A stretch of DNA of 64,000 nucleotides from Candidatus Obscuribacteraceae bacterium (GTDB taxonomy: Bacteria; Cyanobacteriota; Vampirovibrionia; Obscuribacterales; Obscuribacteraceae): NCBI GenBank assembly GCA_044226015.1, contig JBGAHS010000003.1, positions 192,001-256,000 on the forward strand, read 5' to 3'. Below the pieces are notes generated by a model. The model saw only the letters and a list, made by a program, of their open reading frames with translations. It was not told the DNA's origin and ran no database searches. The translations under genes were made by a program, and so were the position numbers. The number at the start of each line of letters is the position of its first letter. Position 1 is the stretch's first letter. Positions 1 through 64,000 of the stretch are shown piece by piece.

Positions 1-487
1 CAACATTGTCATGCTGCAAATCACCATGGGCGATACCATTTTCTTTCAGCGCCTGCATCATTGCTTTGAACTGCTCAAGTAAATTAGCTAATTTCTCGCC
101 ATTCTTAATATTCTCACGAACATAACGACCGAAGGACAAACCTGACACGTACTCCATCTTCAACAACGGAAACCAATCGCTTCCAACGAGAATTCCCTTA
201 TCTAGAAGTTCAAAATCTACGGTGTATTCCAGATCATCCTTCAGTACAAACTGAGAAATCTTTTTGTACCGCTCTTGTCGATCTGGAAAGTTATGCAAGA
301 AGCAGCGCACTGCCCAGGACTTCTCGCCTCCCAATATTTTGAAAACAGCCGCATACTGCCCACTATTAACGAGAGGCAACTGCAATGCATCGAGCAACAG
401 CTCTCCATTTCGAAGTTCTTCATCTCCGATAGAAACTGACTGAATCTGAATTGCTTCTCGATAATCTTGTGGGCTAGGCCAGCGCAA
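1..487 (-). CDS. Ser/Thr protein kinase-like protein, paralog of 640..2340; runs off the window edge
   Basis: Not in the ORF track. Read manually from TTG at 487: MRWPSPQDYREAIQIQSVSIGDEELRNGELLLDALQLPLVNSGQYAAVFKILGGEKSWAVRCFLHNFPD...HGDLQHDNV, open to base 1 and collinear with 640..2340. Confidence 0.9.
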   Translation of the reverse strand, partial: MRWPSPQDYREAIQIQSVSIGDEELRNGELLLDALQLPLVNSGQYAAVFKILGGEKSWAVRCFLHNFPDRQERYKKISQFVLKDDLEYTVDFELLDKGILVGSDWFPLLKMEYVSGLSFGRYVRENIKNGEKLANLLEQFKAMMQALKENGIAHGDLQHDNV

Positions 488-639
488 AGGGTGTTCCTCC
501 TTTCAATGCATACAAGTATCTCAAATTTCGCCAACAGAATGACCTGTCAAAGTGCGCAGATATCACCCAGTCCTTTTTTCTTGCGGACAGAGCGAAAATA
601 GAACTTGGCACGGAAGAGGAACAAGCCTAAAACGACTAC

Positions 640-2340
640 TCAGGAAGGAACAGAACACTGCACTCCTAAACTTCTCAATCTCGTCAACAGCGCAAGGCGT
701 TCTTTAACCGTAAAGCCATGTAACCAAAGTGAACGAATTTCCGTAGTTTTATAGTCTTTGCTTGGAACTTCAACCCGAAGTTGAACGCGCTCTTCAAGCT
801 TCTCACTTCCTTTGTAGAAGAGAGCAATCTTGATTTGTCTCAACGGAATATCAATACTCACAAGATCAGCCTCAAGAGTTTCAGAGTCAGTTGGTTTGTA
901 ATTCGTTCGAAACCCAATTTTCAAGTTTTTTTCCGTAAGGACATAAATCTTGTGTTCGCCCGATGAGTTGTTGCCTGTCGAACCGCCCAGAACAATTGCA
1001 AAACCAGCAATACCCAAGATAAAAAAGCCTGGAAACATAGTAACAATTGCTAACGCCAGACTCACAAAAACTATCGCCAAGGCAACAGCCAGGTGCAGGG
1101 AACCACTGGCTCGAAAGCTCTGTTGCCCAGATGATAGCTTCATAGGGTTTATTCCACCACTCCAAAGAATTGTTTCGCCTGCAAGCAGATTCTCACCCAT
1201 CTTCTGTAGAAACTCTTGCTTACCCGCCGCATCAGAAGAACTCGACCGCACAAACACAGTGCCCAGAAGCTTACCCGGAAAGCAATTAAGTTCCCCTTTC
1301 GAATACTTCAAATCATCGTGAGAATAAATTGGCAGGTTGCTAGAGCCAGGTTTAGTAATGAGAGCTTCCTCTAGCCAGCCTGTCGCGATTTCAGTCCTCT
1401 TCGACAGAGCCGCTGGCAGCTTGAGCGGCGTAATGCTTTTGAGTGACTTATCAATTTCAAGCCTTTCATTCAGATATGGAAGCCCCGAACAGTTATGCCG
1501 CACAAGAGTTCTAATTTGACGCGAGAACTCTTTGCACTTGCCACCCATGTCTTCGAGGTCATGAAGCACCTTTGAAGAATCTGCAGAAATAAAATCTTCC
1601 CGGCTAAGAAAGAACGACTCGTCGTTCGCCAAAAATTTTTCGTGAACCTTCGGCTCAGAAATAAGGCAATCTAGCGCACCGCATATCAACCATGCCGAAA
1701 AATTGTCCAGCTCCGGACCAAAATCAAGCTCTGTTCTTTGCGGGTGTTGGTAGTTTCTATGCCCCAGTTCATTGCTATGCCATCCTTTCAAGTCTGGCAC
1801 GTACATGCCATCGTAATCAATCAGCCTCAGGGAACCATTATCAGTAACCACAACATTGTCATGCTGCAAATCACCATGGGCGATACCATTGTTTCGCAGT
1901 GCAGTCATCATGCTCCTAAACTTGTGGAGCAAATCACGCAACTTTGCAGCATCTTTTATATTCTCGCGGACATATCTCCCCAGGGAGATACCAGACACAT
2001 ACTCCATCTTCAAAAGCGGAAACCAATCGCTTCCAACGAGAATTCCCTTATCCAGAAGTTCAAAATCTACGGTGTATTCCAGATCATCCTTCAGGACAAA
2101 CTGAGAAATCTTTTTGTACCGCTCTTGTCGATCTGGAAAGTTATGCAAGAAGCAGCGCACTGCCCAGGCATTTCGTTTACCGCCAATAATCTTAAATACC
2201 GCGGCGTACTGCCCACTGTTAACCAGCGGCAACTGCAAAGGGTCCAGCTCAATCTCGCCTGCCCGCAATTCTTCATCGCCAACTGACGTAGCTAAGGTCT
2301 GTATTGCCTCACGATAGTCTTGTGGACTTGGCCAGCGCAA
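640..2340 (-). CDS. Membrane-anchored Ser/Thr protein kinase-like protein (kinase domain, hydrophobic hairpin, C-terminal domain)
   Basis: HGDLQHDN catalytic loop, LIDYDG (DFG-equivalent), ELGHRNYQHP; long hydrophobic segment LAVALAIVFVSLALAIVTMFPGFFILGIAGFAIVL. Confidence 0.85.
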   Translation of the reverse strand: MRWPSPQDYREAIQTLATSVGDEELRAGEIELDPLQLPLVNSGQYAAVFKIIGGKRNAWAVRCFLHNFPDRQERYKKISQFVLKDDLEYTVDFELLDKGILVGSDWFPLLKMEYVSGISLGRYVRENIKDAAKLRDLLHKFRSMMTALRNNGIAHGDLQHDNVVVTDNGSLRLIDYDGMYVPDLKGWHSNELGHRNYQHPQRTELDFGPELDNFSAWLICGALDCLISEPKVHEKFLANDESFFLSREDFISADSSKVLHDLEDMGGKCKEFSRQIRTLVRHNCSGLPYLNERLEIDKSLKSITPLKLPAALSKRTEIATGWLEEALITKPGSSNLPIYSHDDLKYSKGELNCFPGKLLGTVFVRSSSSDAAGKQEFLQKMGENLLAGETILWSGGINPMKLSSGQQSFRASGSLHLAVALAIVFVSLALAIVTMFPGFFILGIAGFAIVLGGSTGNNSSGEHKIYVLTEKNLKIGFRTNYKPTDSETLEADLVSIDIPLRQIKIALFYKGSEKLEERVQLRVEVPSKDYKTTEIRSLWLHGFTVKERLALLTRLRSLGVQCSVPS

Positions 2341-2558
2341 TCAAAAGCACTCCTGCACATTTACACGAGTCTACCATCTTCACAATTAAATAGAACATGA
2401 GCTAAGGCTCCTTAGCGAGGACTCCTTCTAAAAGACTTACTGGCCCCTCAAAACCGGATATGATCACGTATTGCTGCAAATCAAATTATTCAACATACTC
2501 AAGTCGGATTGGTTGATATTGGGCTCGCATTGATATTCATGCCGAGGTCAATTAACAA

Positions 2559-3737
2559 ATGAACGAAACTATCACGAAGCTAGAGCTAAGTCGCAACGAT
2601 GCTAATGAGACTGGTGAGAGCAGAGTCGATTCCTCACCAAGCTTAGATGCCCTGAGCCTGTTGCAAGAGAACAACGGCAAGAAGGAAAAAATTGGCAAGA
2701 GCGAGAGCCGCTCGGGACAGAGCGATCCTTTCGAGCTAAAGATCATACCTCTTAGCACTGTTATAGGCATGACAGCATCGACCGGCACAATCCGAGCAAG
2801 TATTTCGATGAACGATGCATATAACACCAAATTAGCGCTATTGAATCCCGAAGCGAATCCTGACATATTTCGAGAAGGCTCATTTGCGAAGAGCCTTGCG
2901 CAAACCCAACTCAACGTCGGACTACTAAAAACACTCGAAGAAAGAGCAGTAGATGAGCTTCACGGAACACAGACGAATTTGAATACGGCTTTAAAAGAAG
3001 CTTCAGAAGTAAATCGATCCTATATATGGACCAAGTTCAATTCACCTGCAGAAAAGACTGACTCCTTAGTGAAGGCTCGCAAAGATTTTCTCTGGGGTGA
3101 CAGAACTAAGTATCCTCACGGTCACGAAGTAAAAATGCTGGGGCTCAACGGTCGAAAGGCTAGTGATTACGTAGGCTCGGCAATGGAAGTAGAAAAATCA
3201 ATAAAACTGTTCGAGGAGGGAACACGCGAAGCAAACATGCTTCATGGCGTTGAACGCACGCAATTAGCAGAAATAAAAGCGCAACATAATTTGACCGAAA
3301 TCACGAGTAAACTAAACGCACAACAGACTGAGTTAGCCAGACTCAAGGTTCAAATTCCAAAACTAACAAGCAAAGCGAATGTCCTGAACGAATTCAACTC
3401 GGGAGTAGCATTGAGTGCAGCAAGCATGATTGCAGGTCACTACGTCGACGAAGCGATGGGCTTAGAAAGTCCCGTTAATTCGCTCGGGCGTGCCACAATA
3501 GATGGGCTAATCGTTCCTACAATACTCAGCTCGGCTATAACAAAACCAATGAAAATAGTGCTCGCATCAGCTTCTTTTGGCGCATCACGCGTGCTCGGAG
3601 TTTTAGAGCAGCAGGCAAAAGCTGAGAATGAGGATAAAACATCCTGGTTTACGATAAGACCTTACAATGACGCACAGCAAGAAATAAATCCGAAGTTCTC
3701 ACTGAAGAACCAGCTAAAAACACTGGGGGCGAGGTAA
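2559..3737 (+). CDS. Hypothetical protein with coiled coil and C-terminal hydrophobic helices
   Basis: 392-aa ORF, GAGG RBS upstream, heptad-rich centre, no recognised family. Confidence 0.75.
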   Translation: MNETITKLELSRNDANETGESRVDSSPSLDALSLLQENNGKKEKIGKSESRSGQSDPFELKIIPLSTVIGMTASTGTIRASISMNDAYNTKLALLNPEANPDIFREGSFAKSLAQTQLNVGLLKTLEERAVDELHGTQTNLNTALKEASEVNRSYIWTKFNSPAEKTDSLVKARKDFLWGDRTKYPHGHEVKMLGLNGRKASDYVGSAMEVEKSIKLFEEGTREANMLHGVERTQLAEIKAQHNLTEITSKLNAQQTELARLKVQIPKLTSKANVLNEFNSGVALSAASMIAGHYVDEAMGLESPVNSLGRATIDGLIVPTILSSAITKPMKIVLASASFGASRVLGVLEQQAKAENEDKTSWFTIRPYNDAQQEINPKFSLKNQLKTLGAR

Positions 3738-3815
3738 GCACCCTGTACCTGCAGCAAACATAGCAGATTCCAAAGAGTTCCCAGTTCAATTGAAGAGCCG
3801 ATGAGCTGCGAAACG

Positions 3816-4946
3816 CTACCGAGCGAAGCGTATCTCTTTCTTCTCGCGATCAATCTTGTAGATGCGATCTCCAAAGAAGTTGAGACCAAGAAGCGGATAT
3901 GCAGTTTTGCAATCAATCACGCGAATAGGAAAGTGTTGTTTTCTAATATCGCCTAAGGTGATGTCAGCGAACATGTCCCAACTATTCACGTAAGCTCCAT
4001 TTGGTCCTCGCGTGCTCGTCGTTGGTGGTGTATCACCAACCTTGACGCGAAGTTGCTCTGCCTGTTCTTTGCTCAAACAAACTCCGAAAGACCCTGAGTC
4101 AAAACACATATCCACGTTGCGTCCATTGAATCTGGTTGTGACTATCATCTTGTCTCCATCAGCAACGAATGGAACAGCAAAAGAATCAACCAAAAACGTG
4201 CCACGCGTCGAACCAGTTCTGTGGAATCGCATGAGAGCAGCCTGCCCATCAATCGAACAATCATAGCCATTGAAAAAGGGTTGCCCAAGAATAGGTGACT
4301 CCATTACGGCATCTTGCACCATTATCGGCAAAGTCCGTTTCAAGCTTCCAAGCTTAATAACGGCGTTGAGTTTGTAAACAGGAACAGGACCAGACACCGT
4401 ATTTAGTGGCGGCATTCGTTCACGATCGGCATCCTTCAAATTCGCCGACTCAATCTGATTGCGTCCGAACAAACATTCCTCCGCGCCTGTGTCGAAGATC
4501 ATTTCCATGCCGCGTCCTTGCAAATCAGCCTGCACAGCCATTTGCCCTTTGGATGTTCTCCTGAAGGGAATACTGAATTCGACCGGGTCACTAGCCTCGT
4601 TTTGGGTCAGAGCATTAGGTTTTGCGAGATTCTGCATCAGAAACCCGTGCGCGAGTTGAGCAGCTTCTGTTCCTTTATATTTTGTCTCTATCTTTCGAAA
4701 CAACTCTGTCGCTTTATCAGCCTGACTCATTTGAATATAGCAAAGCGCGCAATAGTAAAGGCGCTTTGACTCAAGCTCTGTACCTGATTTCCAATTTGAA
4801 AAGAATTGAAGGGCATCGCTGAAACGTTTGCGATTGTACAGTTCTATTCCTCTGGATAGAGCGTCATCAGCGAACGCAGCACTTGCCAGCGCAAACTGAG
4901 CCAGAATCAGAACAAAAAAAATGGGAAGCCTGCGCTCAATCGCCAT
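3816..4946 (-). CDS. Secreted TPR protein with tandem retropepsin-like aspartyl protease domains
   Basis: Signal peptide, TPR-like helices, two catalytic motifs (IFDTGA and CFDSGS) each followed by ILG/LLG. Confidence 0.85.
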   Translation of the reverse strand: MAIERRLPIFFVLILAQFALASAAFADDALSRGIELYNRKRFSDALQFFSNWKSGTELESKRLYYCALCYIQMSQADKATELFRKIETKYKGTEAAQLAHGFLMQNLAKPNALTQNEASDPVEFSIPFRRTSKGQMAVQADLQGRGMEMIFDTGAEECLFGRNQIESANLKDADRERMPPLNTVSGPVPVYKLNAVIKLGSLKRTLPIMVQDAVMESPILGQPFFNGYDCSIDGQAALMRFHRTGSTRGTFLVDSFAVPFVADGDKMIVTTRFNGRNVDMCFDSGSFGVCLSKEQAEQLRVKVGDTPPTTSTRGPNGAYVNSWDMFADITLGDIRKQHFPIRVIDCKTAYPLLGLNFFGDRIYKIDREKKEIRFAR

Positions 4947-5098
4947 AAAAGACTCGCGAACAAAACACCATTATAGTCTTGATCAGAGAATCGATGACCT
5001 CAGAGCACCGCCCCAAGGTCACTAAATGCCATCAAACGTCCTAAGAGGCTGCTAAAGCCGCCAAGCAAAGAGAAGATTCAAAAGGTCCAGGGGTTCGC

Positions 5099-6133
5099 CT
5101 AAAACGAACTCAGCATCCGACGCATGCGGCGAGCATTCCTACCAAAATACTGAACCCCATTTCCACCGCTGCTGCGAGCCATTTTCTTCTGCTTCATAGG
5201 TTTATTAACGAGCTGTCCACTCATGTCGCGATCGTCTTCATGCTTCTCATATTTCTGTCTGCCGTAGTCGGTGTAAGCAGCAACATCAAAATCCTGATAT
5301 TTCACAAATGGGCGTTGAGCCAGCCGCTCGTGCATAATTACATCTGTGGTTTTGAAGGCTGAATTCAACATTTTATTGTCATTCGCCTGCAAAGCCTGCA
5401 CGGCCAGACTGGCATTCAATACGGTGTCGGACTGATACGGACGAGTTTTCGCCTCATACTTTTGATCAAAGCCCTGCATTCGACTGCGTTTTACCATATC
5501 GTGCGGATGCTCTTGAATGTGAGCAAGGTGCATCTGAGAGAACATTCGATTCTTCTGCCCTTGTGTCAAACGAGGGTCCTGATAGATTCGAAGAAGTTGC
5601 ATACCAAATTGAAGTTCTCGAGTTAGATCTTGAGGTGCCCAATACCCCGGCAAACAATGCAAAACAGTTCCGTCTGGAGCCATCATGAAAAGCTGCAAGT
5701 TATGCGGCCCCGCACCATTGGTCGTCACTATGCCTTTTCCATCTGGTGCATGCCGCCCGGAAACGCCACAGTAAGGCTCATTCTCAATGTCTTTCGCCCC
5801 GCAAACGAAATTTTGCTTCAAGTAAGAAAACGCGGGCTCTTGGGAAAGGGACACGTCCCTCAGGCTATTGCCAGCACTTCAAGTTTTTCCGTTTAACGGA
5901 CCTAGCATGTGCATAAAAAATATAGGCTTATTCTGCTGTTGGGCAGCCCGCCTCGTATTGTCAAACGTCGTGTACCAGGGAATCTCGGTAGTCAATTTGG
6001 TGATTCGAGCGAAAGCGTCTTGCCCATCAACCATCTTTGAAGGAGCGCCCGTAATAGGAACTGCCATTGCCAAACCATTTGATGCAAGCACCGATGCAAA
6101 CAGCAAACCTGGCAGAATCTTTCGCAAATTCAT
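5099..6133 (-). CDS. Probable exported thioredoxin-fold (SelN-like) selenoprotein, UGA at codon 85
   Basis: Track ORFs 5879..6160 and 5099..5854 are in one frame, separated only by TGA (5879-5881) and 8 sense codons: KPIFFMHMLGPLNGKT-U-SAGNSLRDVSLSQEPAFSYLKQNF. ATG at 6133 has a GAGGT RBS and a signal peptide. Confidence 0.8.
5847..5860 (-). promoter_or_regulatory. Candidate bacterial SECIS hairpin
   Basis: AGGGA-CGUG-UCCCU; the loop starts 23 nt after the UGA and has G at loop position 2 followed by U. Confidence 0.55.
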
Positions 6134-6285
6134 TTGCCGACCTCGATAAAATAGGAACACAATTCTAAGACGTCAAACCAGAAGAAAAAGTTCAATTCCC
6201 AAGATAAAAAATTTCATCTGGGAGCTTATATTCATAATTGATCGTCGCCTCTGCTATAGTCAAGCCAAGGAGCTTAGACAATGCC

Positions 6286-7248
6286 ATGAATTTTGCCCCA
6301 ATTTCGATCACACGCAGCGTTCTCTTTTCACTATTAATCACGATACAAATTTATTCGCCAATGGAAAGTTTCGCCACGTCTCCAAGCAATGTACCTATCA
6401 AGTCATGGCATGAACTGAGTAATCCCAAGAATCTTCTGCCAATAAATGGCGCATACTATTACGAATTTTCTCTACCTAATGGCAGCACAGCGCATCTTGT
6501 TGTCGCGAACATAAAAAATGGAAAGTGGCGATTAGTTCCTGTGTTATCAGAAAAAACTAGTACTACAAGCCACACCGCAACAGGCTCGTCCGCAAGCGCA
6601 GCCGTCAACGGCGGTTACTTCAACCTCAACGACGGGGAAAGCGCAAGTTATGTCATCAAAGAGGGAAAGCTAATCGCTGACCCACACAACAACAAAGCGT
6701 TGACTGGAAACCCAAAATTACAAGCTTTCTTGCCACAGATATTTGAGCGCAGCGAATTGCGAATACTGAAATCCAAAAGCAAAAAAGATGCCAAACCAAA
6801 TCAATTGCAGATAGCCAGACACTCTGAACCACTGCCAAAGAACACCATTCTCGTCGACTCCTTACAGGCAGGACCACGGCTGCTGCCACAAGTTACACTC
6901 GAAGAAGAAGGCTTCCTTCGAAAACAAAATGATGGAAGCTATGTGGATGCCATCGGCGGAAGGAAAGCAGCCGCCCGCACCGCTGTTGGTATCACAGATG
7001 ATGGACATGCGTTAATACTGGCAGTTGCAGGAAAGGGTCAAGACCCTGAATCAACAGGTCTCACACTGGCTGACATGGCTGAACTGCTCAAACGCTTGGG
7101 CTGTACCGAAGCACTCAACCTAGATGGTGGGTCATCCACCTCCATGTTTGTGCGCATCCCCACTGTCGAATCAGGAAAAGGCAGCACCGTCTGCGCAAAA
7201 TCTCCAGAGACTCTTGTAAAAACCATCCTCATGTTGATGCCACAATAA
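6286..7248 (+). CDS. Phosphodiester glycosidase (NAGPA) family protein, secreted
   Basis: AVNGGYF, QAGPRL, ARTAVGI and ALNLDGGSST motifs; N-terminal hydrophobic segment. Confidence 0.88.
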   Translation: MNFAPISITRSVLFSLLITIQIYSPMESFATSPSNVPIKSWHELSNPKNLLPINGAYYYEFSLPNGSTAHLVVANIKNGKWRLVPVLSEKTSTTSHTATGSSASAAVNGGYFNLNDGESASYVIKEGKLIADPHNNKALTGNPKLQAFLPQIFERSELRILKSKSKKDAKPNQLQIARHSEPLPKNTILVDSLQAGPRLLPQVTLEEEGFLRKQNDGSYVDAIGGRKAAARTAVGITDDGHALILAVAGKGQDPESTGLTLADMAELLKRLGCTEALNLDGGSSTSMFVRIPTVESGKGSTVCAKSPETLVKTILMLMPQ

Positions 7249-7299
7249 AGAAATCGGATTGGTCGGGCGCGTCAAATTTGGTATCGAAAACAACCAGAT

Positions 7300-7602
7300 T
7301 TGAAGGACGATGTCTTAGCCAAGGTCAAACTAGCACAACATGACCCACACGTAGCGAATGTCGGATTTAGCAAGTCTCTGGCAAATAGTTTTCGAGCCCT
7401 GGACCCGATGACATTTACGATGTTAGCCAATGAATTGTCGCGCAAAAATAGCTACTTTTCGACCATGCCTCAAGTAACCCTCTATGGGCAATCTGATGGT
7501 TTCGGACCAGAACTGGACTTTAGACCGGGCTATTTGGACTTTTCAAAGCCTGCCACAAAAGTGCAAACCTACTTCGCCACCCGATTCAAGCCCACTGACT
7601 AG
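7300..7602 (+). CDS. Hypothetical protein
   Basis: 100-aa ORF with TTG start, same strand as its neighbours, fills the gap. Confidence 0.45.
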   Translation: MKDDVLAKVKLAQHDPHVANVGFSKSLANSFRALDPMTFTMLANELSRKNSYFSTMPQVTLYGQSDGFGPELDFRPGYLDFSKPATKVQTYFATRFKPTD

Positions 7603-7722
7603 AAATAATAAAGCCACGATACACAAATCGGATCCATTAAGGTTTTCTGTCTTGAGGAACCAGAATTTCACACACTTCAAATAAATTGCCATTCTCGGGC
7701 GATTTACAGGGGTGGGCAACTG

Positions 7723-8940
7723 ATGTCTGAAACTCAAGACAAGAGATTTGACGGTACTGATAAAGCAGAGGCAGAGAATCAGGAAACTCCAAATCCGTTT
7801 TTCGACGAGGTATCCAGAGACCAGAAAACTGATTCTCGAACTAAGTCTCAAGATGATTCAAAACCCTCGAACACCGATGCAAACTTACCAAACTTCGAAA
7901 TTACTAACGAGTCCGAAAACACAAAAAATACCAGCGGTGACGCAAATTCTCGAGACGTTAATAAAACCGAGAAGTCGCAAAACAAGGCGGCTTCAGATAA
8001 ATTCGGTCCGGGCAGCGTACTAGAAGCGTTCGAGACTGCAAAGCAACTCAATATTCCTGTAATTGTAAACAGAAACATGGACGCTTGCGCCCCCAGCCAA
8101 CAGTCCAATAAAGCGGTCGACAGTTATTTCAAAGGAAATGCCGCTGCGGAAAAAGCTCCCGCCGTGCTAATTGACTTGAATCTCAACAAACTAGACAAAA
8201 TGAGGCAAGAGCATGCGAACCTGCCAGATGGACCCCAGAAAGACAGAATGGGCGAAGAGCTAAAGCTGGCTGACCAGCTGATGAATGCAGGAAACGGACA
8301 GTTTCCAAAAATCAGCAGGTATGACGCAAAAGATAGCTCGACCCCACAAGAAACCATCACTGGAGCTAATCGTCAGAGCATGGATCGACTGATTCACGAA
8401 GATAAGTTGAGTGACAAAGACAACGACAAAAGCAGCGACAAAGGCAATGACAATGACAAAGCCGGCGAAAGTGCCGAGCAAGCGCCAGACAAAAACGCAA
8501 ATCAGAAAGCAGAAAAGGTCCTCAAATTCTCAGACAAAGACATAGCCAGTGCGAAGGAGTATGCCGAGCAACATAAACTTCCGCTGATAGTATTTACTGG
8601 CGGAGACTTCTGCGCACCGAGCCAAGCAGCTGCAGTCAAACTAGACAAGCTTGCCAACAATGTTGCTAACGAAGCTGAACCAAAAGCTGTCATAGTGAAA
8701 CTCGATTTGTCAAAGGCGCAGACAGAACAAAACTCAACTGCGGCAGAAAAGAATGGACGCTCGAACGAGAGCTTACAACTAGCCTCAGAATTGACGAGCA
8801 AAATTAGTCAGATTCCTCATGTCGGGGTCTACAACCCAGGCAACATGAAGTCTATAGGAACACTTAATTTAAACGCTGACACAGCAACACAGCTGAAACA
8901 AGTTTCTAACGCGAAAGAAGCAATGGACAAGCGTCCTTAA
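7723..8940 (+). CDS. Protein with disordered N-terminus and two thioredoxin-like domains (CxxS)
   Basis: AKQLNIPVIVNRNMDACAPSQ and AEQHKLPLIVFTGGDFCAPSQ, each later followed by a beta strand and a QFP/QIP cis-Pro-like motif. Confidence 0.75.
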   Translation: MSETQDKRFDGTDKAEAENQETPNPFFDEVSRDQKTDSRTKSQDDSKPSNTDANLPNFEITNESENTKNTSGDANSRDVNKTEKSQNKAASDKFGPGSVLEAFETAKQLNIPVIVNRNMDACAPSQQSNKAVDSYFKGNAAAEKAPAVLIDLNLNKLDKMRQEHANLPDGPQKDRMGEELKLADQLMNAGNGQFPKISRYDAKDSSTPQETITGANRQSMDRLIHEDKLSDKDNDKSSDKGNDNDKAGESAEQAPDKNANQKAEKVLKFSDKDIASAKEYAEQHKLPLIVFTGGDFCAPSQAAAVKLDKLANNVANEAEPKAVIVKLDLSKAQTEQNSTAAEKNGRSNESLQLASELTSKISQIPHVGVYNPGNMKSIGTLNLNADTATQLKQVSNAKEAMDKRP

Positions 8941-9159
8941 GCCAGCAAATTCTCTTTTTGAGCAACGGAAATCGAAAAGAAACCGCTAAATCGCCACTCT
9001 ATTTTTGGCACAAATTTGGCACTGCAATTTTTTGCAGATTCCCAACCCTCTGAGATCATTTCAGGCAGGACGATTACAGACTTCTAAAATTATGCCACCA
9101 CTTTCTTGACATCCACGTGTGTTCTCCATAAACTCAAAGTGGGTTGAGGATTGGTTACT

Positions 9160-9816
9160 ATGACAGATCAAACAAAGGCGCTCGAGAAGCCGAGCGCAGG
9201 CGAAAGCACGAAGACATTCGATTGGCAACATGTATGGAAAAGTGTCGAGGAAAAAGGCTCGCAAATTGGCTCTAGCATAAAGCAGCAGGCATCTCAAATT
9301 GATACGAAAGACCTTACAGAAAAGGCTAAGCATGCGGCAGGCGAAGGACTGAAGATTGCACGAGGAAGGTCAGACAATCATCAGGCGAACCAAATCTCCG
9401 ACGCAGTTTCACAATATGTGCCCGGTGCAGGACTTTTACGCAAAGGCGCAGAAATAGCACACGAAACCGGGGCTGACGGCAAGTTCCTTGAAGGAAAAAA
9501 GGGCGCTCTCCATGCTCCGAGTGAAGGGTCAATGAAATCCCTGGGCAAAGAAGCTCTGGGCACAGCAATACCCATTCCGGGCGGAGTGTGGGCAAACGAA
9601 GCCTTGAACAAAAGTGGAATGAAAGACAAACTTGTCGACGGCACAGTTGATGCAGTAAAAAACCACAAGCTTTCCCAAGAGCTTCACACTCACGCAAATC
9701 CGTTCGACAAAGGTACGGACAAACTTCCAAAACTAGATATTGAAGACAGATCGACTGGTATCATAAATGGTGCAAAAGACAAGATAAAAGCACTGTTCAA
9801 ATCAATAGAAAAGTAG
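9160..9816 (+). CDS. Hypothetical protein
   Basis: GAGG RBS upstream; about 218-aa hydrophilic ORF with two amphipathic (V/I)PG-containing segments. Confidence 0.75.
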   Translation: MTDQTKALEKPSAGESTKTFDWQHVWKSVEEKGSQIGSSIKQQASQIDTKDLTEKAKHAAGEGLKIARGRSDNHQANQISDAVSQYVPGAGLLRKGAEIAHETGADGKFLEGKKGALHAPSEGSMKSLGKEALGTAIPIPGGVWANEALNKSGMKDKLVDGTVDAVKNHKLSQELHTHANPFDKGTDKLPKLDIEDRSTGIINGAKDKIKALFKSIEK

Positions 9817-9851
9817 AAAAGTATTCGCAATTGCCCGGCATCCGCGAGTTC

Positions 9852-10050
9852 GTCGTGGAGCTGGCAGGAAGTCTGTGCTCTCATATGGGCTTCAAGCCCA
9901 GCTGCCCCAGATTTACGGCTCGAAGCGTGTGCCCCAAGGCTTCTAACGCTTCATCCCCCTTCCCTCCTTTCAACTTGGCACCGCACTTAAACTCTTTTTA
10001 AGGTTTAAAAGAGTTCGGCTTAAACCCGTTCCTGTCGACTAATCTACGAC
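9852..10050 (-). ncRNA. ssrS: Probable 6S RNA
   Basis: About 199-nt intergenic rod: complementary ends (GUCGU/ACGAC, CAGGAA/UUCCUG), UUUAAGCC/GGCUUGAA stem, central bubble, apical AAGUG..GUGC/GCAC..CGCUU stem. The GCGGUGCC..GAAAGGAG motif resembles cyanobacterial 6S (from memory). Predicted pRNA GUUCGGCUUAAACCCG. Confidence 0.7.
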
Positions 10051-10237
10051 ATTTTTACGAATAAACTTCATGCCGTTCCTTGAAACAGCCGCCCAGCATA
10101 TGTTTAGATTGCAAAGGTTTTCGTCTATAAAGCGCGAACCAAAAGCGATCACAATTGATTTGGACAGATATTTATAAGGTTCACAAGAAGTCATAGAGAT
10201 ATGATATCCCAGTAAGTCTTGAAAGAAATGGTTGCAC

Positions 10238-11428
10238 ATGTCCCTGGCGAACAGACTATCTAAAATACTGCTGGCTGCTTCAATTGTATTGAACACTGGC
10301 CTCAGCTCAGCGCTAGCGACTGACCAGATCCCGCAGGAGATAGATCTTCCTGCCAATTCTCGCATAGTACCAGATGCGGTGCCCACTTCCTCCACTGAAA
10401 CACAGCCGCTCAATTTGAAAGGCATCATTTCTATTTACGAAGGTCCTAGCCCAGACCAGCTGGTAGGCGCGCTTGTCAATCAAGCAATCGTTCGTGATAA
10501 GAATTCTGCAGCTCTGGACGCGCGAGATAAACGCATGCACGGTCCTATGCATAAGGCTGTCGTAGTAGCAAAACAAACCGCTCACTTTGTAATTGAATAT
10601 CGCGGATTCGAAATGTCCAGCGAAGGCGCAGATATCATTCTCGATGAAAAGCTAAAGCTTAAGAGCGAGAATGCAACTGATTACGCCCAACAAAAAAAAG
10701 CGGATGAATTTCATGCCAAGGTTTTCTCCAGTTTATTGCAAATGGGTCAGGGACTGGGCTGCAGCGATCCTTCGCAAAGAGAAAGAATCGTCAGTTCAGG
10801 GAAAGCTTCATTGACTGAGATTGTAGGTCCTGAGGCTGCAGACGATGCGCTCAATAAACTGAAAGGTTGGTCGGGTCAACTAAGCGTTCCAAGCACCATG
10901 TTTAAGCAACAGCCATGGAGCATGATGGAATTACAGCAAAAATCGGAATCATTACTGAGAGACTCCGCTCAGTCAGATCCTGTTATGGGGCTAGTTCGTC
11001 GAGCTCTGCACAAATACAATGGGCACAGCAAATTTGCACTGGGCGCGGCAAAAGTGATTAATACAAGCTTGAACATAGCCATGTTCAGCCCTACTCTAGT
11101 TTCTCCAATTGCACAGATTCTTCAATTCGTTTATCAGATGTCTACTGGTGGTCCTGAAGATTCTAAATTGCTTACCGAACTCTATCTCGACAAACGGCTG
11201 GAATGCAGGTGGAAGAGATTGAACCAGGAATCTAATCAAGCAATAAACGCATACAACAATGCTCTGATGACTAATAATCCTGTCCTACTAGGACTTTCGG
11301 AGTCTTTCATCTCCGCTCTTGGTGGTGAAGAGGCCGGAACCAAGATTATTGGTCAGCACAAACTAATAGCTCGCAAATCGACTCACAATGACGCGATCGA
11401 TTGTGTACAGACACACACCTCAATGTAG
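10238..11428 (+). CDS. Secreted helical hypothetical protein
   Basis: Signal peptide (ILLAASIVLNTGLSSALA), long ORF. Confidence 0.8.
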   Translation: MSLANRLSKILLAASIVLNTGLSSALATDQIPQEIDLPANSRIVPDAVPTSSTETQPLNLKGIISIYEGPSPDQLVGALVNQAIVRDKNSAALDARDKRMHGPMHKAVVVAKQTAHFVIEYRGFEMSSEGADIILDEKLKLKSENATDYAQQKKADEFHAKVFSSLLQMGQGLGCSDPSQRERIVSSGKASLTEIVGPEAADDALNKLKGWSGQLSVPSTMFKQQPWSMMELQQKSESLLRDSAQSDPVMGLVRRALHKYNGHSKFALGAAKVINTSLNIAMFSPTLVSPIAQILQFVYQMSTGGPEDSKLLTELYLDKRLECRWKRLNQESNQAINAYNNALMTNNPVLLGLSESFISALGGEEAGTKIIGQHKLIARKSTHNDAIDCVQTHTSM

Positions 11429-11526
11429 TTAGAGAAGCTAGGCAATAAAGAGTGGCTCATTCCCCACCTTGCAAGTGCGATTGCATCGTAGACAATAGCG
11501 CTTGCAAGTTCTTTTCTGTCATATGT

Positions 11527-12405
11527 TTACTCAAACATGCCGGGCGGCACTGTAATTTGTTGCCTTCCCCACTTGGTTTTGACAGAGCCGAAGCGCTCTT
11601 TTTCTTCTGTATCAAAGAAATCGTTACGTGGGTCACCGACAGCACTACGAGCGCCCGGCGGCGCAATGCTGTTCATAGCACCGACTCCGCTCTGCTTGCT
11701 GGTCATGCCACCAATGCCACTCATGCTGAACTCATCGTCTTGCTTGCGTTCGCTTGGAGGAATTATCGAACCTGACAGGGTTCTTCCTTGCGATGTTGGT
11801 CTGAAAGAAACGTCGCTAGATTCGGCTTGAAACGCCGTGTCTTTTTGCAAGCCTTGCTTTGCTTTAAGCGAAATCTTGAATACGAATACGCGTGGTGATC
11901 GAATATGCAAAATGGAATTCAGCGGAATCATTTGCTGTCCGGAAATTGTTTGAAAGCTGATGCTCTCGTCTTGAACTCCGATGATTCGCCCTTCTACATG
12001 CTTCTCATTCTGCTTTAAGAAGACGGTATCACCACTGGTGCCATCGTCTATTTGCCCGATCATGTCGCCCATCAAAAACAGCGCCAGACCTGTCACGCTT
12101 GGTGGCTCGCTCGTAATGTTGGCTTCAGTTCGAATAACGGAACCCACAAGAATGGTTCGCGGGGTCTCATTGAACTCAGATGCTGCTTTTATCGTCACAA
12201 CGCGGTCAGAGATAATAGCTGTGCCGCTCTTGAGCAAAGTTTTACCAATGGCAGTCACCGGTACTTCGCACTTGATCTTACCGGCGCTATTGTCACCAGT
12301 CGGAGCAAAACTTATCGGGTTAGCAAAAACCTGGACAGAATGCGCAAGACTCAAGACCAGAGTAAGCACGACCAGCCCATTACTTAGAGTTTTCATTGCG
12401 ATCAA
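11527..12405 (-). CDS. Secreted hypothetical protein
   Basis: Signal peptide ending VFA, beta-rich 292-aa ORF, downstream of atpC on the same strand. Confidence 0.75.
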   Translation of the reverse strand: MIAMKTLSNGLVVLTLVLSLAHSVQVFANPISFAPTGDNSAGKIKCEVPVTAIGKTLLKSGTAIISDRVVTIKAASEFNETPRTILVGSVIRTEANITSEPPSVTGLALFLMGDMIGQIDDGTSGDTVFLKQNEKHVEGRIIGVQDESISFQTISGQQMIPLNSILHIRSPRVFVFKISLKAKQGLQKDTAFQAESSDVSFRPTSQGRTLSGSIIPPSERKQDDEFSMSGIGGMTSKQSGVGAMNSIAPPGARSAVGDPRNDFFDTEEKERFGSVKTKWGRQQITVPPGMFE

Positions 12406-12475
12406 CCTGCATTAGCTGATGCCAATTATCGCATGACAATTGGCATAAAACCGCTCACTTAGAGAGTGTTCAGGA

Positions 12476-12904
12476 TTACATCGAACCTTTGCGACGGCGC
12501 TCACGCAGCTGAACTGCCTTCATACGGGCAATAGCTCTGGAAATCGCCATTTCCGTAACGTAAACATCGAGCTTGTCGGTTTTGGTTGTTTTCTCAGCTT
12601 CTGCGCGTTCCTTAGCCTGGTGTGCTCTTGCCACGTCTACTTCGGTGTCGAGTTCGGCCACATCGCTCAGAACAGTAACTTCGTTGTTTTTGACTTCCAA
12701 AATTCCGCCCATAACTGCAGCGAAATCATCTTCTTTGTTTGTTTTATATCGCAAAATATCAATTGCAAGAGCGGTGACAAGTGGCTCATGCTCAGGAAGG
12801 ATTGAAAGCTCACCATCAACTGCTGTAGCGGTAACTTGCTCAACATCAGTCTCAAGAACAACGCGTTCTGGAGTTACGATTCTCAGTTTCAATGAAGCTG
12901 CCAT
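12476..12904 (-). CDS. atpC: F0F1 ATP synthase subunit epsilon
   Basis: LRIVTPER, GELSILPEHEPL, AVMGGILEV, VTVLSD, C-terminal helical hairpin. Confidence 0.96.
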   Translation of the reverse strand: MAASLKLRIVTPERVVLETDVEQVTATAVDGELSILPEHEPLVTALAIDILRYKTNKEDDFAAVMGGILEVKNNEVTVLSDVAELDTEVDVARAHQAKERAEAEKTTKTDKLDVYVTEMAISRAIARMKAVQLRERRRKGSM

Positions 12905-12919
12905 ACTTTTTCTCCGTCC

Positions 12920-13624
12920 TTATTTTTTCTTGTTCGAATTAGTAGCTTTTGACTTTTGCGATGCTGCAGCGGCTTTGTGATTGCCGTTGTTGCTGCGACG
13001 AGCTGCTGCGTGGTGATGAATGATTTCATCAATCAATCCATACTTCAGTGCCTCGTCGGCCGAGAGATAGAAATCTCTTTCAATGTCAGTGCGCAATTGG
13101 CGTTTTTCCTGACCAGTGCAACGATGCAATAACTCTATCTGAGCGTCGCGAAATTTCTGTCCTTGCTTAGCCTGAATTTCCAGGTTTGTGATGTCACCAT
13201 CAGCTTCCCACAAGGTTTGATGGAACATAATCGTCGCAAACTCATAAGAAGAACGTTTTCCGGTGCCTGAAGCAAGTACTTCGCAAGCACCGGACAATGC
13301 GTGTCCAAGACAGATTGTATTCACAGGTGCATCAATGCCGTTCATCACGGCAATGATGGCGTCTGCGTTATAACCATTTCCGCCAGAGGAATTTATAAGA
13401 AGGTCGATCGGAGTTTTTGGGTCACGATCATTCAACTTATACAAACGCTGGATGACGGGCTGAACGACTTCATTTTCGAGGCGACCGAAGAGAAGGACGC
13501 GCCTGTTTTTCGGCTTCTCTGCTTCAGCTTTCTTTTCAGTGCTTACAGCAGCAGCATCCTTCTCAACCTTTTCGGTTTTGTCGGTCTTGTCGATTTTTTC
13601 TGTCTTGTCGTTCTTCTTACTCAT
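12920..13624 (-). CDS. clpP: ATP-dependent Clp protease proteolytic subunit (divergent ClpP)
   Basis: INSSGG, CLGHALSGA (Ser), IMFHQ (His), ERDFYLSADEALKYGLIDEI (Asp). Confidence 0.92.
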   Translation of the reverse strand: MSKKNDKTEKIDKTDKTEKVEKDAAAVSTEKKAEAEKPKNRRVLLFGRLENEVVQPVIQRLYKLNDRDPKTPIDLLINSSGGNGYNADAIIAVMNGIDAPVNTICLGHALSGACEVLASGTGKRSSYEFATIMFHQTLWEADGDITNLEIQAKQGQKFRDAQIELLHRCTGQEKRQLRTDIERDFYLSADEALKYGLIDEIIHHHAAARRSNNGNHKAAAASQKSKATNSNKKK

Positions 13625-13626
13625 TT

Positions 13627-15102
<1,476 letters not shown>

Positions 15103-15275
15103 TCACCTATCGGCTGCACACCAGTGCATGCCTCTGCAGATCCTAGCAGCATAGGATATAGCTATTTAAGTCTTTGGGACGCTTAGTTTATGATACTTTT
15201 CGATCAGCTAAGTGATGTGACAAAATCAAGGGAAATCTGTGAGAGATTTCATTTCAGAAAGAGCATCGGTGATTA

Positions 15276-16289
15276 GTGTTTTCTAAACTGTTCAGAAACA
15301 AACTACTCCGCTATGCCCTGCTAATCCTCTTCGTAGGCGGCACAGGGACATGTGGATACATGTCACTAGAGCACTGGCATTTTTTCGATGCGCTGTACAT
15401 GACCGTTACAACTCTGACAACGGTTGGCTACGGTGAAACTCATCAACTGCATTTCCAGGGTCGACTCTTCACCATATTTCTTATTCTTTTTGGTGTTGGA
15501 ACTTTGCTTTACATACTTTCCGACACAGCGCACGTCCTCCTGAACACTGACCACAGAGAACTTTTCGGAAGAAGAATCATGAACGACAAAATTGAAAAGC
15601 TCAGCGACCATCAAATCGTCTGCGGCTTCGGGCGCACAGGGCAAGAGATTGCCAGGCAATTCCAGGTTTCAGGAATTCCATTTGTAGTGATTGAGGCAAA
15701 TAAAGAACGCTGTATGCAAGCCCAAGACGATGGCTTATTGTGGATTTGCGGCGATGCCACAGAAGACTCGACACTAAAACATGCACGGGTTTCAAAAGCT
15801 AACGGAATAGTTTGTGCACTGTCTGACGACGCTGCCAACACCTTTATAGCGCTTGGCGCCAAAGAATTCAACGAACATATCAAGATTGTCTGTCGAGCTG
15901 CTAATCCTGGTTCAGAATCCAAGATGACCAGAGCCGGCGCAGATAACGTGGTTTCACCGTACATTATCGCTGGAAGGCGAATGGCGAGCGCTGTAACGCA
16001 TCCGCTGGTGCTCGAATTCCTCGACGTAGCAATGCACAACCCGCAATTCGATTTAAGGCTAGAGCAAATCAAGATAACTTTGCAATCGAAATTAGCCGGA
16101 AAGAGCCTCAAGGATGCTAATATCAAACAGACTGTAGGAGCCATGGTTCTGGCAGTCAACAAGAACGGTCAGCTATTAACAAATCCCGGACCGGGTCTTG
16201 TTTTCGAGGATGGCGACATTCTCGTTGCTCTCGGAGCTGAAGACGAGCTAAAAAAACTTAGCGAGTTGGCCGGCGCAAAGAAAACATAG
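15276..16289 (+). CDS. Potassium channel with TrkA-N/TrkA-C (RCK) domains
   Basis: TLTTVGYG selectivity filter, two TM helices, CGFGRTG Rossmann motif, C-terminal TrkA-C. Confidence 0.95.
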   Translation: MFSKLFRNKLLRYALLILFVGGTGTCGYMSLEHWHFFDALYMTVTTLTTVGYGETHQLHFQGRLFTIFLILFGVGTLLYILSDTAHVLLNTDHRELFGRRIMNDKIEKLSDHQIVCGFGRTGQEIARQFQVSGIPFVVIEANKERCMQAQDDGLLWICGDATEDSTLKHARVSKANGIVCALSDDAANTFIALGAKEFNEHIKIVCRAANPGSESKMTRAGADNVVSPYIIAGRRMASAVTHPLVLEFLDVAMHNPQFDLRLEQIKITLQSKLAGKSLKDANIKQTVGAMVLAVNKNGQLLTNPGPGLVFEDGDILVALGAEDELKKLSELAGAKKT

Positions 16290-16300
16290 GATTAAAGCAA

Positions 16301-16606
16301 ATGGCTAATGTTGAAGACCTGGAAGAACAAGTAATCACGCTGGAAGGCGAAGACGGTCATTCTTACGTCTGCAGAATTCTTGGTCTATTCGAATTTGAAG
16401 AGAAAGAATACGCTTTGCTTCTAAACATGGGTGAAGCCGGGAAAGAAGAGTCGGAAGAGCCATCAACCGTTGTCATGCAATTGATAACGAAAGATGACCA
16501 GGCAGTTTTCAGAACAATTGAAAACGATGAAGAGTTCGACCGTGTAATCAATTACGTTCGCGAACTTGCAAATGAAATGGAAGGCGAAGAAGGCGGAGCC
16601 GAGTAA
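16301..16606 (+). CDS. DUF1292-like acidic protein
   Basis: VITLEGEDG, FEFEEKEYALL, TIENDEEFDRV pattern. Confidence 0.8.
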   Translation: MANVEDLEEQVITLEGEDGHSYVCRILGLFEFEEKEYALLLNMGEAGKEESEEPSTVVMQLITKDDQAVFRTIENDEEFDRVINYVRELANEMEGEEGGAE

Positions 16607-16631
16607 AGCCGCCACTTCCAAGAAGATTCAT

Positions 16632-16663
16632 GCAAGGCTGCCCCCAAAAGCAGCCTTGCTTTT
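16632..16663 (+). terminator. Intrinsic terminator
   Basis: 10-bp stem GCAAGGCTGC/GCAGCCTTGC followed by TTTT, after the channel-DUF1292 pair. Confidence 0.75.
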
Positions 16664-16761
16664 GGTATTTTCGAGTTCTGCCGAAAACAGGCTGCATGGT
16701 TAAACCGCACAGTGTCACAACGAGAACACTAAGCAAAAAATTTCTTGACGACAAAAATAAT

Positions 16762-16835
16762 TGACACGGGGCAGATTTGAACTGCCGGCCTGGGCGTTAT
16801 GAGTGCCCCGCTCTAACCAACTGAGCTACCGTGTC
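16762..16835 (-). tRNA. tRNA-Met(CAT), probably elongator (Ile2 not excluded); CCA not encoded
   Basis: GACACGG/CCGTGTC acceptor stem, TAGCTCAGTTGGTTAGAGC D-arm, CTCATAA anticodon loop, GTTCAAATC T-loop; no initiator C1:A72 mismatch. Confidence 0.95.
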
Positions 16836-16976
16836 TCAAGAAGTGATTATCAACCGACCAAGCTTTTGGTGTCAAGATTAACACTTTCAAGCTGAGATCA
16901 CCGAAAACACGCTACCCATTTCAATTTGCAAGAAGACGTGCCATCATTAAAGTAACAAGAGCTTACGAATTTCCAT

Positions 16977-17234
16977 ATGGTTTTTATCGAAGTAATATCA
17001 CTACTTGTTATAAGCACAATTCTGGTGACCGTAATCCAGGTTGTGGGCAGGAACTATCTGGAAAAATATGCACGAAGCCAAACCAAGGCACTAAGCTCTG
17101 ATAATGAACAGAAGCTTACAAAGCGCATTGAAGCACTTGAAGAAGAACTACGGCAAACAAACCAACGCTTACTCGAGCTAAAAGACACGACTGAGTTTGC
17201 AGTGAAACTAATCGAAGAGAAGAAAAACAAGTAG
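16977..17234 (+). CDS. Small membrane-anchored coiled-coil protein
   Basis: N-terminal TM helix, then heptads LTKRIEALEEELRQTNQRL. Confidence 0.7.
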   Translation: MVFIEVISLLVISTILVTVIQVVGRNYLEKYARSQTKALSSDNEQKLTKRIEALEEELRQTNQRLLELKDTTEFAVKLIEEKKNK

Positions 17235-17251
17235 AATCCGCCAGAATGGCG

Positions 17252-17300
17252 GCGCTATCAGGCGAAACTCCAGGCTCGCGAAGCGCTATCAGGTGAAACT
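17252..17300. repeat. 18-bp direct repeat, two copies
   Basis: GCGCTATCAGGCGAAACT (17252) and GCGCTATCAGGTGAAACT (17283), between convergent genes. Confidence 0.7.
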
Positions 17301-18273
17301 AGACGGCTTGTCGCTGCGCTACAAACCACTCCACAAAATTCTTGATGCCTTCTTCAAATGAGAAGCCAGGCTCATATCCAAGCAACTTGCGAGCACGATC
17401 AGTATTGGCATAAGTGTAAGGCATATCGCCCATCTGAAATTCCTTATGTACCAGCTTTGCTTTCTTACCGAGATACTTCTCAATGAGCTGAATCATGTCC
17501 ATCAAAACGACGGGTTCAGAACGTCCCAGATTCAGTATTTCGAACCCTGAGAAAGGAACTTCCATCGAAGCAGTGATACCAGATACGATATCAGCAACAT
17601 AGGTGTAATCGCGTTTACTAGTTCCATCACCAAACACTTCAATTGGCTTGCCACTATCGATAAGTTTAGCGAACTTATGAATAGCGAGGTCTGGTCTCTG
17701 CCTTGGCCCAAACACAGTAAAGAAGCGCAAATTGATGACTTGAAGCCCACGTGTATGATGCGCTGCGTGGCATATCAATTCGCCAGCCTTTTTTGATGCT
17801 GCGTAAGGAGATAATGGGTTATCAACGCGATCATCCTCACTGAAAGATTCACCTTCACGCTCTCCATAAACCGAGCTAGACGAACCGAAAACGAGCCTTG
17901 CTGGTTTATCTTGCTTGAGTATTCTATCTATCAGTTTTTGCGTTCCAACAAGATTGATATCCATATAGAGCGCAGGTTTTTCCATAGACGGCCTGACCCC
18001 TGCCATCGCCGCAAGATGCACCACCACATCATAGTTGCATTCGGCAAAGACCCTGTCCATGTCTTCATCTGAGCGAAGGTCGCCTTCGATAAGTGTGTAG
18101 TTAGGATTTTTCAAATGCTCTTTTACGTTTGAGCGTTTTATCGATGGATCATAGAAGTCATTAAAGCTGTCGAGAACGACGATGCGATCGCCTCTTTCAA
18201 ATAAACGCTCAACGAGGTGGCTACCAATAAATCCGGCGCCACCTGTTACCAGAACATTTCTTTGAGCTGCCAT
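17299..18273 (-). CDS. NAD-dependent epimerase/dehydratase (UDP-glucuronate 4-epimerase-like)
   Basis: TGGAGFIG, HLAAMAGVR, SSSSVYG, YAASK, RFFTVFGPRQRPD. Confidence 0.95.
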   Translation of the reverse strand: MAAQRNVLVTGGAGFIGSHLVERLFERGDRIVVLDSFNDFYDPSIKRSNVKEHLKNPNYTLIEGDLRSDEDMDRVFAECNYDVVVHLAAMAGVRPSMEKPALYMDINLVGTQKLIDRILKQDKPARLVFGSSSSVYGEREGESFSEDDRVDNPLSPYAASKKAGELICHAAHHTRGLQVINLRFFTVFGPRQRPDLAIHKFAKLIDSGKPIEVFGDGTSKRDYTYVADIVSGITASMEVPFSGFEILNLGRSEPVVLMDMIQLIEKYLGKKAKLVHKEFQMGDMPYTYANTDRARKLLGYEPGFSFEEGIKNFVEWFVAQRQAV

Positions 18274-18340
18274 TTGCTTTCCTCTTGTTTGGAAATGGAT
18301 TCTTCCGTTTCTTACTTCTGCTTTGTACTTCTCTTGCCGA

Positions 18341-19084
18341 TTACACTTCAGCTTTGACCTTTGAGCTTTGATTGAGCCGCTTCATTGCCGCCTTCACAAA
18401 AGCTGAAAACAACTCTTCGTTTCCGGTGTAGTCGCGTTCGGGATGCCATTGTACTCCAATTACAAAATCGCGCTCTGGCATCTCCACTGCTTCAATGATG
18501 CCGTCTTCAGCGTCAGCTGTTGCGACAAGCCCATCTCCTAGCGATTTAACTGCCTGGTGATGCGATGTTGGAACGTCAAAGGCGCTCTTGCTGAAAATAC
18601 CTGCAAGCTTAGTGCCCTGCCTCAAAATTACACGATGATAATGGAAGCCATCTTTCCATCCATTTACAGAAGCGTGATCGACAGGCGTATTTGGAAATTC
18701 GCTCGGGATGTCCTGGTGCAAACCGCCACCAAGACCGATATTGAGAATTTGACAACCGGCGCAAATTCCCAAGATTGGCAGTTCTTTCATCTCCAAAGCA
18801 CGTTTGATCAGCCTGCTATCGAAGTCGAGGCGGTCTGTATGAGCCAGCTCAACGCTTTCGTGCTTCTCTTCGCCGTAAGTGCTGGGACAATAATCGTAGC
18901 CACCTGTGAAAAGAACGCCATCGAGCCGCTGTAAAAGCTGGTCAACATCCTTATCGTCCATAGGTGGAATTAAAACTGGAATTCCGCCAGCTCTTTGAAT
19001 TGCTTCATAGTAGAAAGCTTGAAGTTTGGCTACTTTAGGCTGTTCGCCTTCGATATCAACGTTGATTCCTATTACCGGCTTCAT
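18341..19084 (-). CDS. Gamma-glutamyl-gamma-aminobutyrate hydrolase (peptidase C26, PuuD-like)
   Basis: LGICAGCQ nucleophile, SHHQAV, GVQWHPE; ATG at 19084 with GAGG RBS. Confidence 0.92.
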   Translation of the reverse strand: MKPVIGINVDIEGEQPKVAKLQAFYYEAIQRAGGIPVLIPPMDDKDVDQLLQRLDGVLFTGGYDYCPSTYGEEKHESVELAHTDRLDFDSRLIKRALEMKELPILGICAGCQILNIGLGGGLHQDIPSEFPNTPVDHASVNGWKDGFHYHRVILRQGTKLAGIFSKSAFDVPTSHHQAVKSLGDGLVATADAEDGIIEAVEMPERDFVIGVQWHPERDYTGNEELFSAFVKAAMKRLNQSSKVKAEV

Positions 19085-19258
19085 ATCTGCCTCAAATTCA
19101 CTGAAACTCTGCATAGCGGAGCGCCCGCCGCATACAAGATAGCACGCTTAAAAGCTTAGGGATCTTTAAGCCATTCTTTGCTTCGCTTAAGCCTTCTTGT
19201 CGATCACAGATGCTAATGTGTGAAGGTTGTATGCCATCAGCGGAGAGTGTGAGCCAAG

Positions 19259-19873
19259 GTGATACTGAATCAGTCCGAAATCGAAGCGCTATTAAAAGAC
19301 GTAGAGGCGTGGCTTACAGGGCATTTCCTTCTGACCAGTGGAATGCACAGCAATCAATATATTCAGTGTCAGCGCATAATGCAGTACCCTCGTCATGGCA
19401 TCATGCTGGCAGATGCTTTAGCAAGTCAGATAATCGGCTCAGGACTGCTGCCCATGGCAGTTGTGGGACCTGCTATGGGTGCTATTCATTTCGAAGTTTA
19501 CGTCGCTCATGCGCTGGATAAAATTCATGCAGAAGATCCTATTCGCGGAATTTTCGCCGAGCGTCCTGAAGGTAAATTTGTTATCAGACGGGGAATTGAG
19601 CTGACTCCCGGCGAAAACGTTCTTGTAGTTGAAGACGTAACCACAACCGGCGGATCTGCAAAACAAGTCATCGAACTCGTTAAAGAATTGGGCGCAAAAC
19701 CAGTTGCGGTGGCATCCATCATTGACAGAAGCGGCGGAAGCATTGATTTTGGTTTGCCATTTTTCTCTCTGGTGAAACTTCAGCTGGAATCCTGGAACCC
19801 GGATGAGTGCCCGCTCTGCAAAGACGGCGTTCCTCTGATAAAACCAGGAAGCAGCAAGCAGAAAGTCAATTAA
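19259..19873 (+). CDS. pyrE: Orotate phosphoribosyltransferase
   Basis: GHFLLTSGMHS, VLVVEDVTTTGGS PRPP motif, CPLC...KPGS tail. Confidence 0.95.
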   Translation: MILNQSEIEALLKDVEAWLTGHFLLTSGMHSNQYIQCQRIMQYPRHGIMLADALASQIIGSGLLPMAVVGPAMGAIHFEVYVAHALDKIHAEDPIRGIFAERPEGKFVIRRGIELTPGENVLVVEDVTTTGGSAKQVIELVKELGAKPVAVASIIDRSGGSIDFGLPFFSLVKLQLESWNPDECPLCKDGVPLIKPGSSKQKVN

Positions 19874-20036
19874 CGACGGCCCAGCAAGCGTAGAGCTGGC
19901 TTCTGAACCATATTTACAAAGATAAACATCTTTAAGAGTTCTGAACAAAAATGTCAGTGCTTAACATACTTCAGTTGATTTCATCAGCAGCGAAACTCTT
20001 GCCCAAGCGCACTCCCTGGCAATTTAATTCAAAAGC

Positions 20037-21941
20037 ATGGGAATATTCCCATTAAATTCCTTGCGCTATTTACCGTCTTCTGGCACTATGGGCGTGCAGG
20101 GGGATCTCGGGTTCATAAGGTGCGGGCAGCATCTGCGAGGTAAGGCTGCTTTGAATTCATACGATTTACCAGTTACTATAAAGACCGTCTCGGAATTTAG
20201 GCGCGCTCGTTCGACCGGGCAAGAACAAGGCGTCATCACGTCTGATATCGATCAGACATCAGCTTCGAGTGTCTCTCAGATATCTATTCCAACACACGCA
20301 AATGTGAGTTCGATACAATCGGCACTCCATTACTTCGATAGCGAATGTACGCAGCAAACGGTGCAGCCAACAACCTTTGAAGTCAACAATGAAGCGACAC
20401 CATCTGCCCTGGCTCAGTTCATGAACCAGGCGGTAGACATGGAATCTGCTTTTGAGTTTGCAGGTCATACGGCAAGCACGGTTATGCTTCAAGACGCTGT
20501 ATATGTTCAGAATGTCGGGGCAGATATGCTGCCAGAAGCTGTGCTCTTCAATATAGAGCAACTGAACGCAGAACAACTCATAATTCCAGACAACGCATCC
20601 GACGCAAATTCTTTCGACACTAGCTCTGCTCAAGAATCAGCTCTTTCCGCAGCTGTAGAGATTCTTGAAGAACAAGCCTGCTCGTTGAAAGACCCGCAAG
20701 AACTATCTGGCACCGCATGTGGTGTAGAAAAGGACGAGGCTGGAAGAGTAGTAAAAGCTTTGTTCTACGGCTCAGAAATTGTGAACTTCAAATATGACGA
20801 ATATGGCTTCTTGAGTGCTTTCAATTACGCTGGCATCGAATGGAAAAGAGATGACAACACATGGGCAGCTCAAGATAGACAAACCGACTACATTGTTGAT
20901 GCTCGCATTACAGTGCTAGACAATGGATCGATCCAAATTGTAAAAGATGATGTGGTGCGAACCCTCAAAGCTAGCGGCACCAGAATTGACGAGCACAAGT
21001 CTGGCTCTAAAACCGAAAGCAGAAAACTCAAAAACAAACCTTCGCCTTATGACCTTTTAGCGAAGGCCAAAGCGGTCAACTCCATATGGCTCTGCAGCAG
21101 TCAGAAACAAAGCCGGACAACAGCACAAAGCTGTCAACTCGACCTCGTCACTGACATCAACATGCCTTTTTCCGAAGCAAATACTTCTTCGATGATTCCT
21201 AGAACAGCCGAAGTTCCAAACGCCAGACCGGCTGTTGTAAATCCGGCGAGCATCAGTTGTATTCCATCTGCACCTATCGAATTGCGCTCGCTCGAACGCA
21301 GCGACAGATTGAGAAGCCTTGAAGACGAACTTCTAGAACCTCACCGCAGAGAAGTCAGCCGCCTCCATTGGCGACTGAGAATGAAAGAGTGCGCATTGAA
21401 GACGTCTCTCTGGCTAACCGACAGATTTGCGGGTCAAAGCTCTCCAAGACATCTAGCGAAACTCGATAGGCTCGCTCAGCTTTATTTTGAACAACAAAAA
21501 AATGACCTTGCTGAACTCGCTCATATGAGGGCTCTCCATATTCGCGAACAGTTCTTTGGCAAGAAACAACCTGAACTTGCTAAAAACATTCGCGGACTTG
21601 CAAGCATTTACGAAGCACGAGGAAATTACATTCGAGCCGAGCAAATGTACAAGCAAGCAATCGACCTGCAGGAAAGCGGCATTCGAAAAATTCTCTTTCT
21701 CTTCTCGGAGAACGTAACAGATGAATCCATTCTCCACGAGCAGTTAGAGCAGTTATTCTCAAGCATTAATGACTTGAGCAACCTTTACGTCACTCTCGGC
21801 AAACAAAATCTCTGCGCAGTAGTGTTTGAAAAAGCACAATCTGTTTGGGATGCAATCGCTGAGCACGAGCCAGCCGCCATTCCGGCTTTGCAAGAAGTGG
21901 CAGACAAATACCTCAAAACAATGGCGGGCGTCTGCTCCTGA
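20037..21941 (+). CDS. Protein with central YD-like beta repeats and C-terminal TPRs
   Basis: DEAGRVV..FKYDEYG; LAQLYFEQQK..ALHIRE and LASIYEARGNY..AE kinesin-light-chain-type TPRs; start uncertain. Confidence 0.75.
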   Translation: MGIFPLNSLRYLPSSGTMGVQGDLGFIRCGQHLRGKAALNSYDLPVTIKTVSEFRRARSTGQEQGVITSDIDQTSASSVSQISIPTHANVSSIQSALHYFDSECTQQTVQPTTFEVNNEATPSALAQFMNQAVDMESAFEFAGHTASTVMLQDAVYVQNVGADMLPEAVLFNIEQLNAEQLIIPDNASDANSFDTSSAQESALSAAVEILEEQACSLKDPQELSGTACGVEKDEAGRVVKALFYGSEIVNFKYDEYGFLSAFNYAGIEWKRDDNTWAAQDRQTDYIVDARITVLDNGSIQIVKDDVVRTLKASGTRIDEHKSGSKTESRKLKNKPSPYDLLAKAKAVNSIWLCSSQKQSRTTAQSCQLDLVTDINMPFSEANTSSMIPRTAEVPNARPAVVNPASISCIPSAPIELRSLERSDRLRSLEDELLEPHRREVSRLHWRLRMKECALKTSLWLTDRFAGQSSPRHLAKLDRLAQLYFEQQKNDLAELAHMRALHIREQFFGKKQPELAKNIRGLASIYEARGNYIRAEQMYKQAIDLQESGIRKILFLFSENVTDESILHEQLEQLFSSINDLSNLYVTLGKQNLCAVVFEKAQSVWDAIAEHEPAAIPALQEVADKYLKTMAGVCS

Positions 21942-22148
21942 TTACCAGCGAGTAAGTGCTCTCTTTGCTGAGCTTACAATCGCGGCTGCCTCAGTTGGAT
22001 CTTCCACTACGGGAATTTCCATCAGCTCGTAGGGATCAAACATCATGTCGTTGCTCCACTCTCCATGCTTGCAAGAAGCAACAAAATCGTCGTCGGTGGA
22101 CTTTACGGCGATTCGACCATCATCTGATTTATAAACCTTGAAACCCAT
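21942..22148 (-). CDS. Small hypothetical protein, paralog of 22374..22580
   Basis: Shares KSDDGR.AV.S..DDFVAS..HGEW...M.F...EL...P.VED with its neighbour; GGAG RBS. Confidence 0.85.
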   Translation of the reverse strand: MGFKVYKSDDGRIAVKSTDDDFVASCKHGEWSNDMMFDPYELMEIPVVEDPTEAAAIVSSAKRALTRW

Positions 22149-22373
22149 ATCTTTACTCCAACTCTCATCGATGTTGATAATTTACGATTACTCTCTTTGT
22201 GTGAGATTTGCGTGAAGAAACTAAAGAACGCGCTCGAACCACAATCTTCGCCGAAGCCCATCAGAAGCCGCTCCCCGTTATGTACGAGAAGCAAACAAGA
22301 GACAAGCCCGGCACCATATACGGTGCCCATCACCTACAAAGTGATTCTATCCATTTGCGCCATGCAATAAGCT

Positions 22374-22580
22374 CTAGAGCCTACAAAGCGCTTTCTTGGC
22401 TTCCTTCACAATCACAAGTACTTCTTGATCATCTTCGACCTGTGGCATTCCTTCCAATTCCAGAGCCCCGAAGACCATCTCGTCTACCCATTCGCCATGG
22501 TGAAACGACGCGACAAAATCATCGTACTTAGACTGGACAGCCATGCGGCCGTCATCTGATTTATGTACGCGATAATTCAT
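22374..22580 (-). CDS. Small hypothetical protein, paralog of 21942..22148
   Basis: Ungapped 68-aa alignment with the neighbour when started at MNYRV. Confidence 0.85.
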   Translation of the reverse strand: MNYRVHKSDDGRMAVQSKYDDFVASFHHGEWVDEMVFGALELEGMPQVEDDQEVLVIVKEAKKALCRL

Positions 22581-22922
22581 CGCTATCACCCGGAATGAGA
22601 TCTACCACTCATGACATCTACCACTATAGCGCCGACACTCAAATCCTGGGGACTTTTTGCCTCACGGGGATATATACATTGTTACATGTAGCTCATATTA
22701 CATACTTTCCAGCAAGTTTTGAGACGAACAGCGACAAATGCTTAACTAGAAAGGACTTTCGCGGATTCTGAAACACTTCAAAAAACCTGGCATCGCCCAA
22801 TCACAAATCAGCACGAATGTCATGCTGTGTCAGAAACTCACAGATACCACAGTCCCAGTTTTAGCTTAGTAAGCGCATTGCGTCATCAGATTCGAATTAA
22901 TAACACAATCCGCTACAAACTC

Positions 22923-22952
22923 TTGACCATATTAGACGACCGGTCTAATATG
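22923..22952 (+). promoter_or_regulatory. Sigma70-type promoter overlapped by a palindromic TetR-type operator
   Basis: TTGACC-17bp-TAATAT; perfect inverted repeat CATATTAGAC-n5-GTCTAATATG (22928-22952). Confidence 0.75.
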
Positions 22953-23063
22953 AATACATAGTTTTTTTCAAGGTCTTAGCCGTGATTCGTATTCATTTCA
23001 ATCCTCCACCAAATAAACGCTGTTGCTAACGAAGCACGCCGGTTATTTGCGCTTTCTGGGGAA

Positions 23064-24074
23064 TTGAAAATGGACGACAGAACTTTGAAATACAAGATTA
23101 TTGCTGCTTTTGCTGCTGTTTACTTTTTTTGGGGCTCAACCTTCATTGCAATTAGATTTGCAGTGGAATCAATACCTCCATTTTTGATGGCTTCGAGCAG
23201 ATTTCTCGTTGCAGGAGCCATACTCTACTTATTCGCGCGCATTAAAGGCGCAGCAGTGCCAGCGCTCAAACAGTGGCTGCCTGCTTTTGCAATGGGTGCG
23301 CTGCTTCTGGTTTTTGGAAACGGCTCGGTAGTCATCGCCGAAAAGACCGTGCCATCAGGAGTGGTATCACTACTAATCGCGATGGTTCCAATCTATTTCG
23401 CCGTCCTCGAATGGATAAAGCCAGGCGGAAAAGCACCGAACTTCAAAACGTCCATCGGACTAATCATTGGAACCGTAGGACTCTTGCTCTTAATTGGTCC
23501 ACATAAAATAATAAGCGGCACATCAGATATTGACCTCAAAGGTGTCTTCATCGTTCTTGGCGGGTCACTCGCCTGGTCGATCGGCTCTCTTCTGTCAAAG
23601 ACCGTAAGAATTAGTGAGAATCCAACAATGGGACTCGCAATGCAAACGCTGGCAGCGGGAGTAATGATGATTGTTCTTTCTTGCGGTTTTGGCGAAATTG
23701 CAAGCATGCAGTTTTCCGCGGTGTCGGCGAAATCATTGATCTCTTTGCTCTACCTAATAGTGTTCGGCTCACTTGTTGGATTCACTTCTTATGTATGGCT
23801 GCTGCAAACGGTATCACCAACCCTGGTGGCGACATATGCCTACGTCAACCCTGTAATTGCAGTTCTGCTTGGGTGGTTGCTTGCTGGTGAGAAAGTAACT
23901 GGTGACACCATGCTGGCCGGCAGCGTCATTCTCATGGCAGTTTGGCTCATAACTCAGTCGAAACGAGCAGTTGTATCTTCCGATAAGATTAAAGTCTCAG
24001 ACGAAGCGAACGAAGTTTCTCAAGCTAAGCAGACTCTAGAGCCAAGCTACTCAAAGATTGTTGCAACTGAGTAG
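23064..24074 (+). CDS. EamA/DMT transporter (YedA-like)
   Basis: About 10 TM helices; VYFFWGSTF, RFLVAG, YAYVNPVIAVLLG. Confidence 0.93.
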   Translation: MKMDDRTLKYKIIAAFAAVYFFWGSTFIAIRFAVESIPPFLMASSRFLVAGAILYLFARIKGAAVPALKQWLPAFAMGALLLVFGNGSVVIAEKTVPSGVVSLLIAMVPIYFAVLEWIKPGGKAPNFKTSIGLIIGTVGLLLLIGPHKIISGTSDIDLKGVFIVLGGSLAWSIGSLLSKTVRISENPTMGLAMQTLAAGVMMIVLSCGFGEIASMQFSAVSAKSLISLLYLIVFGSLVGFTSYVWLLQTVSPTLVATYAYVNPVIAVLLGWLLAGEKVTGDTMLAGSVILMAVWLITQSKRAVVSSDKIKVSDEANEVSQAKQTLEPSYSKIVATE

Positions 24075-24200
24075 AAAGGCGTGAGAATAAAAATTCGACA
24101 CAGAATCATTCGAAGCAGAACTTTTTTCGAAGCAGCGCCAAATGCAAAATGCGCACCGATCTTCATTGCCTTGGTTCAAGCAAGCTGCCTATTCGATTAA

Positions 24201-25196
24201 CTAAAAGTCGAATTCTCTAACTCGCTTCAGCGCTTTCTTCACGAACTCCGCGCTGGTCAATTCACCTGCAGACTTATTTGCGATTGGGCGCAGCAATTTC
24301 TCTGCTTGCTCTCGCGATTTCTCGCTTGCAGCCCAGTTTCCCTGGGCTTTCTCAATATCAGAAATGACAAACCAGGTGATTATTCGATATTCTTTATCGT
24401 TGTTATATTCTCCCCATTGAATCGGCTCTTTGCTATCTCCACCGAGCACAGTTTCTTTTAGCAAGCTTCGGGCCAGGGAGAGCGTTTTCTGGCTCTGCAT
24501 GAAGATCACAGCCAACTTAAACTGACCATACGGCATGGTCCAAAATTCTTCTCTAGTTTGTCTATATTTGGAATACTCTTCCATCGCAGTCTTGCTATCG
24601 CCGGAAAGCGCAGAGCAATAAGCCAAATTCAAGTAAGTCAGAAACGGTGGAGATTTCGATTTACCCTTCTGAACTGAAGCTAAATGCTGAAATAACTCAG
24701 CTCTCGCTTTCTTGAGCTGTTCACAAGCCTTTGTATGCCAATAAGAGTAATGTGCTTGATCGTTTCGCTTCTTATAAAGAATGGCTCGGCGCTCCATATT
24801 CGAACCTTCATGCATGAGTTGCCAGGCCGCCTGATTATGCGGCGAAAACTCGGGTCCCTCGTTCAGCTCAGTCATCTTAATGCTGCCGTCAGGCTGATGC
24901 TGGTAAGCTGAAGACATAGCCAAGCTGGCATCACCCTTAGAAAATATATCGGGCCCAATTACCAATTTACTTGGATCAGGCAGTTCCTCATCTGCCCCGC
25001 TTCGTTTAGCGTTGCTTGCCGTAGGCTGACAGTGATCGTCCATCAAGATAACCTTGTGTTTCCTTGCGCTGGGTCCATTTGAGCTGAGATTTGAACTTTT
25101 CACAATAACAGATGTGGCTTGCTGTGCGGAAACAGCGTCCGCCAGACTTGACAAAATCACAATAGAAAGTAGCACGGGTCTAATCAGATTCGTCAA
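24201..25196 (-). CDS. Secreted TPR-like hypothetical protein
   Basis: Signal peptide; YLNLAYCSALSGDSKTA TPR-like helices. Confidence 0.7.
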   Translation of the reverse strand: MTNLIRPVLLSIVILSSLADAVSAQQATSVIVKSSNLSSNGPSARKHKVILMDDHCQPTASNAKRSGADEELPDPSKLVIGPDIFSKGDASLAMSSAYQHQPDGSIKMTELNEGPEFSPHNQAAWQLMHEGSNMERRAILYKKRNDQAHYSYWHTKACEQLKKARAELFQHLASVQKGKSKSPPFLTYLNLAYCSALSGDSKTAMEEYSKYRQTREEFWTMPYGQFKLAVIFMQSQKTLSLARSLLKETVLGGDSKEPIQWGEYNNDKEYRIITWFVISDIEKAQGNWAASEKSREQAEKLLRPIANKSAGELTSAEFVKKALKRVREFDF

Positions 25197-25381
25197 AGAA
25201 TTCTCTCCAAGTTCAATTCAATACCTGCAACCACTTATATCATCAATAAACATGAATTGCTCATTCAAAATGGTGAATGACCTCGTCGCTCTACAGGGTG
25301 CCCTCATTTCACTCTACATGGTCAACGACTGCCGCTTTGCAGCGAAAGGTCCGCATCTGAAATGACTACCCGCCCTCTTAT

Positions 25382-28375
25382 TCAACTTGCAATCGCGAGG
25401 GGAAGTGAAAACCAAAAGGTGGACCCTTTTCCTCTTTCGGAATGACACCCAATGCTTCCACCATGTTGTTCGATAATTGCCTTACTAATTGGCAAACCGA
25501 GTCCAGTTCCATCAAGATTTTGATCATCTTTCTTGCTTACAAAAGCATCAAAAATTTTCTCTTGCACTTCCTTTTCCATTCCTGCACCAGAGTCTTCAAT
25601 TGTAATAATAAACTGACCGTTGCTGTTTACGTGGCTATCAATCCTGATTTGCTGTCCTTCACTGGAAAACTTCACGGCATTGGTTAGCAAGTTAATCAGT
25701 ACTTGAGTAAGTCTTTCAGCATCAGCTTTTATGAGTCTATCTTCTGAGCTGTTCTCAATGCTAATATTCTTTTTCTGAGCAAGAGGCAAAACGCATGCGA
25801 TCGCTCTATCTACAAGAGGATGCGATTGAAGGTTTTCGATGGAGAGAACGAATTTGCCTGCTTCCATTTTTTCTATATCAAGTATGTCATTTATAAGCGC
25901 AATCAAGCGCTCAGTGCCTGACTCTGCCTGCTTCAAGTGCGACATATTTTTCTCTGACATATCACCAAAAGCACCAAGCGAAAGCATATTCAATGACATC
26001 AAAATAGATGCAAGTGGCGACCGTAATTCATGACTTGCAATCGCTAGAAGTTTTTGCTTTAGCTGCTGTTCTTGCTTAAGCGCCTCTGCTGCGTCGTGAA
26101 AAGCCTTGTCTAGCTCAGCGATTTCATCGCGACCTTCGACAGGAGACAGCAGAGCTTGCTTTTCCAAAATTCTTTCCGCATTGTCTTGAACACGATTAAT
26201 TCGCTTGCCGATATTTTGTGCAAGAAACGCCGTCAGTCCGATGGCTCCAAGAATATTCACTGCGAGTCCAGCAATCAAAAGTTTATCAAGATTAAGAGCA
26301 AGCCCTTCCAGATTTTTCTCGTTCTTGCTCTGCAAACTCTCCTCTCTTGCAGCCAGTGTATCAACTTCGTTGGACATCACATTCCACGCATCGAGATATT
26401 CTTCGACCATGCCTGCAGCAGCATTCTTAACTGTCAATTTTCTCTTCTTTTGCTCGTCAACAATATACCGGTGGTCATCATTTATCTTAAGTACAGCCTT
26501 TTCTATTGCACGACAATCTGACTCACGTTCAGGGTCTCCTGCGCAGGTCTTTTGAAATTGACTGAAGGATGCTTTGATGTCAGCCTCCTGCCTGGCGAGA
26601 ATAGGACTTCTGTCTACTTTGCTGGCACCCGTGAGTAGAACCAAAATAGCTGCGTTGGCGAGGTCAGAAACAAGAGCTTCTGACTCAGAGACGACTCGCC
26701 TTGCAGTTGTCTGATTCTCTAGCTGAACATTCGCTTGCTGCAAGAGTACTGCAAATGACGAGAACAGAATAATTTGAGTTAGAAAGGGCAACCCAATCAA
26801 TAACAACCCTTTGTGCCTTATACGAAAACGCATCCCTTGCTTTTTCGATAACCCGACTTTGACGCTATTTCCCGCAGCCGAAACGGCAGAACCCGAAGTT
26901 TGACTGGCTTTTTTCGGAATCAAAATTCTGAAAGTTGCGCCATTTCCAGGCGAAGAAATAATCTTGATGCTGCCAACATGTGCCTGAACAATTGCTTTGG
27001 AAATAGAGAGCCCCATTCCTGTGCCCTTTATTTTTGCGTCCTTTGGCTGTTCGGCTTGAGTGAAAACTTCAAACAATGACTCATGGAGTTCTTCCGGTAT
27101 ACCAGGACCATGGTCTTTTACCGAAATCTCCAATTCATTTTCCAGCTCTTTAGCTGTAAGCAAAATCTTTTCGCCACGCGGAGAGAACTTTATCGCATTG
27201 GAAAGAAGATTGACGATAACTTGATTAAAGCGGTCTGGGTCTATTTCTACAGCAGTGTCACAGCTATCGACGATGAGTTCAAGGTTTTGATCTCTCGCCA
27301 TATCTCTCACCATCTCAACGGCAGATTCAAGCACCGCTGCTGGCTTCGTTACTTTGTAATTTAGCTTGATCTTTTCTGCATTCATAGACTCCAGATCAAG
27401 CAACTCAGTCACCATAATTTGCAAACGATTGCAACTCGTGCTTGCTCTCTTCAGTGCAGAACGAGCCTTATCACTCATAGAGCCTACATCTTCCAGCACT
27501 CTGGCAAGCAAAAGTTTCACAGCACTTAAAGGCGCCTTCAACTCATGGCAAACAACACCCAAAAGTTGTTTCTTGAACTTCTGTGTCTCGATAATAGTTG
27601 CAGCAGTGTCATGAAGAAGTAAATCTAACTTAGCCAGCTCATCATCACCTTGCAACGGAGGTGATAAATCTTCTGTCTTCGCCATTCGACGAGTTGTTTC
27701 CATCAAGTTCTTCAAGCGACGCTCAATGTTAGTTCCAAAAAAAAGCGCCAGCGATAACACAATGACGATATCTCCCAAAGCACCGAAAATCAGGAAATTT
27801 CGAAACTGTTTGCTAATGTCGTTATACAATTTCGGACCTTGAACGACCGACCGAAGCTCAGCGGTTATGAGCGCTCCGATGCCTGAATGCGCCTCATACT
27901 GCTTCCGGTGTTCATACCAATTGAGAAAGTATGATGAAATATACTCCGCCGTTCCATCATCCATCGGACCTGACTCACCATCGTCCCGACGGCGTGCTCT
28001 GTTCATCAGTCCTAAATTCTGAACCTTCCAGATGCGCGTAATGTTTGTCTTCACGCCCTGTACAAGGTGCGCATCTGTCTTCTTGCCTGCCACAGCTTTG
28101 AGCGAGCGATAATTTTCTTTGATGCTTTCCCAGATTTCTTCATAACGGCGGTCAACAGCGGGGATCTGCTCAGCGCCTTTGAGCCCAATAAGAATTGAAG
28201 ATTCGGACAATAGTATTTGAATTCGTTCGGCAAGAGCTATAACTTGCTTGGCATGCACCTCTGCATGCAGCCTGTCCATTGAACGCTGAAGTAAGGAATT
28301 AAATCCGAAAGCAAAGAGCAACTCGAATGCCAGTGGCACGGAAATTAAGATGAGACCTTTGTGTAGAAGCTTCAT
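25382..28375 (-). CDS. Double sensor histidine kinase: two TM-sensor-TM-HAMP-HisKA-HATPase modules
   Basis: H-boxes CHELKAPL and SHELRSPL, two N-boxes (NLLSNA, NLLTNA), two G1/G2 sets. Confidence 0.93.
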   Translation of the reverse strand: MKLLHKGLILISVPLAFELLFAFGFNSLLQRSMDRLHAEVHAKQVIALAERIQILLSESSILIGLKGAEQIPAVDRRYEEIWESIKENYRSLKAVAGKKTDAHLVQGVKTNITRIWKVQNLGLMNRARRRDDGESGPMDDGTAEYISSYFLNWYEHRKQYEAHSGIGALITAELRSVVQGPKLYNDISKQFRNFLIFGALGDIVIVLSLALFFGTNIERRLKNLMETTRRMAKTEDLSPPLQGDDELAKLDLLLHDTAATIIETQKFKKQLLGVVCHELKAPLSAVKLLLARVLEDVGSMSDKARSALKRASTSCNRLQIMVTELLDLESMNAEKIKLNYKVTKPAAVLESAVEMVRDMARDQNLELIVDSCDTAVEIDPDRFNQVIVNLLSNAIKFSPRGEKILLTAKELENELEISVKDHGPGIPEELHESLFEVFTQAEQPKDAKIKGTGMGLSISKAIVQAHVGSIKIISSPGNGATFRILIPKKASQTSGSAVSAAGNSVKVGLSKKQGMRFRIRHKGLLLIGLPFLTQIILFSSFAVLLQQANVQLENQTTARRVVSESEALVSDLANAAILVLLTGASKVDRSPILARQEADIKASFSQFQKTCAGDPERESDCRAIEKAVLKINDDHRYIVDEQKKRKLTVKNAAAGMVEEYLDAWNVMSNEVDTLAAREESLQSKNEKNLEGLALNLDKLLIAGLAVNILGAIGLTAFLAQNIGKRINRVQDNAERILEKQALLSPVEGRDEIAELDKAFHDAAEALKQEQQLKQKLLAIASHELRSPLASILMSLNMLSLGAFGDMSEKNMSHLKQAESGTERLIALINDILDIEKMEAGKFVLSIENLQSHPLVDRAIACVLPLAQKKNISIENSSEDRLIKADAERLTQVLINLLTNAVKFSSEGQQIRIDSHVNSNGQFIITIEDSGAGMEKEVQEKIFDAFVSKKDDQNLDGTGLGLPISKAIIEQHGGSIGCHSERGKGSTFWFSLPLAIAS

Positions 28376-28617
28376 TCATCTGTGCCGCGAGGAATTTGCC
28401 GGTTACCAAGCCAAACAATCATGAGATTGTCTCATTCCAACATGCCCGCATTTCATCAAATTCAAATCGCTGACATTGTTAGATAAAACGGAACCGTTTG
28501 CTAACTTCTACTTGCTGCATCATAGGAATCACGAAATATTGGGAACACAATCGAAATCGAGGTTATCACGAGGTGTCGCATCACGCATGCTATGAGAATA
28601 TGCTCGCGATTATTTGC

Positions 28618-30126
28618 CTACTTTGCGCCGACAGATTGCAGATTTAGAACCTCTGCTGTTTCGGTGCGAATGGAGTGACACAGTGTCGCATCATTAATCA
28701 ATGACTTCCCATAAGATGGAATTACTTCACAGAGTTTTTTCGACCAGCCGTTGGACATTTCACTCTTGAAGCAGCGCTCAAGAACATTCAACATAATCCA
28801 GACAGCAACCGATGCCCCTGGAGAAGCACCGAGCAGGGCTGCCAACGAACCATCAGCAGGCGAAACAACTTCAGTACCAAATTGCAATATGCCACCATGC
28901 TGGGCATCTTTTTTGACAATCTGCACCCGCTGCCCTGCTTGCTCTAATCTCCAATCTTCCTCAAGTGCTTCCGGATAATATTGTTGAAGTGCTCCGAACC
29001 TCTCATGATTTGATTCCAACACCTGTCCAATCAAATATTCTTCGAGCGATAGATTGTCTTTACCAACCGCCAGCATGGGAAGTAAATTATCGGGATCAAC
29101 TGAAGTAAAGAGATCAAGGTATGAACCGTGCTTGAGAAATTTAGTTGAGAAGCCTGCGAATGGACCAAATAATAACGATGTCTTTCCGCCAATTCGTCTG
29201 AGGTCAAGGTGGGGAACCGACATGGGAGGCGACCCGACAGACGCTTTGCCATACACTTTTGCGTGATGGCGCGCAGCTAATTCAGAGCGATCGCAGCGAA
29301 GCCAAATGCCACTAACTGGAAAACCAGCGTAGCCTCGACTTTCCGGAATATGCGACTTCTGCAATAAGGGCAACGAGCCTCCGCCCGCACCAATAAAAAC
29401 GAAGCGCGCTTTCACGTGCTGATGATTTCCTGTTTTCTCATCTCTTACGTGAAGATTCCAGAGCCCATCGTCATCGCGGCGCAGATCTTGTATGCGCTTA
29501 TTAAAACGAATGCTGTAACCTTCCTTGTTCAGAACTGAGTCTAAAAGCAAATTTGTTAGCGCGCCATAGTCAACGTCAGTGCCCGTGTCCATACGAGTTG
29601 CTGCAACTGGAACATCTAAATTATTGCGCCCTTCCATTACCAGCGGAAGCCACTCTAATAGCCGCTCTCTTTCATCAGAGAAAACCATTCCTTGATAGCA
29701 ATGATGTTGCGACAATGTCTCGAATCTCCTTTTGAGAAATGCCACATCATCATCACCAGTCACAAAGCTGTAGTGCGGCACAGAATGAATAAATGACTGC
29801 GGATCTTTTATAGCCCCTTTTTTGACCAGGTAAGCCCAAAATTGACGAGATAAATCGAACTCGGTATTCACCATTAACGCCTTTGAAATGTCTATGCTTC
29901 CATCAGACTTCGCCGGCGTGTAATTAAGTTCACACAGCGCAGCGTGCCCGGTTCCAGCATTGTTCCAGGGGTTCGAGCTTTCTTGAGCCGCCTGCTCCAA
30001 TTTCTCATAAACGCGAATAGTCAAGTTAGGGTTTAGTTCTTTGAGCAACACAGCCAGAGTTGCGCTCATAATTCCTGCACCAATGAGCACAACGTCAAAA
30101 TGTTCTTCTTTCTTATCTTTCGCCAT
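28618..30126 (-). CDS. mqo: Malate:quinone oxidoreductase
   Basis: [46 protein letters not shown]. Confidence 0.97.
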
Positions 30127-30221
30127 AAGTTCCCACTTCTTTTGGATTTGACAAATATACCACTCCAGCAAACCAGGTTCTATTTGCGATAAAATTCATT
30201 CAAATAATCGGAATCTATGTC

Positions 30222-30731
30222 ATGACCACAGTTTTCGTTGATCTCGATGCAACTCTTGTCTGCACGCGCCAATTGAAGCTATTCGAAGGTGCTCACGCGC
30301 CGGAGAAACATTTTTGGTATGGTTTTCACCGTTTCGGAACTTCTGCCAGACCCGGGGCACACGATTTCTTGAGTTCACTGCGCGAGCACTACGAAATTCA
30401 CATTTTGACCTACGGAAATTCGAAGTTTCAAAAACGTGTCTTGAAGGAGTTGAATTTGCTCAAGCACATTGGCGAAGTCTACGGAGTAGACAATTGGGAC
30501 ACTCTTGCAAAGCCAGAGCGCTTCGTTCTGATAGACGACATGCCACGTGATTCAATTTTGATCAGACACAAAATGGATTGGTTGGGCAAGAATAAGTTTC
30601 GCATGACCGAAAAGGAATTTGAATCCATTCTGGATAGACATCACATTCAATGCGCAGCATTTGAGGGAAACGACACAGCACCATCACTCTCTGACTTACT
30701 GCCAACTATTCACCGATACTTAAGTCCTTGA
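30222..30731 (+). CDS. HAD-superfamily NIF/FCP1-like phosphatase
   Basis: FVDLDATLV, RPGAHDFL, LIDD motifs. Confidence 0.8.
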   Translation: MTTVFVDLDATLVCTRQLKLFEGAHAPEKHFWYGFHRFGTSARPGAHDFLSSLREHYEIHILTYGNSKFQKRVLKELNLLKHIGEVYGVDNWDTLAKPERFVLIDDMPRDSILIRHKMDWLGKNKFRMTEKEFESILDRHHIQCAAFEGNDTAPSLSDLLPTIHRYLSP

Positions 30732-30968
30732 ATGCAAAAGCAGAGACGAATGTGTAAAACGGCATCTCCAACCAGAAAATTAGTGCGAAACCAAACCAGT
30801 CTAAGCGTCAATGAGCCCGGAACCCGCAAGGTTCAGCCATTCGATGCTCAACACCAGCTCGCTGAATACTCAGATGCCGCTCAAAACAGAGCGTTCGAAC
30901 CGGCGTCCGACCGTGTCTTTCCACTTAATGCTAAGACGGGTCGAAAAGCACAAGCAATCTTAATGGTG

Positions 30969-31022
30969 AGGACAAATTAGGGACAAACGGGAGACAAAGG
31001 TGAGACGATTGCGTTCTATTCT
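30969..31022 (+). promoter_or_regulatory. Phased GAC-box promoter, copy 1 (subtilase)
   Basis: GAC at 30971/30982/30993/31004; TATTCT at 31017. Confidence 0.8.
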
Positions 31023-31078
31023 TGCCTCATTGACACATAGCATTCTGAAGTGAATCGCTGACCAACCGGAGAAGAAAA

Positions 31079-32560
31079 ATGAAAGCTCGTACGCAACTAC
31101 TTACTGCAGCCTTCTGTGCACTGTCAGCCCTGACAAGCAACGCAGCTTCGGTCAGCGCGATGGACCTCAAAATGCCCACGCAGAGACCAGTACAAAAGCG
31201 TACAGCACGAATCAATTACACGCCAGATGTACTCATCGTAGTACCAGGCGCAAAAATGGAAAGCAATGAATTGCAGGAGACCATGGAAGAGGCGCATGGC
31301 ACCATAGTTGGTTCACTTGGTGAAGGCGACCTCAAATGCTACGTCATTAAGACTGAAAAGGGTCACTTGGAAGAAACAGAAAAAATGTTCTCCAAAAAAG
31401 ACAAGACTCATTTCGCTTGTGTGAGCAGAAACTACAGTGTGCCCTGCACAATGGTTCCAGATGCGGCGAGCAACCCACAGTTTGCAGACCAATGGCACCT
31501 GCAAGCGATTCACTGCCCAGACGCCTGGAACACAGCCACTGGTAAAGGCGTGCGCATTGCAGTGTTCGACACAGGCTGTTCAGCAGCAAACCCTGACCTT
31601 TCTGGAAAAACAAACAAGGGATTTGATGCATACGGGGCAGTTGGAAAAATAATGGGAGCCCTCGGCCATTTGCCGGCAGTAATGCAACCCGGCGTCACCG
31701 AAGTAGCTGGATTGGCAGCAGGAATGCTTGCTGGTCGTGCGGACCGCGACACCGGAGCCGGCTCACATGGCACCGTAGTTGCCACCACTATCGCTGCGAC
31801 TATGAACAACAATTTCGCTGGCGTCGGAGTCGCACCAAATTGCGGCATCTACCCCGTCCGCATTGCAGAGAACAAGAGCCCGCTAGATAAAGACCATCAA
31901 TACACCACAGACCTCGAGATGATTGCGGGCATGATTCACATACTTTCAAAACCTGACATTCGCATTGTCAACATCAGTTACAACTTCCCAGTGGGCGGTT
32001 TCCACAACGCGGCATTACATCCAGCGTTGCACACCTACTTCAAGAAATACTTTTACGAGCCATATCATAGCGGTCTTATCTTCATGTCCGCTGGCAACGA
32101 ATCGTTTCCCGACCCAACACCACCAGTTCCTTATCTGTGCGTTGTAAGTGCAGTCGATAGAGATGGCAAAATTGCCGACCTGGAAACATGGGGGTCAAAC
32201 TATGGACCAGCAGTAATGTTCACAGCGCCGGGCGTGCAGATTGGTTGTTCTAACAAAGAAAATAAGCCAAAAACAACAGATGGAACATCGCTTTCCTGCC
32301 CCATAGTTGCTGGCGTAGCAGCGCTCATCATGGACAAAAAACCAATGGCTCCAAACATCGAAATTCTGCGAACAATGATTGCAAGCTGCAAGAAAATCAA
32401 AGGCGCTCCGGTCTTCACACCCTATTACGGCTGGGGCATGCCCGATGCCTACGCAGCAGTGACGGGCAAAGAACCGCATCCGCCAGCGGCAGAACCTGGC
32501 AACTCAGCACCAGTCTACAATGCGACAGCTGGACATGCCGCTCGACGTTCAAGCAAGTAA
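31079..32560 (+). CDS. Secreted S8 subtilisin-like serine protease
   Basis: Signal peptide, pro-domain, triad VFDTG / SHGT / GTSLSCP, oxyanion SAGN. Confidence 0.95.
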   Translation: MKARTQLLTAAFCALSALTSNAASVSAMDLKMPTQRPVQKRTARINYTPDVLIVVPGAKMESNELQETMEEAHGTIVGSLGEGDLKCYVIKTEKGHLEETEKMFSKKDKTHFACVSRNYSVPCTMVPDAASNPQFADQWHLQAIHCPDAWNTATGKGVRIAVFDTGCSAANPDLSGKTNKGFDAYGAVGKIMGALGHLPAVMQPGVTEVAGLAAGMLAGRADRDTGAGSHGTVVATTIAATMNNNFAGVGVAPNCGIYPVRIAENKSPLDKDHQYTTDLEMIAGMIHILSKPDIRIVNISYNFPVGGFHNAALHPALHTYFKKYFYEPYHSGLIFMSAGNESFPDPTPPVPYLCVVSAVDRDGKIADLETWGSNYGPAVMFTAPGVQIGCSNKENKPKTTDGTSLSCPIVAGVAALIMDKKPMAPNIEILRTMIASCKKIKGAPVFTPYYGWGMPDAYAAVTGKEPHPPAAEPGNSAPVYNATAGHAARRSSK

Positions 32561-33085
32561 CTACACTCAAAGGAAAATCATTTATCCAGAACATCGAATG
32601 GCGACAGAGGCTCGATGTGATCGTTGATTTGTTGCGCGCAATTCGATCTCGCTTCGAAATCGGTGTGAAAATGCAACTTATCTGGTCAAACGGCGATATG
32701 CACTGCATCAATGACCGAGCCACTGCAGAATGGATGGATACGACCAGGGTCGAAATATTGGAACTTTTTGCATCGATTGCAAACGAGGCCGGTATACAAC
32801 CTCCTCGAACAGCGCTTCGTCCTCGCTGGTGAATTGACGGTCCGTTCGGTTGATCTGGCCTATCCCGAAAAAATTGCTTAACAAGAGTAAACTGGCGCTA
32901 GGGCTTGAAAGATTTAGAGAGCATACAGCTGAACATAACTGTGTCGAGCGTGTGCAAATCAAGGCTATTTTCAAATACAGTCTCAAGTAACAGGTGCTTG
33001 CACTTTTGAATCTTGTATGAACTAACAGTTTCCGCTGGCAGGAAAGACTCCAATGTCGGGAATATTGGTTACAGAGGTGGAAAAG

Positions 33086-34831
33086 ATGAAACCAGATAGC
33101 GACAACAGGAAAACAGAGCGACCATCCGAAACGGCGGAGAGCCAATCCGAGAGTGCAGAAAAGCGCGCCGAGAGGAAGGAACGAAACGAGGCTGTGCAAG
33201 GATTTGGTAATCTGACTGAAGGAATTAAAGAGCACAGACGCAAGCAACATGAATCCGGTAAGTCTGGGATCACCGGTATGGGTGATGCGAATGGAACGTT
33301 TGGATCGGCAAAAGACATTTTGGGAAAGCGGGCGCAGAAAAACAAAGAAGAAAAATCAGAAAAGTCGGAAAAGCCACGAGAGAATTTTGTCACGACTTCC
33401 GTTAAGGCAGAGTTGTTGAAAGGTTCCAACGACGGAAGTGGCGAGAATAAAATTGCTAAGAGTGAATATAAAAACGAAAACCTTGAAAAGGATGCCGCGG
33501 ACAGTGCGGCGTATCGGGCTGAGCTACTAGACAAAGCTAGTGCGACGTTGTTGAAAGGTGCCGAAGAGAGATTTGGCAAAAAGAATGTTGATATATTGAA
33601 TATTGCAGAAGGGGACGTGGGTGCAGCGACTTCTGCATTGTTATTGGGTCCTGATATTTGCAAGTTGATGGGACCTGAGCAGACAAGTCTTACAGGAAAA
33701 AAACTTGTTGTTTTTGGCATTGCTCCTATGTTCGGCGCGGCGGAAGAAGCTCAAAAGAAAATCAGCGAAGATAACCTACAGAAGACAATACATGACGGCA
33801 GCGGCAATTTCATTGGCGGAACCGCCATTGGTGCTGTGCTAGAGAAAGCACATCCCGCAATTCTCCTAGCAGCCTTAGGTGGTGGCATTGCAGCCATAAC
33901 AAATGATCAGTTGAATTCGCCCGAGCATATGCAGCGCAACGCTGAGCTGGGGCAAATGAATGGCAGGCTCGCAAATTGCAGCAATGCCGATTTGTTGCAA
34001 TTTGCAGATCGCACAAAAGCGATGCTGGGTCCAGAGTATTACAAAGCGGCCTTCGACCTGGCTACAGGTGGAGCCGGTCTACCAGAGGGAGAGGCGGTCG
34101 CTGCAGGAGTAAAGGAAGAGACCAAGCCCCTTCTGGAGCAAATCGAGCCTGCCAAGGTTTTGGAAGGACTGAAGAATTTGGGAAAAGATGCCTGGGAAGC
34201 GCTGGGTAATTTTTGTGGTGGTTCTGAAATGCTGACCACCGAAGGCGTTAAAACTCGATCGCCGAAAATAAGCAATGAAGCCGAAGATAACATTCTGCAG
34301 ATGGCACAGCATCGCGCAGATCGAGCAAATGATTGGCAAAGGGAGCTATCCAGAGAAGTAGAATCATCAAAGGGAGAAGCGACGGGATTTCGGGGAGATC
34401 ATGATTTTCATTCACCTGTAAATGAAAAAGGCAGGCGCAAATCACATATTGATGAGAATGGGGATCTGCGCCCTGCGGACCCTGCAGGGATTTACAAAGG
34501 ACGCAAAGTTAGTGTTGCTGAGCACATTGAAGCTCAAGCTTGCCGTAGAGCAAAAGAACATTCACCCTATACAAGTTTTGCTACGAAAGATGCGGTAATT
34601 GCAAAATATGGTGGCAAAGGAATCGAACTAGACCTTGACGGATTGAGGAATGCAATAACAAAAGGGGAGTTTGGTGTAAAAATACACGAGCATGAAGACG
34701 TGGTACAGTCAATTAGAAATAGCTATTTCAAGCGATATGAGAAAATAAAATTGCTGGAGTTTGTCGAAAAGGATAAGGAGATACTGGTTGAAGGAATAAT
34801 TCCGAAGCAGTTCATAAAAATTCGCGAGTGA
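33086..34831 (+). CDS. Putative polymorphic toxin with C-terminal ADP-ribosyltransferase-like domain
   Basis: Charged N-terminus, Gly/Ala hydrophobic helices, C-terminal GFRGD...SPYTSFAT...KDKEILVEGIIP (R-S-E type); GAGGT RBS before ATG 33086. Confidence 0.7.
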   Translation: MKPDSDNRKTERPSETAESQSESAEKRAERKERNEAVQGFGNLTEGIKEHRRKQHESGKSGITGMGDANGTFGSAKDILGKRAQKNKEEKSEKSEKPRENFVTTSVKAELLKGSNDGSGENKIAKSEYKNENLEKDAADSAAYRAELLDKASATLLKGAEERFGKKNVDILNIAEGDVGAATSALLLGPDICKLMGPEQTSLTGKKLVVFGIAPMFGAAEEAQKKISEDNLQKTIHDGSGNFIGGTAIGAVLEKAHPAILLAALGGGIAAITNDQLNSPEHMQRNAELGQMNGRLANCSNADLLQFADRTKAMLGPEYYKAAFDLATGGAGLPEGEAVAAGVKEETKPLLEQIEPAKVLEGLKNLGKDAWEALGNFCGGSEMLTTEGVKTRSPKISNEAEDNILQMAQHRADRANDWQRELSREVESSKGEATGFRGDHDFHSPVNEKGRRKSHIDENGDLRPADPAGIYKGRKVSVAEHIEAQACRRAKEHSPYTSFATKDAVIAKYGGKGIELDLDGLRNAITKGEFGVKIHEHEDVVQSIRNSYFKRYEKIKLLEFVEKDKEILVEGIIPKQFIKIRE

Positions 34832-34876
34832 ATTTAAGTGCGCGAAAGTGGTGTTTATTTCAAGGATGGATAGAAT

Positions 34877-35218
34877 ATGACTGGAGAATCGCAGAGTCAA
34901 TCGGAATGGGTGAAACCGGTGAAGGCCCATCTCTATCATGGGCAAGACCTTGTTGGAATCATCACAAATATTGCAGCAGAAGATATGTTTCAGTGGAGCG
35001 GCAACATTGAACTTATGGGAAGCGCATCTGTCTACAAGCCAATGTTTGACTATTTCAATAACGAGTCGCGGCAAAGAGAACCGGATGAGCCTGATGAAGA
35101 GGACCTCCCGTTTGACGAATCATTGATGAATAACTGGTTTATAGAGGATGAAAATGGACGGCGGGCGGTCTCTTACCCGGTAGTTTCGGTGGAAGGCGAA
35201 GTATTCTGGCGAGATTGA
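34877..35218 (+). CDS. Small acidic protein, candidate immunity protein
   Basis: 113 aa, Asp/Glu- and aromatic-rich, starts 46 bp after the toxin-like gene. Confidence 0.65.
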   Translation: MTGESQSQSEWVKPVKAHLYHGQDLVGIITNIAAEDMFQWSGNIELMGSASVYKPMFDYFNNESRQREPDEPDEEDLPFDESLMNNWFIEDENGRRAVSYPVVSVEGEVFWRD

Positions 35219-35716
35219 GAGATTTCTCAATTTGCTTGTCGAATTGAATCAAGAACTGAAAACCACCAAACTAACGGTTTCCAGTTCATCTTTGTCTCGT
35301 CCATTGCAAACCAGCTAATATACTTCGTACCTTGTCGGCGGGTATAAGATGGTCGCAAACGAACCGTTCCTATAAGTATTGTTGCGTGATTTGGCGAGAA
35401 AAAATCACACAACAGCAGACAGGAGAACAACACTGCAGGCTCGGCATTTCCTGTGGGTGAGTTAATTCCCGTAGAATTCGTAACAGATGAGTGGACGTTT
35501 CAAAGAGCTTAATTCCAATGCTTCTAAATCTAATCACTCAAAGGTGTGTGAGTCTTTGGTCTACAGCGCATGTTTGGCAGTCCCTGCAAGGTTCCTGTCA
35601 AACTGTGTAATTGCGCTACAAGCTAAACTTTCCTTCATTGTGACTTCCTCTCGCTTCTGTCCTTTGTTCTTCGGATTTCTTGATGTTCTCGTCTTACCGC
35701 TAGCCCCCGGATGCCG

Positions 35717-35770
35717 GGGACACTTTGGGGACAAATACAGGACTTGAGTAGGACGAATGCGTCTTACTCT
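35717..35770 (+). promoter_or_regulatory. Phased GAC-box promoter, copy 2
   Basis: GAC at 35719/35730/35741/35752; TACTCT at 35765. Confidence 0.8.
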
Positions 35771-35803
35771 ATTACTATCGAACGACCCCCAGAGGACAGG
35801 AAA

Positions 35804-36679
35804 ATGCAGAGAACAAGCCGCCACAGCCGACGAAACCAGAAAGGCAATATGCTGATATTCCTCACCCTGGCAATGTCTTTTCTGTCAGTTGGTCTGGCGA
35901 TGGCAGCAAGTTTTGCTGGAGTCTATTTCACACAGAGCCGCCTGCAATCATCTGCTGATGAAATCGCAATTGCTGGTGCCCGAAAGTTGAACGAATTCAA
36001 CCGCCTGGGACAAATGAATGATATGGTCGCAAGATGCCGCCAGCTGGTCTATTCATCGAACAAGCAAATGTCGGAAACAGAACAAAATCATAATGACCTC
36101 CTGATGGAAAAACTTACTCAACAACTAAACGATGAAGCACTGCAAACAGCAGAAACATTAGACACAGAGCGCCGCAAGCTTGCTGAAACTGCATCTGCAG
36201 AGGCGAAGGACACAATGAAGCAAAAGTTCAACCAGGTAAAAAATAGTTATCAGATTGCATTGCCCTGGCTCACAATTGAGTCACCGAGTCTAGTAAAAAA
36301 CGAAACCGGATCGGTCAACGGCATGCAGTCAAACGCACAGGAATTACAAGGTTTTCCAGAACTTTCTCAAGCAGACAAGTCAAACCTCATCGACGGCAAA
36401 CCAACAAGCCTCTATCGCGCAGAAAACGACGCAAGACTGCCCATTGCAAACAGCCCATCCTTCAAGTTTTCCCCCTTGCCACCAGCCGTGGGCAATGAAA
36501 TGGCGCCAGCCCGCGCGACGTTGCCAGGTGAGTTCAAAACTATCAAAGGCGATTATGCACCATGTTGCGCCCGCGCAGGACTGCAAGTCACCGTCGGAAC
36601 CGGAATTGGTCCAAACGCAAAAGGCACTTTCACCGCAATTTCAGCAGCGATTGCAAGCGGCGGTGGTCTCTGGCAGTAA
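35804..36679 (+). CDS. TadG-like Flp/Tad pilus assembly protein
   Basis: Basic leader RRNQKG followed by a hydrophobic helix, then RLQSSADEIAIAGA (Tad N-terminal motif). Start moved to ATG 35804. Confidence 0.8.
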   Translation: MQRTSRHSRRNQKGNMLIFLTLAMSFLSVGLAMAASFAGVYFTQSRLQSSADEIAIAGARKLNEFNRLGQMNDMVARCRQLVYSSNKQMSETEQNHNDLLMEKLTQQLNDEALQTAETLDTERRKLAETASAEAKDTMKQKFNQVKNSYQIALPWLTIESPSLVKNETGSVNGMQSNAQELQGFPELSQADKSNLIDGKPTSLYRAENDARLPIANSPSFKFSPLPPAVGNEMAPARATLPGEFKTIKGDYAPCCARAGLQVTVGTGIGPNAKGTFTAISAAIASGGGLWQ

Positions 36680-36694
36680 TAAGACATTTGCTTG

Positions 36695-36748
36695 AGGACA
36701 ATTTAGGAACAACTCCGGGACAAGGAGGTGACGATCGCTAGCTACTCT
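36695..36748 (+). promoter_or_regulatory. Phased GAC-box promoter, copy 3
   Basis: GAC 36697, AAC 36708, GAC 36719, GAC 36730; TACTCT at 36743. Confidence 0.8.
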
Positions 36749-36779
36749 ATAAGAACAAAGCAACCTGGAGTAACTAGAA

Positions 36780-37382
36780 ATGGACCGCCGAATTTCATCA
36801 CTAATCAAAATGACAGTGATCTTCATCGCTCTGCTCGTTGCAAGCAGCAACCTGAGCGGATTTGCAAAAGTAGGCGACCTCTACGATTACACCATTTGCA
36901 TCACGACTCAGCACCTCGAGCGCCAATTCAAATTCAAAGGCTCGCAGTTCGAAGACAAGATTGAGCGCCTGGATGCAGATGTTTACGACAAAGACAATGA
37001 GCACAATGCTGCACCGTACAAAAGCATTTGGTACTCACAGGGAAAGCCACTGGGACTTGAGATGTTCAACCGCCTGCAAGTGGAAAAGGGTCATGGAGTC
37101 TGCATTCGCATTAAGCACAAAACCGCTAACCCATCGCAATCAGAATTAAAGGCCGCAGCTAACGCTATTCTTCGTTTGTGGGTCGACGCAAGACTCAACC
37201 AGAGCGCAGTAATTATCGTAAAGGTTCCTGGTGACTCGTTTTATTCGATAATCGAAGACCTGCGTAATCAGGGCATGGACGTTGCGCAAGAGCCGAACAA
37301 TTGGAACATAAATGAACCCATGACGCTGCTCATCGAATCTGACGCAGTTGGACAAAAGCACCAACGACTGGCATACAAATAG
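36780..37382 (+). CDS. Secreted hypothetical protein
   Basis: GGAG RBS, signal peptide ending GFA. Confidence 0.8.
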   Translation: MDRRISSLIKMTVIFIALLVASSNLSGFAKVGDLYDYTICITTQHLERQFKFKGSQFEDKIERLDADVYDKDNEHNAAPYKSIWYSQGKPLGLEMFNRLQVEKGHGVCIRIKHKTANPSQSELKAAANAILRLWVDARLNQSAVIIVKVPGDSFYSIIEDLRNQGMDVAQEPNNWNINEPMTLLIESDAVGQKHQRLAYK

Positions 37383-37405
37383 GCTTCTGCACGACGTTTT
37401 GCACA

Positions 37406-37459
37406 AGGACAATAAAAAGACAAACACTAGACATTTGGAAGACGAATGAAAACTATGCT
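37406..37459 (+). promoter_or_regulatory. Phased GAC-box promoter, copy 4
   Basis: GAC at 37408/37419/37430/37441; TATGCT at 37454. Confidence 0.8.
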
Positions 37460-37495
37460 GTATTCATTCAGCAACGAAGTCGGAGAGAGAGCAAG

Positions 37496-38002
37496 ATGTT
37501 ACGCGAAAAAACAAACAAGAGACAGAGCAGACACGCAAGTCAGCGAGGACAATCGCTCGTTGAGCTTGGAGTAGGACTTCTGGTCATGCTTCCCCTTTTG
37601 CTTTTCATGTTGAATTGCCTCTATGTGGCTATCGGAGCATCACTCAATGACTTCGTTTGCAGAGATGCTGCGCGAGCAGCAGCTTGCGGAGCGCCCTCTA
37701 GAATGCAAACAGGAACAAACCGAAAAGTAACAAGAGGTGGTCCGAAAGACCGCGTGCTCGCGATCATCAAAAAGGTCTATAACGCAGGACTTCCAATGAA
37801 AGTGAGAGAAGATGTTACTGTTACCGAAACAGTGCGTGACGTTCCGCCAGAATCAGATGGAGGCGCGATTGACGGCGAAGTCACAGTGACAACGACCATA
37901 GACATTTTCCCTCCTGTTGTTGTGCAGGGCATGAATTCAAACGTTGTACTCAAGTCTAAGCACAGCATGCCAATCACTTACACTCGCAGAGCCAATTCAT
38001 AA
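37496..38002 (+). CDS. TadE-family pseudopilin
   Basis: Prepilin cleavage motif QRG|QSLVE, TM helix, RDAARAAA. Confidence 0.88.
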   Translation: MLREKTNKRQSRHASQRGQSLVELGVGLLVMLPLLLFMLNCLYVAIGASLNDFVCRDAARAAACGAPSRMQTGTNRKVTRGGPKDRVLAIIKKVYNAGLPMKVREDVTVTETVRDVPPESDGGAIDGEVTVTTTIDIFPPVVVQGMNSNVVLKSKHSMPITYTRRANS

Positions 38003-38178
38003 GTACGACGAAAAGCCATTCCAGCAAAGGTAGAAATTAGTACCAATTAGAACTTCAATACTGAACCCCCAAAATATACTGTGCGAATAGCATTCAATTC
38101 AGTCATTCAGCTGGTCTACCAAGAAAACACTAAATTATCTCGAACTGGGAATCAATTAGTTGCAAGCCGAATTACCCG

Positions 38179-38232
38179 GGGACATTTTGGGGACAATTGG
38201 AAGACAGCACTGGAACAATCGTTTCTTATTCT
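38179..38232 (+). promoter_or_regulatory. Phased GAC-box promoter, copy 5
   Basis: GAC 38181/38192/38203, AAC 38214; TATTCT at 38227. Confidence 0.8.
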
Positions 38233-38284
38233 AGTATTGCAAGCAGGAAGTCCTCCTGCACGAGAGCAAACGGAGAGAGAGACG

Positions 38285-38866
38285 ATGAATACTAGAACTA
38301 GAAAAGGCGGCATGAGAAACAAAAGAGGAGCAACTCTTTTCGAATTCGCGGCAGCTCTCTCGCTATTCTTTTGCGCAGTGCTGGTGCCGTTGATTGACAT
38401 TTCGTTTGTTCCAGCTCGATACCTACTTACCTACACAAATCTGGATAAGGTAGTTCATCGCATGGCTTTGTCAGAGAAACGCAGCCAAGCTCTCAAATTT
38501 TTGCATGAAGATGATTCATGGAAAAAAGCTGTGGAAGCCTGGGGCGTAACAGTTAAGAACGTCAGCGCCAGACTTGTGGTCTGTGACCCTACGGGAAGTT
38601 CCAGAGTCACCTTTTCAGAAGGAAATGCGGTTCCGAGATCGCTTTTGCCAAATGGATCAAAAATTGCAGACGCCAGCTGCACCTACGCACTTGAAGTCAC
38701 AACGACAGTTGATATTCCACCTCTCTACAGCAACAAATCTGGCTTACCTGGCTTTACCCAACCGATTGAATTCAAATTCAACAACAGAGCACAGTGGGAA
38801 AACTTAAGTCCAGACCCTTACAGCACAACAGATGCGAAATCGGTAAAGTATTACATCAACGAATAA
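38285..38866 (+). CDS. TadE-like pseudopilin
   Basis: KRG|ATLFEFAAAL prepilin motif; RBS CGGAGAGAGAG is also upstream of 37496. Start moved to ATG 38285. Confidence 0.8.
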   Translation: MNTRTRKGGMRNKRGATLFEFAAALSLFFCAVLVPLIDISFVPARYLLTYTNLDKVVHRMALSEKRSQALKFLHEDDSWKKAVEAWGVTVKNVSARLVVCDPTGSSRVTFSEGNAVPRSLLPNGSKIADASCTYALEVTTTVDIPPLYSNKSGLPGFTQPIEFKFNNRAQWENLSPDPYSTTDAKSVKYYINE

Positions 38867-38928
38867 TCTCAGAAGCGAAAACAAGCAAATCTGGAATAAA
38901 CTGAAAGCGGGGAACCCGGCACACAGAA

Positions 38929-40710
38929 TTGTCAACAAAAACAACACGCAGAAAGGAAGGATACACGTCCATCGATGTGTTCAACTTTACCTGTCGTTAT
39001 TGGAAGCAGCAGCCCTGCCGTTTTACAACAATTCTGATGCTACTCGTTGCCGCTACCTTCATTGAAACAAACATGCCGAATGCGTTGTCGTCGTTTTTCG
39101 AATCTGTGCGTTTGCATCACGAGCAAAAAGAAACATGGACAAAGCTTGCTATCTTTCTTGCCACCTACTTTGGCTACACGATGCTGTTTAACCTCAACAG
39201 TCGCATCTACAACGTTTTTGAAAACAAGATTTTCATGCAAGTCTATAATGACGCATTTTCGCATGTGCAAAGCCTGTCAGAGCAATTTTTCGTCAACACT
39301 TTCACAGGAAGCATCATAACCACGGTAAAGCGAGGGCGCGATCGAATTGAAACATTCGAGGACCAAATTCTGCTGAACTTGTTTCCGACCTGCCTTGTGC
39401 TCTTTAGCAGCGTTGTTCTGCTTGCGCTAAGACTGCCAGTACTCGCGTTTGTGGTCTGTCTGTACGTGCTTTTTATCATCGCCGGTAGCATCGTTTTAGG
39501 ACTGCGCTATGCTGGTCCAGCACAAGAAGCTTACGCCAACGCTCAAGATAAATTTGGAGGTCAATTAGCTGACTCCATAGCAGGCATTGTCACTACAAAA
39601 AGTTATGCGCAAGAGAAGAGGGAAATTGAAGAATTTGAGCGCCTAACCGAATATTTGCGTCAACATAACCTGGAAGCATATCTTCGAGGCACGGCAACAG
39701 CCTTAATTCAACGAGTTCTTCTCGGTGGCATGCTGGCAATTCTGCTGGGTGGCGGAACGTGGTACTTCATGCAGGGACATGCCACCATAGATGATATGGC
39801 TTATCTTGTGATGGCGTATACAATTCTGCAATCGTATGTGCGAAATGTTGGCGATCACGTGAAGAGCCTGCTGACCTCGTCCTATGACATGCACGCAATA
39901 GTTGCTTTGATGCGCGAAAGCCCATCGGTGGCAGACAAGCCTGATGCAAAAATTCTGGACATAAACAAAGCAGAGGTTTGCTTTGACAATGTGAGTTTCA
40001 CATACCCGAATAAGGAAAAACCGGTTTTCGAGAATCTATCCATTCGAATCAAAGCCGGCGAACGTGTTGCGCTTGTTGGCGATTCGGGTGGAGGCAAAAC
40101 ATCCTTTGTAAGATTGGTACAGCGCCTCTACGACGTTGACTCTGGAAGCATAAGCATTGACGGGCAAGATATATCCGACGTAACACAGGCATCATTACGC
40201 GGCGCCATAGCCGTGGTTCCACAGGACCCCATCTTATTTCATCGCAGCATCCGAGACAATATTGCTTATGGTCGAGCAGACGCGGGCTTAGATGAGATTC
40301 GCAATGCCGCAAAACAAGCTGACATAGATGATTTTGTTATGTCGTTAGCACAGCAGTATGACACACTTGTGGGCGAACGCGGCATCAAACTATCTGGTGG
40401 CGAACGCCAGAGAGTTGCGATTGCTCGAGCAATTTTATCAAATCGCAAAATACTCATTCTTGATGAAGCGACAAGCTCGTTAGATTCTGTAAGTGAGCTA
40501 GCCGTGCAACACGCCATCCATTCGGTCACACATGGTCGCACCTCGATTATGATTGCTCACCGCTTATCGACAATTCGCGATGCTGACCGCATCTTAGTGT
40601 TCAAAGACGGTCGCATAGTCGAAGAAGGCACACACAATGAGTTGAGCCGAAAGAGCGGCGGCGTATACGCATCATTCTTTGAAATTCAATCAGGTGGCTT
40701 CGTCCACTAG
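38929..40710 (+). CDS. ABC exporter, fused permease/ATP-binding protein (MsbA/Atm1-like)
   Basis: TM domain, GDSGGGKT, LSGGERQR, ILILDEATS, IAHRLST. Confidence 0.95.
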   Translation: MSTKTTRRKEGYTSIDVFNFTCRYWKQQPCRFTTILMLLVAATFIETNMPNALSSFFESVRLHHEQKETWTKLAIFLATYFGYTMLFNLNSRIYNVFENKIFMQVYNDAFSHVQSLSEQFFVNTFTGSIITTVKRGRDRIETFEDQILLNLFPTCLVLFSSVVLLALRLPVLAFVVCLYVLFIIAGSIVLGLRYAGPAQEAYANAQDKFGGQLADSIAGIVTTKSYAQEKREIEEFERLTEYLRQHNLEAYLRGTATALIQRVLLGGMLAILLGGGTWYFMQGHATIDDMAYLVMAYTILQSYVRNVGDHVKSLLTSSYDMHAIVALMRESPSVADKPDAKILDINKAEVCFDNVSFTYPNKEKPVFENLSIRIKAGERVALVGDSGGGKTSFVRLVQRLYDVDSGSISIDGQDISDVTQASLRGAIAVVPQDPILFHRSIRDNIAYGRADAGLDEIRNAAKQADIDDFVMSLAQQYDTLVGERGIKLSGGERQRVAIARAILSNRKILILDEATSSLDSVSELAVQHAIHSVTHGRTSIMIAHRLSTIRDADRILVFKDGRIVEEGTHNELSRKSGGVYASFFEIQSGGFVH

Positions 40711-41150
40711 TCGCTAGATTTGCTAGCTAACACTTTCATAATCACGAAAACAATTCCCCAAACTGTGGAAAAAATGGAACTCATCATAGTCCAAAAATAA
40801 ACGTTCAAGAAATCGTCTATCAGCCAGTCATGCGGGTCGGCAGTTCGGTAGAGCACTTTAACGGTATCACCAACCGCCGGACCAGACGAAGATGCTATGT
40901 TAGCTCTGGCTTGAATCATTTCGCCAGTCGCCGTTTGAAACCTGACAACCGGAGCTTTTGCACCCTTTGCGGTAGTCATTAGCCCGACGACCTGACCACT
41001 AACGTGGGTTGAGTTGGCTAGCATGTCGTTAACTCGATAAATCGACACAGCAGTACATATTGCAAAAACTAGAAAACACGAACCAAACACTCTCGCGAGA
41101 ATGGCGTAAACCCTCCGCGCGTCACTCTTGTTAGCAATACTGTTGCCCAT
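40707..41150 (-). CDS. DUF3592-like membrane protein
   Basis: TM - (GQVV, PVVRF, VGDTVKVLY..DP) - TM layout. Confidence 0.8.
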   Translation of the reverse strand: MGNSIANKSDARRVYAILARVFGSCFLVFAICTAVSIYRVNDMLANSTHVSGQVVGLMTTAKGAKAPVVRFQTATGEMIQARANIASSSGPAVGDTVKVLYRTADPHDWLIDDFLNVYFWTMMSSIFSTVWGIVFVIMKVLASKSSD

Positions 41151-41281
41151 CTGACCCTTGCTCTGATATCTGAGTATAGTTTCTCACAATTTCAAAACAA
41201 CTCAAGAATCTGAACATAAAGTCAGTTGACGATTTAGCCGAATGCACTTCCGGCTAGAGCCGCAGCGCAAAGCGATGTGCG

Positions 41282-42403
41282 CTACTGTTTCCTTTTCTCG
41301 ACGATAAAGTTGCGTCCTTCAGCTGTAGTTACTTTTTCATACGACGGGTCAAGTTCTGTCCAACGCTTCTTGATGTCGCTAGTCATAACATGCAACTTGC
41401 CGAACCAGAGTGAGCCGTTGTTCAAACTGGGGTTCCAGCCAGCAACACTTTTCTCATACACGTCTTCTGGCACCTCCAACTGTAGATGATGCCTGGTAGT
41501 GAGATTTCTCAGCTGCCTCGTTAGATTGAAGCTGAAAGTATTGTTGCCTACGTCTAGCTGAAGAAAGTGTCGCTGTAACGGCTCACGGCTAACAATATTC
41601 ATTTCACTCAATGGTCTATCGCTTATGTAGGTATGCTCAGAGCCCTGGTATGGAACATCGAAGGTGGTTTTGCCTTTTGCATAAATCTCGGATTTCAACG
41701 CCTTATAAGCGTCAGAGGAAATAGGATGCACGCGTTGCTTTTCGTCAGTCCAGCTAAAGGCTTGCTCAACATGCTTATCATTCACAGAAACCCAATAGTC
41801 GTGGAACGTTCCGTCAGAGAAGAAATTCACCCAATCAGATTGAGTAGACAGCCTCTCTCCTACTCGATAGGCATCGTACTGGTTCTTATCTACAATCGTT
41901 GTTTTGTATTCTCTTTGAGCGAGATTGGACAAATGCTCTAATGGGTCAAGTGTATAACTCGTCTTGCCCATGGCTAGCTCAACCACATAGGTATTGTCTT
42001 GAGTTAATTCAATTGCTTTCGAACTTGCCCGCTCATAGTCACGGTCTGCAAACCCTGAGTTTATCTTATTGACCAAAGGGTCTGATTCTGATTTGGAATT
42101 CAGAACTTGCATATCACTGGGCTTGATACCATGATGCTTGAAGAAATGAAAACCAGGGTCCTTAGTCAAATACTCGATCTCATCATAGTTATCTTCCAGC
42201 ACATCGATCTTTTTCCGATCAGAACTAAGTGCAGGAAAATTCCTCTTGTATGCATCTAACTCGTCTTTGCTCAGGTGCTTATCGGAATTCAAATCCATTT
42301 TTCCCAAGTTACTGTCGTAAAACAGTTTCAGGCTCGACATCGATTTTTCGTCAGCAGCTGCTGGCTTTGTCACATCGTCCTTGTTCTCTAGCTTTTGTTC
42401 CAA
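41282..42403 (-). CDS. Hypothetical protein with an EF-hand-like motif
   Basis: MDLNSDKHLSKDEL near the N-terminus; GAGG RBS. Confidence 0.75.
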   Translation of the reverse strand: MEQKLENKDDVTKPAAADEKSMSSLKLFYDSNLGKMDLNSDKHLSKDELDAYKRNFPALSSDRKKIDVLEDNYDEIEYLTKDPGFHFFKHHGIKPSDMQVLNSKSESDPLVNKINSGFADRDYERASSKAIELTQDNTYVVELAMGKTSYTLDPLEHLSNLAQREYKTTIVDKNQYDAYRVGERLSTQSDWVNFFSDGTFHDYWVSVNDKHVEQAFSWTDEKQRVHPISSDAYKALKSEIYAKGKTTFDVPYQGSEHTYISDRPLSEMNIVSREPLQRHFLQLDVGNNTFSFNLTRQLRNLTTRHHLQLEVPEDVYEKSVAGWNPSLNNGSLWFGKLHVMTSDIKKRWTELDPSYEKVTTAEGRNFIVEKRKQ

Positions 42404-42766
42404 TTTGGTATCCTCAACTCAGTAAAAATGGCTCTCAATGTATCCACAGGTACTGTTATGCACGCTACAGATCGTCACGTGAAAACAACGTGAGCAGTGC
42501 CTAAAATCCTGCTAACGAATGTCCTCACAAAGAGAACGTCGACAGAAAAGTAGAAGAGACAACACAAAAGAACACTAGAGGATGCTGTGCTCCAGAGCGA
42601 AAAGCAGCCAGGATGGCTACACTTCCAGAGGACAACACAACAGAACAAGACCAATGAAAGAGAAGCAAAAGAAGCTGCCAGTCCAGCCTTTAGCAGACAT
42701 TCGCTGGAACCTTTTTTTGAAAATTGAATCCTAGACACAAGAAATTTGAATTGTGGAGGAATTGAA

Positions 42767-43015
42767 ATGAAAAAGCATTTGGCTCTATTGGCATTAGGAG
42801 CTTGTTTAGTTCAATTCGCCTCAGCTGCACCGGTAAGAGCCGACGATGACGACTGGAAAGATTACCGCCATCACAGGCATGAAGCACGTGAACAGATGAG
42901 AAAAGCGAATAGAGCAGCGTTTTACGGAAACTATTGGAAGGCTCGCGAGCACGAGCGCAAAGCCTATAGACAACAACGCAAAGCGCTGCATAACTACTAC
43001 GACATTGATGATTAA
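42767..43015 (+). CDS. Small secreted Arg/His/Tyr-rich helical protein
   Basis: GGAGG RBS; signal peptide ending VRA. Confidence 0.75.
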   Translation: MKKHLALLALGACLVQFASAAPVRADDDDWKDYRHHRHEAREQMRKANRAAFYGNYWKAREHERKAYRQQRKALHNYYDIDD

Positions 43016-43042
43016 TAACAAGAATTGCAAAAGGAAAGCGAC

Positions 43043-44560
43043 TTAAATAGCGCTTTCCTTTTGCGCTTCGCTAATGTCTTTCGGCAGTTTGAACCAGAAG
43101 GTGCTGCCCTTACCATCTTCACTGCTGACACCGATGCTGCCACCAAGCTGCTCAATTATCATCTTACAAATCGGAAGACCCAACCCTGTTCCTCCTTTTT
43201 TGGTTCCGTCTTCCGTTTTGACTTGTTTGTATTTTTCGAAAATGGCATCTCTATATGCCGCAGGAACGCCACGCCCCTGGTCAATTACCTGTAATTCAAC
43301 TATTTCATCAGTCTCAATCGTTTTGATTTTTACAACGCCACCTTTGGGCGAGAACTTGACTGCATTGGATGCGAGATTGATAACTACCTGCACAAGACGA
43401 TCTTGATCTGCAAAAACCTCTGCGTTAGTTTCATCAAATTCCAGCTCTACACCCGCTGTTTTTGCGAACTCTTCAATTGCCGCAATCGATTGCTCTATTA
43501 CCGTTTCCAGATAAATAACTTTGCAGGTCATCTGCATTTTTCCGGCTTCCATTTTCTCAAGAGTCAATAAATCATTGATCAAACGAATAAGCCGAGAAAC
43601 ATTTCGTGCAGTTTTGTCTGTTTCTTTAATTACAAGTGGAGGCACTTCTCCTAAAACCCCTTCGGAAACGAGTTCTAGATAGGCCATAACATTAGTAAGC
43701 GGAGTACGCAAATCATGACTTATCATTGCAACAAATGTTTGACGCATGCGCTGAGCTTCAAGTACAGTGTCAGCCATATCGTGAAAAGAACCATCCAACA
43801 TGGTGATTTCATTCTTTCCACCGCCAAGCAGCGGATTCAATTCCTGACCTGTTTTGAACCTGTTCATGTTATCAACCATGACACCAAGTCGCGCCACAAT
43901 CGCTTTCGTAAAGTACTTCGACAAAATGAAAGCAACAACAACATTCGCCACTAATGCAAGAATGAGAATTGTTCGAATCAAGCGTCGCATGCGTTGCTGT
44001 TCTGTAGAACTCTGCGAAACAATCTTGTCCTCTTTGCTCGTCAGTTGAGAAAGCGACATTAGCATGTGATTCCAGTCTGTTTGAAAACTCTGCTTTTTCG
44101 CATTGAAAATATCGATAGAGTCCTGGATGCTTGCAGTATCCTTCACCATATCAACCGCTTCTGTTATAACCTGCAGCCCCTTGTAGAAGCCCTCATGAAT
44201 GCCTTCATAGGCTTCCGCGCAATCTTTATGCGGAGCCAATTCCTTTTTCAACCACTTAAGCGTATCGCTTGCAGTAGTCGAACGCTCTATGTACAAATCA
44301 TAGAATTTTTGGTCATGCGTAAGCGCAAACTTCGTGGCTGCTTGCAGCGATTGGTAAACCAAATACTCAAGCCTTGTTGTTTTCTGAACGATCTGCTTGT
44401 AGTGCTTCTCGCGTTCAGCCTCTTTCTCAGTCAGATCTAATTGCCAGTAAAGTATGCCGACAAAGAGAATTTCCATCAGCAACAAGCCGCCGACAATAAC
44501 ATTTAGTTGGCGGGAGATGCTAGCAGAACCAAATAACTCTCGTGCTTTAAGGAGTTTCAA
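43043..44560 (-). CDS. Sensor histidine kinase (TM-sensor-TM-HAMP-HisKA-HATPase)
   Basis: SHDLRTPL, NLASNAVKF, DQGRG, GGTGLGL; likely TTG start overlapping the response regulator 3' end. Confidence 0.93.
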   Translation of the reverse strand: MKLLKARELFGSASISRQLNVIVGGLLLMEILFVGILYWQLDLTEKEAEREKHYKQIVQKTTRLEYLVYQSLQAATKFALTHDQKFYDLYIERSTTASDTLKWLKKELAPHKDCAEAYEGIHEGFYKGLQVITEAVDMVKDTASIQDSIDIFNAKKQSFQTDWNHMLMSLSQLTSKEDKIVSQSSTEQQRMRRLIRTILILALVANVVVAFILSKYFTKAIVARLGVMVDNMNRFKTGQELNPLLGGGKNEITMLDGSFHDMADTVLEAQRMRQTFVAMISHDLRTPLTNVMAYLELVSEGVLGEVPPLVIKETDKTARNVSRLIRLINDLLTLEKMEAGKMQMTCKVIYLETVIEQSIAAIEEFAKTAGVELEFDETNAEVFADQDRLVQVVINLASNAVKFSPKGGVVKIKTIETDEIVELQVIDQGRGVPAAYRDAIFEKYKQVKTEDGTKKGGTGLGLPICKMIIEQLGGSIGVSSEDGKGSTFWFKLPKDISEAQKESAI

Positions 44561-45218
44561 GGATGTAGCCCACACCATGGACGGTGCGCAGCAGATTTCC
44601 GTCCGGATCAACCTTTTTGCGCAATCTCTTCAACGCTGTTCGAAGTGCTTCTGTAGTGGCTTCAGAATCCGATGGCCAAACGCGGTTTAATAGCGCTTCT
44701 GCGCTAAAAACCTGGTTCGGATGCCGCATAAAAAATTCAAGCAGCTGGAACTCTTTTGGAACCAGCGTCATCGCCTCACCATTCACTGTCACACGATATT
44801 TCTGAGTGTCTATGGTGATGTTGCCAGCTTCCAGCAAGTTGCTGTTGCTGATTGCTGCGGGACGTCGCAACAGCGCGCGCACGCGAGCGCCAAGTTCTTT
44901 CATCTGAAATGGCTTTGTCAAATAATCGTCAGCACCAGTGTCAAGTCCACGCATTTTCTCATCGACATCGTCGTGACCTGTAAGCATCAAAACTGGCGTC
45001 TTACCACCCAGTTCTCTGAAGCGGCGCAAAATATCAATACCTTCCATTCTCGGAAGGTTCCAATCCAACAAAATCAAATCATATTGAAAACTACGCAGAT
45101 GATCGCTGGCCGTCAGTCCATCGTTGATATGCTCGACAGTGTGATGTTCAAACATCAAAAACGTGCGCACTGAATTAGCAAGGTCTTCATTATCTTCAAT
45201 GATGAGGATTTTCGCCAT
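44547..45218 (-). CDS. OmpR/PhoB-family response regulator
   Basis: IIEDN, LLDWNLP, GADDYLTKPF, complete winged helix ending RTVHGVGY. Confidence 0.96.
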   Translation of the reverse strand: MAKILIIEDNEDLANSVRTFLMFEHHTVEHINDGLTASDHLRSFQYDLILLDWNLPRMEGIDILRRFRELGGKTPVLMLTGHDDVDEKMRGLDTGADDYLTKPFQMKELGARVRALLRRPAAISNSNLLEAGNITIDTQKYRVTVNGEAMTLVPKEFQLLEFFMRHPNQVFSAEALLNRVWPSDSEATTEALRTALKRLRKKVDPDGNLLRTVHGVGYILETP

Positions 45219-45253
45219 GTCGTCTCCGCCGGTTCAACGCCTCTGAATATACA

Positions 45254-47428
45254 TCATTTGCCTCGTTTTTGAATCAAGGCCTGCAACTGAAGCTTAATGT
45301 CATAGTCAGCTGGTTCCATTTGAGAAGCCGTCATCATTTCCGCTATTGCGCCATTCAAGTCACCAGCATCACTCAATGCATTGCCAAGCGAGACATGCAA
45401 TTTGGAGGAACCAGGGTTCAGTTTCTGAGCCAATCGATATTGCGTCACAGCTGACTGCGCATCACCCTTTTTCTCATAGATTCCAGCAAGAACACAGTGA
45501 GCATCAGCATCATTTGGCGCCAGTGACACAGCTTTTCCTGCCTCTGCAAGCGCATCATTTAGCTTCTTGTTGTTAGCCAGAGCCCATGCCATACCTGAGT
45601 GGGCAGCAGAGTTTCTCGGGTCTAACTGAATTGCGTTGGTGAACTCAACAATGGCTTCGTTCCACATTTTTTGATCGCCTAGAGCGCGAGCATATCTTTC
45701 GTGAGCGGTGGCGTCATTTGGCTCTTTCTCAAGAACAGTTTTGAACTCATCGAGAGCCGCTTTAGGTTGCCCCAGAGCCTTGAAGCACTCAGCAAGTACT
45801 ATGTGCGCTGCAACGAGACTCTCATCTATTTTCATCGCCTTACGACATTCAAACATAGCCGGACGGTACCAACCGCGCATTCGGTAGCACTCACCCAAAT
45901 ACACATGCGCAAGTGCATTGCGCTTGTTGAGACGAATTGCATGTTTGTACGATTGGAAAGCCAGGTCATGCTTGCTCATAAGTCGATAGCATTCGCCTTC
46001 CATGAAATATGCATCGCTGTGGCGAGGACGTAATTCAATTATCTTCTGGAACTCCTTCAGAGCCTCCTGATAGTCGGACATTGAGAGAAGAACTTTGCCG
46101 AGCATATAGCGAGCCTTAATGCTCTCGTCGTCGATTTGTACAACACGCCCAAACTCGATCATCGCATTAGTGTAGTCGCGCTTTTCGTAGAAGGCATCGC
46201 CAGCTTTCATGTGCTGGTCAGCTTCTTGAGCCTGCTCAGCAGATAGCGCCTTCTTACTCTCTTCATGAGATTGGTCGCCACCTTCTTCCTGATTGTCCTC
46301 TTCGGACATTTTCAGAGCGTGCTCTTCATCTTGGGGTTCAGTATCATTCATAGGAATGATATCAACTTTGCCAGCAGGCGCTTTGCCGCTGGTGCTAGCT
46401 TTGGGCTTAGCAGCCGGAACTCGCAACCATGGAGGTCTGAATGTTGGTAATTTCGGAGCTACTGGCTTCTTCGTGGCAGCGGCTGGCTTCTCTGAAGATG
46501 CGCTAGACTTCGCACTGGCGGAACTGTTTTTAGAGGCAGCAGATTTCACTGTGCTGGTGCCAGATTTTTCATGCATCTCGCCGGGCGCTGACTTCTCGCC
46601 TGAGAGCGTTTCTTTCTCAACTTGCACGGCTTTCTCGCCCGAGAGCGCCGGCATCTTGCCGGCTCCGGTGCCAAGCTCCTCTCCTGCCCTAGAACCAGCT
46701 TTTACAGGTTCTACCTTGCCTGAACTGCCAGAGCCATGGCTGGGCGACGACACCGCATGTGGTGCCGAATGCTTAACAACTGGTGCAGCTTTCTTTGGGG
46801 CAGAACCAGCCCAAATAATATCGTCACCAGAATCATTAGCTTCCTGAATAGCGGCTGACTTAGATAATTTCGAAGCCGTAGGCTTCGCAGCTTTAGCTGG
46901 TTTTATCTCAGTAAACACGACTTCGTCCACAGCATCACCGTTAGACGGCTTCACTGGCTCAGCCGTTTTCTCAGCTTTTGAGTTCTTAGCACCTTTGGCG
47001 AGCGGAAACTTCCCTGAGACTTTTGATGGTGGATTCATACCGTTGTTTTTGGATGATTCAACTGTATTAGTTTTTACTGACTCTGGCTGAGCGGGAGGCG
47101 TATCTGACTGGGAAGTCAGCTGGGTATCGCCAGCACCAACGGATGCACCACTCGGCGCTTCGCTGCTTTTTTCGACGGGATCCATATCAGAAACTTCTCT
47201 GGTTTCGTCTTTGCTCTTATCGCTAGCAGCAGATTTGTCTTTCGATTTTGCATCAGCATCTTTCTTGCTTCCATGCATCACCATTGCAAGACGAGCTTTG
47301 GCTCGGTCTCTCAGACTGGCAAGCCCTTCAGCTTTCACAGTGCCGCAATTGGCTAACGCCACACTTAATAGCAAGCTTGTTGCTAGCAGAATTCTGTTTT
47401 GATTACTTTTTTGAGCTTCAAATTTCAT
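45254..47428 (-). CDS. Secreted protein with long disordered Ser/Lys/Ala/Pro region and about 9 C-terminal TPRs
   Basis: Signal-like N-terminus; repeated 34-aa AH..LG/LA units. Confidence 0.88.
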   Translation of the reverse strand: MKFEAQKSNQNRILLATSLLLSVALANCGTVKAEGLASLRDRAKARLAMVMHGSKKDADAKSKDKSAASDKSKDETREVSDMDPVEKSSEAPSGASVGAGDTQLTSQSDTPPAQPESVKTNTVESSKNNGMNPPSKVSGKFPLAKGAKNSKAEKTAEPVKPSNGDAVDEVVFTEIKPAKAAKPTASKLSKSAAIQEANDSGDDIIWAGSAPKKAAPVVKHSAPHAVSSPSHGSGSSGKVEPVKAGSRAGEELGTGAGKMPALSGEKAVQVEKETLSGEKSAPGEMHEKSGTSTVKSAASKNSSASAKSSASSEKPAAATKKPVAPKLPTFRPPWLRVPAAKPKASTSGKAPAGKVDIIPMNDTEPQDEEHALKMSEEDNQEEGGDQSHEESKKALSAEQAQEADQHMKAGDAFYEKRDYTNAMIEFGRVVQIDDESIKARYMLGKVLLSMSDYQEALKEFQKIIELRPRHSDAYFMEGECYRLMSKHDLAFQSYKHAIRLNKRNALAHVYLGECYRMRGWYRPAMFECRKAMKIDESLVAAHIVLAECFKALGQPKAALDEFKTVLEKEPNDATAHERYARALGDQKMWNEAIVEFTNAIQLDPRNSAAHSGMAWALANNKKLNDALAEAGKAVSLAPNDADAHCVLAGIYEKKGDAQSAVTQYRLAQKLNPGSSKLHVSLGNALSDAGDLNGAIAEMMTASQMEPADYDIKLQLQALIQKRGK

Positions 47429-47429
47429 C

Positions 47430-48362
47430 TCAATTTCCCACCTGCAACCTATCAACCATTTCCAAACTGCTTATTCGGTTTATTCTAAAGGTTCTCTCGT
47501 TTCCCGCAGCATGACAGTATGCTCGTAAATAATATCGCCTTCTGGAGTAAAGCACCGACAGTGGTGTCACTTGCCGAAATTTCACTCCGTGCCCTCTGTA
47601 ATGAATGAAGAGGTCAGAACCAGAAGTGATTGACTCACCTATTCTCTGAACTTTTGAATTGCTGCTTGTGGCAAAATCTACTATCTCTTCAAACGGCTTA
47701 CTGAAGAAGGTTACTCCAGCAAGTTCGACAAGTTCGCCCAATGTGCAGTTGTCACCAAGCATGCGAAGCATTTCAACAAACACCTTCATCGCGTGAATGC
47801 TGTCTGCTTCTGCGCGGTGAAACACAACTTCTTCATCGCTATGCCCGAGGTGTTCAACAAGCGTTTTCAATCTGTGATTTTCGGTTTTATCAAACAACTG
47901 TCGCGCAAGCATCAGCGTGTCGAGCACCGGATTATCAGGCAAACTGCGACCGCAGCGCGTCAAAGCTACCTGCAAAAAACCTACATCGAAGATGGCGTTA
48001 TGCGCGACGAAAATATTCGGCAGCCCCGCATCGCTCAATTGCATCCATTCTACGAAGCCCGGAATAATCTCGCGAGCCGGAAGCTTTTGCGCAACCATTT
48101 CATCGTTAATGCCATGAACAGCAATTACTTCTTCAGGAATCTGTCGCTCGGGGTTGATTAGCTCGGTTCGAATGTCGAGAATCTCACCTTTGCTGTTGAA
48201 TTTAACAGCAGAAATCTCCAAAATTCCCGAAATAATTGGATGCCGACCGGTAGCCTCAGTGTCAAAAGCCACGAAAACGAGTTCAGACACCCGCTTAGAC
48301 AGCAGTCTGTCGTGAAGAGAAGTAGCTAAATTCGAATTTTCGAGAAGCTCTTGCATTGGCAA
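47430..48362 (-). CDS. DEDDh 3'-5' exonuclease (DnaQ-like) fused to a C-terminal WYL domain
   Basis: FDTEATG, VAHNAIFD, HRAEAD; then RQVTP..YYLRAYCH..ERTFRINRI. Confidence 0.9.
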   Translation of the reverse strand: MPMQELLENSNLATSLHDRLLSKRVSELVFVAFDTEATGRHPIISGILEISAVKFNSKGEILDIRTELINPERQIPEEVIAVHGINDEMVAQKLPAREIIPGFVEWMQLSDAGLPNIFVAHNAIFDVGFLQVALTRCGRSLPDNPVLDTLMLARQLFDKTENHRLKTLVEHLGHSDEEVVFHRAEADSIHAMKVFVEMLRMLGDNCTLGELVELAGVTFFSKPFEEIVDFATSSNSKVQRIGESITSGSDLFIHYRGHGVKFRQVTPLSVLYSRRRYYLRAYCHAAGNERTFRINRISSLEMVDRLQVGN

Positions 48363-48529
48363 CCCGGATTCCTGAACAAGGTTATCATTACTTGATTTTG
48401 CTTCCTTGTCATTAGAGTGGGGTCAGATTTATTTGTCAGCATTTAATCTTGCAAAAAGAGGGTAGAATTTAGCTCGTCATCTCTAAAGCTTCTAATTCCC
48501 AACCATCACCTTAATTTCGAGCATTAAGC

Positions 48530-49291
48530 ATGAAAAAGATAGTCCCTTTACTACTAACACTCTTCTGCTCTTCACAGCTGGCTACTTATGGCTTCAGCAG
48601 CCAGGATGCCACCGGCGGAAATATCCACGAGCAGATTACAAGAGAGGCTCTCAAGGGGATAGTTTCTGAAGCTAATTTAAGGGTCATCTTGAACGCTAAC
48701 TCAGCCCAGGACGCCACGGGGTCAGAGGGTCTCGCCGAGCTGCGCCGACACTTCGGTGACGAAAAATTCGCTTCATCGCTAGGTTATGTAGACAGAGAGA
48801 AAAAACGGGCATTGAATTATGCATCAGAGTCTGACACTGACCCAGAACAGCGCGGCCGTGCCCTGGTTCATATCGGCGAGATGCTGCATTGCGTGCAAGA
48901 TTTTTATAGCAGAACAAACTATCTGGAACTGATGCTCACAAATCCGAATTACAAAAATGACCCCTATTCCATACCACTGGTCGATTGGCAGAAGGTGCCA
49001 GACGGCTACCCCGGGCTAATAAACTTCAACACAAAAGCGGGAAACATCAATGACTCAGCCAAGGTCGTAAAAGATTCTGCGAATATGGAACAAAGCAAAA
49101 AAGTCACGGAAGGCAAAATCACTTATTTCAATGTGGCTAAAGACCTGGCTGTACGCGAGACGCAAAGACAATGGAACAGTTTTGAAACAATGGTGCGCAA
49201 CCGCTGTGGAGAGCGAGCAGCGGCAGTGATAGCCGCATTGAAAGCGGCAAGTCCAGAAATCAGCAAATCCACAAAAGATGACGCCAATTAA
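48530..49291 (+). CDS. Secreted HET-C/VWA7-N-like protein (Zn phospholipase C/P1 fold)
   Basis: Signal peptide; HEQITREAL, RRHF, GEMLHCVQDFYSRTNY. Confidence 0.7.
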   Translation: MKKIVPLLLTLFCSSQLATYGFSSQDATGGNIHEQITREALKGIVSEANLRVILNANSAQDATGSEGLAELRRHFGDEKFASSLGYVDREKKRALNYASESDTDPEQRGRALVHIGEMLHCVQDFYSRTNYLELMLTNPNYKNDPYSIPLVDWQKVPDGYPGLINFNTKAGNINDSAKVVKDSANMEQSKKVTEGKITYFNVAKDLAVRETQRQWNSFETMVRNRCGERAAAVIAALKAASPEISKSTKDDAN

Positions 49292-49294
49292 AAC

Positions 49295-50143
49295 TTAGGT
49301 CCAGTGCCTGCCACAATCGGGACAGTCACTGCGTCCTACGAGTTCAGTAATGTCATCGAATTCACTGCGCAAAACATCGAAACGCAAAAGGTGGTTTCCC
49401 GAGATTGTTCCAAGTTGAGTAATCAATTTGACCACCTCTGCAGCCTGGAAAGACCCTGCCAAATTGGCTACAGCACCAAGAATTCCGTAATTGAATCCAT
49501 TGGGTGGGAAGTCCTCTAAACCCAGCCTGGCAAAAACACAACGCAAACACGCTGAGCGCCCGGGAATCATGCTAAACACATGGAAGCTAAACATCATCAG
49601 CCCCGAGTGAATGAGAGGACGATTAGTATGCATGCAGCAATCTGAAGCAAGCAGCTTGTCTTGCCAGTTGTCTAGCGCCTCAACAACTACATCGGCCTCA
49701 GAAAGATGTTTGTCGGCATTGTGAGCATCAAAACTATAAAAACAATTCCGCACCTGCACATCAGGGTTCAGCTTTTGAAGCCTGCGTTTCAACACATCAA
49801 CCTTCGGCAGATTCAAATCGCTTTCATCAAAGAGTCCATGAGTACTCAAGTCACTGCCATCAACTACGGTTCCATCAATAACAGTTAATTTTCCGATGCC
49901 CGATTGTGCCAGATTCTTTGCGCAGTTTGTACCAACAGCGTTCAAACCCAGAATCACAACATGCGCTTCAAACAGTTTTTGCTGACGCTGTTCGGTCATT
50001 CCAGGTAAAGCTAATTGTGCTTTGTACCTTTGATTTTGCTCTCGGCTCAGTGACGACAAATGTTCCACTCTTACTCTTTTGGCAGTTGAATTTGGCTTTT
50101 CTAAACGCTCAATATCATACTGCACAATACAAGTAATCAGCAC
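49295..50143 (-). CDS. HesA/MoeB/ThiF-family protein with degenerate motifs
   Basis: QQKL..AHVVILG, LAQSGIGKLTVIDG, CLRC and CPDC zinc motifs. Confidence 0.88.
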   Translation of the reverse strand: MLITCIVQYDIERLEKPNSTAKRVRVEHLSSLSREQNQRYKAQLALPGMTEQRQQKLFEAHVVILGLNAVGTNCAKNLAQSGIGKLTVIDGTVVDGSDLSTHGLFDESDLNLPKVDVLKRRLQKLNPDVQVRNCFYSFDAHNADKHLSEADVVVEALDNWQDKLLASDCCMHTNRPLIHSGLMMFSFHVFSMIPGRSACLRCVFARLGLEDFPPNGFNYGILGAVANLAGSFQAAEVVKLITQLGTISGNHLLRFDVLRSEFDDITELVGRSDCPDCGRHWT

Positions 50144-50146
50144 TTT

Positions 50147-50380
50147 CTATTCAAAGAAATCCGGTATCCTGCTAAGGCGCTCTTTAACATCCTGGTTGTG
50201 TTGGCTTTTGTTACGATAATAACAGGGGCACTTATCCTTGCAGCCACAGGTGCATTGACATTCGCCGGGTCCGCAGTAGCAGCTGCAGGTTCTCAGAAAA
50301 GCACTCTGCAAAATGGGCCAACAGAGACCCGCGCTAAGCAGAAGAGCTAATCCAATACCTAAAAGAGGGTCAATGATCAA
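50147..50380 (-). CDS. Small membrane-anchored Cys-rich (metallothionein-like) protein
   Basis: TTG start overlaps the TetR stop (TTGA); hydrophobic helix, then CSCYCGPGECQCTCGCKDKCPC. Confidence 0.55.
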   Translation of the reverse strand: MIIDPLLGIGLALLLSAGLCWPILQSAFLRTCSCYCGPGECQCTCGCKDKCPCYYRNKSQHNQDVKERLSRIPDFFE

Positions 50381-50997
50381 TTCCCTGTCTCCGCAAAACC
50401 GTTTTGGCAAAACGAAATCATTCTTCTTGTCGCTTCTTCGGGTGTCCACGCTAGTGGGTCAGCATATCTCTGACGTATCTGTTCTTGCCTTGTCAGAAAG
50501 CATACTATCAAACTAAGCATGAACTCGAAGTTCCATTGTAAATCAGCTTCGCTTGCATTGGGAAACAATTTGCGAAAAGCACTAATGAACTTCTCTCTAC
50601 AAAGAGCAAAATGGCGATCAACCATGGAGAAAATTGGTTCTGGCTCAGTTTGCATTCGTCCGAGGAAAAGTCCCAAAATCGCCCCAGCATCACCTCTCGA
50701 CTGTACCAATCTGAGAGGAGGAAGATAGAAAGCCTCTAGAACATTTTTGAGCGATGTATCGGAATTCGAGTCCAGAGCCGCTAATTGTGCCGCAACAACA
50801 GGTTGAGCGAAGCGTTCGATGACCACATCGAATAAGTCTTCTTTGCTTCCGTAATGATAAGCAACGGAGGCGACATTAACGCCCGCATCCTTGATTACGC
50901 CTCGCAGTGTTGTGCCTGCAAATCCGTAGGTGGCGAAATGGCGCTCGGCTACGTCCAGAATTGTAGATTTTGTACTGAACCTGCTACGGGATTTCAT
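50377..50997 (-). CDS. TetR-family regulator (PsrA-like)
   Basis: ILDVAERHFATYGF..TTLR..AGVNVASVAYHYGSKEDL HTH; C-terminus MISFCQNGF. Confidence 0.92.
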   Translation of the reverse strand: MKSRSRFSTKSTILDVAERHFATYGFAGTTLRGVIKDAGVNVASVAYHYGSKEDLFDVVIERFAQPVVAAQLAALDSNSDTSLKNVLEAFYLPPLRLVQSRGDAGAILGLFLGRMQTEPEPIFSMVDRHFALCREKFISAFRKLFPNASEADLQWNFEFMLSLIVCFLTRQEQIRQRYADPLAWTPEEATRRMISFCQNGFAETGN

Positions 50998-51027
50998 TAG
51001 ATTAGTGCTCGAAAACCCCAGTCTAAC

Positions 51028-51074
51028 TTGACCCAGAGAAACGGTCAAGCGTATGATTCAATCATATGATTGAA
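51028..51074 (+). promoter_or_regulatory. Sigma70-type promoter with perfect 18-bp palindromic operator
   Basis: TTGACC-18bp-TATGAT; TTCAATCATATGATTGAA at 51057-51074, between divergent tetR and STAS genes. Confidence 0.75.
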
Positions 51075-51122
51075 TTGACAATGAAGCCACGGCATCAGGC
51101 ATCACAGAATTTGGAGCATCCC

Positions 51123-51500
51123 ATGAATCAACTAGACCAGAGTCAGGGCACAGCCACGGTACAACGATCTGGCTCGGTGGTCAGCGTAATCGTTGAAGGA
51201 GAAATCGACGAAACTTTGACCACCTATGTACAAACCGAGATTGAACGCGAGTTATCTCGAAGCGAAAGCCAATCTTGCATCATGATTGATGGAAGAAAGA
51301 TGTGCGACCCTTCTCTTTCGCTGGTTTTGCTTATGCAATCGTTCCACTACCGCTTGCTTGATCGCATCAAGAAAAGCGCAATAATCGTCAGCGGATATCG
51401 ACTTGCTTTCCTATCGAGACTTGCGTTTGGTCAAGACGAAAAGAAATACAGAGTGTTCTATGATGATCCGGAATCAGCTCTAAAATGGCTGCAAACGTAG
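51123..51500 (+). CDS. STAS/SpoIIAA-like domain protein
   Basis: VEGEID, IMIDGRKM, IKKSAII, YRVF..PESALKWL; GGAG RBS. Confidence 0.75.
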   Translation: MNQLDQSQGTATVQRSGSVVSVIVEGEIDETLTTYVQTEIERELSRSESQSCIMIDGRKMCDPSLSLVLLMQSFHYRLLDRIKKSAIIVSGYRLAFLSRLAFGQDEKKYRVFYDDPESALKWLQT

Positions 51501-51554
51501 CCAGTCCAGGAAATAGGTGTTCACTCGTTTATTGGGCTGGCTATTGATTCGGCG

Positions 51555-53027
51555 CTAGTTACCCTTATCGTGGAAAATCGATTCGAATGATTTTTGTGCA
51601 AGTCCACCCATGCTGTTGCTCTTTGTCAAACTGTAATTCGGCAAGTCAACTCTTGTAGGGAACTGGGACGCTGCCGGTGCAGCCGGAGGAGCCTCTGCTG
51701 GCGCCTGACTGGTTTTCACAGGCGCTGCCGGCGCAGGAATTGCATCGCTTTTTGCAGTTACCGACTCTGTTGATTCCCGAGCTGTGCCTGGGTTAACAGA
51801 CTCTGTCGGCGCAGGAATTGCATCGGTTTTGACAGATTCTGTTGGTGCCGGAATAGCGTCGGGTGCCGGTACCGCACCTGTATCTACTTTCACAAGCTTC
51901 GAGCTGTCGCCTGAAACTGATGCAGCTGCATTAGGCTCCACGAGTGTGCGCTGCTGAGCTACAGCATCGCCGTATAAATTGCCAGGAGCTTGAACTACAG
52001 TGCGAGCGTTGTCACCCGCATTATTCTCTAGACTGCGAACTCCCATAACCATGTTTGTCTTTTGCCATGCATCTTCAAGAAAAGCCTTCTTCTGATAGGC
52101 GTCGGTGCCCGTAAAGAACGCGTTTGTACCAACACCTGTGATGCTCAACAACAAGGAACTATCTTTGGTCGCCAATGCTGGCCAAGCATAAGCTGCGCCT
52201 TTCGCAACATTACCTGCCAAGCCGACCATGAATCCTCCGTTGATACCTGCAAAAAGCACGTCACTTGCGGCTCGACCATCAATGGGTTTCTCGCCAGTAA
52301 GATAGTCCAGTGACTTGTAGCCACTTCCAAGAAGAAAACCATTTCCATAATTGCTGATCGTTGTGCCCTCAGCAGCCTTTATCCACTGGGCTCCACTATT
52401 CATCAGAACGAATGCACCAGCGTTTCTGACATAACCGCTAAAGTCAGTCATTTCTCTTCCAGCAAGAACATTATTCAAGGCTCCACCTGCAACGTAAGCA
52501 GCAGCCAATCCTGCTCCCACTAAGCCGGCGTGTTCTGTCAAAGCAACAACTCCTTTAGCTATCCCATAAGTTGTAGCTACGCTTGCCGCGTCAGAATATG
52601 ATTTCCTAAAATCGTAATCCCACTGATTCAAGGTCCTGCCTTTTCCTGCCTTTGCCTCTTCTAAGTCAGCCAGCTGCGCGGCGCCGAGTTCTCCAACCAA
52701 GCGCGATTCGTCCATACGAACTACACCGGCCCATGTTCTATCATCGATATTCTCCTTAGCCGTCTCAGAGTAAATGAAAGACTTAGCTTTTCTCTCGGCA
52801 GGAGAATCATTTGCAAAAGAGCCAGCAACTTCTGGCAGATCAGTGAACGTTAGTGTTCTGGCGTTTTTCTCAGCTGCAAAAACTTTGTTGAGTGATACAT
52901 CTCCATGAACTCCGTTGCTGTAGAGCTCGTCCATTACATGACGATTAAAGCGCCGGTCCTTATCTTCGTATAGGCTCTCGGCTTTCTCTTTTGGCGACTC
53001 TTGTTCCGATGCTTTATTCTCTACCAT
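51555..53027 (-). CDS. Hypothetical protein with Gly/Ala-rich hydrophobic core and Pro/Ala repeat tail
   Basis: 490-aa ORF, glycine-zipper-like helices, DAIPAP(TESV) repeats. Confidence 0.8.
   Translation of the reverse strand: MVENKASEQESPKEKAESLYEDKDRRFNRHVMDELYSNGVHGDVSLNKVFAAEKNARTLTFTDLPEVAGSFANDSPAERKAKSFIYSETAKENIDDRTWAGVVRMDESRLVGELGAAQLADLEEAKAGKGRTLNQWDYDFRKSYSDAASVATTYGIAKGVVALTEHAGLVGAGLAAAYVAGGALNNVLAGREMTDFSGYVRNAGAFVLMNSGAQWIKAAEGTTISNYGNGFLLGSGYKSLDYLTGEKPIDGRAASDVLFAGINGGFMVGLAGNVAKGAAYAWPALATKDSSLLLSITGVGTNAFFTGTDAYQKKAFLEDAWQKTNMVMGVRSLENNAGDNARTVVQAPGNLYGDAVAQQRTLVEPNAAASVSGDSSKLVKVDTGAVPAPDAIPAPTESVKTDAIPAPTESVNPGTARESTESVTAKSDAIPAPAAPVKTSQAPAEAPPAAPAASQFPTRVDLPNYSLTKSNSMGGLAQKSFESIFHDKGN
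51729..51862 (-). repeat. Intragenic repeats encoding DAIPAP
   Basis: CGGCGCAGGAATTGCATCG exact at 51729 and 51807, with a diverged copy near 51845. Confidence 0.75.
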
Positions 53028-53177
53028 GATTTCAAAGTCCTATTGATGATGCCAACCATGCATCGAATTTACTAAGCATCCCGTGAATTCCCAGTGAAAA
53101 CATATATGAACAGACATGCACTCATATCTTTCAATGAGCGTGCTGAATTGAATATTCGGGTTCTCCAAAAAGCATTT

Positions 53178-53206
53178 AAAACCAAAAACCCCCCTTTTGG
53201 GGAGGC
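53178..53206 (-). terminator. Intrinsic terminator of the pilin-like gene
   Basis: CCTCCCC-AAAA-GGGGGG followed by TTTTTGGTTTT on the minus strand. Confidence 0.7.
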
Positions 53207-53237
53207 TCCTGGTTGGCGTTGGCGGGGGAAAAACCGT

Positions 53238-53741
53238 TTAGCTGAAGAGGTTGGCGTCGCGGGCAGATGCAACCAACCAGTTGATACAACCTGGTGTTGC
53301 GAGACCGCCAGTTACACCGGCAGCGCCCCAGAGCACTCTCTTCATTGCATCTTGGGTGCCGGCAGCCATGTGCATGAAGCCCATGATCATTGTCGGACCG
53401 CCCCATGCGATGCCTAAAATTTCCATACCGTTTGCGATGATGTTCAGCAAAGCTTCTAAGTTTGCCAGGTTGTTAACACGGACGGTACCTGCAGTGTTAA
53501 CACCTTGAATAACGGTTGCATCGCCACCTTGTGGTCCAATCGTACCGTTTGTAGCACCTTGTAGCATAGGAGCTGCGGCAGCGCCACCTTGCTGTGTTTG
53601 AGAGCCAGTGTAGTTGCCGGTGTTTTGAGTTTGATTACCGGTTGCAGCAGTTGAATCGAACGCATCTTGTGCTAATGCTGGTCCTGCGAGTGCTGCCATA
53701 ATTCCGAACGAAAGAGCGACGCGAGTAATAGAATTACGCAT
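53238..53741 (-). CDS. VirB2/TrbC-like pilin-domain protein, copy 1
   Basis: GGAGGT RBS, signal peptide ALA|QD, Gln/Gly/Thr-rich linker, two hydrophobic helices. Confidence 0.7.
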   Translation of the reverse strand: MRNSITRVALSFGIMAALAGPALAQDAFDSTAATGNQTQNTGNYTGSQTQQGGAAAAPMLQGATNGTIGPQGGDATVIQGVNTAGTVRVNNLANLEALLNIIANGMEILGIAWGGPTMIMGFMHMAAGTQDAMKRVLWGAAGVTGGLATPGCINWLVASARDANLFS

Positions 53742-53822
53742 GCGAATAACCTCCAGGAGTTCTCGTCATTTAGTTTTTTAGTAAGGTGATTTGAAAGAGT
53801 TGCAAGTGCAACCGCGTGATTA

Positions 53823-53856
53823 AAATTACGCGAGAAAAGAGGTGAAGTCAAGTACC
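53823..53856 (-). promoter_or_regulatory. Sigma70-type promoter of pilin-like copy 1
   Basis: GGTAC-TTGACT-17bp-TAATTT; same layout upstream of copy 2. Confidence 0.55.
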
Positions 53857-54012
53857 TAATTTCAATTCAGCCGACATTTAATCTTGGAAACCCAAATAAA
53901 GGCACGCAAGCCAGACAGAGACTGAATAGTTTTGCCCGAGAAAGCTTCCGCTCGGAGAGTTTCGCCAGAGCTATCAGGATCTGATAAGTAGACATTGAAC
54001 GATAAGTTTCTA

Positions 54013-54054
54013 TACCTCTGGCTGAACACAAGTTACCTCTGGCTGAACACAAGT
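54013..54054. repeat. Perfect 21-bp tandem duplication
   Basis: TACCTCTGGCTGAACACAAGT twice. Confidence 0.9.
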
Positions 54055-54150
54055 TCCTCACAAAACGCGAGTACGATCTGATTTGAAAATTGTCTTTCCT
54101 ATTATGTGCAATGAGGACCAACGCACCAGCGACGCCTCATGGGGAACAAC

Positions 54151-54738
54151 ATGGCAAAAATTTTGATCGTCGAAGACGAAACAGACCTTGCTGCATGCTT
54201 ACAAAGCGCACTAGCAAAAGATCAACACATTGTAGAAATTATCGATAACGGCGAGGAAGCGGCGCGGCATCTTTCAACGTATGGATTTGATTTGATTATT
54301 CTCGACTGGATGCTACCTGGCATGAGCGGCATAGATGTATGCAAGCGATACCGAAAAAATGGTGGCGATGCACAAGTGATGATGCTGACAGCAAGGTCAC
54401 ATGTCGACGATCGAGCTGAAGGACTCGACGCCGGAGCCGATGATTACCTGGGAAAACCATTTCACATGAAAGAGTTCCTCGCTCGGGTCAGAGCAATGCT
54501 ACGACGCAGCAACCACACTCATTCGCATCTTCTCAAAATCGGTGATATTGTGATCGATACCAGTGCTTCTCACTTAGAATCTAACGACAAGAAAAGCAAA
54601 CTTCTCAGGAAAGAGCTGGACATTCTTGTATTCCTACTGAAGTATCCCGGGCGTTCCTTCACCGCAGAGGAGTTGCTCATGGTATTGTACTCGGTGCCTT
54701 TCTTTTGCCGCCTCATAGTTCTTAGAGCGAACCAATAA
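54151..54738 (+). CDS. OmpR-family response regulator with truncated DNA-binding domain (possible pseudogene)
   Basis: Intact receiver (VEDE, LDWMLP, KPF); homology to 44547..45218 stops after FTAEELL. Confidence 0.85.
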   Translation: MAKILIVEDETDLAACLQSALAKDQHIVEIIDNGEEAARHLSTYGFDLIILDWMLPGMSGIDVCKRYRKNGGDAQVMMLTARSHVDDRAEGLDAGADDYLGKPFHMKEFLARVRAMLRRSNHTHSHLLKIGDIVIDTSASHLESNDKKSKLLRKELDILVFLLKYPGRSFTAEELLMVLYSVPFFCRLIVLRANQ

Positions 54739-54833
54739 TTTCCAGATCTTTGGTGATTTGAACATCGATCACACACTGATTTAACACTTCTCTGGCAAGA
54801 TGTAAAAGCGAGCCCTAAAATTCGGTTTATCTC

Positions 54834-55904
54834 ATGCGAGCTATATTCGTGCGCGCGTCTATATTGCTGTGCCTATTTTCCGCCGCCCTGGCGTCTCAAG
54901 CGATTGCCTACGAGGAGAGATATTTGCCGCTAACAAACAATGTGCTCAGCAAACGCTTTCGTCAGCAATTACTCATTGACCCTCTCGAAAAAGGTAACGC
55001 AGTGAGCTTTGAAAAAACAAAACTATCAATTTCGGAAACTGGCCGATTGAATTGTTACGGTACAGACCAATTGGGTAAGAAATGGTCACTCACTGCAGGA
55101 AGCTGGAACGGCTGCGCATCAGTCTGGACCGCAGACCTCGACAAAAACGGCAAGAATGATCTCATTATTGCGATGCGGACACCCAGCGACGGTTACGAGC
55201 CAGGAGCACAACTAATCTTCCTCATGTTTGAAAAAAATGGTCGACCGGCGCCCTGGGCAGTGAGTGGATTCTTCGATATAGACGAGCATGGGCTGAAAGA
55301 CCTTCTCGATGTTGATGGCGACGGACATGCAGAATTGCTGAAACAAAGTATTAATGACGGCTATTGGCTCACCACCGTATACGAGTCTTTCAACGCGAAA
55401 TGGAAAAAGCTGAACAACTTTAATGGCAACGACGTGCCGCTCTATACTCGCTACACCGAAGAGGAAAACAGAACCGCTATCAAACCGCCACCCTATCGCC
55501 ATCCTTACGAACCCGACTATTCAAATGATAAATCTAATTCAGCTTTCTCACGGGGAGTTTTTGCCAGCTCAATTGATTGGAAAAAAAAGAAAGACGACCC
55601 CGTCATGTACCTTTCAAACAACCAACGCGTACGGCTCGCAAAATGCAGCGCGTCTGCCTATGTAAGCATTGACGATGAAACTGGTAGACGTATTGCATTC
55701 TTTTCCGCACGCGAGGTGACGAACAAGTTCTTGAACGAAATAAGGTCTCGCCATATGAAGGTAATTATCAAAGGAAACTCGAAGGGCGAGCTATCGAGCG
55801 AGATCGCTGCAAATGAGATAGCAGCGAAATCAAGCAATTCAGAATCAAACAATTGCGGAACCCCGCTAGACATTGCTCTTTTGAACAGCACAGAATTGCC
55901 CTGA
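54834..55904 (+). CDS. Secreted protein with FG-GAP/VCBS-like Ca-binding motifs
   Basis: Signal peptide; ADLDKNGKNDLII and DVDGDGHAELL. Confidence 0.75.
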   Translation: MRAIFVRASILLCLFSAALASQAIAYEERYLPLTNNVLSKRFRQQLLIDPLEKGNAVSFEKTKLSISETGRLNCYGTDQLGKKWSLTAGSWNGCASVWTADLDKNGKNDLIIAMRTPSDGYEPGAQLIFLMFEKNGRPAPWAVSGFFDIDEHGLKDLLDVDGDGHAELLKQSINDGYWLTTVYESFNAKWKKLNNFNGNDVPLYTRYTEEENRTAIKPPPYRHPYEPDYSNDKSNSAFSRGVFASSIDWKKKKDDPVMYLSNNQRVRLAKCSASAYVSIDDETGRRIAFFSAREVTNKFLNEIRSRHMKVIIKGNSKGELSSEIAANEIAAKSSNSESNNCGTPLDIALLNSTELP

Positions 55905-55911
55905 GGCTCAT

Positions 55912-58900
55912 CTAGAAGCCACTCGCTCCAGTGGGCTTTTTACACGCGGGGAGATCACGCCCCGACTTTATAGCGTCCTGTAGTGCATATGCAAATGCAA
56001 GAAATTTCTTGTTCGTCTCTGATTTAGGGTTCAGCTCGACTGCACGCTTCGAAACAAGAACGAGTCCATCGGATGCAGCCTTGTTTCGCAAACCGAAAAA
56101 CAAGGACTGCCTGTAGTACCTGGAAGCCAACTTGAGACGGTCTTTCTCGCTGCTTGAGCCGGGCTCTGCATAATATCTACAAATATCTCCCATCATGTTG
56201 AGGCAATCTCGTGCAATTTTTGCATCATCGTCGCTTCCGCTGCGAGAGAGCAAATCTAGAGTTTTCGAGATTTGGGGAATAGCCGATTTGAGCAAACCCA
56301 ATTGTAAGTAAAACTTGACCAAACAAAATGACTCTGTTGCAGACAAATACATTTTATCGATGGTTAGTCTCTGCAGAAACTCTTCTGGGAAATCAAAAGA
56401 AAGCTGCGCGCTAAACGCAGCCGAGGCTCTCTGACTTTTGTCCACTTGATGCTGTTCCATTAACGCAAGCGCACGTTCAGCCTCTACAAGTGACTTCAAA
56501 TTGCTGGGGTCAACTGCGACGGACAGACCAAATTCATGAAGTGCTTTATCGTAATTGCGCTTGCTCAGAAAGAGCCCGCCATACTCCATATGGGCAGCAG
56601 ACAGATTCCTTCGCCAATTCTCATTAGTAGGACTCAGAGACAAAGCACGATTATGAAGCGGAATAGAATCTTTCCAGAAACCATTTGAGCCTAACAATAC
56701 TGCAAAGTCATTTGCCAGTTTTGACTCCTTTGAACTTTCTTCAGAGCGAGGATGTGCGCGCAAGTCTTCATCAAAGAAGAGCACCTCCTCCCCTTCTGGT
56801 TGAGATTTCGCAGCCAATTCGTTGGGCAAATCGAGTTGCGGCAGAGGAGGTAATACCACGGTGGTTTCGGGCTCCGCACTCAGCGAAATAGGATAGATCG
56901 ATGGGTCAATCAGACTCGTACTTATGCACGGAACATCAACCTGCTCGGCAGTATTGATGGCTTGGGAAACACTTGGTGTATTGGTCGAATCAAAACTAAA
57001 CTCGATATAGACTTCAGCAGGAGCCCCAGCAGGCAAAGGCTTGAACGAAGACTCTCTGACACTGGCAAGAGCGATTTGGTCATTGAATTCAAAACCAGAC
57101 GATTGGCTTAAGTGAGAATTCAACAACCTTCCACTTCGGTCTACAGCGAATTGAACCTTTGCAGGCTGGTCGGAAGCAAGAGCAGATCTCTTTCGCCATA
57201 GAGTCTTCAATGATGTTGTCAGCTCTTTCATGTATGGTCCGTAGTCAAGATCACCTGCTGCCACTTGAGCAGGGACTGAACCTTTGCCAACAGAGAAGAA
57301 AAACTTTTTCAAATCAAATCCCTCAATAAATTCAAACCGAGGAATGCCTGTTTCTGCAGGCTTATGTGCAGCCGCCCAAATTTTTACTTCAAGAACAGCA
57401 TAATGACTTTCAAGAGTTTCGTCTTTTCCGTTGACAAACCCGGACAAACTCGCTTTATTCTTGGTCGCAATTTCAGCATTCTCGCCCAGCGAAAATGACT
57501 CCCCAATAGCTTTTCTGGCCACTCGAAGCGCCTCTGATTTTTGTCCGCACTCATTCAAAATACGAACATAATCCACGATTACCGCTGACATAGGTTTGTT
57601 GTCCAGTTCGAATGCCATTTTTGCTAATTGAACCGCCTCGTCGGGACTTCCATCTACCAGTGCCGTTTTGGCCGCATCGACAAGTGCCCGCGCGTAAGCA
57701 TCCTTTCTAAAATCAAAATATTCCTGGTAGGTCTTGTTTTTTGCATCAAGCTGCCGAGCCTTTTTCGCCCACTCAAATTGGTCCTTATTAGAACCGCCGA
57801 CCATAGCCAATTCGAAGGCCCATTGCGCCGACGGATTCAAACCAAAAGCACTTCTAGCAAGGTCAAAAGAGCCCGGACGATTCTGCTTCCAAAAATCGGA
57901 TAGACGCTCTTCCGCTTGAAGGTTAATTGAATTTGCGGGTTTGCTGGAATCAATTTTCTTGATTTGCTCCAGATCTTGTTTAAGTAATTCATCTGTTGGG
58001 TTCGCTGACTCAGCAGCTTCCCCTACAGAAATCGCTTCATTTACTAAACCTCGCTTTAAGAGAGCACGGCTTTGCAGAAGCAGCTTGTATGACCGAATAC
58101 TCCTTTGCTTTTCAAGCAAATCAGCCAAAATGCGATTTGCATCGGAAGAAAGCGAGGGGTCAATCTTCGTAGCTTGCTGGCACATCGAAACTGCCGTTGG
58201 GATATCATCGAGAAAGACTCTTAGCTGAGCCTCTTGAAGCATCTCTCTTGCAGACGTAGGCATTCGCTCTAGCACCTGAGAAAAGAGCTCAGGGCTGTCT
58301 GGGAAGCGGCTATACCCATCAAGACTTGCGGCAACTGCCCCTTCGTAATCACCTTTTTTCAAATAGCATGAAATAATCTCTCGGCAAATATCAACATTCT
58401 GCGGGCGCACCAGATATAAATAATTCAACGCATGTTCAAACTCTTGAAATGATAAATACTTCTTGCCAATTTCATAGTTGATTTTGAAATCGCAAGGGTC
58501 GCCTTTCTCACGAGTCACAAACAATTCTCTTGCGCGCAAGAGTTGCTCGAGCGCTGTGCGCTCATCACCTTTTTGCTCTGCTTCTTTGCTGAGTTTTAAT
58601 CGCTCTGACGAAGATGAAGGATTAACACCCATCGAAGAAAGACATTTATCAATCTTCCCCCGAACCCTTTCATGAAGTGTTTTTCCCGAGCCATCGTCTA
58701 CCCAAGATGCGGAGAAACCCGCAGGTGGTAATGCGCGATAAAGCCATTTTAGAGCAATGGAAGCGTCATTTTGCACAAAGTTTCCGCCAATCTTTTCGCA
58801 TAGAGCGTATACCTGTTCTGAGTCTCTTCCCTTCAATTCCGAATAGATTTGCTCAGCCAGCCCCTCATTTCGAAGCAATGCAGCAGCTCTCAAGCCTGCC

Positions 58901-60411
58901 ACGCTTGGCACAGTATGGTCAAGCAAAATGGTATGAAAAACAAAAACCTCGTCACCCTCCACCGTGTCTGCAACGAATAGCTTTTGCGACTGTTTTGTGA
59001 GTGATTCGGCTCGTTCCACCCGATTTGTTTTACTCAAAATACTAGCGTAAAGATCCCAAATTTTCTTAGGAGAATAAGTATGCAACCCTGGTTCAATTTC
59101 AAGCTTGAACCCTTCTTCGCGTGCAAAAAGCCAATCATCAATCGGCTGATTTTGTAATGCGATTTTTTTATCGCTTACAATTTCATTCCACTTAGTTTCG
59201 CGCAATTCGTGCTCAGCCACTCGCTCATTTTTAGGCTCTCTACTGGCACAATTACAATCATCGTAATTTTTCCATGTCGGTATTGACTCATCAAAATCCA
59301 CAGAGTCAGGAAGCGCAAGAACCGCACTTGCAGGAATATGGGGCATCGTACAGGCTGGAACAGGAACATAACTTAAAGCGAGATCAATACAAGCGCGGTC
59401 ATCAAAAAGAGGCGTTTCAAACAATTTCTCAGCGATCTTGTTTGAAGAATATGCACCGGCTGCCAACTGATCTGATACATCAGGTTCAACGCCGAATAAT
59501 TGAATTGCTTTCGTACAGTCTTCTTCAGCCTGGCTATAATTTTCGCTTTCGAGTGAGCGTCGTGCCCGCTCATATAACAAACGAGTAGCAAAGAAAACGC
59601 TATCGGCAAGTTCTGTTTCCCTGCTATTTTTTATCAAAGCACAAGCTCTGTTCAATACGTCATCGAGCGATTTTTTTCCATCTTTTACGCGCACTGCTAA
59701 GATTGCTGCGTTCAGAAAACAGCGAAGCGACAGATTGCGAACTCCAGCGCTCCAATACTTTTCAGCAGCGAGAGCTGAGTACGAACCAGCTTCGGCGTGT
59801 TGCAAATTGCGTGATGAAATGAATGCTAGTAAAGCATGGCAATCAGCCTGAGCAAGATTCAAGCTATCGTTTTCAGAAGATGCCAATCCGCTAGTGCCTT
59901 GCAGTTCATTGAAATAACTGAGCGCCTTTCGTACCTCAGATGAAGCTGAGTCCAAGTCACCCACCTTGCAGTGTAGCAAGGCTAAGTCATAGCTTAGAGC
60001 AGCCAGATTCTTCTTAGAAATTTGAACATCCGATGCATCCTTCATCGCATTCTCGAGCAGCACAACAGCAAAGCATCGGTCATCTTGAGATGACATGGCC
60101 AGCCTGTGGATGCAGCCAAGCAACATACGACGTTCTCTGGGTAATTTTTGCAAACGACGGATTGCATTCTCTAATCGATTTATACAACCATCAGCCTCAG
60201 TTACTCCTACCTTGCGAATCCCCTCGTTCCAATTCCTTGCAGATACAAGTTCATCCTTTATTGCTTGAACTTCATCACCTGACCTGGACCTCAATGTTTG
60301 CGCAGAGTCGTAAGATTCGACTGAATTCGCTGCGAAACCAGGAACAGCAATCGACAACGATTGAGCCAGAAGTGCCAGGGAGATCAAAACTCGAGGAAAA
60401 AATTTCATCAC
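55912..60411 (-). CDS. Large secreted TPR protein with an internal TonB/TolA C-terminal-like domain
   Basis: Signal peptide, many TPR-like helices; DYGPYM..W..VQFAVDRSG..SQSSG..D..AL..V..FKPLP..IEFSF. Confidence 0.85.
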   Translation of the reverse strand: MMKFFPRVLISLALLAQSLSIAVPGFAANSVESYDSAQTLRSRSGDEVQAIKDELVSARNWNEGIRKVGVTEADGCINRLENAIRRLQKLPRERRMLLGCIHRLAMSSQDDRCFAVVLLENAMKDASDVQISKKNLAALSYDLALLHCKVGDLDSASSEVRKALSYFNELQGTSGLASSENDSLNLAQADCHALLAFISSRNLQHAEAGSYSALAAEKYWSAGVRNLSLRCFLNAAILAVRVKDGKKSLDDVLNRACALIKNSRETELADSVFFATRLLYERARRSLESENYSQAEEDCTKAIQLFGVEPDVSDQLAAGAYSSNKIAEKLFETPLFDDRACIDLALSYVPVPACTMPHIPASAVLALPDSVDFDESIPTWKNYDDCNCASREPKNERVAEHELRETKWNEIVSDKKIALQNQPIDDWLFAREEGFKLEIEPGLHTYSPKKIWDLYASILSKTNRVERAESLTKQSQKLFVADTVEGDEVFVFHTILLDHTVPSVAGLRAAALLRNEGLAEQIYSELKGRDSEQVYALCEKIGGNFVQNDASIALKWLYRALPPAGFSASWVDDGSGKTLHERVRGKIDKCLSSMGVNPSSSSERLKLSKEAEQKGDERTALEQLLRARELFVTREKGDPCDFKINYEIGKKYLSFQEFEHALNYLYLVRPQNVDICREIISCYLKKGDYEGAVAASLDGYSRFPDSPELFSQVLERMPTSAREMLQEAQLRVFLDDIPTAVSMCQQATKIDPSLSSDANRILADLLEKQRSIRSYKLLLQSRALLKRGLVNEAISVGEAAESANPTDELLKQDLEQIKKIDSSKPANSINLQAEERLSDFWKQNRPGSFDLARSAFGLNPSAQWAFELAMVGGSNKDQFEWAKKARQLDAKNKTYQEYFDFRKDAYARALVDAAKTALVDGSPDEAVQLAKMAFELDNKPMSAVIVDYVRILNECGQKSEALRVARKAIGESFSLGENAEIATKNKASLSGFVNGKDETLESHYAVLEVKIWAAAHKPAETGIPRFEFIEGFDLKKFFFSVGKGSVPAQVAAGDLDYGPYMKELTTSLKTLWRKRSALASDQPAKVQFAVDRSGRLLNSHLSQSSGFEFNDQIALASVRESSFKPLPAGAPAEVYIEFSFDSTNTPSVSQAINTAEQVDVPCISTSLIDPSIYPISLSAEPETTVVLPPLPQLDLPNELAAKSQPEGEEVLFFDEDLRAHPRSEESSKESKLANDFAVLLGSNGFWKDSIPLHNRALSLSPTNENWRRNLSAAHMEYGGLFLSKRNYDKALHEFGLSVAVDPSNLKSLVEAERALALMEQHQVDKSQRASAAFSAQLSFDFPEEFLQRLTIDKMYLSATESFCLVKFYLQLGLLKSAIPQISKTLDLLSRSGSDDDAKIARDCLNMMGDICRYYAEPGSSSEKDRLKLASRYYRQSLFFGLRNKAASDGLVLVSKRAVELNPKSETNKKFLAFAYALQDAIKSGRDLPACKKPTGASGF

Positions 60412-60485
60412 GAAATTTTAGCAAGAATGGAAATGTGAGACAATTAGCGTCTGCAAGGAATTAGGTTGACATTCGGAGAAGCATA

Positions 60486-61457
60486 GTGCCTGAACATAAA
60501 ATTCTGTACCTGAGTCGAGCTGATATCGAGACAGTCAATCTAGGCATGAAAGAAATTATTGATGCGCTAGAGACGGCTTTCAAAGAACACGGTGAAAGAC
60601 GTGTTGAAATGCCGCCAAAGCCCGGAATTCACACCAAGCCAGATGCTTTTATTCACGCAATGCCAGCTTATATTCCCGCCCTGAAGTCTGCGGGAGTGAA
60701 GTGGGTTTCAGGATATCCAGAGAATCAACAAAAGGGGCTTCCCTACATTAGCGGTCTACTGGTTTTGAACGATACTGAAACCGGATTACCGCTATCGATA
60801 ATGGACTGCACTTGGATTACCGCAAAGCGAACGGGTGCCGCAACGGCTCTTTCCGCAAAATATCTGGCACGCAAAAACTCTGAAAGCGTAGGAATTCTCG
60901 GGTGCGGCGTTCAGGGACACAGCAATCTTGAGGCTTTGAAAGTTCTGTTTCCACTAAAGCGAATGGTTGCTTACGACCGATCAACTGAAGTGGCAGAGAG
61001 ACTCTGCAAATACGCAGAGAGCTTAGGTATAGAAGGAACGGTAGCTTCAACGCCGAAACAAGCCGTCGAAGGGCTCGACATGATTGTCACCGCTGGACCC
61101 ATTCTGAGAAATCCTCACGCCACTATACAGAGAGACTGGATGGCTGAAGGCGCGTTTGCTTCTTTAGTAGACTTCGACTCATACTGGGCACCAGATGCGA
61201 TGGCACAATCGGCAAAATTCACGACCGATGACATACCTCAACTAGAGCACTACCGAAACATTGGTTACTTCAAGAAAATCCCCCAATTGTATGGAACACT
61301 CGGTGATATGGTCGCAGGAACTAAGCCAGGCAGAGAAAATGACAGTGAGCGAAATTTTGCCTGTAATCTTGGACTCGCAATCGATGACATGGCAACGGCC
61401 CCACTGGTCTATCAACTTGCAATCGAGAAAAAAATTGGGACATGGTTAGACGCTTAG
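60486..61457 (+). CDS. Ornithine cyclodeaminase/mu-crystallin family protein
   Basis: HAMPAY, GVKWVSGYP, ITAKRTGA, ILGCGVQG, GLAIDD. Confidence 0.93.
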   Translation: MPEHKILYLSRADIETVNLGMKEIIDALETAFKEHGERRVEMPPKPGIHTKPDAFIHAMPAYIPALKSAGVKWVSGYPENQQKGLPYISGLLVLNDTETGLPLSIMDCTWITAKRTGAATALSAKYLARKNSESVGILGCGVQGHSNLEALKVLFPLKRMVAYDRSTEVAERLCKYAESLGIEGTVASTPKQAVEGLDMIVTAGPILRNPHATIQRDWMAEGAFASLVDFDSYWAPDAMAQSAKFTTDDIPQLEHYRNIGYFKKIPQLYGTLGDMVAGTKPGRENDSERNFACNLGLAIDDMATAPLVYQLAIEKKIGTWLDA

Positions 61458-61589
61458 AAATCCGGTAACTAAATTGAAAGGTTACTACCTTATTCGTAGA
61501 CCCAGGCAATCTTGCCGCAAAGAAACTATTAGAACAATTTCTTGCAGAAAAAGACAAAAGCGAAAACACTCAAAAGACTAAATAGCAGA

Positions 61590-61616
61590 GTAAGGGGGCA
61601 CACCCTGCCCCCTTAC
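61590..61616. terminator. Strong hairpin between convergent genes, probable terminator
   Basis: Perfect 11-bp stem GTAAGGGGGCA/TGCCCCCTTAC; weak U-tract. Confidence 0.6.
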
Positions 61617-61647
61617 CTGTGACTACCTGACAAACTTTGTTGAGGAA

Positions 61648-62151
61648 TTAAGAGAACAAATTAGCGTCTCGTGCCGATGCTACCAACCAGTTGATGCAGC
61701 CAGGTGTTGCTAGCCCGCCAGTTACACCCGCACAGCCCCAGAGAACGCGTTTCATAGCATCCTGAGTTCCAGCAGCCATATGCATGAAGCCCATAATCAT
61801 TGTTGGTCCGCCCCAGGCAATGCCTAATATTTCCATTCCATTTGCAATGATGTTGAGCAATGCTTCGAGGTTGGCAAGGTTATTTACACGCACAGTACCT
61901 GCAGTATTAATGCCCTGAATAACAGTTGCATCATTGCCTTGCGGTCCTATGGTTCCAAAATTAGCGCCCTGCAACATCGGCGCCGAAGCGTAGCCCCCTT
62001 GCATTGTCTGCGAACCAGTGTAGAAGCCAGTGTTATTGGTTTGATTTCCCGTCGCTGCAGTCGAGTCAAATGCGTCTTGTGCTAATGCTGGACCAGCAAG
62101 GGAAAGCACAACTGCCGAAGCCATAGTAAGTTTAGCGATATTCTTGATCAT
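61648..62151 (-). CDS. VirB2/TrbC-like pilin-domain protein, copy 2
   Basis: 167 aa; last 94 aa are 92/94 identical to 53238..53741. Confidence 0.7.
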   Translation of the reverse strand: MIKNIAKLTMASAVVLSLAGPALAQDAFDSTAATGNQTNNTGFYTGSQTMQGGYASAPMLQGANFGTIGPQGNDATVIQGINTAGTVRVNNLANLEALLNIIANGMEILGIAWGGPTMIMGFMHMAAGTQDAMKRVLWGCAGVTGGLATPGCINWLVASARDANLFS

Positions 62152-62275
62152 GATAGTGTTCTCTTAGTAAGTGGAAGTTAGTAAGATGCATTCAGTCAAA
62201 CGAACATCAGGTTCGTTTCCTTGATTGCCGGAGTTAGAATCGTCTGCGCTGCTGAATTTTGCGCTTCATGATTTA

Positions 62276-62309
62276 AGTTTACGATTTGACCTTGCCGAGT
62301 AAAAGTACC
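62276..62309 (-). promoter_or_regulatory. Sigma70-type promoter of pilin-like copy 2
   Basis: GGTAC-TTTTAC-17bp-TAAACT. Confidence 0.5.
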
Positions 62310-62340
62310 AAAAGTAATGAGCAAGTAATGCTTTAGCTGC

Positions 62341-62775
62341 ATGACCAAAAGCATCCCCGTGACACATCAACAATTAGCAAACCGAATAGCACAAAACAAA
62401 GCAGAACACCCAGATTTGTCAGCTTTGACTGACAATCCGAGTGTTCTGATGCAACATGACCTCAGTAATGGTTGGGCGCATCTATTCGGCGTGACTAGCA
62501 TGCACCGCAGCCAAGCTGAGCTATCATGTACGCTTCCATGGGGACTCTTCCTCACGCTCGTCTATGTACTCTTCGAGCTGTTTCCGAAAGAAACCGTTGA
62601 TGCTCTCAAGATAGGTTGGTTGACGCATGATATCGTAACCCGCGTAATTTCGGAGCCAATAATCCAACGAATTGTGTTCGTCCCGGTTTTGCTCTTTATT
62701 CAATACATGAACATGCATTTTGTCCAGCAGATCAACCGAACGATGCTCATGGCGGCAGTGCTGCCAATGCTCTAG
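62341..62775 (+). CDS. Hypothetical membrane protein, possibly a remnant
   Basis: Two hydrophobic segments, no clear RBS. Confidence 0.4.
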   Translation: MTKSIPVTHQQLANRIAQNKAEHPDLSALTDNPSVLMQHDLSNGWAHLFGVTSMHRSQAELSCTLPWGLFLTLVYVLFELFPKETVDALKIGWLTHDIVTRVISEPIIQRIVFVPVLLFIQYMNMHFVQQINRTMLMAAVLPML

Positions 62776-63161
62776 CCTTTGATTGTTGATGTTAATGCAC
62801 ATGATAATCACCTACCTTCGTAAGTTGAATTCAGGCAAGAGCATCTTGCGGGAGCTCTCGTCACGCCTCTTCACTCACTCATCTTTTATTTAGTTCCCTT
62901 ACATTTCCATCATCGCGAAATTGACAAAAACCAACATCAATCCGCTGATGTAATTTCCCCCCTCGATCCAGTGAAACAGACATCCCCTTTCCGAGGGATG
63001 TCGACAAAAATGGCTTAGTTTCAAGCTTTGGAGGAAGCAAGAAATGTCGACGATCTGAACGATCGAGCTTTTTGTCAGCACATTCGGGGGGGGCCGCGTG
63101 TGTATGGTGTGCAACGAGTACGTGTTTGGAGAATTGCTCTTTGACTCAATGCATGAAGACA

Positions 63162-63195
63162 ACAAAGTGGCGAGCCCAAGGGCTCACCACTTTGT
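63162..63195 (-). terminator. Hairpin/terminator after the small membrane protein gene
   Basis: ACAAAGTGGTGAGCC-CTTG-GGCTCGCCACTTTGT on the minus strand (one G-U pair). Confidence 0.7.
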
Positions 63196-63213
63196 CGGTC
63201 CATCAACACCGCT

Positions 63214-63363
63214 TTACACGGTCGTCGGTCTGCCGGTGAGAAGATCAAATACAAAGATAGCCAGTGCTAGTACGAGCAGAGCATGGATAAACCCACCGCC
63301 AATATGTGCCACAAAGCCAATTAACCAGAACGCTACGAGCAGTGAAATCAATGTGTAAAGCAT
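63214..63363 (-). CDS. lmo0937-family (DUF5670) small membrane protein, 49 aa
   Basis: Below the ORF-track cutoff; MLYTLISLLVAFWLIGFVAHIGGGFIHALLVLALAIFVFDLLTGRPTTV; GAGG RBS. Confidence 0.88.
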   Translation of the reverse strand: MLYTLISLLVAFWLIGFVAHIGGGFIHALLVLALAIFVFDLLTGRPTTV

Positions 63364-63478
63364 GATGTTGTTCCTCTTATCAGTTATCAAATCTTTGATG
63401 AGTTATTAGATTCACGAGAGAGAAGCAAGTTCCAAAACACATACTTTGGACAACAAACTATATCGAGAGCAATGCAGC

Positions 63479-64000
63479 CTACCCGCAAATCCATTGCAGT
63501 ACGGTCGATTTACACTGCTCAAAAAGTTGCAACGAGCGTAATGCATTATGCGCCTCTCTCGACGCGATATTCAGTTCGTCTTCAGTAGAATTTTCACTAA
63601 ACCTCGAAAGACTGAATTTAAGCCATTCCAGGAGATAAGCAAGTTCCCCATCAGCGGCAATTCGCATCGCATGCTCTGGCGGTCTGCCACCATTTGCCTT
63701 GATGTAAGCCTCATAGCAGGCTGTAAAACAGTCTTTGTCGGGCAGATTGTCTGGAAATCCACTCCAATCCAAACAGAGATTTAGCAACTCAACTGCCGGA
63801 TTCTGCAATGATGCTGATTCCCAATCTATCAACCAAGGAATACCTTCATAGGTCCAGATGACATTCTGTTGATCGAGATCCGCATGAGAGAGCACCATAT
63901 TTTCAGCTAAACGTGGAAGCGCAAGATTTGCAGCTTCCGTCCATCGATTTAGATGACAAATATTTTCTCGCAAGACGCTGCTAATCGATGAATTCATGCC
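63479..64000 (-). CDS. Aminoglycoside phosphotransferase/choline kinase-like protein, 5' end probably outside the window
   Basis: SHADLDQQNV Brenner motif, LIDWE, P..EL. Confidence 0.85.
   Translation of the reverse strand, partial: GMNSSISSVLRENICHLNRWTEAANLALPRLAENMVLSHADLDQQNVIWTYEGIPWLIDWESASLQNPAVELLNLCLDWSGFPDNLPDKDCFTACYEAYIKANGGRPPEHAMRIAADGELAYLLEWLKFSLSRFSENSTEDELNIASREAHNALRSLQLFEQCKSTVLQWICG

Follow-up and report, generated by a model that had tools for sequence, protein, structure and literature searches.

Selenoprotein N (SelN), an animal muscle-disease protein, is defined in the available text of its descriptions by a transmembrane anchor, an EF-hand, an SCUG motif, and Arg466 (PMC12839072, PMC8967691), and according to the available text of two papers the SelN recoding element (SRE) adjoins the UGA codon (PMC8967691, PMC5727441). 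SREs have been proposed to derive from bacterial SECIS elements (bSECIS), a derivation that the accessible part of the source argues from SPS genes (PMC4561486). The bSECIS model, as given in the accessible part of a selenoprotein catalog, has a loop of 3 to 9 nt with a G within its first two positions, located 16 to 37 nt after the UGA, and a stem of at least four pairs with an energy of -7.5 kcal/mol or lower (PMC13188914). The accessible part of the same catalog lists 119 prokaryotic selenoprotein families in its Table 1, among which we found no SelN-like entry and no motif or domain model matching the family described here (PMC13188914).

A review, in its accessible text and on the basis of an early survey of about 600 genomes, counts Cyanobacteria among the lineages that appeared to lack selenocysteine (Sec) (PMC9312934), and Obscuribacter phosphatis is described in the available text of its report as capable of aerobic and anaerobic respiration (PMC4040986). 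Term searches of the accessible text of PMC13326102, PMC12013277, PMC5029168, and PMC13578239 returned nothing on this family or on Sec in this lineage, and literature searches reaching neither subscription papers nor bioRxiv supplements turned up no description of the family, of Sec in Obscuribacterales, or of a bacterial SelN. The accessible part of the BSepDB genome list contains at least 18 Vampirovibrionia rows, with none named Obscuribacter in that class among the rows listed; BSepDB entries may nevertheless hold Obscuribacterales selenoproteins of known families.

We analyzed a window of 64,000 nt from a Candidatus Obscuribacteraceae bacterium, a non-photosynthetic cyanobacterial relative. 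Judged by its sequence, the window contains a member of an uncatalogued, putatively Sec-recoded, and predicted exported family with a SelN-type thioredoxin domain. Considering all of the evidence jointly, the gene is likely a stand-alone Sec-recoded gene whose product would be an exported one-selenol oxidoreductase.

A single reading frame contains one TGA codon

The original prediction was that two separately called ORFs share one frame and are split only by the TGA at 5879-5881. This proved exact, as a single frame of 344 codons runs on the minus strand from the ATG at 6133 to the TAG at 5099, with exactly one in-frame TGA (codon 85, 5881-5879). The predicted 344-aa read-through product and its quoted peptide were likewise exact on this strand, which the prediction had left unstated; a plus-strand reading of 5099-6133 was ruled out as its frame is closed. 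The features of the locus, all on the minus strand, are as follows.

6141..6144: ribosome-binding site GAGG, 7 nt 5' of the ATG at 6133 (sequence)
5099..6133: whole gene, 344 codons from ATG to TAG with one in-frame TGA (same single frame in homologs)
6062..6133: residues 1-24, predicted to form a cleavable signal peptide with a basic start, hydrophobic core, and A-M-A end (hydropathy heuristic, 24 family members)
5579..6010: residues ~42-185, a thioredoxin-fold domain with homology to the catalytic domain of SelN (AlphaFold2 model, fold searches, profile comparisons)
5879..5881: TGA codon 85, putative Sec, in the motif G-x-T-U-S-A-G-N-S-L-R, preceding helix 86-95 (TGA conservation and Cys homologs)
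5844..5861: bacterial SECIS-type hairpin across codons 92-96, with loop CGUG at 5855-5852 (folding and comparative evidence)
5852..5854: GTG (Val94) in the hairpin loop, a start for gene callers but probably not a real start (ORF calls, database matches, conservation)
5216..5566: C-terminal domain, mostly helical, residues ~190-306, with many near-invariant His, Arg, Asp, Glu, and Tyr and no family assignment (AlphaFold2 model, conservation)
5102..5215: basic tail of low confidence with a predicted helix at its end (pLDDT ~50; basic ends in most members)

As anticipated for standard annotation, gene calling with table 11 splits the gene into ORFs at 5879..6160 and 5099..5854, and database matches mostly begin at query residue 91-105 or stop at 84, indicating that the family is stored as halves. 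The second ORF had been thought to have poor ribosome-binding site spacing, and we indeed found a GAGG just 3 nt upstream of its GTG at 5854-5852, within the hairpin stem. The gene was unchanged in contigs from two DNA runs across the stretch, either of which may be the source of this DNA.

We detected no conserved operon, with two flanking genes common to only 3 of the best 80 of 279 confirmed loci. In the window, the gene is followed by a TPR/aspartyl-protease gene and is divergent from a NAGPA-family gene on its other side, a neighborhood that offers no clue to a pathway, and scans for promoters and terminators were at chance level. Elsewhere in the window, an ORF at 7723-8940 on the plus strand encodes two Thioredoxin_7-like repeats, but linkage of this ORF to the selenoprotein gene was not seen in relatives.

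Most homologs conserve TGA or encode Cys at column 85

Homologs had been expected to show either Cys or a conserved TGA at this column, and both were observed. We confirmed 279 loci from 313 candidates. In the best 80, which were mostly titled Candidatus Obscuribacterales, Obscuribacter, or Melainabacteria and share 47-67% protein identity, column 85 was TGA in 80 of 80 with frames open on both sides. Two subfamilies were distinguished, and TGA was also found in 30 of 30 subfamily-1 loci covering the column (a set drawn from 32 loci, one of which gave no row and one of which was a distant paralog; this set overlaps the 80 loci, and the counts are not additive). Apart from the internal stop itself, nothing favors a nonsense mutation, a pseudogene, or a sequencing error, and an invariant TGA at this level of divergence between frames open on either side refutes all three; sequencing error in particular is excluded because the TGA is conserved.

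The protein was matched in 31 of 61 related genomes, often at several loci per genome. The host genome itself carries paralogs at C8:156923-157798 (45% identity) and C8:472403-473518 (26%), each with one TGA. The latter, on the plus strand (L024, L083), heads subfamily 2, which is ~26% identical to the window protein, has TGA at 16 of 16 loci, and has a C-U motif with Arg at U+4 that is nearer to SelN than the motif of the window gene.

Among 14 full-length database homologs, column 85 was Cys in 8, Trp in 2 (P0003 and P0011), Ser in 1 (P0013), and Ala in 3 (P0083, P0093, and P0104). The Ser and Ala homologs suggest that the fold can persist without a redox residue. P0003 is approximately the same protein as that of locus L049, whose DNA has TGA at this position, and the Trp of P0003 is most likely an artifact of gene calling. 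Two Cys homologs belong to clusters with members named Planctomycetota. More broadly, a distant match occurred in 17 of 300 other genomes of the phylum, 16 of them without an inner stop. When residues 10-150 of P0152, a naturally occurring Cys homolog, were searched in the ESM Atlas, hypothetical proteins were returned (best 0.85), which we regard as a lead only.

A further possibility is that UGA is a real stop, with a short exported peptide followed by a C-terminal protein separately started at the GTG at 5854. The GTG of codon 94 is invariant (80 of 80 in the best 80 of 279 loci) with GAGG nearby, and databases carry the two halves, all of which would suit such an arrangement. A real stop, however, would sever the thioredoxin domain at the active site. 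The protein sequence of codons 86-93, which separate the TGA from the GTG, is conserved; neither TAA nor TAG takes the place of the TGA in any of the best 80 of 279 loci; and the Cys homologs are single proteins. We consider separate translation of the two halves very improbable.

Sec machinery accompanies the family

The host genome (8.19 Mb, 92% complete) contains selA, selB with its wing-3 domain, selD, and tRNA-Sec, all above cut-offs, such that each of the four genes that the original prediction called for checking was present. The tRNA-Sec scored 64.7 bits against a cut-off of 47 and has anticodon UCA, a long variable arm, and a G discriminator.

Decoding of UGA as Cys, Trp, or Ser through a special tRNA or an altered code was also weighed, and Cys insertion by an unusual tRNA had been raised as an alternative from the outset. 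The Trp residues in P0003 and P0011 and a G.G mismatch at the eighth acceptor pair of the tRNA could be read in its favor. Against it, the DNA underlying P0003 appears to be TGA, TGA terminates 600 of 2,281 long ORFs of the genome and is thus an ordinary stop, the sole UCA tRNA among 72 is the one scored as tRNA-Sec, and the family distribution follows selA/selB. Other decoding is thereby left with hardly any probability, and the Cys-inserting tRNA found no counterpart in the genome. In contrast, reading of the in-frame UGA as Sec appears nearly certain. The acceptor stem deserves a separate observation. In the tRNA-Sec of the host's family of genomes (G000:C11:1300243-1300341, L001; L054-L082), this stem has seven pairs and then a conserved G.G mismatch, or else a bulged G, and the eighth position is paired in tRNA-Sec of three sister-family genomes. 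Variant tRNA-Sec shapes are known.

All 31 family-bearing genomes had at least one of selA, SelB wing-3, and tRNA-Sec, including G005 (70% complete; tRNA only) and G036 (65% complete; selB only). Conversely, 6 of 40 genomes of the same order lacked all three (five of them >90% complete), and the family was found in none of these six. Three genomes (G022, G033, and G034) had part of the machinery without the family, and among 21 genomes of other orders in the class, none had the family and two had selA. These genomes are kin, so that the co-occurrence counts are non-independent and are given without a P value. As an internal control, SelW/Rdx genes of the machinery-less genomes G023 and G030 had no TGA.

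Several related genomes showed features that we record in their own right. In G032 (96% complete), selA is in two pieces (C267:18502-19189), the family gene has an extra TAA (C376:11055-11417), and no Rdx gene was found, which may mean that this genome is losing Sec use or that its assembly contains errors. At L018:2527-3135, selD is immediately followed by a gene that we take to be that of a YedF-like selenium-metabolism protein. In some relatives, a family gene lies within ~12-16 kb of selB or tRNA-Sec on the same contig (G019:C16:23616 and C16:8791, G024:C8, G026:C30, and G017:C183).

Three further read-through frames in the host genome match known selenoprotein types, each with a hairpin 3' of the UGA, and are probable selenoprotein genes.

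G000:C1:284037, minus strand: SelT/W/H, TIGR02174 above cut-off
G000:C8:209217, plus strand: TPR-thioredoxin with UxxC
G000:C11:321099, minus strand: ArsC-family NF041106, above cut-off

The genome-wide read-through scan that recovered the three paralogs was non-exhaustive; within it, 3 of 6 candidate selenoproteins are members of the window family. The host SelD is the Cys form, and a search for an in-frame stop in its four molybdopterin oxidoreductases found none. Because half of the candidates belong to this family and SelD and the molybdoenzymes do without Sec, the family may be a main reason that a lineage capable of aerobic respiration, as the accessible text on Obscuribacter phosphatis describes it, keeps Sec machinery. 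Possible further selenoproteins are DsbH-like matches in two other genomes of this phylum (G067:C169:14816-15043 and G081:C30:22857-23051), each of which contains one in-frame TGA.

A hairpin after the UGA is under synonymous constraint

A GC-rich hairpin with a CGUG loop had been predicted 23 nt downstream of the UGA. The loop and the distance were confirmed, but the hairpin (GAGGGA-CGUG-UCCCUU, 5861-5846) is only moderately GC-rich, with three GC, two AU, and one GU among its six pairs. Its loop begins 23 nt 3' of the UGA and has G-U at loop positions 2-3, and the hairpin agrees with the bSECIS model in loop, G, distance, and stem as these are specified in the accessible part of the source (PMC13188914). 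By itself, the hairpin folds no better than shuffled sequence (z of +1.0 to -0.9 across four stretches); the isolated stem has -6.4 kcal/mol versus -7.5 in the published model, and the 50-nt region has -13.4 with a z of -0.53. We take the hairpin as real because of comparative evidence and not folding energy.

Synonymous constraint was ranked in the best 80 of 279 confirmed loci over the 67 conserved columns whose codons are four- or six-fold degenerate. Codons 93, 94, 96, 95, and 92 ranked 1 to 5, with synonymous entropies of 0 to 0.87 bits in these hairpin codons and at least 1.12 in all others. Across the family, the stem pairs nt 21-26 with 33-38 around CGUGUC, and pairing was 4.9 of 5 compared with 2.39 (maximum 2.67) under synonymous randomization. 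G25-C34, found in 30 of 30 subfamily-1 loci, is replaced by A25-U34 in 15 of 16 subfamily-2 loci, and two-sided compensatory change within subfamily 1 was seen in 0 of 6 pairs. The clade to which the window gene belongs (4 of 30 loci) has lost the C26-G33 pair of the family; its stem has slid by 2 nt, with the position of the loop G-U kept. Both the loop, which fits the accessible bSECIS model, and the constraint on codons 92-96 thus bear out the suggestion of a SECIS-type element with a loop G.

The predicted fold places the putative Sec at a thioredoxin active site

A signal peptide had been proposed, and an N-terminal hydrophobic stretch resembling one was found in 24 of 24 members, with a later transmembrane stretch in 0, by a hydropathy heuristic. 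Neither Pfam nor NCBIfam gave a match above cut-off for the window protein (P0001), and a sequence search of the PDB gave no match, with alignment yielding weak matches to 3ira and AGR2. An AlphaFold2 model built from 37 sequences, with Cys substituting for Sec, had a pLDDT of 88.5 and a pTM of 0.83. Foldseek returned nothing at E 0.001, with thioredoxin-fold chains ranked first, and VIA-align gave a list dominated by such chains, headed by 3f9u (Z 10.1, rmsd 2.5, 110 aligned), 2lst (9.3), and 3ira (8.5); this fold search barely probed the C-terminal domain. The predicted topology is that of thioredoxin, and its active-site helix carries the redox residue at the N-end. A profile alignment places residue 85, which precedes helix 86-95, on the 3ira CHWC motif at its first Cys. 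The predicted model and this alignment together place U85 at the redox position of a thioredoxin fold, as had been supposed.

Gly or Ala occupies position +3 in every one of the best 80 of 279 loci, leaving no resolving Cys and neither a CxxC nor a UxxC. Other Cys residues are conserved in the same loci at C111 (68 of 80) and C160 (75 of 80), and H128, H144, H205, H209, H268, D223, E227, and D264 are near-invariant. The NGAGPHN and LPGYW loops are invariant, which suggests a fixed substrate, and in a thioredoxin fold these loops would border the active site.

We propose that SelB would bind the in-frame hairpin and deliver Sec-tRNA(Sec), enabling the UGA to be translated by the standard bacterial system, and that the product would be exported through its predicted signal peptide. 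The lone Sec would occupy the first, nucleophilic position of the thioredoxin active site, and a resolving Cys is absent three residues further along. Outside the cytoplasm, such a one-selenol oxidoreductase would reduce or reshuffle a specific oxidized thiol substrate selected by the C-terminal domain together with the NGAGPHN and LPGYW loops, and would be recycled by an outside reductant. The conserved TGA, the machinery, the constrained hairpin, and SelN-domain homology all favor the original prediction of Sec insertion into an exported redox protein, in which Sec itself is inferred.

The one-selenol redox role is the function we favor, with less assurance than Sec insertion. As the main alternative, Sec may be inserted into a protein that is no thiol oxidoreductase, with Sec85 binding a metal or metalloid or attacking a small molecule for which the C-terminal domain, rich in His, Asp, and Glu, provides the binding site. 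The lack of a resolving Cys at +3 in the best 80 of 279 loci would accord with this role, as would the near-invariant His, Asp, and Glu residues listed above and an Asn that replaces the Pro of the SelN cis-Pro loop. However, Sec lies at the canonical thioredoxin nucleophile position in the 3ira profile alignment, and the nearest profile match is SelN, a redox domain, which makes a metal or small-molecule role rather unlikely.

The window protein shares a domain with SelN

Resemblance to the catalytic region of SelN had been proposed. In our comparisons, it held for a thioredoxin domain of ~110 residues (profile E 4e-14) but not for the remainder of the protein, and the gene is no SelN ortholog. 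The family profile aligned with a SelN profile over 112 columns confined to the SelN C-terminal domain (P 97.2, E 4e-11), and domain-only hhalign gave 107-112 columns with P up to 98.5 and E from 3e-15 to 4e-14. The subfamily-1 domain matched eukaryotic SelN at E 4.4e-14, compared with 1.6e-5 and 1.5e-4 for two DsbH-type control sets and 0.008 for a Trx7 set (15, 5, and 5 sequences, respectively). Reciprocally, a six-frame search of the genome with an HMM of 18 eukaryote-type SelN domains ranked the three paralogs first (E 3e-6, 6e-4, and 2.5e-3), with the next match at 0.07.

The SelN set was drawn from 44 loci returned by a short-motif scan of metagenome contigs, with a pattern taken partly from the consensus of the window family, and its SelN identity rests on database names, as one locus was searched and both UniRef and NCBI give its matches the name Selenoprotein N. 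Of 196 matches in an alignment-based, word-seeded search for homologs, the 120 listed included none named as eukaryotic. In a domain tree (65 rows, 144 columns, with 12 of 24 subfamily-1 rows), a SelN clade supported at 100/97 excluded the window subfamily; its join, supported at 92/97, was with subfamily 2 and with the Cys type S-C-A-N-S-R. Due to long branches this join is unsure, and the tree gives no root or direction.

The window protein has T-U-S-A-G-N, with Asn at U+4, where the available descriptions of SelN give S-C-U-G with Arg at U+4 (PMC12839072, PMC8967691). An EF-hand was detected in the SelN control and not in P0001. On the sequence comparisons made here, the window protein shares a domain with SelN and would act in a similar way, but is not a SelN.

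Separately, a full-length gene for a SelN-like lipoprotein at L263:1170-2393 on the minus strand encodes S-C-U-G and has a SECIS-type hairpin. We judged this gene to be bacterial because it lies upstream of type IV pilin-like genes. A SelN ortholog of Poribacteria is reportedly the subject of unpublished or thesis work.

The hairpin and the putative SRE share a predicted axis

The predicted hairpin was centered on one common axis (pair sums 57-60) in 0.90 of 72 subfamily-1 sequences, 0.69 of 16 subfamily-2 sequences, and 0.83 of 30 eukaryote-type SelN sequences, compared with 0.12-0.19 after synonymous randomization. In the eukaryote-type SelN loci, a long stem begins 6 nt past the UGA with its apex on the axis of the bacterial hairpin. 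This stem is taken to be the SRE, whose offset from the UGA presumably fits a stem at 6 nt. L263 has the same stem sequence as the family, in an unchanged register.

One speculative scenario, which we consider less likely than not, is that the window family, the C-U paralogs, bacterial full-length SelN, and eukaryotic SelN descend from one bacterial selenoprotein domain, with the SRE of animal SELENON being the surviving bacterial SECIS of that ancestor. The resemblance between SRE and bSECIS could instead be convergence through common Arg and Leu codons and the narrow bSECIS window. Common Arg and Leu codons do favor the hairpin register, in eukaryotic SelN only 3.53 of 5 pairs form in the exact register versus 2.86, and the bSECIS position is constrained generally, with sums of 50, 54, and 56 in three other host genes. 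Mariotti et al. (2015) proposed that eukaryotic SRE hairpins derive from bacterial SECIS, and the window family provides a second gene family for testing this idea.

Comparison with known systems

The family would add a multi-paralog selenoprotein family, halved in databases, to a phylum that the accessible text of a review lists as Sec-less (PMC9312934). It also offers small, probably soluble relatives of the catalytic domain of SelN, a protein whose substrate chemistry is poorly defined; by sequence, we found in this analysis no solved structure related to that domain.

Like the bacterial Sec/SECIS system, the host has all four genes and an in-frame hairpin 23 nt after the UGA, and it differs in belonging to an order of Cyanobacteriota, which the accessible text lists as apparently lacking Sec (PMC9312934). 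Catalogued thioredoxin-fold selenoproteins (VPGUxxT NF041382/3, Trx7/PDZ NF041199, Sec.1, Sec.2, and SaoT) likewise combine a thioredoxin fold with an active-site Sec, but the window protein has no NCBIfam match of that kind, motifs differ in the accessible catalog (PMC13188914), and relatives match weakly, with E at best 4e-4 and a cut-off of 275 bits.

The thioredoxin-fold branch is shared with Thioredox_DsbH/DUF255 (PF03190), Thioredoxin_7 (PF13899), AGR2/3, DsbD-gamma, and UAS, and this branch supplies the best structural matches (3f9u, 2lst, 3ira, and 3ph9). In contrast to the DsbH/Trx7 group, the window protein has a single Sec in place of CxxC and reaches 12.4 versus the Pfam cut-off of 27 bits. 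Uncharacterized Cys homologs of Planctomycetota and photosynthetic cyanobacteria (the S-C-A-N-S-R type and others), which are hypothetical or unnamed, share the domain superfamily and have Cys in place of the putative Sec of the window family.

With SelN, the window protein has in common a Sec seven residues ahead of a conserved Arg, the lack of a Cys at +3, a luminal or exported location (predicted here), and a hairpin directly after the UGA. It differs in being without the transmembrane anchor, EF-hand, and central domain of SelN, with the thioredoxin domain starting at approximately residue 42; in its other C-terminal domain; in its in-frame bacterial SECIS, as opposed to the 3' UTR SECIS of SelN; and in the Asn that its family has where SelN has the Pro of the thioredoxin cis-Pro loop.
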